In this document: piece after piece, positions 1-64,000 of the stretch
Layout: every line of letters begins with the position of its first letter
Position numbering within the stretch: the first letter of the stretch is position 1
Assembly (NCBI GenBank): GCA_038496445.1
Contig: JALMLS010000093.1
Coordinates: forward strand, 620,001 to 684,000
Source of the DNA: Trichosphaerium sp. ATCC 40318
Lineage: Eukaryota > Protista > Tubulinea
Reading direction: 5' to 3'
Length of the DNA: 64,000 bases
Notes under the pieces: model-generated
Seen by the model: the letters and a program-made list of their open reading frames with translations, nothing else
Told to the model about the DNA's origin: nothing
Database searches by the model: none
Program-made: the position numbers and the translations under genes

Positions 1-539
1 AGTTTTCTCTAGGTCTCCGGAAACGAATCTACAGCGCTGTTAGCCGCGTATTAGAGGCTTCTAGGGCTATTTTAAATAAATCAGACAAACCTTTGCGTAT
101 CAGCAAGCTTAAAAGTGTCTGTAGGTGCTATTGGCTCCGCTTTTCTACTTTAGACGTTAATGTAACAAATTTCCATAAACCACTTTTTTACCTTTCAGGT
201 GCTCCTTCGACCTTACTACCGTATAGTATCCAATTCAGAGTACCCGTGATGTAAGTTACCATAATCTGAAGGCTGTTACCCATATTTTACGTCTAACTGT
301 ATTATTCGAGTGCGAATAGCTTTGTACAAGCGCAATAGTATATTTTTAAGCGTTAACAATGAGTTTGACTTGCAATTTTCAAAAAACACAGAAAATGAAG
401 CCAAGGCTTTCTCAAAATAGCTCACAAGAAAAAACAGACACAAAAATGTTCGCTAAAACTATGTGCATAACGGTGGAGATTTACCAACAGAATCTGCACG
501 TCTTGGTTTGAGGAATAAGAAAAACAAGGAGAGAACAGA

Positions 540-3500
540 ATGGAGAAGGCGCCAGCTCCAACGGGTAGCAAGAAGAAGGGGTACGTTTAAAGCTTTAACG
601 CCCATGTTTTTTTTCAAATTCTCGAAAAATTTTTGAATCCCGTTCTCTTGCCCGCTCCACTCTCGTAGAGATATGGGTCTGTATTACTCTATTGGTATCT
701 CAGTTAAACAGACACGCGTAGTGTATATTTTTAACTTTGTATTACAGCGGGTTCAGACAGCTTGGTGGGCTCGCTCAGGATAAGTATCGCATGAATGTTA
801 GAATTAAAAAGTAAGTGAGCGAAAGGAAGCATACTTCACTCCGATTTGATCTAATAGCAAACAAAATAGGACTTCTGCGCTTATTAAAACATGTTCTATA
901 TACTTGAGCGGCGGATGGTTCGGGCTTTTGTGGGTACGGTCACGGTCTGTGTTTTTTATGATTTAGAACGTTGTTTTTACGCTCTATGTACTCTTCATTG
1001 GTGTCACTGTACCGGAACTCACAACGTTTGTATCTAGGAGATTATTATTGTTACTGCTAATCTTTTACATGCTGTTCTATTTGTTATCGATACATACCAT
1101 CCATTTAGTGAGTGTTTTGGTTTTTTTTTTTGTTTTTTTTTGTTTTTTTTTGGTTCTGTTTTTAACTTTATATTTTTTAAGCTGTCTGGGTTAGACCTTT
1201 TCAAGCTACATTCGCTGGGTTGTACATAGCAGATTATATCATTCATTTTACGACGGCTCCGGTGAAGTAAGTCTTGGTTTATTTTCTTTTAAAGCAGCTA
1301 GCTATTAAGAGTTCGTTTTAAGCAAAAAAAACCAGCGATTGTCATCTGTGTCATCAGCAATGTGTTACTTTTTTTTTTTTATCACGTGATCAATGTTCAT
1401 TTTTTTTCCACTCAAAACTCCGATACTACATGGTATCACGTGGTAATAAAGTCATAGAAACGTTACTTTCACAATTATTCTTGCTTTTCACTTTTTTTCT
1501 TAATCTCTAACTTCACACAGGACCGATTTTGTGTTCTTCGAGTTTCAGTCGTATGTGGATTATATTAGTATACCATTAATTATATACGATGTATTTGCGC
1601 CATCACGATTGAGTGTACGCCCTCACAGTGGATAAAAAAATCACCACGTGATTTCTTGTATTTCTCCTTAACACAAAATTGATATTAGGTGCCTGTAGCG
1701 TACTTTAGGGTGACTAGATTGTCGAGGTTTATGTATAAGGCAAAATACCTTCCAATTCTACGTATGTTCTTTATCTTTTCTTGTGAGAATAATACACTTA
1801 TCATGGAACTCAAGGTAATCTAAGCATAATCACTAATGCTTTGGCGTACCAGATTCTAAGATTAATATTGAAAGTCTTGCTGTTGGTGTGGATAATGGTA
1901 CTTAATTTTGTTGTGAAAGAAAAACCTTTTGTTGTCTTGATCTACAACACTACAAACAAGTGCTTTGTTGAAAAAGTGATTTATTTTGACGCCAAAAGCG
2001 GTTTTTGCTGTATGAAAGAAAAAAACAAGTAAAAAGTGAGATTAATTTATTTTGATGATAGGCTGGTGTATTTATGCAAGTTGATAATGCCAATAAGGAT
2101 AGTGGATTCGTAAGATATTTATATATTCTTGTCTACTTACAATTTTCTTTTTCATAGACTATCGATCCTGCCACAAACACCACTATTCCTAACGAGGAAG
2201 ATTTGGAATTTTTTTCAAGTTTTTATTACCTTGTTGTTACTTTCTCAACGGTCGGTTATGGTGATATCGGACCAAGGTAAGTAAAGCATTTATGAGTCGT
2301 TAATATTAAAAGAGATATATTAGATCTGCTTGGTCTCAAGCAGTTGTAATTTTGATTATCGGTATTGGGTACGTTTTTTCTTCTTTCGATTTGAAAGTCT
2401 TCTTTGGTGATGTTGTTTACATTACAATTACTATTCATTGAATGTTTTTGTTTTAACAAAGTCTAACGTTTCATGTTGTTAGTTTGACTATCATACCTGC
2501 TGAGATTGGAGCATTTGTAGATCTCATGAGCCAAACTTCAAGTACATATATTTTTTCTTTTTTTTTAACACCGTCTTAATTCTGACTGTTAAGGATACGA
2601 TGGAAGCTTTAAGAGACAAAGAAGGCAACACGTACTTGTAACTGGTCATGTCACTGACAAAAACATCGCTGAATTTCTGAGAGGTAACCAGGAAATCGAA
2701 AAAAACTACTTTTGTTGTGTTGTTGTAAAGGTTTTAATTGTTGTACTCATTATTGTAGAATTTTATCATAAAGATCATGGCGAGCCAGGTGTTAGAACAG
2801 TACGTCTTTATTATTGCTTGTAGGAAAACTTGACTAAGCACATAATAGGTTATTCTAGCTCCAGAGGAGCCAAACAGGGACTTAGTTCAATTGATGGAAA
2901 AACCAGAATATACTCATCTTGTACGCTCCATTTTTTTGCTTTGTGTACCCCTTTATAACTTTATGTGACCAGGTAAGCTATGTAAAAGGTACAGCTATAT
3001 CCCATGAAGATTTGGATCGCTGTAAAGCTGGTGTGGGTACGGCAAAAAACAGTTAGCAAGAAACTTTTTTATGTTACTGATTCTGTTTTTTTTTAGCACT
3101 TTCCTGCTTTTTAATGGTTGATCCGTTTGCGCTCTTCTCTGAAGACGTACAAAAAGCTGATGCAGGTATGTGTCATGTAGTGGGGTTTTAAAGTAGTGTA
3201 CTAATATACACCCTTAGAGATTGTTATGAAGGCGATTTCTGTTAAGAGATATATTAATGCTAGAGATGGTGATGGTGAGGTCATTACTATGTTGCTTAAA
3301 GACGACTACATTGTGCGATGACCACTGAAATGTTTACTGAGTACTGATTGTATTACCTAGCCTCATTTGGTCCGTGCTGGTATACGAGTTGTAGGATCTG
3401 TAGAAGGACTCAAGATGGTTTGTTTTTTGTTTGTCTTGGTTAGTTCCTAAATGTTTTTTCTTTCAGGGTCTGATTGGTTACTCTTGTGCTGTTCCTGGAA

Positions 3501-6026
3501 TGTCTACACTAATTGCCAATCTTGTTGTTACGGGATCTGCTGATGAGAACATTGCAGATGGAGCACCTTCGTGGATGAGAGAGTACCGTACGTTGAAGTA
3601 GCCTTATTTTAATACAAAGTCATAAGCTCATTACCTTCATGTAGTTCATTGTCGTGGTCAAGAATTCTATTCTGCTGACGTCCCTGCTCATTTTGCTGAT
3701 CATTCATTTGCTGATGCTGCTATTGCCGCATACAATCAGCATGGCATTATCCTTTTTGGAGGTACTTATTTTGAAAAGTTTGGTTTTATAATCACATGGT
3801 ATTTAATTTTGCTTTTTAATAGTCGTCTACACGTTTCAAGATGGAGGATCAGACTCTTCAAAGATTATCTTGAATCCTGGAAAGAGATACCACTTTGTTG
3901 TACGTGTTTTTGAACATGATACGGACTTGCCTGAGAGAGTGAACTAATTACAATAGGGCGGAGAACAATGTTTCCTTATTTCTGATGAAAAACCATGTAC
4001 GTAATTGAGTTGCTCTGCTTTTTAACTAAATATTTTCAAAGCTGAAGAAGTGATGGCGAGTATTGATCTTGCCACTTCCGAAGGAGACACCAAACAAGTG
4101 AGTTTTTGTCAAACCAACAATGTTGTTTTTTTTGCAACTTGTGCAAAAATTCGCTTTTAATCTACGAGAGGAATTTGTTGACCAGGTGGTAGGTCCCTTT
4201 GGCACAAGAAAAACCTGCAGAGATAACAAAAGAAGAAGTTAAAGAAGAGACAGGTATCGCTGAAGATGAAGAAAAAGAAGCACAAGAAGTAGAGAAAGAA
4301 CTTGTAAGTTGTTATTTTTTTTTGTTTCCTTCGCTAATTGTTTGCATTAAAGCTTGTCGAACGTGCACCTGAAGTACTTGATAAAGCGCATGACTTTGCT
4401 AAGATGAATCTACAAGATATCCCATATGGTGTGAAGAAGACAGAAGAGTACAAGACCTACCTTGATAAGTCTCTTAAATCCTTGCTGAAGTGCGTTTTTT
4501 TGGTTGTTTTCTGAGATATTACCTCAGCTTCTGACGTGTTTTTTTCTACTAGATGGCAAGTCGGTGATAAAGGTCATGTCATTATCGCTAATTCTTGCGT
4601 TGGTTTACAACATATGCTTAGGTAAGCAATTGTTCAGTGTTCTTATTTTTTTCTTATCATTTGTTAGAGCTATTCGTGCTAGTGACCCAGATGTACGTTA
4701 GAAAAATTCTTTCTAAATTTACGCCTAAAGAGGGTGTACTACACTAACGTCATTCCTCACACATTCAAAATGAAACATACAGCATTAAAAGAGTTTTCGT
4801 CATGACAAAGAAAAAGTTTGTTGAATATTATGTTTAGGTTACTGTTGTTATCGTTCATGACGAGATGCCTAATGGTACTTTTAGTAAATATGCGGTTCGT
4901 CTAACATGTTAAATTAGAACGTTTCTGGGATACCCACGAGGACTTGAAGAATGTTTACTTTGTTCTTGTACGACACTTAAACAAGAACTTTTATTACAAT
5001 CATTTTTCTTACTTCGCTATCAAAAGGGAAGCGTATTGGACAGCAATGACAGGATACGCTGCAGGTAAATATACTCCACGTATTTATTTTATACTAAATA
5101 TTCTATCATAGATTCGAACAAGCTATACGTATTGTTGTTTTATCTGATGGTTGTAACGATAGTTTCGGAGAAAATGAAAGGTGCCACATACTCATTTTTT
5201 TCCTATTCAGCGTGTTAACATTTTCGTAGCTCCTTGAAGGATTGGAACGAAATTTTATCTTACATTGAGGTCGAACATGCTTCTCAATTGGTTGGACCTA
5301 ACCTATTCAGCATCACTGAAATCTGTACGTAACAACATCTAAATTTCTATCAAGTTTCAACATTCATTATGTTTTTAGCTTCTGAGAGCAATGTTATGTA
5401 CTTTGGTACTCCTCGTGTAATGGACCATGAAGTTGACTTGTACGTTTTAATTTAACGTGTCAAAAACAAAATACTAACACGTGATTTTTTTTATAGTTAC
5501 AATGCACAACCGTTCGCTTCTGGAAATGTTTTCTGTGTTTCTGTACTAGATAATCTAATCTTCCAAGAATTCTACAAACCTTACATTTCTGAACTTGTCA
5601 GAAGTCTATTATCTGATCGTACTTACTCTGTCATCCGTCTCTTAACGCTCCCTGACGGCTTCGAGGTTCGTGATAAACACTAATTTTTGTATCGAAGATG
5701 TTTTGTTGTTGTATTTGCTTGAAAAGCAATTGATGATTTTCCGTCTAGGGTAAGAGATTTGGAGAGCTTCTTGAGTTCTTCATGAAGTCAGAAATATCAG
5801 CTTTACCTATTGCTTTGTATCGTGGTATTGCTCGCTATGGTGAAGAAAGGTACGACTATCCAGTAAATATGAAGTTGTCAATTATTGTTCTGATTTTTTG
5901 CGTTTTAGAGTACCTGGTGAAGAATGGACACCTTTCCCTTTGATCAATCCTGATCGTTCTATTGTACTTCATAAGAACGATAAGGTTATTGCATGTGTTC
6001 CAAAATCCGTTGTAGCACCAATATAA
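540..6026 (+). CDS. Slo/BK-family potassium channel (voltage-sensor helices, pore, two RCK domains), multi-exon
   Basis: Spliced exons give S1-S4-like helices (YVDYISIP; YFRVTRLSRF), the pore motif YYLVVTFSTVGYGDIGP (~2225-2277), RCK1 HVLVTGHV...FLREFYH...YVKGT, RCK2 QPFASGNVF and C-terminal LINPDRSIVLHKNDKV, with TAA at 6024-6026. The start codon at 540 (MEKAPAP) is tentative. Confidence 0.9.
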
Positions 6027-6734
6027 ACAATCAAGAATACTAGCAAATAAAGATACAAAAAAGCATTCCAAAAATATGACTTTGTTTTATTTGCTTACTT
6101 TTTATTCAAACCTATGCTCGGCTATACAAGGAACAAATGTAAATTCGTTAACGCTAATATGAATGAGCTAAAGTACTGTACACACGCGAAATTTCAGGGA
6201 ATTGTCAATCAAAATAAGATTACATTTATATAACTTGTTGCCTTTCTAAACGACGTAGAACTTGATTCATCTTATGGCGTAAGTAGATTCGAAGGATAAG
6301 CGTTTACGTAACTATGGACAACATGGATTTGGCAAGACAATTACGGGTTCCATCGCGTACAACCATTACCAAATGGCGTGTTCAAACTTAACAGCTAGCT
6401 GGCTCCTTCGGGTAGAGTGTAAGGAAATTAAAGTTAACAATTTAATACGCTACAAGACTTAAGAGTGCCAGAGCGAATAATATAGTTTTTGTTTGCATGA
6501 GTGGCCTTCCTGTGAGTTTGTTCTTAACCAAAAAAGGGATTGCTTCTGCTAACTGATTAATGGCGATTTATAATTGTGGATGTCAGCAGAAACACGTGAT
6601 ATTCGGAGGAAAAAACAGGCGAAAAGGAGAAAATGGACCGCACGTGGCGATATTGATCATACTTTGTGGCGCCGTTACAGTCTTCTTGGATACCGAAATA
6701 CCACTTTTAAATAATCCTACTTTTTGAGCAGCCC

Positions 6735-6935
6735 ATGGCCATTTAACAATGCCTTCATCTGTATCAGATGTATCGTTGATGTCTAGGAAGATCTTGAATA
6801 CCTTCATCTGTTACTGCAGTGCGACAAAGGGTTATGGAATGAACACCTGAGAGTACATTGACATCTGTTATTTGACTACAGCCATAAAGCTCAATTGTAT
6901 GAACACCTGCAAGCACTTTGACATCTGTTATTGTA
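6735..6935 (-). pseudogene. Relic of a short-period (~20 aa) leucine-rich-repeat gene
   Basis: Minus strand reads ITDVKVLAGVHTIELYGCSQ-ITDVNVLSGVHSITLCRTA-VTDEGIQDL, then a stop. Visible as a 60-bp-period direct repeat (ATGAACACCTG...TTGACATCTGTTATT at ~6839 and ~6899). No start found. Confidence 0.7.
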
Positions 6936-7188
6936 GAAGTGAATGTACTCGCTTCTTAGTGTCTACACGACATCTCGATTTTCTTTTTAGCATTTTCCGA
7001 AAACCTTCCTAAAAAATCGACTCTAATAAACAATTCTGTAGTACAAAAGAGTGCATGTAGGAAGTCTAATTTCAAATAAACCACATTTGTATTCTTTTAC
7101 AACAATCCTATGGATTTGTGGTTTGTACATATGTACTCGATTAATGTAATTCTAAACCCAAAAGTAGGAGCTAGCGCTCTGCTTCTTG

Positions 7189-7877
7189 TTAACAAAAAAG
7201 CGTGTTCTCTGTTAGTAACATACAATCTGCTATCCATCCGTTATATCCCGCTCTCTTTGAGTTTGACATAGATACAATGACATCGTTGACACAGTGACAT
7301 GTAACAGTTAATTGGCCACTATAATCCCAACGTTTTTGCTCTCCTTCTCTCTTATCATACACCCAATTTGATAGAACTCTTAATTGGCCATTATCATACC
7401 ACTTCTTTGCTTCTCCTTCTTGTTTACCATTGAAAATATAAAATACCTCTTCTAGTTGACCATTACTATGCCATCTCTTACACTTTCCTTCAATTATATT
7501 ATCTACAAAATAACACAACTCTTTCAATTGGCCACTTTCATACCACGTCTTTGACTCTCCATTATACTTACCATGTGCCCAAAATACTTGAGCTGCAATT
7601 TTATATGATACTCTGTAATATGTATTCCATTTACCATGCTTTCTTAGTCCGTTGTCAAACCTTCCTGAGGTTCTAGCTGTGTATTTCGAAAGCAATGGCC
7701 ATTTTATATAAGCCTCAATGTCTGTATCAGCAATATAAAGATGTAACTCGATTGGAAGTTCTAGAAGGTACGTTGTGCATTGCGTTATGGGTAGGGAAGC
7801 TAACTATTTCAGATATTATTAACGATGGAGGCATATTGGACTTTTAAGAGTAGTACCTTGAGTTTTGTTGCCATCAT
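7189..7877 (-). CDS. F-box-like plus MORN-variant (YwqK-like) repeat protein, one 5' intron
   Basis: ATG at 7877: MMATKLK, GT-AG intron, then ...YLLELPIELHLYIADTDIEAYIKW (F-box-like) in frame with ORF 7189-7695, which carries repeats GESKTWYESGQLKE, GKCKRWHSNGQLEE, GEAKKWYDNGQLRV. Confidence 0.75.
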
Positions 7878-8124
7878 AGGTTCGGAAGTGTTGAAAAAAA
7901 TTTGCTTCTTTGAAAATTAGTGGTTTATTGTGTAAAATCACGTGAACACAAAATCGGCGGAAAATATTCATGAACCCTTGTATCTCGAACTTCCTCGCAG
8001 CTAATGTTGCTCACGTCGTTCCTTTTACTTAAACATGTTGCCTGTAATAAACAGATTTAACTTCTTACAATGGTGGTACTTGTATTACACTTCAACAACA
8101 AAACTGAAGTAAAGATTGTAGGTT

Positions 8125-8877
8125 TTTATTCTCAAACGGTAAATCTGGGTACACAAATTTAGGTACTGAAGATTGTTCCTTTGTAATCTGAACAGTTGGT
8201 TCTATCCACTCTGGGTGATCTTTGAACAATTTCTTATCGCCATGTTAGAGCCTGTTGCTTCGTTGTTGTTGATATCTGCCCAATCATATGGGTTTAGCAA
8301 AAGGAACAGCAGCGTATATATCATAGATGCGACCAACTGGTACAGCTTGTAGTTGTGCAGTAAGAATAACACCAGGATTGCTATCAGGGAAAGCTGTGTG
8401 TACGCTTTTGGCGGGTGGAAGATCAATGTGTAAGGATAATTGGATTGTGAAACCGCAGCTCTGTTCTGGGTGTGGCGAGCCAACGTGTTCAGTCAAGCTA
8501 ATCCACTTTGTGGCCTCCCGAATTTAGCTAGTAGTTTAATTGCTATAGATGCCTCAGTTCCAAACGTTGGCACGTGACTTGTCAGGTCGTGTTTGAAAGA
8601 TAACGAATACCTTGGAAGTTTGTTAGTTTACGTAGTTATAGGTCTAGAACGTTGTTCACATACATAGCCATTGGTTTACGGAATCTTGGGCATCGACGAA
8701 GACCTTCAAGCTTAGGCCAGGTGGAAAATTGCCAGTTGCAGGTTGGGTAGCAGTTGAGAACCGACAGTATATTATCAGCGCCGCTGAACGGATTATCTTC
8801 AGTACTACGCCGTCATGGCCAAAAGCTGATACAGAGGCAATAATCAAAGCTAAAATGGCTAAGGACGTGATGCGCAT
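8125..8877 (-). pseudogene. Degraded secreted protein gene, possibly catalase-related fold
   Basis: Signal peptide MRITSLAILALIIASVSA. Coherent fragments (RFSTATQP..FPPGLSLKVFVDAQDSVN; YPYTLIFHP; QLQAVPVGRIYDIYA; HGDKKLFKDHPEW) are spread over all three frames with internal stops. Confidence 0.5.
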
Positions 8878-8943
8878 GTAGTAGACAGAGCTTTTTTGGA
8901 AAGAATCACGTGTGCTAAAAGACAATCATGTTTTTTATTCTGT

Positions 8944-9366
8944 TTAAAGATTCGAAAAGAACATGTCACAATGTTTAAACTTTACTTTGCTTCCAACTTG
9001 TTCAATCTTTGCTACTGCATAGTTGTTGTTAGTAAATTTGCCATCAACATACTTGTATACTGTCATTCTTGCTGTCATAGACTTCTCACAAAAATCAAAA
9101 TCAGTAAGAATAAACTGACCAGTGATAAACTCTTTTCTAGCTGCATCGTCGACAGAAGCAAGCCATTGATCAAGAGATGAAAAGTCAACTCTTGAAGAAC
9201 CTTCAAGCGTCATAGAAAATGAGTGTTCCTTGGTGTACAGATTGTTGAGTTCTTTAAAGACGTCATCAAAGGAAATATCCGTTGACAGCTTCTTGAAGTA
9301 GTCTCTTACTTTTAAGTATACTTTTTCACGAAGTGTTGTGGGTGCAGGAGTATGAGCAGTTGTCAT
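8944..9366 (-). CDS. Intronless 140-aa protein, probable NTF2/SnoaL-like fold
   Basis: Clean ATG-to-stop ORF; N-terminal helices followed by alternating beta-strand pattern (MTARMTVYKY, YAVAKIEQV, VKFKHCDMF). Confidence 0.6.
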   Translation of the reverse strand: MTTAHTPAPTTLREKVYLKVRDYFKKLSTDISFDDVFKELNNLYTKEHSFSMTLEGSSRVDFSSLDQWLASVDDAARKEFITGQFILTDFDFCEKSMTARMTVYKYVDGKFTNNNYAVAKIEQVGSKVKFKHCDMFFSNL

Positions 9367-9552
9367 GGCGATATTGTTATGTTTTTGGTGTGCCTCTTAA
9401 AATAAAAAGTATGAATTTTCTGTCGCGTGGCATACACCATTGTTGGTAAATAGTGGTCCATTCTGAAGTTTTATTCAGGTAAAAATCAACAGTGGACAAC
9501 CGACTACGCTACGATACTATTTATTTGGTCTTACTTAACTCACATTTCTCTT

Positions 9553-12500
9553 TTACCTCATAACATATCTTCTACGAACTCTAGCTTTTTTATGCTTACG
9601 AGAAAACTCCTTTGCGAGAATAGTTTGTGGATGGTCTTTGCCCAGAACCTTTTTCCTAAAAAATTATACTTAGTAACCAGTACACAATACAATCTTTGGC
9701 TCGCTTACCTTATTTTTGCTGCCGCTTTAAAACTATTGACAGCACCTTCTTTTTGATCAAGTGCTACTAGTGCAACACCACCATTGATTAAATCATCAGC
9801 AACATTCGGATGATTTTGTCCGTATACCTGCAACAACAATAAAAACGATTGAGCTTGTTTTGGTTTTCCATACCGCAATATCAATGTCTAGCGCTTTTTG
9901 GTGCATCTCCATAGCTTTTTCTGCGATTTCTTCGTTCTTTTCAATCTTGTACATCTCTGCAACAATGCAGTTAGAATATCATATGCGCACATCTGTGTTG
10001 AACCGTGTAAAGGTTTAGTACATACCAACGTTAAGAGTTGCGAGGTTTGAATATAAACTGGCTGTTCTTGGATGCATTTTTCCTTGCTTTGCTATGCGAA
10101 TCTTCAAAGCACGTTCATACATTTCTTTCGCTTCTTCGAACTTGCTCTCACCCATACTAAATAGAATGTTAAAAGTGGATTTAAATACTTATTAATGTAC
10201 ATGACGTATATTTGAGCCATATTGTTCAAAATATCTGCTATTGATCGGTGTACTTTTCCATGAAGCTTTTCGCTGATTTTAAGTGCTTCACGGTACAGAG
10301 GTATAGCATCCCATGGCCTTTTGCAATTTTGATGGTATACTGCGATATTGTTCAAGCTATTTACGACAAGTTGGTGGTTGAGACCAAGTACACGTTTTCG
10401 AATAAGAAGAGCTCTAAAGGGATAAAAGTTACAAACAGCATACTTGCATACAGAACGTATAGTACCTATTATACAGTTTTCCAGCTTCTTCAGACTCTTC
10501 TCCTTCTAGTTTTTCTAGTGTCCTCGCTAGACAGTTAATAGCGTAAGATAGACTAACTGTGTTGCCAAAGTTGACTTTCTGTCCAATGTATATAGCTTCT
10601 TTGAGTACATTCTTTGCAGTCTATGTTTCTTAGAAGAAAACAAATATACGAAAAAAATGAGAAAAACAATCACGTGATTACTTTGTAAAGAAAGAATATT
10701 GCTTACGTTGTATTGTCCCATCTGGAAGAACATTTCTCCTATCTTATAGTAACGCAATGAAACTTCTGCCTTGTCTTCCATTAAACTGAAAGAATCAAAA
10801 CATTGCTCTAAAAATATCATTATTTAAAGCTGTTTTTTGGATTGTATCCAAAGTTTATCCACAGATTTTCTAATATTATGACGTACTCTGATACAGTTGG
10901 AGTGCGTTGTCAATTTTTCCAGATTGCAGCCATAACTTAAATAACACATGGGATGTTCTGTTGTTGTAGTAAAAGTCAAATACAGGCCATGAAGAAAGGC
11001 ATTCAGCAAGCTTATCAAAGAGACCAAGATTCAAATACAAAAACGGTAGCTCTTCTGCAACACGTTGCTCAGTGTTATCCTGTGACTATATCTAGCGTTA
11101 GAAACATACATATCATTTAATGAAGTTATTCATACCTCAAAGAAGTCCACAAGACGCTTCCAGTACTTTGTTCTTTGTTCGTTTGTACTTAAGTATGTTT
11201 CTTCAACAGCAACTTTGAAGCACTTGTGATAGAATGCTACATAGTTTGTAGTGCTTCCAGGGTGCAAAAAGCGTTGGACAGACTTAACAAAGCATTTAGA
11301 TAAAAATAAAACAAAAAATATGGCGTACTCTGTAAAGTGGTAACCAGATTGCTGATGGGAGAAATCTATCATCGTGTCGTTGACCAAGAATAGTTCTGAT
11401 TTCGGTTTCCAATAAACCATTTTTTGAGCAACTTATGAGACACAGGAAGTCCATTAGCATATTGTTCTCAAACTCTTTTCCTGAGTTATTCAAGAACCAA
11501 TCTAATAGTAGTAAAGCATGCTCTGGTGTATCTTCAGGTGAAGGAATAGACTCAATGAGCTCTGTAAGCTTTTCGAAAACACCAAAAGTTCGAAGTTCTT
11601 CACAAATGACACTGAGGCACAAAGGATTTGATGTAACGCTCTTTGACAATAAGCTTGATAACTAAACAAAGAATTAACGGCACTGGATAGAGTGTTGCTT
11701 AGTGATTTACCTGATTGGAGTCTAGTGTCTTATTATATTCACCTAGAGTAGACTCTATTATTTCTTGGCAGACTTTGCTCTTCAATGGTTTTAATACAAT
11801 TTGAGTTGTGAAATCTTGTGAGTCTGGCGAAGTGATAACAACTGCGATATTTCTTTGTAATGATTCTGTTGGCAAGAACCAAAGAGTATCACGATTATTC
11901 ACTTTCTCAATTTGTTCAACTTGGTCTAGAAGAGGAAAGAAGAGTCAGCTCAAAAAAAATTAGATGGATATAAAAATAATTTACCAATTACTACGACGTA
12001 AGTGTGTTTCTTTGACTTTGATAAACGTGCTAGTAGCGTATTATGTAGCTCATCAATAGTCATATCGTCTAATATGGATTTGTAGGCACCAAAAAAAGCG
12101 CATAAACGTGAGAGCAAGTTACGAATAGATCGAGATTGTTCAGTCTAAGCTAATTTAGTATGACCCAAAAACTGAGAGGCTGACATACAGCACCAACAAA
12201 ATGCTTAAACACTTTAGAACTAATATTAGTCTCGCATTCTCTAATGAATCCCATCACAAAGGTTGTCTTGCCAACACCATCTGGTCCATTAATTTCAACC
12301 AACTAAAACGAAGTAAACTCAAACATCACATGGTGTAGAGATGTCTTACATTTTTTCCGGTTTCAAGTGCTTCAATTAGCTTATTCAATGGTTTATCACG
12401 ACCATAAATACATTCAGGACACCTTTGATCAATAAAAAGAGAGTGTGCTTCTGATTCTGTTTGATATTTATCAACGGTAGCTGTTATTAAAGGATATTGG

Positions 12501-13932
12501 TTTGTGATGGCTTCTTTCAAGAATGTTTCAACTTTTTTAGCAAACGGTGCAAGCCCTTTCATTTGTATCTTTCCGTTCCCGTCCAAACCTGAGAAGGTGC
12601 AAGCATAGTCAAATACTTGCTTAGCATCAAATCGAGAACGAACTTTCTTCTTCAGTACTATGGATATCAAATTAGTAAAATGACATAAATATAAATATAA
12701 AATCAAAGAGCTTTTGAACTCTGCCATTAACCGTAAGCTCTTGATTAGTTTTCATAAAGTGAACTAGTTTAAAAGAAATATACGATAGGGATGTATATAG
12801 GGTGAAACTTAAGTCCAAAATTGATGCTTACCTAGCATTTTATTTTTTGATTCAATGTCACTATCAACAAAGTCTGTTTTATGATCTGCTGGTATAGAAT
12901 TTACACTAGATTCCCCTCTCATAAAGAAACATGCGTTTGGGTTCGCTAAACAAATAATATTAGCAAATAAGCTTCATTAAATAAACCTCTAAGCCCTCAC
13001 CACTTAAATACGCGCCATGTAAAACTTCCATCGCAGTAACAGAAAACCCATCAACCTAATTTTTAGTGAGTTTTCGCTGTTTTAATTTTAAACAAGTGTA
13101 CCCATTTATAACGATACTTGACATGTGGAGGTACTTCTTCTGGCGTTAGAATCCATCCATAACGATGAGACAGGAGATTGATAAAAAAGGCCTGTGCGGA
13201 GAAAATTATTCAACAAACAATTTTAACCTCTGACTTACATGTCCATTCTCGGCTGTACAGCGATCAAGTTCTTGTAAACATGTGGTCAATACGTCTCCTG
13301 TATGAGTGTCCTTAGGTATACCCCATCTCAGATCGACTTCAATGAGCTTAAGCTTGCGCTCCTTACAAAACTCGCGAAGCGCTGGGAAAACTTTTTTAAC
13401 AAGTACCTGTCCAAAAAAAAACCGAGTGTTAGTTTCAAATACACTACGCAATTGTCACGTGACGCACTTCTCTTTCTGCGTGAAAATCTGAAAATGTTGA
13501 AGATACAAATACCCTTACAGTCTTCCAACCATGACGTTCAGATTGTAGAACGCGAGCGTTTGCTAAAACGACTAACTTTTAAAAAAAAAATCCACGCGCT
13601 TGACATTCAAAAGTTTTTTTGTACCTTTTGATTGCGCTCTAGCGTCTATACTACGCCACTGATTGTAATATTCAGGGTCTATTGTCCTTTTAGGAGTGTT
13701 ATTTGATTTGGATCTAAAGAACGTTAACAAGCCTTTAGCTGAAGCATCGACAAATTTTCCGTTATCACCTGGGACTAGCTCTGATAGTTTTTTGTCTTTT
13801 AGTAGACGCCTTGAGTTTTCTTGGTTGTGTACGCCTTTTTTTGCTACAAACAACGTTATTCGGTCTCAAATCAGGTGGTAAGAGCGCTCTTAGAAATGGC
13901 TGATCACTAAACGTGTGATGAAGGAAGTCCAT
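9553..13932 (-). CDS. DUF4062 - NACHT-type P-loop NTPase - TPR protein (NPHP3/TEP1-like architecture), multi-exon
   Basis: RVFVSSTFSDFHAERE|VLVKKVFPALREFC...EVDLRWGI (DUF4062); Walker A GPDGVGKTT (~12265-12290); SNPLCLSVICEELRTFGVFE; kinesin-light-chain-type TPRs (HGKVHRSIADILNNMA, LGKDHPQT); TAA at 9553-9555. Confidence 0.88.
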
Positions 13933-14166
13933 TGTGACTGGCGAAGTATAGTTGACTTTTTGTTTACTGTGTTTGACCTTTGTGCAAATTGTTCAGGGAA
14001 GGAGGAACTTCGATACCCAAACTGAATCCATAGTGCCTCCCTCTATACCGCTTTTTGTTGCGATAATTCAATGAAGTGCCTAATTCTTAAACTGTTCTCG
14101 AAAGGTGTTGCGAACTCGCGAAAATAAACTATTGTGGTACACAAAATTGGTAGTTCTTTATTTCCT

Positions 14167-15953
14167 TCAACTTTGTACTTCGGTGGCTGTTGTCTTCGTT
14201 GTTACATTGTCAACGCTGGGCACTTCTTGGCTTCTTTTATCGTTATAAGATGATGGAGCCCTTGTAGCGAAAGGTTTAAATGAGTATACCTTGGTGTTTT
14301 TTATTAGTAACAGAGCAAGTTTTTTTTAGCTACCTGAAGGAAAGACAATGCCAATTGAGTTGCATAGTATAGGCCTGTGCTCAGTGATAGTTTGATTATG
14401 CCCTTTTCTTTATCCCTGGGTGGTATGGCTATGATACCAAGGCTCAGCAGCAAGATTGTTAGGAGTACAGAATTAGCAATCATGCGAGCGCGAATCTACA
14501 TTTAATCCATTAATACTAGCCATTGGAATGTGCTTGTACTGTAGCTATGAGCCCTGTAGATCGTTTTGATTTGGTATCGAATCCTACGCTCAGTCGTTTA
14601 TAAATCTAAACATCACAGTCTGTTACACTAGGCTTAACAAACAGTGCTCTGACTTACCTTAAAGATTATGATTGTGCTGTAAACCAATACAAATAGATTC
14701 GTTAAGATATTGAGTCCTGAAGACACCAGTAATATTGCGGTAGGCGTTGAAGTAGTGATTAATCGGAAAATTGAATATGTGAGTTCAAGAGCAAGCAACA
14801 AGACAAATAACACGCCAAAAAAAATTCGAAAAGAAACAGTCTTCAGGAATTTGTGAACACTGACGGAGTGTATTACTAGTGCTTCGTGCCTTAATTGTAA
14901 TATTACTATTTACATATACGTGACTTATGTGCGTACCAGTACATAGTAATCATGACATTTGTCATAGTGGAAAAAGGAGTGCTCAATGTTAATAGAAAGT
15001 CATCAACTTGATAATGATAAAACTGCCTTGAGCCGTAGAAATTTAACACGCCGAAAAACTTAACTGCAAACGTTTTGTAAGCACGTGATAGGAAAATTAT
15101 CTTAAGTGATCGTACTCGTATTCGCCAAAAGCTCCACGCTTATAGCGATAATTGGTAATGAGATTCCACAAGCTTTTGCATTTTTGAACTGAAATATTCT
15201 AAAAATAATAAACCACAAAATAACTAATTCCGGATTTTTGCGTACCTGTACAGACAAAGAGTTACAACAATCATGCAACCTAGTACCAACAGTACTTGAA
15301 ATACGCCGAACCATATTCCATCAAAATACTTCGCGCAAGCGTTGTCACCTTCAATAGGAAATGTAAGTAAACTTTTCTTTCATAGTGAACGTTAAAGCAC
15401 GTGATAAAATGCGGGCGCGTACTTGGACTAATATCGATCAACACGGTTGTACTATTATCCATAACCCCTTCAAATTCGTTGGCATCTACTTCAACAACAG
15501 GTACATTGACTTCTTTTGAGCCCTGCGCTAAGTAATAATTAATAAAAACAATGCGTTAAATAGATTTACAGTATACAAAAAACATAGAGCATCCCAGTCC
15601 GATGTGCCCCAAGGTCGAAGAAAAAGCTATAAGAACGACCTTAACTCCAGGCATTTTATACGCTTCTAAAAGCGTCCCAGGGGTATAATCATCCCTGTCA
15701 ATAAGAATAGCATCACCTTGAACGAAGTTGATGATTGATAGAGGCGGAGTTTTTGTTTATTTAACATACCCACGTTATTACTTCCGTATTCAACCACTGT
15801 TAAGTTCTTAAACGTTGAAGCTATTATGGGCGAATCTCCAAAGTATAGAGGGGCAGACTTGATGACTGATCCTGCCATTCTTCCTGTATGTATAGAAACA
15901 TCGCATGACACAAGAGTTGTAACTATTACAAGCCAAAACAAGCACAATTGCAT
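14167..15953 (-). CDS. Signal peptide + PA (protease-associated)-like domain + 7-TM receptor-like protein
   Basis: Signal MQLCLFWLVIVTTLVSC; APLYFG, GDAILID, VNVPVVEVD (PA-like); then successive hydrophobic helices (WFGVFQVLLVLGCMIVV ... TQLALSFLQVYSFKP); TGA at 14167-14169. Confidence 0.7.
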
Positions 15954-16177
15954 GATGTATTGTGACGTACGATAAAATTATTTGAAATGAAATTCTGATT
16001 GAAATTTCGGAATGCGAAGTCAAAACAGTTCATTCACTTCACAAGTTTACTTTTGGTACTATTACGAAGAGACTTTGAGTTCTATTTGTGAAGTACTAAA
16101 CTCCGGTAGTACACAGTCACAATACATTACTGCACAATGATCCCATACTGGGCTGATTGATTACGGTAGATTTTTGT

Positions 16178-19100
16178 TTAAATTCCGATATAGTTTATTG
16201 TAATAAGTAGAATAACCATACAACTTATTAAAAAGAATGCTGTAAGGAAATAAGTTCTTGAACTTATTTTTTCCTTTACTTCTGCATCGAGGAAACAAAG
16301 TGAAAGTGTAATATAACCCATAATATCACTTGAATTACTATCATTCTCTTTATCAATACTGCTATTTTGTGTGGGTTGTAAACCAATCTTTAACAAAAAA
16401 AATTAGAAAATTTGATTGCAGTTTTTGGAATTAGTATCATGTGTACCCTTATCATGTGTGTTTCTCCATCAAGGTATCTAATGTATTCATTAGTTGCAAA
16501 TATTGTATTTAGTAAAATGCGTACTTCGGCAGTAACGACAAGCTTGCTTTTGCTTCAAAGGTGCATTGTTTGTTTCCCTTTACAATAATACTCAAAGTTT
16601 CTTTCAAAGTTGAAGCACTAAGGTTTGGTACGTCAAAAACAAACTCTTCGTTCCAATATCTATTAGTATCCGATCTTGTTTGTGTTTCCGTCTTATGAGC
16701 GATTTTATGGCACTTCAACTTAGCATACAATCCGCACTTGCCTGTAACAAAAACTTTCAACGAAAAAAAATCAAAGAAGCTTTCCTTTCTTCATTGCTCT
16801 TACCTTTTGTACTTAATAAAGTAGCTTTAACCACAGTTACAGTCAAGCAGTGAGTTACCTGTCTCTCCTATTGTATTATGTTAACTAAGTTCAGGGATGA
16901 CTTAAACCGTACTAGCTTTAAGGCACGCTTGAATTTTTTGTAACTTGCTCTTTCTGTTTCAACAGCTCTTGCCAGTGATACTTTATCAATATTAAAAGCT
17001 TCACCAAGCTTTATTACTTTATCTTCAAGAACTTTCTTTGAAGAAACTGCTAATCCAATTGATTCATTGAGTACTTTGATAGAACTCTTAAATTTTTGTA
17101 AATCATCCAAAATACTTTTAGGTATATTTCGATTAACTTCCAAACTGAGGTCTTTACTAGACTCCTTTTTTTTCGTTTTCTTCGCTTTACCACTCCCCTA
17201 AGAGCATTGTTAAATTCTCAGTAGATATCATATAGTATCATGAACGTACTTCAGATGATGAGGATAAGGTTTGGTCATGTGTTGGAGGCACGAATGAGAT
17301 CTGTAATGATACCTTTTTTATTGTTAGTATTTGTTTGTATTTTTTGCGTACTGTGAAATCACTGGACTCCTCTACTACCCAAGAAGAAATCCCACTGTGT
17401 TCACCGTTGGCTATTAATCCTGTTTCATACTCGATATGACCAATTAAGAAGCTTGGGTCATCAACTTCGTTAAAAATTTCCAGCTTTACTTTTGTACTAG
17501 ACTCGCTTCTAAGTGCCGCATGCTCCCAGTCTGCCATTAAATCTGGGTATTGGCACCTTCTAGAACCATATGAAATCACAAGAAGCGGTTGATAATCAGA
17601 AGGAGGGTTGTCATGTTCGAATACATTCACGCCAATAGTGCCTATTATCATTAGTTCCTAACTTAATTGTTTGTTAAGCGAACCAAGTGGTAAGCTGCCA
17701 CCGAAAGTGTCACGTATAGAATTAGAAATACGCATCATATCATCTTTTGCTACTCCCAGAACGTCTTTATACATATGTCGAATACTTGATGCGTGCATAA
17801 CTGCCAACATCATTCGCTTTTTAAAGTCCATCACAGGAGCCTAAAAATATAAATGTAAGGACTTCGTTTCTTCTTTGCACTGTATACCATCTCAGGAGGA
17901 TCACCAAATTCTGTTTGTAGAATACTTATACTTCTTTCAAATCTACGAAAACATTGTCAAACGCTAAAAATCACGTGCTTGTGAAAGTACCTTTTGAGAA
18001 GTTTTGAAATAATACTCTTTTGTTGATGAAACATTTCAGAAAAATATGTTTGCACTGCATTAGCTTTATACAACAAGTACTCTATTCTATTACTTGGTTT
18101 ATTCTTATACTTGGATTGTCTCAGAAACTCTAAAATCAAGAAGTTAGTGGACACTATGTGCCATGGAGTGATAAATAAAGAAAAAAAAAAGAAACTTCAA
18201 CTTTCTCCGCCTGAAGATTGTTAAAAACTTGGCACGTACGCAATTTTATATATACAAACGCATCTACATGCTTTTTACTAATTAACCTCCGCCATCCTTC
18301 TATAACATCACCTTTAAATATTGTTTTATTCGGGATTATTATCCAACTCGGTTCTTCAGATGAATCACCATTAATAACATATATCTTGAGCTCTCCTTCC
18401 ACCTATTGAAACAAGAAATAAACATCTCCATATAGGAGTAACAAAAAACACGTGAATAATGAAAAGAAAAACGGCACACACGTGACTTATTCAACCTTTA
18501 AAAAAAGGGAAGAATAAACTTGATTTCTTGTTTCGTTTAGATGTCGTACACTTTGTAATCCGTATTCAAATGTATGAACCCATAATGGATCACTTGTACT
18601 TTTAACTGTCTTTGTTTTGAAAGTTTTTTGATCCACTTGAAACTCGGCCCGCCAACGTGATTTTGATAGATTTCGTGCTCTTGAAATACATAAAGTTACA
18701 ACACCCAAAGCTTCAGGTTTGCAATACTCATCAAAAGCATCACCAAGACATTTCAACTCTACAAAATACTATTAACAATAAAAAGATAATGGAAGCAAGC
18801 TAGCTCACTACGCCAAGCAAAGCTCATTGGAAGAAATCAGTGGATTCAAACAAAAGAAAATTGTGAGAAAAGCTCTTTTGAAGGCGTTCAATTTTACCTT
18901 TGATCAATGTCTCTCTATTTACTGTAAGGTCTTTTACCTTCTTTTCATATGACAGAGTGACTTGTTTTAGTTGATCAATTATAATATCAACTTCTTTCAA
19001 GTTCTTCGTTTTCAGCGATTTATCCAAAGTTTTTTCGTATTTAAATCCAAGTTGTATTTCACCTCTTGACTTTTCTTTTCCCTTATACTGAAGCACATAC

Positions 19101-20651
19101 CACTGCAGGAACGTCAAAAAGCTTGAAGTTTAGTTTACTGGTACTTACGGATAACTCAGTGTCAATCTTTCCACTGACAATTCCAGAAATCGGAACAGAA
19201 ACAAATCCAATATCTTCATTTTTTTTAACTACAGTTACTTCCACACATCCCTCAATTGTTGTGATATCTAATTATCAATAATTAAAACCAGACGAAATTA
19301 ACGTTTATATGACATACCAAACATGAACTCTTCTTCCCATACAGGAGATGAACTCTTTTTAATAACATCAGTTTTGCGCTTATCATTTTCTACAACTATT
19401 TTAACATGTGGGTTGATTATCTTGTCCCGCTTCAAATTCTTTGCTGATGCTATTCTAAATACAAAAATTAAGATAAACAGTTTACCGAAAGGTCGTTAAA
19501 GACATTACCGGACAACAAGAGTGCCCATACGCTGAGGAAAACAAGACATGTGAACTGGTTCCAAAATATTCTTCACACTTTCTTTGAAAAATTCCGCCTA
19601 AAAAACTCTGTTACCACGTGATTGTTCTGTTTGATAATTATCGTGCCTCTGCTTTAGCTGTTTCTTCTTTCTTTATGGTACGTTTTATAATCTGTTGCTT
19701 TTCTTCAAGAGCCTCCTTATGTGCCTTTTTTAGTGATGATATTTCTTCAGCATGGTTTTTAATAAGGTCTTTCTCTCTTTGTTCGTATTGTGCTTTTAAT
19801 TGCTTCAGGTCTTTTGAAAGAGCTTTAGGGCTATCAATAATATCAGAAATCTCTGAGGATAGACTATCCATCGACAATTCTCGCGTCCGTCTGCTCAAGG
19901 GTCTTATCTTTGATGAACTTTTTGTAAAACTTCCAGATTCTGACTCACCATCAGCTTGTGGGCTAGTCGACCCAATAACCTGACACATCGTAAGACACAT
20001 ATATTACGCTTAGTAAAGGGCTATCGAACCTGTATTTCAAGGTGGACTTTACCCGAAACTTCTATATCCTTAGGTTTTCGTTTTGTAAGCTCAAACCAAT
20101 CATCAACTCTTTCTAAACACAGACAACCGTCTGTTAGACACTCTATCATGAAAATCGCCCTTGTGCTTTAAAAATAAATTGACTAAGCTTACCTTCGTTA
20201 ATAGATGATAAAGGAATAGTCACTACGCCCAAAAAGTGCTTGACACTTAAAGAATCACGATGATATAAAGTTACAACTAAATTCTGATCAAGATCACTTC
20301 CTGCATAAGTTGAAAATGTCTCCTACTCTTGATCGTTAACAAAAAAACAATAGTAATAATAAAATATCACGTGATAACGTACGTTCCAAACAGGATTAAG
20401 ATTTTTTCTTACAGTCGATGTTTTACCTACACGTGAAGCACCACCAACGCACACGGTTGCGAAAGGGTCAGATGTTTCTAGTTTTAAGCTTAATCTTTTT
20501 ATTTACGATTTCAAAGTATTCAAGAACCACTCATTAACGCGCAACTATGCGTTTGAGAGTACTTATGAGTAAACGTACGTTTATCCCGAGCTACTAAATC
20601 TTTTGCTTCTCTAACTGTTACTTTTATGAGGAGACCTAACCTCTCCGCCAT
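16178..20651 (-). CDS. Multi-C2-domain, coiled-coil, tail-anchored membrane protein
   Basis: First C2: VTVREAKDLVARDK..TSDPF..KTSTVKKNLNPVWN..FLGVVTIPL. Further C2 repeats (SSPVWEEEF; KTKTVKSTSDPLWVHTF; YWNEEFVFDV). Coiled coils between them; C-terminal TM YFLTAFFLISCMVILLITINYIGI. The segments join into one gene through a GC-AG intron (19598-19646) and an intron at ~17645-17685. Confidence 0.78.
19598..19646 (-). other. GC-AG spliceosomal intron (49 nt)
   Basis: ...GCA GAG|gcacgataatt...ttttag|GCG GAA TTT; removing it bypasses a TAA and joins the coiled coil in frame to the next C2 domain. Confidence 0.65.
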
Positions 20652-21021
20652 TGTTAACGATTTGTAAAGTATAAATCGGTCAATCCGGGGTAACTTTGGG
20701 TTTGTAACCTGAAGATTTTAAGTGAAAGGGAATGTACGAAATCCCAGTGCGTTACCAATGACACTAGTAAATTTCGTTTTTATCTGAAGTGACATTGTCT
20801 GATGTAATCTCTTCTTGTTTGGGTACCCAAAAGACAGCCCGATATTTTCTTGCATACTGTCTAACATAGCACACCATTTACTGCAAAGATATGAAGTTAC
20901 ACGCTGTAATATAAGTCGTTTGATATGCTCTAACAGACAACGGCTTTTGTTCAAATAAAAAATCTTGTTTCGCGAAACTACTTTATTCTTCCTCTACAAC
21001 ACGCAAAAGTTCCTACCTTCG

Positions 21022-21597
21022 CTATAATTCGGCTTGTGGTGATACATCATCAACGTTTAAAGTATCTTCACTTGTTGTACCTAAAGTCGAACCGAACATA
21101 CTCTGTAGCTGAAGCCCCAAGCAAATTAAGATGCAAATAAGGATTACCCACGTGTGCCACGTTGTTGAAGAGGTCCCAGGCTTATAATTGTTAACGTCAT
21201 TCCGAAGCGTCGTTATCTGTTTTGAAAGGGCTTCAAGCTGAGCTTGTACGTTATGAAGCTTTTTACTACCAGATTTAGAACTGGAGGAAGTAACAATGAT
21301 GTCGGAGCTGTTTTCATGTTTTGTGCTTGACTTTCTTTTAGAATGACGCTTGTTGTCTCCCCTTGGTATCACTTGTACTGAATGACGCTGCATCTTCTCT
21401 TTACTATCAGTGATAAAGGTTAATTACAAAAAGGGTGAATAAAAAAGCCAATCGGCAACCGGATAAACAAAGTAGATCGAAAGAAGGCCTTGTTATAGTT
21501 TTATCTCTCCTATATCTTTTTTTAATTACCTCCGCTGCTTTTTATCTTTTGCATCACTGTGCTTGCTATCTTTTGATTTCTGCTCCTTTGTGGCCAT
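21022..21597 (-). CDS. Small basic/coiled-coil single-pass membrane protein, 2 exons
   Basis: Exon 1 MATKEQKSKDSKHSDAKDKKQR (ATG 21597) splices GT-AG in frame to ORF 21022-21393, which has a heptad segment LHNVQAQLEALSKQITTLRNDV and TM WVILICILICLGLQL. Confidence 0.6.
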
Positions 21598-22694
21598 TGT
21601 TTTATACACACTATTTTAAATAATCTACGTCTTACCAACGGTATCTGACCACGTGACGAAAAATTCGTGTAGTAGTCAAAATACAGTCAAATTGACATAA
21701 ATTTTAAAATGCAAGTTTGAAGCACAGAGAACAATAAGAAAATAAAGAATCGAACAACAGAAGAAGATTTGGACACTTGGCTATACTAAGGAGCAATAAA
21801 AACGGCTGCGAATTAACAAACAACTTACTAGCACCTAGCGCGAATGCTGGCACATACTCATGCGTAAAGAGGAGTATAAAACGTGAGATTTAACGTTAAA
21901 ACGTCAAAAAAATTATAAGCGCTTCCAAAGTATCTTGCGCTGAGTGTGCGGTATTATTATAGCGTAATAGTACGTTTTAGAGTAAAGGAGACTACTTCTG
22001 GACCTTAGAGGACGTCAACAGAGCTAACAATGTACAAAATAAAATAATGGTTACGAACACGTGCGGTCGCAATAATATGTATGCGTTGTAGGCGTGGATT
22101 TAGTTTTCCAGAATTGACAAGATATTGTAAGAACCAACAGAAGTTGCAAGATCTGTCAGATCTGAGTAAACAAAAACTAAAAGTCACAAACAGCAAAAAA
22201 GTTGCACAGTGTTGCAAACTTGAACGATACGGACATACTCATCTAATTTCACTTCTTCTCCGCTTTAAGGATACACGTCATCAAGAACTGTCTTTTCTGG
22301 CGTCCTTCACTGCATCCAACAAGTTTACAGTTTTGACGCTTCCTTGTTTACTTAAGTATCATTCTCGCAACTACATCCAGTCTTCTTCAGACTAAAAAAT
22401 TCTAGTAAAATTCTGGTTGTTGCAAGGCACGTGACTCTAAAGTTGGTGCTATTGTGCACAGATGATTATACCGTCCGTTCAGATCATCAAATTTCGTCAA
22501 TGCTCGTGCTTGTATGATGGACGTTGTGTCGGTCCTTTTACCACTTTAACCTTGTTATTAATGTACTGATCAAAGTAATAAATTCATGGACTGCTGAATA
22601 GTTTTATCTCCAAAGAAGTATCCAAAAGGTGAACGTTTTAAAGGAGTACAGAGCAGGATGAATGGTGGTTTATTTACCAGTGGTTACAAGATTC

Positions 22695-23838
22695 TTACAC
22701 TCGTTCCCAGAATGAACCTGCACATAATGGGTCTAACAAACATTCTGGAGTGTTGAAACAGAAGTTTGAGCAAACACGACCAACACAATTTGAAGCAAAG
22801 ATACATGGGTTTTATTGTGAGAGTTGGAAGCATCTTCTTTGATTTCTACATCTTTGTTGAACAGGTCTGGTTGGAGGTTCGTTTGTATTCCTTGTCTGTA
22901 CAATAAAATAGTTAGTGATTATTTGTTGTCAAAAAAAAGAGATGAGTTCTCTTGCGTACATGTTTCCTCCTTCATTTGATCGAATTGATCGAAGCAGCGA
23001 TATCTTGAGTTGCAGATGGGATTGCTTCATAGTTTCTGCAAATCACAGAAACCTCAATTTCATCACATTCAAGTCATCGATGTTGGCATTTCCAAGAGGA
23101 CATTTGTGTGCCTAAAATAATACAATCACGTGTTAGCACAAGTGGCTTACAAATACATTTGGTAAAATGTCTAAATAAATAAACAAAAAGGGTCGTACCA
23201 ACACGATACAACTGGCTGACTGCAAATGTACAATACGTTGATGTCAGTATTAGGAAACGCAGACAGAATATCATATTCAACAAGACCATATATAAATCAC
23301 CATTGACGGTACACAAGCATTAATAGCATGTTAATATCTGTTGCCATCAGCATGGAAGTAGTTGTATTTTGTGATGATACTGAGTCTCAATGTGGCTGAA
23401 TAAGTAACACTAGAGTTTGTTTCAACAACTCGAAAGTTCCAACAAGCTAAAGATGAGTTAGATACACGCATGTGAGTAGTAAAAAGCAATAAGAGTGTAC
23501 GTGCTTTCTCCGTTTTGAATCAAGTTTACAGGAGCAAACCCATTGCCACGTACACCTGGATAAACCAGTGATGCTGATCCTTTTACGTCCACGTAGTTCG
23601 ACAGACCGTAGGCGCTACCAAAGATACTCGCAGTTGATCTCAATGCGTTTGGAGGACCAGGTACTCTCGTCACTGTCATGTCACGTCTACCTCCAACAAC
23701 AGAGGCATCGATGATTGTATCAGATACAACAGGGTTGTTTTCTTTAGCCATTATACTTTGAATGGCTGTAAACGGATCAATGAGAATACTGTATGTCGTT
23801 GCAATTGATATAGCAACAAGTAGAAGGGACCGTTTCAT
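22695..23838 (-). pseudogene. Decayed inverted paralog of the gene at 25646-27121
   Basis: Same exon/intron layout. Exon 1 is open but diverged; exon 3 has a ~210-bp deletion; the last exon has a further deletion and a CAA>TAA change (tctcacaaTaaaaccca). Confidence 0.85.
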
Positions 23839-25645
23839 GTTGAAAGATAGTAAATTTGTAACAAGATGATATTGTCAAACATACACAATTTCAAACTCAC
23901 AAGACATAACCGAGATTTTGTATTGGTACAACGATGGGATACAACAAAATCATAGTTAGTGTTACCCTTTACAATGCAGATTTTATAACTTGAGGAACTT
24001 CCGCTCTAACGCTGTAAGATACAGCGATAAAGCACCGCCAATAAAATACATGATGACAATTTTTAACAGTTGTTGTACTTCCCATCTTTTATTCGCACTA
24101 CGCCATGTGAACACTCACATGTGCCTTTGAGCATATATATGGCGCCTTTACAATAGAACGACAACCTTAGTAACCACTGTTAGTCTTACCCTGAGTTACA
24201 ACAAAATATTGTAAACCTTGAGTTGCTTTTTCGTGATCAAAGTACGCTGTTAGCTTTGTATTATTTTGGTAATTTGTCATGCTAACTATGAAACCGTATT
24301 CAACAAACCATTACCTGTATCAGCAACAATGTTTACACAGTTTAAAACAATGTTTTCACAGAAAAATTACAGGGTTATGTTTGATGACACGTGTCATATC
24401 TCTGCTTAAACTACACCTTAATACAGTACCAAATCTTTTATGGATAAATATGACGCTATTTGTACATATTGTGTAACGTCATAGATAAAACCTGGTGCCC
24501 CAGATTTTGTAACAAAACTTGGATAGTTTATTCTTTCTCGTACAAAACAAATCCACAACATGCGAAATTTACAAAAATACTTGATATTTTTGACAAAATG
24601 TCTGGCTATTTGGTTTTTCTGAGGTTTCTATGAAAGTTGGGAAGTTGTCAAAAATCTTGTTGGAGATTATTTTCTGACATTGTGAACATGATACGTTACA
24701 CAGTCCAAAGGAGTGACAGGATATGTTGCTTATGTTGCCTGTTTCACGGGACTTTTATGAGCAGTATAAGGTTGTCACTGGAGTAGATAGTCGTGCTGAT
24801 GTTGTTCAAAGTCCTAAATGTACAGAACAAGAGGCTCAATTTTACCAGGAGGTTGCTCTACCTTTGTAGCGAAAAGCACTAGGTTTTACCGGCAGTAAAT
24901 AATCTCCAACAAGATTCTAGCAACTTCCCAACTTTCACAGCGGTACTTACCTAACACGTTACTTGAAAATAAACGCCTATCCCTCTTAATACCTTTAAAA
25001 CAAAGTAACCACTCTATAGTTTGTTCAAGCACAGTCACCGCTTGAATGTTGAACAGCAACACAAACTCAACATGCAAGCAAATTTCGGTGACTACATTAT
25101 TTTAACCTATTCAACGAAGAAAAAAAAGGTTACCAAGATGCTAAAAGGAAGTAAAATGAATGCTTTTCTTATGCTTTCTGAATCACGGTAAATGTTTGTT
25201 AACATTACAACATTTTTTTAACTTGTTTAGTTTTTGCATCAACTTTTTCCTTCCAGGGCTAGTCATTCAAAAGGGTACCTAGGTGATCTTACTTTAATCT
25301 AAAGCGACGCAATATAGACGCGTCAAGAGCGCGTGTATGTGGTTTTGTACAATGTGAATGAACCAGGGATAGGAAGTACATAGAATGCCAACAACAATAA
25401 AAACCCTTTGCTAGAATTGTTTCTTAACATAAAGTATACATTACATGGTACTAGCGCAGGATAATGGAAGTACCATAGTGGATACGTAAAAAACAACAGT
25501 GGCTAAGAAAAATGCAGTAACAACCCTAACTGTGTTACCACGATGAGTTAAAGTTGTGGTGGAAGAACATGTGATTTTCAAGTTGTTTTTTTTGTTGAAA
25601 AATAAAGGAGACTGAAACATTCAAAACCATCTTTATCCCTTCAAC

Positions 25646-27121
25646 ATGCAACGCTTCCTTCTTTTACTTCTTGGTGTATCGTTTATCGCAACCGCATCCA
25701 GTCTTCTTCTTGATCCATTTACAGCGTTTCAAACAGCAGAAGCAAATGGAACCAATCTTGTTGAAAGCAATACAATCACAGATGTCTCTGTTGTTGGTGG
25801 ACAACGTGAGATGACAGTAACAAGACAACCTGGTCCTGCAGATGCACTAGAATCATCAGCAACAGTTGTAGCTGGCTTCTTAGCTCTATCAAATGATGTT
25901 AGTGTACAAGGGGCAGTATCACTTGCTTACAAAGGCACAAGCGGCAATGGGTTTTCTCCTGTAAACTTGGTTCAAAATGGACAAAGTACGTTACAATCCT
26001 ATATCTTTTTTAATCTTTGAGTACGTTTTCTAACATACCCACTTATCATCACACAACGTATTTTTGTTTTCTCCCTCGCACTATCTAATTACTGTTTAGC
26101 TTGTTGGAACTTTCGAGTTTTTGAATCTGACAACAATATTGAACTTTCATCCACGTTGAGAGATTCAGTATCATCTCAGAATACAACTATCTCAACTATA
26201 CTTGCCGCAGACATAGACTCCCCCGTTGATATTTGTGTTCCGTTCAATGGTGATTTATCTTCTGTTGATCTCGTACAATATGATATTGTTTCTTTGGTTC
26301 CTAATACTGACATCAACGTATTGTATTTTTGCAGTCAACCAGTTGTATCGTGTTGGTACGACCCTTTTTGTTTATTTATTTAGACATTTTACCAAATGTA
26401 TTTTGTACGCCACTTGTGCTAACACGTGATTGTATTATTTTAGGCACACAATAAGTCCTCTTGGAAATGCCAACATCGATGACTTGAATGTTGGTGATGA
26501 AATTGAGGTTTCTGTGATTTGCAGAAACTATGAGGCAATCCCATCTGCAACTCAAGATATCGCTGCGTCATTCGGATTTGATGCGTCAATTGGTACAATG
26601 AGTCAGCCAACATGTACAGGCACCACATCATCAGGTGTTGTAAACAATAATCTTGATTTCACTGGCACTCTCGATGAGACAGATGAAGCATCGTGTACTG
26701 TCACAATAGAAATGATCGCTCCTGGTCAAGTTGATGACTTGGCTGCAAGTGTCACAACAGGTGCAAATGAAAATCCTCCAATTCGATCAAATGAAGGAGG
26801 AAACATGTACGCAAGAGAACTCATCTCTTTTTTTTGGATAACAAATAATCACTAACTATTTTATTGTACAGACAAGGAACTGCAGCCTTCTGTAACCCTC
26901 CAACTCTTTCTACAATCATCGTTCAAGGACAAACTGAACCTCCAACAAGACCTGTTCAACAAAGATGTAGAAATCAAAGAAGATGCTTCCGACTCTCACA
27001 ACAAAACCCATGTATCTTTGCTTCAAATTGTGTTGGTCGTGTTTGCTCAAACTTCTGTTTCAACACTCCAGAATGTTTGTTAGACCCATTATGTGCAGGT
27101 TCATTCTGGGAACAAGTGTAA
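25646..27121 (+). CDS. Secreted protein: bacterial-like N-terminal beta domain + DUF11-like Ig domain + Cys-rich tail, 4 exons
   Basis: Signal peptide; LLLDPFTAFQ...SVVGGQREMTV; DUF11-like LNVGDEIEVSVICRN...GTLDETDEASCTVTIEMIAPG; C-terminal tail with 8 Cys; canonical GT-AG introns. Confidence 0.8.
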
Positions 27122-27852
27122 GAATCTTGTAACCACTAAATAAACCACCATTCATCCCGCATACGTTGACTTGCCCTAACAAATGCATTCCATTAGAAAG
27201 GAGAGTTACTTTTTGCTACGTTATACACTGATATCTTTGTACCGTGACTATACCACATGCAGTGTCGTCTCGGACACTATGGTGTCGCTCTTGCGCACTA
27301 ATATTCGTTTACAATCGGATGTTGCCTAATGTTTCCTGAAAAGCCACGTGTCTGATCTTCTGTCACTTATCTTAACAATAGCAGTTGCGTTCGCATCTTT
27401 TGGTATTTTTTTTTCCACAAAAGTCTGGCCAATAGTACAATACATTCTGTTGACTTTATGTTATTTACAACTCAAGTTATTTTTACTTTCAATGAAGGTT
27501 TATATATTATTGAAGGTGAAAGAACTTGGCATTTGGGTGAAGATGGCGGTGTCCTTTATTTAGGTACAGATAAGTTTAAAGACACCGTTAAAAAAGGTGT
27601 GATTACATCAATCTCAAGTATTGTCGTAATATTGGTTGTATGTTACCCACACATAGTAGGTTAGATTAAGCTCGTAATTATTAATCAAGGCACTATCACG
27701 TGAAACAAGGGCCTATAAATGTTACATGAGTACATTGCATGTGATGCGGGAAAAGGAGAAATGTTGTTTGTCAAAATGATGGTTAAGATTAAGAATAGGC
27801 ATGACTGTACCTGTAGTGTTTGTTGGAGGGATTATTTTACTCTGTTATGTTT

Positions 27853-29931
27853 TCACCGCTTGTCGTATTTTTTGATAGTAAACATCCCCTCCTTTTTGTC
27901 TCCAACGCTTATAAGAATCCGTAAACATTAACTTGAAAATACTTTCTTGAGCAGAATTAAATATGAATTGATTGACTCCTTCTGGGAACTTATAATCGTC
28001 TTCAAACAACGCGTTAACCTACGCAAATACGTAAACAAGAAAATCCACTAAACGATGACATGGTAAAGAAAATACAAGATTTGTTCAGAAACGGAGCGTG
28101 AAGTTCTTTGCAAATCGGAATTTTTTAGTTTTACGAGAAAATGAGTTATATGATTTCTCCTTCGCCTACCGTTTTGTTAACCTCTCCAGGTATATTTATA
28201 GTATCACCAGATTCAAAGTATTTATGATAAATATCAGATGCATGACCAACAAGCTTCTCAGTTGTTATAGCAACATCAGATGCAAACTTATCTTTAAACC
28301 TCTCAATACATTCCCAAAACTCTAAATTAATATCTGAAAGCTCTGTTTTAAGAAAATCCCTGAATGATTCTCTGGCTAGATTGACAGGTATTAGATATCA
28401 CAAAAACAATTATATGAAATTGAAAAAAAAATAAGTAGTGTCACGAAGTGTACCTTCTTTGTCTTTAAGAAGTTCATAAAAAAAAAAAGACTCATCGTTT
28501 TTGCAAGAGACACCTTGTAATGCTTGCTTCTTTATTTCAGTAAGCTCTCTTAACTAATATGATGTTAAATTAGTTTAAATAGTCCAATAAAGGATAGTAC
28601 TAAATAAAAGCAAAGGATCACATCACGTGAACAAAACGGGAAGTTTTAGTTAGTAAAATCCAACTTGGTTAAAGATCAAGTGGTGTGACGTACGTATTCT
28701 TTTGGAATCTTCTGACATTTGGCTATCCAATACATTACATCATCTATGGTTGGTAAATCGAGTACCTAACAGTACAAACTAAGCATCAAACCAGAAAATA
28801 AAACAAATTCTTCCAAAAAAAAACCAAAAAACGATGCTAGTTTTACTCACTTCCTGAGGTAATGGATTATGAGCTATACTTATTTCTTTTAATGCTGGTA
28901 ATTCTCCAATATCATTTGGTATATACTGGAGCTGATTATTATGTAACCTAATTACAAAGAAATGAGTTTGAGCTCCAAATTTTTTGGCCATTCTACATCA
29001 AAAACACGTGCCGGCACGCAAAAAAACAGGAGGTGCTATGTACACGTACCGCAGTGTCTTTAACTTTTTTAAGTTACCAAGATTAGCGGGTAATTTCTGA
29101 ATCATGTTATTGTTCAAAGTCAGCTTTTCCAGTTTGTACAAACTATGAAACTCCTAAATACAATTTATAAGAAAGAAAAAAGAAAACACTGTCAACGATG
29201 CCCAGCATCACAAAAACTGCATAAAAGATGCCCAAAAAAATAATAGCGTATATGGTGGCTAAGTATACATAAAAGTTTCAAGGTATTGGAGCGTATAAAG
29301 CCATTATTAAATGTTAAAAAAACATGTTTAATCAAATGTTTGTACAAAACTCCAAATAAGTGTCATCTACCTACGTACATCTGGTATAGTAGCCAACATA
29401 TTGTTATCAAGTTTTAGTCTCTTAAGATTTATGAGAAGACATATTTGTGGAGGAATACTCGTCAGACTTGCGGAAACAAGTGTCAGTGAAAAAAAGAGGA
29501 ACAAAAAAAAGAATAATTCCTTGACACTTCCCAAGGCGTGGAAATAACGCCGGAATGGTCCAAATATGTACATTTATACAAATCCATTCGCCTAAGAGCG
29601 TTTTGAGAGTATTTTATTGCGAACCTGTTCGAGTTTAGGTGGAGTTCTTTCAACGAAGCAATAAATCTTGGTGCTGTTTCTATTTGCTGCGCAATAGCGT
29701 ATGGTATACGAGTAAATTTATTACGATCAAGATGAATCTACAAAAAGTTGTTAAACGCTCCAAAAAGTTCCTAGATCACACAAAGGCTATTCGGGGTAAT
29801 TTGCTATATGTTTTCCTTACCTTTTGCAATTGTATAAAGTCTTTTAGAGCAAAGTTTGGCTTCATCTCCAACTCCAATAAGTTATGGTGTATTTTTACCT
29901 CCACTGTAAGAGAGGATGTTCCATGACCCAT
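27853..29931 (-). CDS. N-myristoylated LRR + C-terminal RGS domain protein
   Basis: Start MGHGTSS (MGxxxS); LRRs (LKRLKLDNNMLATIP; LEKLTLNNNMIQKLP; LHNNQLQYIP); RGS box ARESFRDFLKTELSDINLEFWECIERFK...IYHKYF..INIP...FNSAQESIFKLMFTDSYKRW; TGA at 27853-27855. Confidence 0.85.
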
Positions 29932-30555
29932 TGTTATACCCTAGTTTACAAAAATGTCAACAATAACCAAAAAAAAAGCCAATTCGTATGTTGAGGTAAC
30001 GTACGCGTTGTTTTGGGCGTAGAATAATTGATTTTAAATAGTTTAGTTGAGTATCAAGCAGATCTGCTGAAAAAAGATTAAAATAAGTTAAAAAAAGCGA
30101 GCAAATAGCGTACAAGGTAACACGCAATAGCGTGCTATACTTTTCCACCGTTTAGATTTGTTTTAAAGTACAAACAAGCTTAGATTATTACTAACAGGCC
30201 ACAAACGATCTAAAAACAACAAAATACGAACGTGTACGATGACGTGATATGGATAGTTAAGTGTGAACGTAAGTTTTTAAACATTTTCAGTAAACACGTT
30301 TTAACTTAACATTGTTCAGGTGAAGAGCAAGCAAAAGTGTCATAAAAAACTCTTTTACTGACTTTCTGAATGGACCCAACAAAAGTGACAACAGTGCTCA
30401 GTCCGCTCTTATATCTTACTATTGCGAGAAAACCACATATTGGTAGTTTTGGATCTTTTGGTGTACGTCTTTTTTACAAATCTTTTTTTTTTACAAAAAT
30501 GTGTGAATTTTTCTATAACCAGTCAAGTATTCATGGCTTACCAGCGTACTGTACA

Positions 30556-32089
30556 CTATGAGTTTGTTTCAGGGACCTTGTCAACATCCATTGGGGTAGC
30601 GTCTGCAGTTGGCTGCACTGTACTGCCTTCATCGCTTTTATTTTCTTCCTTTTCCTCTTTTTTCGCTTCTGGTTCGCTTGATTCCTTTGGCAGAGGCGTG
30701 AACCAATTAAGGAGAGTACTTCCAGGTTTCATGGTCTTGTTAGGTCGTTTTTTAACGCTCTTCTTTACAGCAGGTGTCACTGATGAAGATTTTTTTGGAG
30801 AGCAAGGTTTTGATGATTTTTTCTTTGGAGAAGTATTTTCCGTTGTATTCTTTTCTGATGGTTGTGTTATTTTACGTTTCTTGCGTGCAGGAGCTGCATA
30901 AGCTGGATCGTCGAATGAAAACCGTGTGGCAGTCTAAGTAAGTGTTATTTAGGGTAATAAAAAAAAACATCCAAAAAAAAAAATCAAGAAGAAAAGAGTC
31001 GTACCACACTCTTTCTTTTATTCAGGTGACTTAGTGATTGCTTATTTAGCACTTCTAACTCATATGCACTTAATTGGCGAAGGAATCCATCATTTATAGC
31101 TATCGTGTCGCCTAGAAAGAGTTTTAAAAAAAAAAAGATTTTTGCAAGGTTTTGAATAAAACTACCTGTTTTCTCCTTTAGCAGGTTTATAGCGTTTGCA
31201 AGTGATAAATCGTGATGCTTCATAGCGTATGCAGCAAGAGTAGATACTGATCTGCTCTGTCCTTTTCTACAATGGACAAATATGACATTTTCTTGTTCGA
31301 CATGTTTTTGAATAAATGTACAAGCGTTGCCGAAGTGTTGCTTCAAGTCTTCATCAGGAGAATCATCAACGCTTATACGCATGTAATCAATTGTGGTCAT
31401 GGCTTGATGATAATGCTTTATATCAGCGGTAACGTTAAGGACGGCTTTAACGTTTTTTTTCGCCAAGTTCGTATAATCAAGAACAGCTGTTTTAAAAGGT
31501 TTAGTAAACTGCGCTATTACGCTAATCCACACCGGTAGCAGTGGTGCGCAATCACTGCACACGTCTTGATTTTGTTATTTGCATGTATTCTAACGTACCT
31601 TGGCGTCCTGAGAGGTACACTTTTGGAAATATTTCGATGCCTTCAAAAAGTCTTTTTCCAGCAATTTCTTTTCTCTAACGAAGGCGTGTTAACAACTTTT
31701 AATGTGTACTGTCACGTGCTTGACGTAGTTTTTCTCTAAATTGTAGTTCTATTTTACGTTTTTGTCTCCTTTTCTACAACGAGTATGAGATGTTGACTTG
31801 TGGTTAAACGAAAACTTTTTCGTGAACATTTTTTTGTAAAATCTTACTTCGGCGTTTTGCTTTTTCTCCTCTTCAGTTAGTGGTCTTGACGGCTTTCGCA
31901 CTGTTTTAGAGTTAATAGTTAATTTTTCTGCGCTACAGTACCTTTAGGTGGCTTTGGAAGTTTATGATCTGCAGGAAATTCAAATGACTTTGTAATGGAG
32001 CGTGTACGAGCGCCAGCAGTGGCAGTATTCCAATAAGCTTGAGGGAATAGTTTAGTAACTTGTTTGATGTCAGTTGAATGTACCTCCAT
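30556..32089 (-). CDS. Dual-specificity protein phosphatase with Lys/Ser-rich C-terminal tail
   Basis: EIFPKVYLSG, AVLNVT, ISVDDSPDEDL, catalytic VHCRKGQSRS, INDGFLRQL; multi-exon. Confidence 0.9.
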
Positions 32090-34052
32090 CTAAAATACAT
32101 GAAACAGTCTCGTTCATGATGTTGGTATATTGTAGGATTGTTACACTTTGTTTTAAGCTATGTTGCGTTTCAGGCGCGAACGCTGAAAACGGTTACAAAA
32201 CGCCTTAACAGTTTTGGCTTATACATTGTCAGACGTTAGAATGGATGATTCGACTACTTCACCTGTAGCCACAACTGGTAGAAAGACGCGCAGGAAAAAA
32301 AAATATCTGGCAGATGACATGGTGCCAGATGATGGTAAACCTGATTTTTCTGATAGAAATAACTTAGGTACGGCATTTGCGCTATATTACAAAAATTTTT
32401 GTTAGTTTGAGTTTAAATATCTCGCCAGTACTCTAAACACTCGCTTACGCGCTACAAAGTGTCACCAGAGCAAGTTGTACTTCTTTTACCGACGTTAGAA
32501 CCAAATGACAACCCATAAGTAATATTGTCGCCCCTGACGCACTATCGTGGCGCCAGCCTCCGCTGTGATAAAATTGTATTATAAAAAACCTTTAAATTAC
32601 TTTAAATGGTGCAACAACTCGCTTTACGAATACTGGGGTTAACGATAGCCAACAACGGAAAGCAGAAGCCAAATGCGTGGTGACAAGAAGCTTTTTCTCA
32701 GTTTTTGATATCAGCGACTCTCAAGAGTCGCACGTGTTTTTTTTTCGCGATTTCAATGTCGAGATGAAGACAATAATGAACACTGCGTACCATAGGGCAT
32801 TTTACTTGTAAAGTGAAAAAAACTGCGGAAATTCTTTGGTGCTTTGTCTCAACTAGTTTTTGCGATTTCTTTTCAACTGTTGCCCTTTCATAGCGCACAT
32901 GTTGCAGTAAAGGAAGAATACGTTGCTAGAAAGGAATGTGTGCTACTTAGACAAATTAATTGATGTTGTCCAGCGGAATCTTGAGGCATAGCATTGAAAA
33001 CCAGTTTGCTCGAAAATTACGCAACCTATTTGTGCACTACCAGTAAGTATGCCAACGTAACTCTACCTTTCTGTACAACAGGAAATGGCGGTAGAGAAAC
33101 CTAGCAACGCACTTGCGTGGGTGCCATACACTCAAAAGTTACGTATCGTTGTACTGATTTCCCTTTTCATTGCTCTCAGGCTAAACTCATGTTGTTTGCG
33201 AAAATGTAACGTGTGCTATGGGACACCAAAAGGTACTGATAAAATACTAAACTTACACGTATGCGTGATCGTCTCACAAGGCGTATTTGAATACGGCGTG
33301 CCGTCTGTTTAAACTAGCGCGTTAGCAAGTTCCAAAACTAAATCCCTTTTCGTGAGATATTGTCTCAATACTTACACTTAGAACTGTTTCAGGGCGCTGG
33401 TGTAAGCTTGTTTACTTGCGTTGTTAGGGTTTCGCGGTGCCAAGCAGTACACATTTTATCCTCGAATGGTAACCTCTTCGCCTTCTTAAACTTTTTTCTT
33501 GCTATAGTTTGGTTTAAAAACACCCAAAATGCGATCAGTATAGCGAATGGTAGTGATTGAAGGTATATGAAAGCGCCATGGGGCAAACAATATCCCTCCA
33601 ATTCACACAACGGAAAAAATTGGAGGAAATGAATACGTGTTTTCCAAATTGTACAATAAGATGGTGTACAGTATAATGTTGGACTGCTCTTACGACTTGC
33701 GCACAAGTATGCGCTAGTTGCCGCAGACGAGACTAAATTGTCACAATAATTACCTTACACGAATCGCGTCTATAAAATCATGCCCAAGCAACGCAAGTAG
33801 CGTTCAAAAATAGCGTACACATAGATGTTCCCGAATGTGATTTCTAGTTTATTTATATTATACTAACAGATACAATACTAGTGGCAACAGCTCTTGATAG
33901 CATATAGCTTTAAGAACAAAGTAAGCAACTCTTGCCACTTTAGCTTTATTCGCTTCTATTTTTTCGTAAAATCACGTGTCCATGGACATCCAAAAAATAG
34001 TGTTTTCGAAATCTATTACTTGATACGCTATTGCTAACTGTACCCTTGTAGA

Positions 34053-37000
34053 ATGCGTTGTGCTGTTTTTCTATTGATAGCAATAGCGCTAGTCGCCTAT
34101 GTCAACGGTGCTTCAAGACCAACAGCGTCTGTACCTAACTGTGATGCTGCTTCTCCTGACTGGGGATGTCCTCCTGGTGATTACAGAGTATTCGGAAATG
34201 GTAGAGTCGACAGACTTACCTGTAGAAAGAGACCAGAACCTCGCATGTCATGGGCAACAAAGGTAGTTCGCTCAAACGCTTATACAGTATGGGCTGGAAA
34301 AGAAGATAACAAGCTCAGACAGTACGTACCCGAGACAGTTATGGATATCTCTATTCGGGTTAACAATTATGCTTTCAAATATCGCGGTATTCTCATATAC
34401 GCTGAAGATGCCCAAAAGAACAGAGTCGGAGAGTGGCTTCTACCAAACGAAAAAAATCGTATGTAATCTTTTTATTCAAGTTCAATTTTTCTTTGTTCTC
34501 CTATTGACTTGTTCTGATTGTTTATACTAGCGCTCTTTCAACTTCCTTGGCCTAACAACCATGCTTGCCGACAGAGTTTAACCCACAACACCGCTGAAGT
34601 AAAACCTTTGAAGTCTACTTGGAAATGGAAGGCTCCAAAACGTGGCACTGGAACTGTTACTTTCCACGCTTTGATCAAAGAAGGTGATGCCAATACTGGT
34701 GCTTTCTACTGGCCAAACGGAAATGCTGGACCTCTTAAACTCACTCAATCCGCAAAGAACAAGCCAGTGCAAACATGGTATCAGAGCAAGGTACGTTCTC
34801 CTTTTCGTCCATTTTTTTTCTTTCAAAAAACCATTTAAGAGTTTTACTGACTTTGTATTATTTAGCGTTCACAATCTTGTACCGAAAGGTGTAGAGAAGT
34901 CAATGCAAACCTAAAGTGTGATCGTGTCCACATGGAACGTGTTAACAGCCCAGCAAGAATTGAGCAGCTCATCCTACCACAAGGATTCGCTTGCAAACTT
35001 CCATACGTTAGTGGATGCAGCAATCGTGGACCTACAATGGGCACTGATGGCTTATGCTACTACGATGATTCCAGATGCGCAGCACAAGGACGTAACAGAC
35101 AACCTGTAACTTGTGATTCTAAGTCAGGTGATAGTAGAGTTGGGTACGGAGAACTCGTTTATCTTTTTTTTTTTCATGTTGAAGATTTTGTTCCTTACGC
35201 TTTTCCTAGACTCAGAATGTGCAAATGTCTTCGTACCACTCTTCCTCCAGCCAACCCTGGTAGAACTGTTGTTGCTGCCAGAGGTGCAACCTCAACTGCC
35301 ACGAAATCGACGGCATCTTTCTTATTCATGGCTCTCGCTGTCCTTGGTTTGACAGTGCGTTCTTCAGGGAAGATGACAACTTCAGTTGTCTTGGCTCTCT
35401 TCCTCATCGCTTTGGTTTCCTTCCCTACCACTCAAGCTCACAACTGGCAAAATGGAATCGGTAGAAGTGCAGATATTGCTAGTACCCAAACACCATGCCC
35501 ATCGAGAGTACAAGCAGGCCCACATGTTCAAGTTGGACCTAACCAGAAGTTTGAAATCGAGTGGGCTGTAGGTCATACTCAACCTTCTTACTACGTCATT
35601 GTCAAGTCAACAAACGAAGACAGACTCAAAGAAGTTTCTTTTGACTCTTTGGAGACATACCTCAGAGAAGCACCAAACGCTCGTTGTCAGAACTTACCTG
35701 TGTACCACAGACGTTTCAGAGCTCGTGGAGCTGACTTCAACCCTCATTCACAATTCTACAGCGGCGAGATACCACGTAACTCTCCTAACTTCATACCAAG
35801 ACCTGCAGCTTTCGGATTATGGGCAGATGATGCCAAGTTATTCGGATACAAGGACAACCTCGAAGTCAGAAATTATTGCGAATACCAAAACAACAAAATG
35901 CCATTTATTGAAGGTGTTTTCAAGTTCGAACATCACGCACACAGACCGCAAGATGCTGATATGGTCAGACTAGCTATTCCTGGCAGAGGTGGATTTGGTG
36001 CTTACACTGTTCAATGGTTATGGAGAGGATATCGCGATTGCGTTGATGTTGATTACAGACCTAACAGAGTAAACAACATTTACGGACGTCCAAATCCTGA
36101 TGGCGGTTACACGTGCGTCTTTTATTTCTTCACCAAAATTTTCTTTGCTCTTTTTTTTTCTCACTTGTATGAATGTTCATTGACTTTATACTTAGACGTG
36201 TTGATCACTGTTACTTTCCAGATCCTAGAGAAGTTTTTGGTACAATTATTTATCTCGAGATTTGTCCACTGACTTTGTTCTTTCGAATAGATTGCTTCAG
36301 AGTTTTCAATGACCTTACCACGTGTGAAAGACAGTGCGATGTCAGAAACGGAAATTGCGCTGGATTTACTGTCATACCGAGAGTACTTAAAGCCAACAGA
36401 TACAACGGACAAGCGAAGCTATTACCTCAAAAGTGCATAGATAATGTCAAAACCAACCAACTCGGAGAACCAGCACAAAATGTTGATGTTTGTATCTTGG
36501 TAAGACCAAGATTTGCTACAGAAACATTTGGTTTTACAGATGTTGTAAAACCCGGAGATCCTGCTTATCAAGCAACTTGTTATCGTAAAGGATCAGGAAG
36601 AATCTTTGATAACTTCACACCACCACCACAACACCAAGACATTGCTTGGAGACACGGAGATGAATGTATTTCTTGCGATTCTGTCAACTTGAACAAAAAC
36701 GTTACACGCATTCCTAAGTGGCCAATGACGAACGACTGTAGGAACTGTGAGTTGGAACCAAAGGGAAATACACCAAGGTTCAATCCTTCATACCTCGCAA
36801 ACAGAAGAAGAAACGTTTTCTGCGATGGATTCAATGGCGGATTCGAGTTCCTTCGAGATGAATCAAACCAGAGACATCACAAATGCGCAGGTGACTCTTT
36901 CAAGACGTGTCACAAGAAGGTATTGATGAGAGGTCGTCCTGCTCCATGGAACGAACGTCTATGGCTTGCTGAATGTGCTGAAGCAGCAAAACGTGATCCA

Positions 37001-37177
37001 CAGTGCTCAAACAAGATTTACACGTTTGATCTTACTTTTCTCAAACACAAAGCACAAACAGCTGTTTCTTGTTATTGTGTTACAACGAGGGCTTGTTGTA
37101 GAGGATGCAGAGCAAGAACACCAAATAACAATCCAGGTCGTTGGAGCACATGGGACCTTGTTCGTGGTACAAGCTAG
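34053..37177 (+). CDS. Secreted/membrane polyprotein: Reeler domain - Cys-rich - TM - internal signal peptide - LPMO-like His-brace domain - PAN/apple-like Cys modules
   Basis: Signal MRCAVFLLIAIALVAYVNG; Reeler motifs YVPET..ISI, YRGILIYAED..RVGEW, LTHN, WKWKAPKRGTGTVTFHALI; hydrophobic pair ASFLFMALAVLGLTV / SVVLALFLIALVSFPTTQA; then H(35439)NW..R..C..G..FEIEWAVGH(35574)..LAIP..YTVQWLWRGY(36030)RDCVDV. Confidence 0.82.
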
Positions 37178-37539
37178 AGCAACCGCAAAATAACATTTTT
37201 TGTACTCATACATTGAAATAAAACAGTATACATCTTCCCCAAGATTTGTTAGACCTTTTCCATGTAGCTCCTCATTGAACGAGATGAACAACCCAATTTT
37301 CAGAGTAGCGTTTACTATCAAAGCAATTTTCAAAATTATTTACTAAAGTTATCAATTGGTTCCAAAATACTCATTGTAGAGTACAAAGTTGGGCACACAT
37401 TATAGCCTGCATGGGTAAACAATGGCAAAGATGAAGATTCAATTACACAAACTAGCAAGTACTATTTTATTGTATGTATTTATACTAGTACATCTCGTCT
37501 AGAAAGAGCACTCTTTGTGAGCACTTGATTTTGTATTTA

Positions 37540-39061
37540 TTATTTCTTAGAAAACAGTTTTCTGTTGTAATCACGAATGCGGTGAAAAAAGGGATTTACA
37601 GTTACTTGATGAAGATGACCTCTTCCCATGCAATCACTTACGCCAATCTTTGTTATAGATGGACATAAGCGAACTGCCAATGTAACTAAGAATACTATAC
37701 TATCAATACGTTTCCAAGGTGTAAGTGAAGAAGACTTTTTTGGGGTAATGTCATATATTGAATCCCAAATAGTATATGGTACATCAGATCTTGGCTTAAT
37801 GGTTGTATTAGACATTTCTGAGTGTGAATCTGCTACAAGCGCATTGTTAAATCTCATCTTCATAGTAAAAGTACGATCGAACTCATAGCTTTCGATAGTG
37901 CAATGAACAATATGACCTTTGTATCGAAAGACAATATCAAAATACTCAAGAGCCTATATGAAGTATTAGTACACCAAAAAAAACAATGTTAGAAGGTAAC
38001 GTACACAACAGTATTCGCAATGACCTACTCGCCAAGACTCACATGATATCCGCGCAACTGACCTGAGCTGATCTTTGTACTCCTCCTCTTCTTTTTTCGT
38101 ATTTTCTTCCAAAACTTGAGCTAATATTGCTGCTATTCTCTTTGTAATGTAACGATGAAACGACTTTTTTAATAGAAGTGAAATACACCGTGGAACTTTT
38201 GGTACTTTTTCTTTTAAAACAAATCCTGGGTATGGTGAATAAAAGTCTGTTTCCAAGTCATCTACAGAGTTTAGGCTGTTCACTTTCAGACCGATATCTT
38301 TTAGGATTCTAATACAAAACTGCTCATCACTTAACCTTTGAAAGTCATCTTTCATCTTCGATCTTACAACCATTGATAGGTTTTTACTGACGTCTCTATT
38401 CCCATAAGGGCCACAATCCCAGACAGTGATAAACTTTCTTAAATCTGAATCTCCAATACTCACTTCCACATTGATTGAAAGTTCTAGTTTACCTTGAAAA
38501 AAAACACGTGATTTAGTAAAAAAAAAAGCATGTTAATTGATATTTACCTTTACGATAGTTGTATATTTTATAGTAGTTACAAACTCCATAAACTTTATCC
38601 TCATGTTCTTTTGTATCCAACTGAAACTCACAAAATAGTCCATTTGCTTTGCGATGTACTTTTGATTTGCCGAAGTACCACGATAAATATCTTTTGATTG
38701 TACCTTTGTTTACAAGTTATTTTATTTGTCGAGGACATAAAAAATGGAAATTACCTCTCGGTTTGGGACCACATCCCACTTGAATCAATTCGTTCAACAC
38801 GTGTAGCTCATTCATTGTTTTTGTACCCAAAGTGTTATTTTTAATGATGACTGTATCCTTGTAATGCTTATCAAGTGTTGCTTTTAAATATTGTTTCAGC
38901 TGTAAGATATGTCTCAAGTACGATATGTTAGCGCCTTGTAAACATATCTTTGAAGTCAGCCGAACAGATAAGATTGAGTTGATTGGTAAATAGTTACAAA
39001 AAACTGCAATGACATCAGGTGTTAACTTGTTCAGCTGGTTTTTTTTACAGAATTTTGCCAT
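37540..39061 (-). CDS. F-box protein with unrecognised C-terminal region, multi-exon
   Basis: N-terminal LNKLTPDVIAVFCNYLPINSILSVRLTSK fits the F-box consensus; long minus-strand ORFs are separated by GT-AG introns. Confidence 0.6.
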
Positions 39062-39588
39062 ATCTCAAGCGCTGCTTTTCGTGAGCGTGAAAGAAGCAAT
39101 TGACAGTTTTTCCTTAAGCAGCAGTGGGCACACGTGGAAATAGTGTACTTGGTGTAGTTTTGATATACCAATAGTGTATGCGTTGACTCTACAGCGTTAT
39201 GTAGCATTAGAAACTATAACACGATTCACAACAAAATAAGCGTGACAAAACTGTGTTACACATTCGCAACATGATGCTAACAAATGGTTTCTACTAAGAT
39301 CCATGTGTATTCGTTTTATGTATTGTTTATGATCTCTGAATAGGCACTTCGCCGAAATGGCTGTCAGAAACTTCACTTAAAAACGTGCAAGAAAATTCAA
39401 AGAATAGTTTTTTTTCCATACTGAATTATTAGCGCTTTCTGGAAGCCCTTTACTGCAAATACGTCTATTTATGTTGATATTATATGGAAATATGAGCACT
39501 TTGAACTTGGCTACAGAGATAACAAGTTGTATTTTACATATGCAGAAATGTTGATTTATGTAACTAATTGTTTACGTATAGGCCAAGA

Positions 39589-42500
39589 CTATTTCAATTG
39601 TTTGACTTGGATCAAGCTTAGACTCTATTTATTGGAAAATCTAGTGATGACGAGGTGTAAGCAATGTCAATTTCAAATCCTCGTCTAGAGTTATTTAAAC
39701 TTCTGTCCTTCCATAACCACTCATAATCAGGTATACATTCCATAAGAGAAGATGGACTATATATGATTTCACCAAAGTGTGATGAAGCAACGTTATCCCA
39801 GTATCTGCAAGTTAGCTTTATACTTTTAATACTTTTTTTTGAGTACTTAAATATCTTTAATAGTATCTCTACCTATGCAGGCATCAGTTATTAATTAACA
39901 AAACTATACATGCGATTTAAAAAAGGCCTTAAGCCTCCAAACGGGTATACTAGAATCTTTAAGGAAGCAGGAATAAAATGAGAAAAGAAGACTTTTTTTT
40001 GCTTACTGGCACAAATTGAACAACTTGTTCAGTTGATGGCCATCGTGGAGCCAAATAAATATCCTGTATATTTGTATCACATAACATTTTAACAAAAGCC
40101 TTGTGATAAGTAACTACCCATTCCAAGCAATTTTTATGTGACACAGCTTTGGCAATTTGTCTGAATGTTGGGACTCCATTAAGTTCCTTAAATTACTTCT
40201 TAGAGACCATCTTTGTATATTTCATAATACTTACTGTTGCCAATGCCTTTAATTGTTGGAATGCTTCATAATGTTGTGGATTATTCCTTCTCCTAACTCG
40301 AGGGTTCCACCAACATATTTTTTTGTAATATTTTTCATCTAGATCAAATATAGTATTAATGTCACACCGTGTAGGCCAAGTGTTCATATTCTCTTCTTTA
40401 TCAAAGTATAGTATTGGATTCAAAAAACAGTATGCTTTACTAACAACTGCAGATATGACGCTACATATAGTGAGTACTGGTATTGTCAGAGTGGAAACAA
40501 AATCAGTGCTCGGTTTACCTTTTAAGTGGTTTCTCACCACTGGACAATAACAAACGTTTGTAATTGCGTATAAAAGCAATTAGCTCATTCATTGCACATC
40601 TTATAACACCAGTTAGCATGCTTAAAAACAATCTGTTAGCCTTGAAATACAACATCACCAAAAAAGTGTACTTTTCATATGCCTTTTCAACTTTGTACTG
40701 AAGGTTGCTCAGAATAATATCAATATGTTTCTCACACCAGAATAAACACTATAATCATAGTTAATGGAAATATTTCACTATATTTCTTTACCTCTTGACG
40801 TGTTGCTGGTTTTTCAATTTTCCATTCAGTTAGGGTTGTCATTATTGGCGTAAATGTTGAAGCACTCCATATTTCCTAAGTAGAGTTGTTAGAATAGAAA
40901 CAAGTGAATGAACTTGTTTCAATAAACTGTACATAAGATTTTCTTGTTGCTATGTTCCACCTTGAATGATGACTCAATCTTTTCTCCTTTGTTTGGTATT
41001 TATTACTTTGGCAAAATCGCTTTGGGAGGTAAACCTATTAAGTTATTATTAGTCTCTTTTAAATAATGAATTTAAGCATGCGTCAGGGAGTACTGCCATG
41101 TTGAGGAGTAGATGTTTTGCAACAGAAGGCATATGTTCCATTTGAAAGAATAAAAAACGAATAGGAAGGTATTCGCTAAAAAAAAAAGAGTACATAAGAA
41201 TAATGTAAGAATGAAACCAAAATGAGTACGTACCTCACGTGATTGCGTATTTTATGTATTAAGGGTATTAAACTTTTATCTGGTGGCTTTGATCCCAGTA
41301 TAATTGCATCAAAGGCTTCCACACAAAGATTATTGATAAGATTTTCTTCTACATTATTGATGTTTCGAAGCATTGGTTTCAACAAAAATATGAACGCTGG
41401 CATAACATTCATCTTTGAAAATTCTGGTTTTGGAGCGTTACTTACTGCCTTTAATAATGGTTTAGAAGAAAACCGAGACTTGAGGAACCTATGAACACAA
41501 CATTAGCAATGACACAAGAAGAGCAAAAAACAACTTTCAAAGAAACATTTTTGTTTGGCTCCATCATACGTAGTAGCACGTTTTTGAAGACCTTCTTCTC
41601 GCATATCTAGAACTTGTTCAAAATCCAAACCTATAACATTTACATCCTCTTTGTGTGGAGTTGCTGCAAACAAGTTAAACCAATCAACAAGGAAGCTCTT
41701 TTTCTTACTATAAAACGTTCCCATAAAATATCCTTCTTCCTTCAATATTTTAACAGCCTTAGGTCTTGCTTGAATAGCTGTACTTGGTAAGTCATTGAAA
41801 ACAATACAAAAGAATAGATCAAGTATTTAAAACCCATTTGCGTAAGGATACAGGCCATCAAACCTTCTTGAATTAAATTTATAAGTTTCTTTGTATTTGG
41901 CGTAGGTATCATGCCAATCATGTTTTCCACCGTATTTCCTTTTTCTAGTACACTTTGTATTGCAATATTCAACAACCTGAGGTACATCTATTCGTACTAA
42001 ACCTGGAAACTAAAGTAAAATGTTAAGCCACACAACAGAAAAACTTACTTACTGTGCTGCTGTCTCTAAATTTCTGTAGAGAGTTCAGTAGTGTATCGAT
42101 ATTAATGCCACTCTTTAACAAGTTAGTATTGTACCACACTGTTTCATAGTGCAAACGGGATAAACCTATTGTACCTCTAGTTTCACGCTCGTAAACTTAG
42201 CTAGCGTAATATCAAATTGGTGAATATCTTTAAAGTTTCCTTTCCCATGTATCTTTTGTAGTACTATGAAGAATCACGTGTTAGTCAAATGACTGCCAGA
42301 CTATTTCAATCAAATTGCAATACTTGTTAATAAAAATCCACTGATAAACAAACGTTCTCCCTTATACTCCACCAAATGACATATTCGCCTTGAATTCGGA
42401 TTTATAAAATCTTCAAGATAAAGGGATCCACTTGTATAAAACCTATGATGCGATAAGTGGATTGTTTACGTGAAGAAAGTGTTTTCTTTCACTGGACAAA

Positions 42501-42810
42501 AAAAACCAAAAAGTTTGAACCGACAGATTCTTTCATGTGAACACGTGGTTGCTCATGTGCTTTTAACAAGAAAACATACCAGTTTAAATCTTGTTTAAAA
42601 TGTAAAAGGTATTATACAAAGACGTACAAAAGCTCGGGTGTGCATGTTTCGAAAACAATAAAGTGGTTGAACTGTTGATCAATAAACGAAGAAGGTAGGA
42701 TCTTCAAAGGCTCCAACACCTTCACCTTACATATTATGTAAGGTTTATATCTATCGGTATCTATATTGGTAGGCTCAAGGCACGTGGACTCCAAACGAAA
42801 GTACAACCTA
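39589..42810 (-). CDS. Multi-exon hypothetical protein, 5' end uncertain
   Basis: Chain of minus-strand ORFs bounded by GT/AG, ending ...QVKQLK with TAG at 39589-39591; no domain recognised. Confidence 0.5.
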
Positions 42811-43594
42811 AAACAAAATGAGTTTGTGACAATGTTCGACAGTTTCTTCTTTTTCTGAATCTCTACAGGCAGAAAACGCTATCTAACTAGTATATAACAC
42901 TACTAACCTTTTATTATTTTGTATGTAGCCACCTAGTTTAAGCCTATAGGCCACCCAGTCGTAGAATTTCTCGAAAAACAATAGTTCCTTTTTTGTTTGT
43001 ATTTCAATACCGCTAGAATAGTTAGTGGACTCATCTAGGGTACTGAAACCTACTCATCATCGTATCCAGTATCGCGATTAAGCCCATACATGCGCCCTTC
43101 CTGCAGAAACTTGATTTTACGTTAAAACCAATCATACGCGTTGATTGTGCGTACTGGTAGTAACGGTTGTAGCGTTAAATAGTTTACAAGTGTTTTTACT
43201 TTAATTCCACGCATATACCAATAATGCTTGTACATATCGGCTTTTACGCGACAGGCCGTTTGTGGCGTGTATTTTGAACGTTTTTGCTCCTGTACCGTTA
43301 CAACACAGCCAGCGCGTTCCATGCTAATTGTAAGGAGATGTTGCCACTAAGCTCGTGTAAAATCTGTTGTTAAGTTACCTTCATGAACAAGTTTCATATT
43401 AGGAAAATACCAAGAATTAGCGAATGAGAAAAGTAGTGATTGTGAGTTTTCATCTTAGGAAATTCAAGTAGCGCTGTTACCATTGGTATAAAAACTCCTT
43501 AGGATTTGGTAATAACCGTGTGACTTTGCAAGGTATCAGTAGTACAAAGATCAAGAATTTTGATTTGTAAAAAACGAAAATAATGTTAGTGGTT

Positions 43595-43860
43595 ACAGAT
43601 AAACGAATGTTGTGAACGCCTCCTTAATGCTTTCATGAGATAAATTAATAGTATGAACACCAGCCAAAGCTTTGATGCCTTCATCTGTTATATTCTAACA
43701 ACACGATAAGCAAATAGAATGTACCCAGCAAGCACCTTCAAGGTATCATCTGTTAAAGCGGATGTTTGTTGTAAATCAACTGTGGACACCCTTGATCCGC
43801 TTGTAAATGATTGCTCTCTTACTAAACCAACAAAAATTGGCGAATTTCGGAGTAAAGGGC
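43595..43860 (-). pseudogene. Second relic of the short LRR family seen at 6735-6935
   Basis: TVDLQQTSALTDDTLKVLAG-(frameshift)-VHSICLSCC*NITDEGIKALAGVHTINLS...GVHNIRLS. Confidence 0.7.
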
Positions 43861-43863
43861 TTG

Positions 43864-43974
43864 TAGGAATAGAATTCTGACGTTTTTCTTCCGAAGGTAA
43901 TAACTCGGTGGACATGTTTAGGAATAGAATTCTGACGTTTTTCTTCGGAAGGTAATAACTCGGTGGACATGTTT
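43864..43974. repeat. Tandem duplication, 55-bp unit x2, one mismatch
   Basis: aggaatagaattctgacgtttttcttc(c/g)gaaggtaataactcggtggacatgttt at 43865 and 43920. Confidence 0.95.
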
Positions 43975-44211
43975 CTATTGCAGTCAACACATGACCATGA
44001 CAACTGCAATCATGATGGTAAATTAGTTGTACACTGTTTTTTACAATGATCAAGTCATAGAATACAAAGTACATTATGAAAACTCATGTGCGATTTATGT
44101 ATTTTTTTTATTGTACAAGGATGATGTTATGTTTGGCTTTTTTTTTTTGAAAAGGCATGTGATAATCAAGCTATTTATAAAGTGTATTGCATACACAATA
44201 CGCGAATTACT

Positions 44212-47200
44212 TTACTTTGTATTGTCCTTAACAGGAAGTTCTTTCCTTGGACAAATAGCTAGAGACTTTTTATATGCATCACCAGTAGACAAGATAGAGT
44301 ATTTACTTAGGTAGTCCCTAATTATACCCTCCTTTGCAAGATTATAAGGCTCTTGCTGGAATAAATGCATACGCTGAAGAACTTCAGCTATTTTACGTCT
44401 GTATACAGAGTTAACAAAAGGACAGCAAAAAATGAGATAAGGCAACACAGAGCGTTCTGCAAAATCAACAAAATAAATCTACTTTAGCTGTGTAAGCGTA
44501 ATACCTTTTTAAATAATTTATAGTTCCATCCTTCATTGTATCTACAGCGCCTTCACTAACAAATACAAGATCACTCAATATCAAACCTGAATTTATAAAA
44601 GTCAACAACAAAGAACAAAAAGTGTAGAAAAAAAAAACTAAGCTTAGGTTTAGTTACCGAGGAAAGGAATACATGGAGGAACTACATTCTGCAGTTTCCT
44701 CCTGTAGTTACTATAATTGTCATCAATAGCAAGAAATACTTTAATATCTTCAACAATTCGATGTGATTGCTTACACTTCTCCTCAACACGCTGCCACAAA
44801 AAATAAGAAAAACCTGATTAAACTACTTCAAAGCAAGAACACATACCATCCACGTATTTCTTAGTCTATAAACAGGAGAACGTGCAAACCCAGCTACTAT
44901 CTCCATCAATCCATTATAATTCTGTAATCGACGTAGTTCCTTACTCAAATGTCAACAAAAAATAATACATTGAAGAAATTTTCAATTTAAAGAGTGCACT
45001 CTGTACCTTAGCTATTGCGGCTATTTTTTCAATTTTTGCAATACGTTGCTTTAATTCTTGTTCAATAACAATTTCTGATACAATCCATTCTGACATCTTT
45101 AAAAATAAGGTAAGCAAAGAGCAATAATTTGTCAAAACAAAAAACCAAACTAACTTTGTTTGACCAGTTAATCATTTTAATAATATTAGGGCATAACCGA
45201 TCTCTTGTTTCTTCATTTGTCCATGCAGTACTCAAGCACTCTCCGTGACTATATACAAACAATTAAAAACAAAAAGTAGCCAACGATGAAACGAATAACA
45301 AATCCAAAAAAGAGAAAAAAACAAGAATAAAGATCATAATCTCATGTACCGAATGCACTTGAACAGATCATATTCTATGATTGTTATTTGTCTTGCAACC
45401 TCCACAGGATCAAAAGCAAAGAATCGTATACGTCTTGGTACTATAGACTTTGGTGGAGGTGAAGAAAATTGAGCAGAAACTTCAGACTTTGTATCAAAAT
45501 TCATATCCACTAATTGTTGAAGAGAAACACAAAGATGTTCTGTAAGCGTTTCTCTGTCAAGACTTAATATGACTTTGACAAACTCCCTAAGACTTGTGTT
45601 AAAAATACAACTAATATGCAGTGTAAGAGTAGCTGAGGTACCTATACCGAGGTAATACACGTGCGTCAGCGTCTCCAAGAAGGTCAGAAGAGTATTTTTC
45701 TGCCCAAGTCTTTACAAAATTGCATATCTTTAGTCGGTATCCGAGGTTATCTTCCTTTGACTTATAAAACACGTAGTGTTCTTGTAACTTTTCTATAAGC
45801 TCAAAAGCAGTTGTAAAACTACGATATGTCAAGAGAAAACTCGTCATGAACCAAACTAAATCAACTATAAGATAAACTGACAAAACTGCAACCATTGCAC
45901 ACGCACAGTCAGCTGTTCCATCGAAAATATGACTTATGAGACCTTCTTTGGTATCGCTAACCACTTTCTTACCTAATAAACGAGGTGTCCGAGGTGTAGG
46001 TGTCCTATGCATCGAATCTGGCCTACATAAAATCGTTAATGGCTAGAAGTCACGTAAATGAGTATTGTACTTAGATACGCTCTCAACGGGCAGAGGAATT
46101 CGTAGAAAATCTGCATTTGCCTTTAATACTTCTGCAAGGCTAGGAAACTCTTCATTATCTACAACTACAGCACCTATAAAATGATGTTACAAATGATATG
46201 ATACAACTGAAAAGTATACTACGTACAGGAGTATGGTATCCTGTTAATGCGGAACCTGGATACTTTACCAACACTCTCAACATAATCACATGATAATGTA
46301 AATGGCTGAGAGCTGAACCTATAAACGTATTAGAAACAAAAAAAACCAACAATTCTCATGTTTCTTGTCTCAAACAACTACCACGTACCGTACTATGAAT
46401 GTACCAACAGCAGATACTTCAAGAGCACTTTGAGAGGCTTCTTTGGTTAACTTACCATTAAACCAACGCACAGTAAGCAGAGATGAAGAAAATGGTGTTC
46501 TACAAATATGTTCATTTGCTTCAACCAAATCTTGAAGCGTTGGATACGTTACATTACCGTCTTCCATAGTCACCTAAAGGCCGAAGCGTAAGCTTGTATT
46601 TTGCCTTGAAACCAATAAAAATACGTACACTGTATCCATCACTACAGGTAGTTACGTCAGTTGCCAGAATTTTACGGTCTCCTGATTGTAATTGAAACAC
46701 AAAATTGAGCCCAAAATGTCCAGGTTTGGCACTGAATCGAAGCAAGAATGATCCGACAGTAGCTACAAAAGATGTTAGTAAATTGTAAATGATATCAAAG
46801 AACAAAAGAATCGTTTACCAGTTTCTAGGTGGCGAACTGCTTCAAAGTGTGACATGTTACTATGAAACCAATTTTCGTTTAATAATTTCCTTGTCTAGTA
46901 TTTATTCAGCGTGTATCTCTTTTATGAATGCCTGCATTCATAAATACTTACGTGATCTATAGCGAGTTGCATAGGACCAAAGAGTTTAAGCCACGCGCCA
47001 AAGTTATAAATATTTACAAAATCTGTTTTTTCGGCGGTCACTAAAAAGTTTCGTTTAAGTACTGCTAATGTTGTTTGTTTAACTTACTGATAAGGTATTG
47101 TATGGCCTTCTCTTCATTGATTTTTAATGTATCACCTCCATTCACCTTCTTAAGTGCTCTTATAAAGTCTTGCCATCGTACTGAAGCTTTCTAATGGAAG

Positions 47201-50200
47201 TAAGCAATAAGAAATGATCAAACAATATCAGGTGTACATCAAATCCAAAATTTTTCTCCCAAAACTCGGCAGCATGAGCATCCGACATGATTGCTATAAC
47301 GGCCTAGTGTGATTGTCAATAGCATGAATCAATAGCACAGTAATTGTATTAAAGGAACAACATTCTTAGACTTCAACTATTATACCTTTGAAACATCCTT
47401 CGCGTTCGCTCTCGATCCACCAGAGTGTTTAAGAATACTCTCTGTACGAACACGACGATACTGTTCAGTTGAACTGAGATCCTTTAGCATAGCATCATGT
47501 GCTTGTAATTCGGAACGAAGTCTATGGTTTAGACTCTCAACTTTCATTATACTACAGTACTGATTAGTTATGGTCAAACAGTATACACAACATACGCTGA
47601 CTTTGGTTTGCGCTTCTTAGGTGATTTTAAAAGGCGCGTATGAAGCTTGTCTTCTTCCTCACATAACACATAATAAAATGTGTATAAATGCCGTAAATCA
47701 AGCAACAACCTATGGTAATTAAATATTAACAAGCAAGATAAAAGTCAGTAGTAAAACGTACCCTATGTACTCAACTTTAAACTTTCGTATATTATTCAGT
47801 TTGATTATAAGTTGTTGTAAGTTTACTTGTAACATATCTGCATCGATGTTATAAGACTTTTCTATCATCTCATAAACAACAGTAAGCTTGTCTTTGCCTT
47901 CTTCTATTATTCGGCCAGCCTATGGAGATGTCAGGGTTGCAAACTTAAGCCTCATACGTTTTCAGTGTTGAGAGAACTCAACCACTCTGGAACACATAGT
48001 AGCTTAGTGTCAAAATCCCATACACCAGACTGAACTCCCTAAGTGTTTGTATGTTAGTATTAGTACTCTTTCAAAAGAAATTCTCAAAATAAGCGTAAAC
48101 GTTGGTTTAAGTTAATGTGTACCGATAAAAATGTTTGATTTTCTATTATATACACAAACATATCATCAAGTGGTTTATTAGTAGCTTCACCACCAAATAT
48201 AAGCGGCCTAATAAGTAACTAGTTAGTTCGTTACTAAAACAATCAGGAGAGGCGCGGATAGCCCATGTAATTTTCTTTTGCTAGTGTTTTTTTCTTTGGA
48301 CATATGCGTACCTAAACACCCTCGCATAATGAATAGTGTTGACATTTTTTAGACTGTCCACAAGTGTACTCAGAAAGTCAAGAAGATCTAATATAAAAGC
48401 CAATATATCTGATCCTATACAAGAAAGAAGGGCACATGTCTCTTTACGCATATTCGCAGATGCCAAAGTAAGCGCTGGGTTTAAAGTAAGTCACGTGACT
48501 TTTCAACCAACCTTTTTTTTTAAGGTTCTAATACGTTACGTACAAGCAACTTTGTTGAGTTGTGGCAATAGTTGATTGGGTATTATTGGCTCAGGTAAAA
48601 CAGACAAAAAGTCTAGTAAAAGAAAAGCCAAAATATCCTTATCAAGACTCATAAAATCAAGCGTTATGCCATTCAATAGCTGCAAACGATGTGCTTGAAC
48701 TTGGCGTGACTCTGATTCTGTTTTTCGTCTAAGGAATGTGGTATGAAGAATACCATGGCCACCTCTCTTGTGCTCTAAAACGAAAGTCAACGCTGAAAAA
48801 AAAGCAAAATTGAATCTTGATAATCTTACGTGTTAATATCGAAGCCATACACTTTGATATTACTGATATCCCCTGACCATGAGTACGTGCCATCAAGTAG
48901 TGCAGTGGAACACCTTTAACATACGTTAACATCAAACAAAACAAAATATGACTTCAGCAATACCAAAAATTAGATTAGATGCCACATAAGCACTCTTACA
49001 CATTGCCACCTTCGAATTAATAACAGAGTACCAAGATAAATCTGCCTACAAAAAATACCAAGTAAGAAAAAAACACAGGGTGACTTTTTCGTACTGGATT
49101 TTCTTGTCTTTGTGAAATTGTAGTTTGCAATAAATCAATCCATAGATTGCGCGCTTCGAATGACTTAGCAACAAGTATTACACCAATTCTGGTATCAACA
49201 CGAAATACTTCAAACTCTTGAGACTCTACAGACAAATTTATTAGTCAAACAAAAAAAATTTACGAAATGACATTGTGACACATGTCACGTGTAAAATGTC
49301 CGTGTCAAAAAAATTATGAACGAACCTTTATGCTTTCCAAGCCGTGGCATTACAAGAGATACTCGAAGTGGTAATATCCTATTTTTAGTTAACCAGTCTG
49401 ATCGAAATGGAATAAAATATTGCGTAATGCGTACATTTTTACTACAAAACACTTGCTTTTCTTTTCTGTTAACACTAACATTCTACTAAACAAAAAGCAC
49501 TGATATGTTGTTGTAGAATTACGAGTTCTTATCATTAAAGGTCCATCAAATACATACGCATTGTCAAACCCCTAGAGTAACGTCAAATAAAATACTTTGA
49601 AAAAAGCTGAAACGAAAAAAACTTGTTTGTTTTTTTACACGCTTATAAAGCATTTTTATCACCACCAAATAGTTTTTCGTACGTCTAATTTAAACCCTTG
49701 TATCATACCAGCAATACTTGATTGTTTTTGTAGAACTTTAGATTTTTTTTGCAAAGTCATTTTTACAACAGCATCAACGAGTTGTCTCTCGCGTCCCTCA
49801 ACGTATGTTTCAACACGAAGGTTTAGTAATATACTATGAAGTGTTTTAGAAGGTAGCTGACACTCACGAGATGTTTTATCCGCTATAAGACAATCAGAAT
49901 TGGTACAATAAAATAAATTAAAACAGCGATGTAAAAACGCACTGAAATCAACCAACAACAAGGGAATGTCTTTAAGAGGACATCTGAAAAACCGTTTAAC
50001 ATCCTTCAGTTTCTTTTCAAGCTGCTTCAAGGACTCATCATCACATGAGAATACTATAATGACTGCATCTGCCCATCGGAGCCACTGCGTCAATGAGTTA
50101 GTTCTATACGTTCTAGTATAGATTCTTAAACGTAGGGAACGCCTGGTAACGTACTTCTGGATGATTTTTGTCGTAATCGGCTTCGTTGAGAGCAGGTGCC

Positions 50201-50475
50201 AAAATTGAGATTTTTACATGTTGTTCCTTGCGTTTGCGGCGTGTTTCATAACAATCTAATACATATTAATCGGGAAATTTGAGGTGTAATGATGTAATAC
50301 CGCGTCTGTAGTCAAAGTGGCCTGAGCTGTTCTCTATAACACCGTCTTTGCCAACAACGAAATTATTTACAAAATGCTGTGGCGTGTGCGTTGTGATTAT
50401 TATGGCCTTTATTAGTCGTTAATAACACGTTCTAACGCTATCATTATGCCAACGAACCAATTTAACGTGCGCCAT
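44212..50475 (-). CDS. Multidomain signalling protein: Ras-like pseudoGTPase - PH - RhoGAP-like - EF-hand-like - SH2 - SH2 - RasGEF_N - RasGEF (CDC25)
   Basis: WLRWADAVIIVFS..DIPLLLV (GTPase-like); YQCFLFSRMLVL..RNLWIDLL (PH); IFGVPL..LPEPIIP (RhoGAP); WFHSNMS..GSFLLRFS and WFNGKLT..GTFIVRFS (two SH2); FLLTYRSF (REM); DPVEVARQITIIE, NYNGLMEI, SPVYRLRNTW, PPCIPFLGLILSDL (CDC25). Confidence 0.88.
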
Positions 50476-51004
50476 CGTTAATTACAGAGGTACTGAGCCT
50501 TTGGATAAATGGATCAATACCAAAGACGCGTCGTAGTACATATACAGTGGGTACAGCAATTATAGGGAAGTCTACAATTTTCGTAGGTCTTGTAAAGCCA
50601 ATATGAGTTCGAACGTGGTAATCACTCTTGGAACAGGTGGTTGTATAATTTGGGAAGTCGAGGAGCAAAACGAGTAAAAACGCGTGTTGCCGGATTTGCA
50701 TCTTTTTAGTACGTCATTTGTTGCTCGTTTTCAAATAAGGACTGCTATTAATATCTTGAAAGACCGATTAATCCGTTTTGGGTAAAGAACGCCATGTCAT
50801 CTAGTAATGTTGGTTGTTCCTTAGTACACACGTTTGAGATCACGTGTTACCATTTGATAAAATACCTACTCATCAATTAATAAGTATGTACCACGTGCAC
50901 TAAGCATAGCTTCGTAATATAATGTGGAAAAACTGTGACTTGCGAGTTATGACATTTAATAATGAAGTAAGGCGCCAAGCAACTTTTCTGCTAAAAGTTT
51001 TCAA

Positions 51005-51856
51005 ATGAACAAACGTCCAGCGAACCATGTACCCACTGCTCTTCTTATAACCGACATTTTATACGAAATTACCAAAATAATGTTGTATATTGACACAAAG
51101 AGCGTTGTACAATTCAAATCAACTAATAGCTATTTCCGTAACCGCATTTCCGATATTAAATGGTGTAAAACAAGTACTCTGAAGGATATAGCTGTGCTAG
51201 AGAAGATATGTATTACAGAGACACAAGAGACAAAGCAAAGATTAATTACGCACGTGCTAAACAACGAAGTACTTTTATTCGGTGTTATCAAAGATGAAGG
51301 TCCTCATAAGTCGCTATGGGATATGGCGGTATCACATGTACTACGATGGGCACAGTACAACAATCATACAGTTTTTACTTTGGACGATGTCAAGAAGTAT
51401 TGCGCTTTAGACCTTTCAAAAAACCGTGGGCCAAAAATCCGACCTACCATTCTTCAAATGTCAGAAAATTATGAGTTTCTTTGTAATGTATGCAACATTG
51501 TTTACGATTCTGCATGGATAATTGATGACAGAATATATTGCTACAAATGTTTCTACCTTAGAAGGACGCTGTTCGCTTTGAATCACTATTGCACAGGGCG
51601 TCAGATGCACTGGGGAAGAGCTAAGCTGTTTCGTGTTGATGAAGCAGGTACAGAGTTTGTTGAAGACGAGGATAACTTTGATGTTAAATGTCTTCAAGAG
51701 ATTACAACAGCTATAAAAAAATACCCGGAATTAGCATCTAAATGGCTTTCAGACGACGTTGAGATATATGTGCTATATTTCGTTCAAATGGATATCGACC
51801 TTGTCGAATTAGGCGCTATATTCGTACCAAAATTAAAAAAACAACAACAAGGTTAA
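51005..51856 (+). CDS. Intronless 283-aa protein, F-box-like N-terminus and CxxC...CxxC motif
   Basis: Long uninterrupted ORF; LLITDILYEITKIMLYIDTKSVVQFKSTNSYFR; CNVC-x13-CYKC. Confidence 0.65.
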   Translation: MNKRPANHVPTALLITDILYEITKIMLYIDTKSVVQFKSTNSYFRNRISDIKWCKTSTLKDIAVLEKICITETQETKQRLITHVLNNEVLLFGVIKDEGPHKSLWDMAVSHVLRWAQYNNHTVFTLDDVKKYCALDLSKNRGPKIRPTILQMSENYEFLCNVCNIVYDSAWIIDDRIYCYKCFYLRRTLFALNHYCTGRQMHWGRAKLFRVDEAGTEFVEDEDNFDVKCLQEITTAIKKYPELASKWLSDDVEIYVLYFVQMDIDLVELGAIFVPKLKKQQQG

Positions 51857-52070
51857 TGAAGATATTGCCGTGGTATCACAAAACTGTGTTGTATAAAACT
51901 GAGCATCTCCATAAAAGGTATTTTGTGCCTAAACCAGAAACTTGCTGGATCCAGTTTTGTATTAACCCACACTTTCAAGTCTACGTGGTGTTTTTGGTAG
52001 ACGCTTAAGTTTCGGAACTGTTTCACCAATTGGGACAATGGTAAGTTACTTTCTCTTGATTTGTATCTGT

Positions 52071-54382
52071 ATGGCTTCACTTGCGACTGTCAAGGTGGCA
52101 AGTAGACTAGTTGTTATTTTTATGATCCTATGGAGTTTTACCAACGCTAGTACGTAAATAAAAGTATTCTACGCTCTTGATTACGCCTAAGTATTAACAT
52201 TTAGCTGTTCCACAGTTTCAAGTTAATGTTGGTACGTTTTTAACCAAAACACCTCAATTGTGCTACAAACAGCTCTCACATCATGCTACTACTAAATTTC
52301 GCATTGTAACGGCATAATAGCGAGCACAGCCAACTACACACCAAATGACGTTGCTATCACTTCGGATGGCCTTCTTGCAGTAGCAGCGGGGATAATACCA
52401 GCGGGCTCTATTTATTTTTTCCAAATAGGAACAGGTACAAAAAAAAAAACCGAATTGTTGTGACTTTGCAATTGACCAAGGCCTTTATTTACTTTGAATG
52501 CTTCTTTTACCTTGCCATCGCACGTGCATCAAATACTTTCAATTTATGCTGGCGCCAGGTTTGTTGCCTGTACAGTTAAGCGTGTACAGTATAGCTCCCT
52601 GTTTTTTGCAACCTGATCATTGTGAATCATCGTTGACATTTGGTAGGAGCACTACTACACAACATAACAAAATTCTATACTATTAATGGTCCTGATGAGT
52701 TTCGTGTATTGCATCCTAGGAGCTTGGTTATAACTGACTCCGGAAAATTGTATGCCGTCAAAAGTATTATACACGATGTGGTACATGACTCCACTAGCTG
52801 TTATTTTACTGACACGTGTAAAGGTCATTTTTGACTCTAACAGAACGAACGTTGGCGGGTTCTCTCTGGACTATAACAGTACGTTTCGGTGCTCGGATAG
52901 AGCCAAGAACTTTAATTTGATTGTTTGTTGTAGTTCCATTAAGTTGTTTAAGTACTTCACAACCTTTTTCTGACTTCAGCTGGCAACAAATTTCAATAAA
53001 TCCAAGCGAAACACTTCTAGCTATTATGCTACATAATGGTTTGGTGGTCATAGTAGATGCCAACGATGGTAATAGTGACTGTACTTCAGTGCTTTTTAAT
53101 AACATCTTTTTAAAGGAAGCTTTTCGTCTTGTGTTTGGGTAACTCAACAAGTAGATAGTGACTTCGGAAATGGAGTGCTATTTATTGATGACCAAAACCT
53201 TCTTGCAACAAGGACACTTAATAATACATTCTCTTCAGTTTACCTATTGAATCATACACGTAAACATTTTATTTGCTGTAGCGGCCAGGCTTGTTTACTA
53301 CATTTTTACTAGTATCACAGGAATTAGCCCTTAACAAACTATTAGAATTAGCCCATTAAAAAAACTATTATGTGATCGTGCACAAGGAGGTTATATTATA
53401 GGATCATATATGAACTATATGTTCTTAAGAGATGAAGCTATAGTACATAACGGCAACGCTACTCTGATACCTTTTGGAGTTTGTTTCGAAGGTTCCAAAA
53501 GGCAAGGTGTACCATGTTCAGGAGCAATAAGTTTATCTAATGGTACCTAACTTTCTTTACAATATAGTCTCTGAAGTTCATTGTTTAGGCAGCATGATTG
53601 TGTTTAGTCCCCACCAACTAGCGATGTACTCTCCGTACATTTCAACACCATCAACAACACCACCTCCAACAACTCCTCCAACGACTACATCGCCAACAGC
53701 TGTGATTCCATCTGAGTCACCTTCCGATGTACCGGTTGCTTCACCTATAGCGCCTGCGTATTGTGAATTATCTTCGTGTGTGAATGTTACTGTCACCAAC
53801 ACTACAATCATACTCACTCGAACGCTCAGATTCAACGGTAAGTGATTATTTATATGCGTTAATTGATCTCCTTTTTCTAGGTATTACAAATATCAATTAC
53901 GCAACTATCACAGTAAGCAATGTTCTTAATGGCACAGATGCAGTAATCGTATTTGCCGACTACTGCCCGATACTTGTTAATGTTACCATTAAAGTGAATA
54001 AATCACTAAACATCGATGAGACTATCGATCTCTTGGATGTTCCTAGCTACTGCACCTTGTTACATCGCAGATAACTGTATTTATTCCAGGTATACCAGAA
54101 GTGTGTCTTACTGAAGGTACTCGGTTCACACATACATTGCTGAGTACTTATCATAATTTAGAGATAAGAGTTGGTAGGCTTATTTTACTTGGTGGAAGTT
54201 GCAACAATAAATCATTATCTGATGCCTCTTCAGGACCTATACCTTTGTGGACATGGGTAGTTGTTGCATGTATCATAGTCATTGTTGTCATATTATCAGT
54301 TTCAGTGTGGCAAATATATTCAAGAAGATCAAGGAAAGAGCCTAATCTGCCAGTGATGGCGGACTATAATTTCACCGAATAG
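52071..54382 (+). CDS. Type I membrane protein (beta-propeller-like ectodomain, Pro/Thr stalk, single TM); apparently frame-disrupted
   Basis: Signal MASLATVKVASRLVVIFMILWSFTNA; PNDVAITSDG; PSTTPPPTTPPTTTSPT; TM LWTWVVVACIIVIVVILSVSVW followed by RRSRK. The frame breaks at a T-run (~52411-52420) and at a 24/26-bp tandem duplication (~53320-53370). Confidence 0.55.
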
Positions 54383-54815
54383 TATGGTAAACCAACGGTA
54401 GAATCACGTGGTTGGTATGCCAGTGAACGACCAACTGTAGAGAGTTCTAGCTAACGATTTAGAGAACTGGTGTAGAGAAGTGTGAAATAAACAACAAAAG
54501 CGCTTTTTTATTCTTATCGACGTAACATAACATTACTTTAATAATCCAACCATAGTAGTTTTTTTAGAATGCACAACGTATTGATGGGAAAAATAAAAAC
54601 ACCTCCATCTTTGTCGCAAAAACGGAGAAATTCGCTTTTTTTTGGTGAACTGCCGCGTAACGGAAAAATTACGGATGCGTACACAAATAAAAAAGAACAC
54701 TAGTTATTAAGCTGAAACTATATATTGGACTGTTGTTACACCTAAACCCTGACTAATCTGATCAGTCTGACTAAATTGGAAATAGTCTTGTAAAACTACT
54801 TGCGAAGCACCGCAT

Positions 54816-57800
54816 ATGCTCAGAATTATAACATTGCTGGTACTACAGGAACTAAACTATGATTTGAGCTAAGTACAATAAAGGTTTTGCTAGCAGGAGC
54901 TTGCGCAGCGCTCAAAATAGGCCTGTACACAACAGAGGCTTCTCATACTATGTACGAACAAATAATAGTACCATGAATAGTTATTGTCATATTTACTTTA
55001 AACATAGCCTCAAAAGCGCTGCTGAGGAAGCAATAAGCGTTATACAAACAGAAGTAGGTGTAGCAATAGACTTATTCACAGCAAACTATTCGAGTTTTGC
55101 GGGGTCGGCACTAGAAGTTGCAAACGCTATTTTAGCAGATTTACAGGCCAATGGCGCAACCGTGTACTTGGGAGAAGAGCCGAACATTTTTTTGTCCCAC
55201 ATATTAGATGACGCCCAAGTACGCAGCAGTAGGACCACTTCGTTGGCCTAAAGTGTTCATTGCCTTTCTTTTTTGGTTGCGAAACTTTCTTTATTTGCTG
55301 ACTTGTTTTTTCTCTAGATTGCTCACATGAGCCTTGGCGCTTCTGACTTGATACCAGAACCATTCGCCTTTTCTACTTTCCCTACTTTGGAAACTTTTGC
55401 ACTTTCAACAAAAGCTGCTCTACAACACTACCAGTGGCTTAGTATAGCTGTAGTAGTAGATTATATCGATGCCTCTTTCCCTCATGCGGAAGGTACATAA
55501 CCAAAAACGTTTCTTCGTACTTTTATTTGCTGTTTTTTGTGGATTTTTATCCTGCTTTCGTTGTGTTAGTTGACACGTTCTAGCTTATGCTGCCTTCGCT
55601 TCTGCCGAAGGAAATACTATTGCAGAAGTTGTTCCTACAATAATATCACCAAGTAACACGCTCACACAAGAAGTACAAAACGGCACTGATCAAACACAAA
55701 TTATTGTATGTTTTTGTGGCCCAGAACAAACGCAAGCACTACTTAATACACTAAGGTAAAAATCAACAGCGTAATACATTTATCTTTCTTATACGATCGT
55801 TAGCAATAACATTACCAACCCATCTGGAATTTCGCTTGTTCTTCAAGTATCACAGAACATTTTGAAGAATCCAGTGTTTGATGTCAATAAAGTAGCCCTT
55901 CTCGGCCTCTTTACAATACTAGACACAGATTTCCAAACAGCGTACCCTACACAAACAACGATTGCAGCATACATACATGACGCAGTTTTAGCTGTTGGTA
56001 GAGTCAGTGCTATTGTACGTATTTGCTAAAGAAGCTGCTAGGCTATTTGCTTAATATACACTAGGCGCCTGAAACAAATGACACTGTAACAATATTCTCA
56101 AGATTGGCAGGATACAAAGTATTGAATGGAGCTACAGGAACATTTAAGCTATCTTCCACTGCCGAACGTGCCACGTATGTTTTTTTTGATGCAAATAGTG
56201 AAAGTACTCATGTTTCAATAGGTTAAATCTATTTCAGTATACAGCCGCATCTGGGAATACTATGATTGCAATGACAGGACAGGCTGGTACTTTTGAAGTT
56301 GTATCGGAACCAGTTTACCCAGCGGGGGCTGTTATTAAAGGTACGAAATTGTACGTTGACCCCATTAACGTTATTCCAAAGGTACTATAACAATTGGTTA
56401 CCTTGTGGCTACAGGAGAAGGTGGAGATCGTCAGGGTAACGACTTGCTTGTACACTGGCATGAAGTTACAAGAATGGCAGTACAGGTACATCTTTTATAT
56501 GTGACTAAGTATGGATCCTTCGCTTAAACCAACTGTTAAGTCCATCTTAATTTCTCTTTCTGTGTACGATGGCTTGAAGCCTTACTAAAAATTGTAGGAT
56601 GTAAATGCTGACGATACTGTTCTAAAAGATTATACTTTAAGAGTAATATACTATGATACAGAGGTAAGCTGTTTCTAATACCAATGTTAATTTATTTGCT
56701 TTAGTACAACCAAAGTAAAGCAGTAGAAGGCTCTAGATTAATGATAGATTCAGACATACCTCTAGTTATTGGTGCAGGAAGTTCTGATAACTCGATTATT
56801 TCGTCACTGGTCCTTGGCACAGCAAATGTTCGAAACCAGTATTTTATTTATAAAATGTGTAACTCATAACTACTAGATTCCCCAAGTTTCCTTCTTTTCA
56901 ACTGCCAATATTCTTTCTGACGATGATACGTATAGAAGTTTCTCACGTATCATACCAGCCGATAAGTTTATGGCAATTGCATGGGCTAGAATTATTAAAG
57001 AAACAGGATGGAAAAAAGTAATAACATTGAACACTCAAGAACAGTATTCAGTCGAAGGTATGGAGTTGTGTAACTAATTGCCTCTTACTAACAGTTTCAA
57101 TGTAGCCACTGATGCCTTTCTGGGAGAAGCAACTAAACTTGGGTTGGAGGTTATTCGTGAGCCAATAGACTTTGCAGTAAACGAAACAGTTGATTCGTTT
57201 GATCCAACTGTTTTGGAGAGAATTAAAGCAACTGGTATCAAGATTATGTTATGTCTTTCTTCAGATGACCGAACACCTATCCTACTTAAAAAAGCAAAGT
57301 AAGTAAAGTGGTAGCCTCTTAGTTAGCAATAGACTCTTTTTTAATTAACTTTTAGGCAACTTGGCATGCTTGGATTAAATTCCGGTTATAACTGGTTATT
57401 TGCTGATGCTTTCCTTTGATTGTTCCTAAGGAGGCATTCCCAGATAATGACGACTTGTTTGGTGTCATTACATTGAAGTGCGTTGCTTATTTTGAAAAAA
57501 ACTGTCTCCTGGTTTTTTCTTCTTTTTTTCTCTTATGACGCTAATTTTTTATAGTCCTGATAATGGCGTTACAAGTACAAAACATGACGAAGTTGTTGAC
57601 AGGTTCCAATCTGGAGTATACTCTTCAGAGTACGTTTTTTCCTTTCATTTTGTCATTTTGGTTTTGTTCTTTCTTCGGACGTTACGTTGATTAGTTGTGT
57701 AGGTTTCCAGTTTCATCTAGTCCTATCGGTATAGAACATTTTGACACTAGTTTTGGTCCTCAGTGTTATGACTCCGTATGGCTAGCCTCTATGACTATTG

Positions 57801-59430
57801 AACGAGTACGTGACCAAATCTCAAATTCTAATCGACTAAACTTATCGCTAAACGAGCATAGGTATTGAAAGCCGGTGGAGACGTTTATGATGGTAATCTT
57901 GTGCGAAAAGAGCTAAGAAATATCACTTTCACTGGTGTATCAGGAAGAGTAGAGCTTGATCCTACTGGAGAGTATATCAGCCCTCAATACCTAATTTTGA
58001 ACCACAAAAACGGCTCTTTGCAAGGAGTAGGCAGATGGGGAGATGCTATCGGCATACAAATCTTCGGAGATCTTCGTTACTCCAACGGACTTACTGAACC
58101 TATACCTGACTTTCTTGAGTTGGATTTACCTATCAAATTCGTCGAATGGGATAGTGGTTTGGCTATTGCAATTACTACATTTACAGTTCTTGTAATCATT
58201 ATTTTGGTATGTCAAGAACATTTTTTTCTTTGGTTTGAAGCTGACGTACTTTTATAGATTGTAACAGCAGTTCTTGTAGTAATTTACCGTGAAACATCTA
58301 TAATCGCTGCATCTAGCCCTGTCTTCTTGGAAGTTATCCTAGCAGGTTTGATACTCGGTTGTGTTACAGTCTTTTTCTTGTACGGCTTTTATAATTATCC
58401 TTCCATTATTAGTTATAAGTACTAACCCTTGTTTTAGTGTTGGAGAACCAACAAAAGGTGCTTGTATTGCTCGTACTTTTACTGGGTTTATTGGATTCAC
58501 CTTGAGTGTTGGGTACGTTAATATACTTCATTATCAACCTGCTTATTCTACAAAAGAGCTCTTGTTGCCAAGAATTGGCGTCTATACAGATTATTTGATG
58601 AGAGTTCACTTAAAGTGTTCACAATCACAAACACTCAATTGTTTGGATTTATTGGCGGTATCGGCGCTTTGCCATTGGTAGGCTTGCACATCATCAAATG
58701 CATACTAACATAATTGCTTTAGCTTGTTTTGATACTGTGGGCCATCATTGATCCAGAACATCCCGAGTTTGTTACAAACGAGGCAAACACTTTCAAGATT
58801 CACCGTTGTTTCTCTAACAATGAGGTTGTATGGCCAGCTATAACCTTTGGTTACTCCGTACGTAGCTTTTCCATCGGTTTTCCCTCTTTTCCCACAACGC
58901 ACGTGTGTGATTATGAACTTGAAGTAATGATTTTTAGTTTATTGTTGTATTGTTTGGAGCTATTGTGTCCTTTAAAACAAGGAAACTACCGGGCTTGTTC
59001 AAGGAAGCGCTCTATCTAGCTTTAGCTCTATGGAATCTTATTGTCTTCAGTCTATTCATACCAGTCGCGTATGTTATTGAAGATGCTCAAGCAAGTTTTA
59101 TGGTTGCTATGCTTGGCATGTTGTTGGCTATTGTAGGATTCTTCTCGATGTTGTTCATACCAAAGTTTTACCTTATCTTCTTCAAACCACATAAGCATGT
59201 CCGCAGTGTAAGCTTACTATATAATAGCGTACTATGGTATTAACATAATATTATAGAGAACTGATACACCAACAAATAGTGGCGCACCAGGAATAAGCAC
59301 ACCAAGTACGCCAAGAGTTTTTTAGTTTGGTTGATTTATTTACTTAACTTTTAACCTAGGATCCATGTCTATGTCTACATCTCAACCAGACTCTCCTAAA
59401 GAATCTTCTGGTAATCCATACAACTTATAA
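54816..59430 (+). CDS. Class C (GABA-B/Grl-like) GPCR with two tandem Venus-flytrap domains
   Basis: VFT1 (LKIGL...YIHDAVLAV...GATGTF); VFT2 (ITIGYL...VIGAGSS..IPQVSF..STANILSD..YRSFSRIIPAD..GWKKV..YDSVWL..FTGVSGRVELD); 7TM_3 (ASSPVF, LVAKNWRLYRLF, FKEALY, LFIPKFY); TAA at 59428-59430. One apparent frameshift near 57415. Confidence 0.9.
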
Positions 59431-59975
59431 ACACCTGATAATGGATGGTTTCTTTTTGAAAAGTCAAAAATGATCATATTCACCATTAAAAATCACATGT
59501 TACACAATCACAATAAATTACTTCATTACATTTTTGCAACTATTAGTTTTTCTTCTCAGTATCCTTGCACTGTACTTCTTTAGAAGTAAATCCTATCCTC
59601 TCTGTTCTTCTTACCGTCAACGTGAGTACAGTATCAGTAAACGTTGTTGTTGTGGATGTAAAAGTTGAAAGCAGGGCCGCTTATAGTACACTCCAAGTCT
59701 AATGTCTCAGGCTACTGCATCATACACAGGTTACCTTTGGATGGCTTTTGTGTTACAGAGGGTGTAGAAGATCGCTTGGTGTTGCTTACGACTCTGTGTT
59801 TATGTACTAAACGTGTCACGCATTCATGAAAACTGTTCTTTTTTGAAACTACTTGACTCTAAACAATTGTCTCGTGTAACGTATCTTTACCCTACGTCTA
59901 CTACGTGTGACGCTCTAAGGAAATGTCTATGAATAATTCTATTTGAACAAACTAAGCCAGTAATACACTATATTA

Positions 59976-62319
59976 ATGGAAGAGAGCATTGGTTTGGATA
60001 TATGGAAGCTTGTACTGTTAGGGTTGATAATACTCTTAATAGTACTATGGGCAGCTGTAATACGCTTACACCCTTTTATAACACTCATAATTGGCACGTG
60101 ATAGAATCAGAGCGTAACAGCTTCAAGAATAAACAAAAACACTCGTAACAAAAGCGTAGGGTCTCTCCTATACGCAGCGCTGTCAGGAGCTAAATTTAGT
60201 AGCGTAGTAGACGCTGTTCAAGTGGGTATTGGTGACACTATGAAGAGTATAAGTATGATAATTGTTTTCGGCACAATAATAGGTCCGTACATGGCTTGCT
60301 ATTTTGTCATGTGATAATTACCTTCTTCAATAGGAAAATTCATATCTGTGTCAGGAGCTGCAAAGAAAATGGCATCTAGTTTAGTATCTCTTGTCGGAAG
60401 GTATAACATAGGATACGCCATGAACATTACCGGTGCGATTATAGCTATACCAGGTGCGCCTAATGAAAAAAAAAACCCCGCCTTGCTACTTTTTGGCTTT
60501 GGAGTTTATCGCCAACATGTATTAGTATTTTCAGACTCAGCGTACTTACTATTGTCGCCACTAAACAGAGCGCTTTGCCAAAAATCAGGTAACATCAGCA
60601 GTGCATAGACCTTTTGTAACTTGGTTCTTAGGATGGAATATGAGCGGTCCTCTGATGTCTATGGTATTGGGTATTATAAGTACACATGCGTTGGTACCGC
60701 CTACACCTGGACCTACTGCTGCGGCAGGTATCTTAGAGGTTAAAACTTGTAAAAACCTGTGATGACATCTGACCTTGCTTTTGTAGGCAGACTTAGCGCT
60801 AGTCATAGGGATAGGACTTATAACAGCTCTTGGTACAGCAAGTGTTGGTTGGATATACGCACAAGTTTGGGCTAGTAGAACAACCCTTGATGCATTTGGA
60901 AAAGAAGAATCTATGGTATGTTATTTTCAAAATAAAAAGTAGGAAAATAGTTGATAAAAAATTATTTATTAAGAATAAACCTCCATCCTATGGTACAGTT
61001 GATATCAATGAAGAACGTAAAAAGAACGGACCGAATATAATTCTTTGTTACGCACCAATTATTATACCCATGGTGTTGATAGGTGAGGAACAGTAGAACT
61101 TGATTATAGGCGGTTTTTTTTAAAACAAGTTGACTGAAATGTCACTCTTTAGGTATGAAGGCAATAGCAGAACTTGATAGTCACCCGTTCGGAAGTGGTG
61201 TTATCTTTGATATTATGACATTTATTGGAAACCCTAATATTGCTCTTTTATTGGGTTGCGGTTTAAGTCTATTCCAAATGCCTAATTTCAACATCGAAAT
61301 GATGTCTACAAAGGTTCGTTAAAGCAATCTACACGTGCTTAACTATAATATCAAAGGGTATTATTGGTGAAGCTATTATGGAAGCTTCTGTCATATGTTT
61401 GATTACAGCTGCAGGTGGAAGTTTCGGAAACGTTTTAAAAGAATCACAAATAGGTAGCCAAAACCAAAACGTCTTGTTTCTTAAAAAATTCTCACTCATA
61501 TTACAACGTCTGTTAGGTGAATTTATAGGAGACTCTTTGCAAAAAGCCAACCTAGGTATTTGGATACCTGTTGTTATTGCAATATCCATAAAAGCTGCAC
61601 AAGGTTTGCCCTACAGCTAAAGTTGTTCAGAATATTGAGTTTTCTTTCTAGGGTCAACAACAGTTGCTATTCTGACAGCAGCATCCGTAATGAAAGATTT
61701 AATGGATCCCCTCGGATTTACTTCTCAGTTTGAAAAAGCACTTGTCGTGACAGCTATCGGAGCAGGTAGGTACAAACAAAAACTACATCGTTTGTGGAAT
61801 TGGAAAAACAACTAAAAACAATTTGGACTGTATCACACTTGTTGACACCAAGACAACATTCAGTTATACTTTCAATCCTTAGTGCTATTTGTTGTAGGTT
61901 CATATTTAATCTAATAGCTATAATTAGGAGCAATGGGATTTGCACATGTTAATAATTCTTTCTTTTGGATTTTATGTCAGTTTGATAATATTCCTGTTAA
62001 CACAGCACTTAAAATTTACACACCTGGGACAATAGTAATTGTACGTTTCACTTTAAAAATAAACATCTGGAGTAAACAACAATCTAATGCTATCTTCTTT
62101 TTCTAGAGCATTGCTGGAAGTTTTCTGGTAACCAAAAAAAACTCACGTGTCCACTTTAAAATACTTAAGTTGTGTTAACTTGGATTGTTCTAGGTATGGC
62201 TAATATCAATTCATATGGTGGCTGGATTCGCCGCTTGTAGTGCTTTATTTCTTGTTACTACAGGTATTTCTATAGTACAAAGAGTACGATACCGAGAAAG
62301 AAATTACCAAATACTTTAA
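59976..62319 (+). CDS. GntP-family (gluconate:H+ symporter/DsdX-like) permease, intron-rich
   Basis: LHPFITLI, IIVFGTIIG, SGAAKKMA, IPVFSDSA, THALVPPTPGP, FIGNPNIAL, LITAAGGSFGNVL, IKAAQGSTTVA, AHVNNSFFW; TAA at 62317-62319. Confidence 0.92.
60094..60159 (+). other. GC-AG spliceosomal intron (66 nt)
   Basis: ATT G|gcacgtgatag...gcgtag|GG TCT restores the GntP-like LHPFITLIIGSLLYAALSG; the unspliced frame hits TGA immediately. Confidence 0.75.
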
Positions 62320-63036
62320 AACCTAAGTAAAGTTGTTTGTTACAAGAACATTAACCATGATTATTGCAATATCAACCTTGGCAATATGCGTCCTGACAAC
62401 TCTTTGAAAACCATAAAAATTATTTGATGTTAAGATGTAGGTATTGTCCTTGTTGGACTTAGGCTGTTACATTAATTAGAAGTTACATGAGACTGGTTAT
62501 GTTTTGTTTCAAAATATTTCTTATTTGAGTTAACGTTACGAAGTAAGGGATTGAGTTTATTGTACAGGGAATATTCAATTCAAAAGATTGTGAAAAAAAT
62601 ATTGTATGTTACAAAGTTATGAGCTTGCAGATAGTGTAACAAGTCTATTTAATTTCTTTAAAATCTTTTTGATTTTTTTTGTTTTATCTTGATACCTATG
62701 TCCAGTTATTAGAACATGCTCAAGGTTTACCAAACCAGTAACCATCTTTTCAAAATTATCAATATCTAAGTACATATAGATAGGACAACGATAATCTAGA
62801 ACCTTAATAGAACTACACCTAAACAGAAATTAGATCAAGACAATAACTTCTTTTTTTTTTTTTGGTACCAGACAGGTGTAGCCAAAACCAACTTTATTAA
62901 TGTCTCTCTATCTTCTTCGTATTCTCCAAAAATACCTATATACAATGTATTTATAGGGTAGTTGAAAAAAGAAGCAAGAACAGATCTATCAAGCCTACAT
63001 GAACATCAGAAATACTTTCCAAAAAAAGAACTAAGC

Positions 63037-64000
63037 CTACTTTTGCGTGCAGAGAAGCTGAAAAATACGCTCACCAAGGCTTGGTACAAGCATTGAAATA
63101 TTTCCATTAAGCGTATCACCCTTAGTACACAGACATGCTATTTTTTCAAGGCACAAAAAAGTAAGTGTAGGTGGATTAGCAAAGCGTGTAGTAGCTTCTT
63201 TTGTTGATGCAAAGTTTAAGCCAGATCGTGTTGTTAAGTCTCTGATTTTAGAAGCAATAGGCACTTTGTGAGGAACAGTTACAAGTTCATTAGGTGAATC
63301 TATACCACATCTTCCATATCCACCATTCTGTCCCCAAGCCAAAACATCACCATCAGCAGTTAGCACTACGGAAAGTTTAAGTCAGAAAACACGTTAGCAT
63401 AACTTAACTTACCTGTCATATGATACACACCACATCCGATAGATACAATACGTTCTTGTATAGGTAAAAGCGTTGGTACTGCATTCTCAGAGTATTCATA
63501 TGTCTTAAAAAAATAATAACGACCCCAAGTAAACACTTTTCCCTGAACGGCAAAAGCAGTTAAAAAAAATCCTTTGAACTTTATAGAATGCTTATCGTTG
63601 TGGTTATACAAATTAAACTTACCTGATCGTTAAGAGCCATTATACTATATCCACATGCTTTGACTTGTACGATATTTGTTAAATTACACAACAAGTACAC
63701 TGACTGCTCTCCATTAGCCTAGAACCGATAGCTATTCGACATTTATTTGAAGCAACCTACCTGTCCTGTCCATGTGATAACACGTCCACAACAAGTTAAT
63801 GCTGCGCCATGATGATATCCTCCCTTTAACATTATCAACAAAGAGTAAACCAATGTATGTGTATTGTCTCTGAAACTTCTTTCGAAGCATAATAAAAAAG
63901 AAGTTTTGTTAAGTTTTACATACACTGATGTCTGCTATTTTGAACTGCTTAAACTCAGGTGTATCAAGTACTCTTCTAATACCTAATTTATCGATTTGAT
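63037..64000 (-). CDS. RCC1-repeat protein with C-terminal BC-box/SOCS-like motif; 5' part outside the window
   Basis: GGYHHGAALTCCGRVITW, GKVFTWG, SIGCGVYHM, LTADGDVLAWGQNGGYGRCG; C-terminal PPTLTFLCLEKIA...LVPSLGERIFQLL. Confidence 0.8.

Follow-up and report, generated by a model that had tools for sequence, protein, structure and literature searches.

An internal signal peptide may expose the N-terminal histidine of an LPMO-like domain in a family of Reeler-containing protist precursors

In histidine-brace enzymes the catalytic histidine must be residue 1, and because of this requirement the domains of lytic polysaccharide monooxygenases (LPMOs) are, to our knowledge, always found first in the protein. 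The electron donor of LPMOs outside fungi is a long-standing question. Redox-partner systems include the cytochrome domain of cellobiose dehydrogenase (CDH), which donates electrons to LPMOs, and the ferric-chelate reductases of Reeler-DOMON-cytochrome b561 layout (FRRS1/SDR2). Polyproteins that are cut by host signal peptidase are known from viruses, namely at the flavivirus prM/E, hepacivirus and pestivirus E1/E2 and bunyavirus Gn/Gc boundaries. Here we analysed a gene in a 64,000-nucleotide stretch of DNA (the window), for which a sequence-only reading had proposed that a Reeler half and a His-1 copper domain are made from one mRNA and parted at an internal signal peptide. That reading knew of no description of such an architecture, and none was found in our full-text literature searches.

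The gene (34053-37177, + strand) consists of six exons encoding 925 aa and is interrupted by five introns of 51-83 nt, all of the form GT...TAG. The small exon 5 was placed by means of the homolog motif RIDHCxFPxPR; models in which exon 4 was spliced directly to exon 6, with acceptors at 36222 and 36295 and a donor at 36105, were dropped, as the same motif exposed exon 5. The predicted protein is collinear from end to end with the 976-aa homolog P0001 (32% identity, E 2e-138). The window's own protein was not among the protein collections searched, where the best identity to any homolog was 42%. A further exon for the Cys-rich tail of the homologs was sought at the locus and not found, and Rfam and tRNA scans of the window were empty, with no SL RNA. 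The product is composed, in this order, of a signal peptide, a Reeler-like module, a Cys-rich linker, a Ser/Thr stalk and a hydrophobic segment, followed by an RSSGK loop, an internal signal peptide, the His at 35439, the His-1 domain and a Cys-rich C-terminal region (Table 1). Across the junction of the two halves the translation of the + strand reads GATSTATKST, ASFLFMALAVLGLTV, RSSGK, MTTSVVLALFLIALVSFPTTQA and then HNWQNGIGR, whose His codon occupies 35439-35441. This is exactly the frame read earlier, and the whole junction lies inside one exon; the start of this exon at 35210 was likewise as proposed, while its end is at 36112 and not at 36110.

Table 1. Features of the gene, with coordinates given as positions of the window.
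Feature	Position	Strand	Basis
CDS exons	34053-34458, 34531-34790, 34866-35143, 35210-36112, 36196-36239, 36291-37177	+	
N-terminal signal peptide, MRCAVFLLIAIALVAYVNG	34053..34109	+	translation; homolog hydrophobicity
Reeler-like module (exons 1-2, intron 34459-34530)	34110..34790	+	collinearity with PF02014-matching homologs
Cys-rich linker (exon 3 and start of exon 4, intron 35144-35209), then Ser/Thr/Ala-rich stalk	34866..35312	+	alignment A2
Hydrophobic segment 1, ASFLFMALAVLGLTV, 15 residues; predicted stop-transfer, GPI-signal-like	35313..35357	+	family comparison
GTGCGT, a cryptic donor-like hexamer where hydrophobic segment 1 ends	35355..35360	+	hexamer identical to exon-4 donor at 36113
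Basic loop RSSGK, predicted cytosolic	35358..35372	+	family loop statistics
Internal signal peptide (predicted), MTTSVVLALFLIALVSFPTTQA, 22 residues; T at -3, A at -1 (T-Q-A)	35373..35438	+	-3/-1 rule
His-1 domain (HNW...), LPMO-like beta-sandwich (predicted)	35439..36112	+	414 homologs, alignment A1, AF2 model
Exon 5, linker motif RVDHCYFPDPREVF	36196..36239	+	homolog motif RIDHCxFPxPR; splice phases close frame
Cys-rich region at the C-terminus (repeats possibly PAN/apple-like), with stop codon	36291..37177	+	alignment A3

The precursor belongs to a widespread, uncharacterised protist family. A search of protein collections returned 414 homologs of the His domain, most of them proteins of 900-1400 aa in which the domain lies internally at about residue 300-600. 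The layout Reeler, Cys linker, His domain and C-terminal region was seen in about 97 of the 199 proteins examined. When Reeler-TM-TM-His homologs were sought and their Ala-His junction examined, as had been suggested, the fused layout was recovered in about 90 representatives with less than 50% identity to one another, and position 1 of the domain was His in 127 of 128 representatives, the exception being P0058 with Asp. Thirty-four stand-alone paralogs consist of a plain Met, a signal peptide and HNW. Among the Met-starting fused homologs, 50 of 71 have an N-terminal hydrophobic segment within their first 35 residues. The fusion is uninterrupted in Trinity transcripts of Flabellula baltica and Rhizamoeba saxonica (both Amoebozoa), a fused ORF is also present in single-ORF environmental contigs of ~3 kb, and in an independent genomic contig (L001) the junction lies within one uninterrupted ORF. 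Members of the family are spread over Amoebozoa, Rhizaria and many environmental lineages.

As the fusion is uninterrupted in transcripts and in the genomic ORF, and as no internal Met is conserved, one precursor processed by signal peptidase is the best reading of these data. The gene thus probably encodes a single 925-aa secretory precursor, in which a signal-peptidase cut would create His-1 of an LPMO-like copper domain and leave a tethered Reeler half. Led by the N-terminal signal peptide, the Reeler-like module would enter the ER lumen together with the Cys-rich linker; the 15-residue hydrophobic segment would halt transfer, with the short basic loop remaining cytosolic; the second hydrophobic segment would then restart translocation as an internal signal peptide. 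Cleavage after T-Q-A would make His 35439 residue 1 of the beta-sandwich domain, release this domain together with the Cys-rich C-terminal region in soluble form and leave the Reeler half tethered to the membrane, at a 1:1 ratio to the released half. The elements that such a route needs are all present in the window and in the family: a stop-transfer segment, a loop of positive charge and, as internal signal sequence, a segment whose positions -3 and -1 hold small residues. The earlier proposal of an internal cut that exposes His1 is supported, to the extent that comparison allows, by some 90 fused proteins, their cleavage sites, the charged loop and the stand-alone Met-signal peptide-HNW paralogs, and that of a single-mRNA precursor agrees with the fused ORFs in transcript assemblies.

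We then considered what kind of domain would be released. Within alignment A1, H1, R9, H46 and Y74 are invariant and Y189, W195 and Y198 near-invariant; in silico, His is residue 1 after the predicted signal-peptidase site (TQA/H in the window). The AF2 model is a beta-sandwich (pLDDT 92.7), for which Foldseek returned weak AA10/AA13 matches (E 0.015-0.07, TM <=0.37, probability up to 0.92) and, against viral structures, nothing significant, with fusolin/GP37 among the weak matches. Pfam searches at threshold with six window pieces (exon translations) gave no match. Among 106 His-domain members AA9 was the sole recurrent Pfam family (4/106; best E 0.0046, below threshold), and nothing was found at E <=10 for ten members of the 'PPSR' type. 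PDB sequence searches with the window domain, the family profile and two 'PPSR'-type members yielded only two chance matches (E 0.8 and 1.7), and a word-indexed search with the H-domain profile for Pfam-labelled intermediates only 2 matches. For profile comparison by hhalign we used a reference set of 38 real AA10 domains, three of which were checked against Pfam and all match PF03067. The His-domain profile scored 25.1 against AA10 (P 0.0035, at a probability of only 9%), a value reached by none of 60 shuffled decoys (13.8 +/- 2.6). The alignment is collinear, with H1 opposite H1 and Y198 opposite the axial Phe; an alternative alignment pairs H46 with the second His of AA10, and in global mode the alignment was meaningless. 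These results are only suggestive of the LPMO identity originally proposed, as a Pfam family is missing and the Foldseek matches are weak. Judged from profile and model, this is most likely a new copper domain of LPMO-like (histidine-brace) type, distant from the known ones, for which His1, His46 and Tyr198 are candidate copper ligands; its copper binding and its activity are putative.

The predicted Reeler half is recognised by way of its homologs. Pfam Reeler (PF02014) was matched by 17 of 41 homolog N-terminal halves at E <=0.01 (best E 4.3e-11), for example by P0002 with 36.3 bits at a cut-off of 21 bits. The window's own exon pieces gave no match to PF02014, but the window is collinear with the matching homologs, through which the Reeler assignment of its module, as first made from the sequence alone, holds by transitivity. 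A near-invariant Met and a near-invariant His of the Reeler-like module are kept in the window, and the linker Cys columns are invariant (alignment A2). The C-terminal part of PF15024 gave a sub-threshold match in 4 of the 41 halves. Relatives were found in which a cupredoxin (PF02298, PF00127; above threshold) or a DOMON domain (below threshold) is inserted in the N-terminal half. These insertions hint that the partner donates electrons and not that it binds microbes; they point away from the prey or cell-wall recognition that had been suggested for this half towards electron transfer, and we consider the N-terminal half more likely to be a redox or binding partner of the His-1 domain.

The same observations bear on what the released domain might do. 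Processing could occur as proposed and the His-1 domain nevertheless cleave no polysaccharide, being instead a redox or a copper- or metal-binding protein of metal acquisition or reduction (X325/Bim1- or CopC-like), produced with a reductase-like half of Reeler, cupredoxin and DOMON type, or else a non-metal binding module. We regard such a role as possible, though less probable than not by a clear distance. In its favour, the domain is only marginally similar to catalytic LPMOs, ferric-chelate reductases are among the proteins with Reeler domains, and cupredoxin and DOMON modules are present in the relatives' N-terminal halves. Furthermore, no carbohydrate-binding module of a recognised kind was seen, and the C-terminal region (AF2 model with pLDDT 76.9) gave only non-significant matches to apple/PAN/MANEC (E 0.45-0.9). 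Against this role speak the collinear hhalign alignment to AA10, with H1 on H1 and Y198 on the axial aromatic and a score above all 60 decoys, and the recurrence of AA10 structures among the Foldseek matches. Likeness to AA10 in hhalign and Foldseek does not tell catalysis from mere copper binding. Downstream of the His domain no hydrophobic segment was found in the window protein, nor in 100 of 119 proteins examined, and the released half is predicted to be soluble and to lack a membrane anchor. A more ambitious reading of the family, which we put forward tentatively and would not bet on, is that its members are cellular polyproteins from which signal peptidase of the ER would make two partners: a membrane-tethered electron donor (Reeler-like, in some members with cupredoxin or DOMON) and an enzyme with which a new LPMO family would begin. 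If true, one mRNA would give a self-contained stoichiometric redox pair, and the catalytic His1 of the enzyme could exist only through the internal cut.

The architecture of the junction, its conservation and the statistics of its cleavage sites are matters of direct observation. Signal peptides and topology were assigned by hydropathy windows and the -3/-1 rule, scored as A, S or G at -1 and A, V, S, T, C or G at -3. Without exception, the 90 internal junctions of the family representatives keep the rule, compared to a background of 10% in the same proteins; its -3 part is kept in all 127 His-starting representatives, three N-terminal junctions having P or T at -1. The predicted second signal peptide with T-Q-A directly before His, as reported by the sequence-only reading, is present in the window and follows a rule that holds throughout the homologous junctions. 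Hydrophobic segment 1 was found in 78 of 91 internal-domain representatives (family median 15 residues), and in the other 13 internal junctions two separate hydrophobic segments were absent at the thresholds used. Loops have a median of 6 residues, contain at least one K or R in 71 of 78 cases and hold 148 K/R versus 25 D/E in total. At the level of sequence, the junction pattern is far beyond chance, and we infer signal-peptidase cleavage at the internal site.

Were the second hydrophobic segment left uncleaved, the product would cross the membrane twice as a hairpin, its two large domains being extracellular and the His internal. Two adjacent hydrophobic segments joined by a short basic loop also fit such a helical hairpin. 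Nothing, however, would require an uncleaved transmembrane segment to have small residues at both -3 and -1 in 90/90 junctions, or His at +1 in 127/128, and the same motif follows the genuine N-terminal signal peptides of the 34 stand-alone paralogs. Moreover, the second segment has a median h-region of 15 and a median c-region of 4 residues across the family, both of signal-peptide type. We consider the uncleaved hairpin unlikely.

Slightly less probable still, and improbable in our judgement, is that the two products arise at the level of RNA or translation, by separate transcripts, by initiation at ATG 35373 or by use of the donor-like GTGCGT at 35355, which would give a Reeler protein with a GPI-like tail. 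In the window, the second hydrophobic segment does begin exactly with an ATG, the hexamer at 35355 is identical to the donor at 36113, and its join to exon 5 would read ...LGLT-TC-stop, so that only the Reeler half would be made, with a hydrophobic tail at its C-terminus. Hydrophobic segment 1 and the small residues before it also resemble a GPI signal: residues of omega-site type and a spacer (GATSTATKST) precede ASFLFMALAVLGLTV as a tail of ~15 residues, and family-wide the 15 residues upstream of this segment comprise 20% S, 14% A, 9% G and 9% T. Yet there is no in-frame stop between the two halves of the window ORF, a Met at -32 to -15 occurs in 37% of homologs versus 28% expected and is thus not conserved, and transcript assemblies contain fused ORFs; two separate genes were rejected on these grounds. 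The donor-like hexamer is not conserved in the genomic homolog L001, the implied intron of 841 nt would be ten times the size of the gene's introns, and a limited search (9 matches) found no stand-alone Reeler protein with a hydrophobic C-terminal tail. In the main ORF, which runs ~570 residues past hydrophobic segment 1 with no stop, GPI anchoring of the Reeler half is not supported because this segment is not C-terminal. Of the GPI/stop-transfer-like anchor first suggested, the stop-transfer part is therefore retained, and stop-transfer segment is the better term. A C-terminal position would hold only in the hypothetical isoform using GTGCGT at 35355. Such an isoform could coexist with the polyprotein, and finding one would not contradict the single-precursor model. 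Finally, if two tandem genes lost the stop codon between them, the outcome would be a GPI-like tail with a signal peptide behind it, but an assembly or prediction artefact or a recent lineage-specific read-through of neighbouring genes is most improbable, given the same junction in ~90 representatives with <50% identity, in Amoebozoa transcripts and in an independent genomic contig. If the junction arose by fusion, this distribution indicates that the fusion is ancient and maintained.

Processing of one precursor by signal peptidase would make the family a natural route around the His-1 constraint, in the style of viral polyproteins: an internal signal peptide lets another module be encoded upstream and delivered at a 1:1 ratio. 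If true, this would be a rare case of a signal-peptidase-processed cellular polyprotein and would bring to the LPMO-like proteins a new and structurally divergent family, from phagotrophic protists that have been little studied, with the suggestion of a built-in electron-donor partner. It might also serve as a design principle by which LPMOs are expressed as C-terminal fusion partners.

Compared with known systems, the predicted order of elements is that of the viral glycoprotein polyproteins, in which a stop-transfer segment leads into a short loop in the cytosol and this into an internal signal sequence with its -3/-1 site; there too the upstream product retains a hydrophobic hairpin and the products arise 1:1 from one ORF. 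Here the genes form a cellular family of free-living protists, and the apparent purpose is to create an N-terminal His1 for a metal site, whereas the viral cut merely separates envelope proteins. Among the redox-partner systems, a Reeler or DOMON-type beta-sandwich is likewise combined with a redox metal site (putative in the present family), and the near-invariant Met and His of the Reeler-like module recall the Met/His haem ligation of the CDH cytochrome domain, which we take as a lead only. In contrast to these systems, the present family has no cytochrome b561 or flavin domain, and its partners are predicted to be made from one precursor and then separated. Insect immune proteins of the Noduler type share with this family the Pfam Reeler domain and a secreted or surface location, but they are small single-domain microbe binders, and the domain context differs. 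The His-1 family is in outline similar to the copper-binding proteins of X325/Bim1 type, which begin with a His, are built as an LPMO-like beta-sandwich, associate with the membrane and may serve copper handling and not catalysis; they carry a single signal peptide and their own C-terminal GPI anchor, whereas in the present family it is the upstream Reeler half that has the anchor-like segment, and the half with the His domain is predicted to be soluble. The closest resemblance in sequence motifs is to AA10 (and the related AA15) LPMOs, whose His is residue 1 directly after the signal-peptidase site. Common to AA10 and the His-1 family are the N-terminal motif H-x-aromatic...P-x-SR (HNWxNSPSRA in the family, HGYxESPxSRAY in the AA10s compared), a second invariant His in a W/F...H....Y-F/Y-V/I strand, the C-terminal motif Y-I-V-x-W...Y-x-x-C/I-x-D-V, with its aromatic aligned to the AA10 axial Phe, and a beta-sandwich, which for the His-1 domain is a predicted model. 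The two differ in that no significant sequence or fold match connects them, residues 2-3 are Asn-Trp and not Gly-Tyr, the second His is at position 46 and not at ~87, and a long helical and loop insertion follows it in the His-1 family. Whereas known LPMO domains come first after a sole signal peptide, the His-1 domain is mostly internal in its precursor.

Splicing of the obvious GT...TAG introns (72, 75, 66, 83 and 51 nt) in eukaryotic DNA with a G+C content of about 36% and short introns yielded a plus-strand gene of six exons encoding 925 amino acids. Exon 5 was recognised only through a motif conserved among homologs. The predicted protein is collinear with P0001 and other homologs across 900 residues at approximately 30% identity, and it stops at 37175-37177 without the extra Cys-rich tail (DPxC...CCS..C...PPC) of many of them; tblastn revealed no exon for this tail anywhere in the window. 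Only seven ORFs of at least 150 aa were present in the 64 kb, and the 0.9-kb exons of the gene are thus conspicuous. Neighbouring minus-strand ORFs match a dual-specificity phosphatase catalytic domain (30984-31562; PF00782, E 3.9e-24) and MORN-repeat variants (7189-7695; PF07661). The sequence-only reading had described a Reeler half joined in one uninterrupted frame, through an internal signal peptide, to a domain beginning with His (the His-domain). This junction was recovered letter for letter, wholly inside exon 4 and with no in-frame stop between the two halves.

Features of the 925-aa gene and of additional modules in homologous proteins (P numbers)
Feature	Position	Strand	Basis or detail
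Exon 1	34053-34458	+	GT...TAG splicing
Exon 2	34531-34790	+	GT...TAG splicing
Exon 3	34866-35143	+	GT...TAG splicing
Exon 4	35210-36112	+	GT...TAG splicing; contains the entire junction
Exon 5	36196-36239	+	44 nt; encodes RVDHCYFPDPREVF; placed by homolog motif RIDHCxFPxPR
Exon 6	36291-37177	+	GT...TAG splicing
Reeler-like module	34053-34790	+	
Cys-rich linker	34866-35143	+	also P0012:213-298, P0008:217-313
Stretch before segment 1		+	GATSTATKST (translation)
Segment 1, hydrophobic	35313-35357	+	ASFLFMALAVLGLTV
Loop	35358-35372	+	RSSGK (translation)
Internal signal peptide	35373-35438	+	MTTSVVLALFLIALVSFPTTQA, ends TQA
His, domain position 1	starts 35439	+	reads on as HNWQNGIGR
Cupredoxin	P0204:300-560		PF02298, 24.2 bits, above threshold
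Cupredoxin	P0062:137-490		PF00127, 33.5 bits, above threshold
DOMON	P0024:307-620		30.1 bits vs cut-off 32.7, below threshold
DOMON	P0027:368-780		below threshold
DOMON	P0033:300-900		below threshold
Thrombospondin type 1 repeats and EGF-like domain	P0052:332-790		one protein

With the second half (35373-36110) as query, exhaustive HMMER searching retrieved 414 relatives at E ≤0.001, 213 of them at E ≤1e-10. The typical relative has 900-1400 aa and is matched near residue 300-600, the alignment beginning within a hydrophobic segment. The same order recurs at the junction: a stretch rich in Ser, Thr and Gly leads into a hydrophobic segment, a handful of polar or basic residues separates this segment from a second one, and a small-x-small site then precedes HNW. 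Among representatives less than 50% identical to one another, His occupies domain position 1 in 127 of the 128 whose alignment reaches the domain start. The sole exception, P0058, carries Asp at residue 32 (SNA|DNWLL) and would be a natural variant without the putative histidine brace. All 90 internal junctions have A/S/G at -1 and A/V/S/T/C/G at -3 (background in those proteins, 10%). Two separate hydrophobic segments were found in 78 of 91 internal cases; segment 1 and the h-region each have a median length of 15 residues, the loop one of 6 and the c-region one of 4. With 148 Lys/Arg and 25 Asp/Glu in total, the loops carry the charge that the positive-inside rule expects of a loop in the cytosol. 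Stand-alone paralogs (n = 34) begin with Met and a signal peptide roughly 15-35 residues long, followed by HNW; a stand-alone member is known from the acantharean Phyllostaurus siculus.

Met is found where a separate signal peptide would start in 37% of internal junctions, compared with 28% expected from composition, indicating that the ATG at 35373 is incidental. Fused proteins are present in Trinity transcript assemblies of the amoebozoans Flabellula baltica (P0008) and Rhizamoeba saxonica (P0010), and the remaining ones mostly on environmental contigs of about 3 kb with a single ORF each. In L001, an independent eukaryotic contig of 23 kb from a metagenome, one unbroken 1.6-kb ORF runs from the Reeler half across the junction into the beginning of the His-domain. 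Together with the collinearity of the window protein with its homologs, this comparison argues that the fusion is ancient and maintained, and is not an artefact.

Segment 1, together with the small residues that precede it, has the look of a GPI signal, but in the main ORF the segment is internal and lacks the C-terminal position that defines such signals. A C-terminal position would arise in a possible Reeler-only isoform: the hexamer GTGCGT at the end of segment 1 (35355-35360) matches the genuine exon-4 donor at 36113 base for base, and joining it to exon 5 (36196) would give a protein ending ...LGLT-TC-stop, a textbook GPI-type C-terminus. However, the implied intron would measure 841 nt, L001 does not conserve the hexamer, and a limited search found no short Reeler proteins with a GPI-type end.

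When the window exon pieces were searched by themselves, Pfam returned no match for the N-terminal module, while Reeler (PF02014) was matched by 17 of 41 homologous N-terminal halves (best E 4.3e-11). The linker has invariant cysteines, and 4 of the 41 halves showed sub-threshold similarity to the last ~85 model positions of Glyco_transf_18 (PF15024, GnT-V; best E 6.9e-5). The Reeler-like module has a near-invariant Met (M60, 93%) and His (H150, 98%; alignment columns in P0001 numbering), both kept in the window (RMSWAT, SLTHNTA). By analogy with the Met/His ligation of DOMON-type cytochromes, these two residues are candidates for binding haem or a metal. Longer N-terminal halves insert further modules of several kinds between the linker and the hydrophobic junction. 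Given the cupredoxin and DOMON modules and the near-invariant Met and His, we favour an electron-transfer or metal-handling partner as the putative role of this half over the microbe-binding role suggested earlier.

The His-domain was assigned to no Pfam family; AA9 is the only one matched by more than two members (4 of 106, best E 0.0046). Across the 106 aligned members H1, R9, H46 and Y74 are invariant, and N2, W3, P19, Q31, D144, Y149, P155, G187, Y189, W195, G197, Y198, D200 and D203 nearly so. AlphaFold2 confidently predicted a beta-sandwich with two helices (pLDDT 92.7, pTM 0.90). Foldseek found no strong match in the PDB, its best hits including several AA10 LPMOs and one AA13 (9i1u, 5wsz (probability 0.92), 5ftz, 4oy7, 3uam, 4opb) at E 0.015-0.07 and TM ≤0.37. 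To test an apparent resemblance of the family motifs to those of AA10, bacterial AA10 genes were retrieved with a degenerate DNA pattern, giving 38 non-redundant domains, all of which were aligned; three checked against Pfam were LPMO_10 (E 1e-46 to 1e-51). With hhalign the family scored 25.1 against this set (P = 0.0035, probability 9%), compared with 13.8 +/- 2.6 (maximum 22.8) for 60 column-shuffled decoys and 13.9 for the reversed profile. In relaxed mode the alignment runs collinearly from the paired H1 residues to the C-terminal strands, matching HNWxSPSRA of the family with HGYxESPxSRAY of AA10 and placing Tyr198 opposite the AA10 axial Phe. In an alternative alignment, the FxxEWxxGH....YFV strand of the family lies opposite the AA10 second-His strand. 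These comparisons point weakly towards an LPMO. Of the LPMO identity originally proposed we retain LPMO-like, with assignment to no AA family. Copper binding by the domain is somewhat more likely than not, and polysaccharide oxidation appears somewhat doubtful.

The C-terminal Cys-rich region (~300 aa) was modelled with moderate confidence (pLDDT 77) and gave only non-significant PAN/apple/MANEC hits. The C-terminal half lacks a hydrophobic segment in the window protein, as it does in 100 of the 119 proteins inspected. The other 19 (about 16%) have a late TM segment after this region (e.g. P0016:1506-1534, followed by a WW domain), and the half released from them would itself be anchored as a type I membrane protein, its tail in the cytosol.

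We consider it likely that signal peptidase processes a single precursor. This precursor would be inserted co-translationally, segment 1 would stop transfer, the internal signal peptide would re-initiate it, and cleavage after TQA would release a soluble protein starting with His1, leaving the Reeler half tethered by a hydrophobic hairpin that may be trimmed afterwards. No description of the His-domain family or of the fusion architecture was found in full-text literature whose coverage leaves out most subscription journals. The same mechanism is known from viral glycoprotein polyproteins; its use in a cellular family, to make the N-terminal His that a histidine-brace-like domain requires, appears novel.
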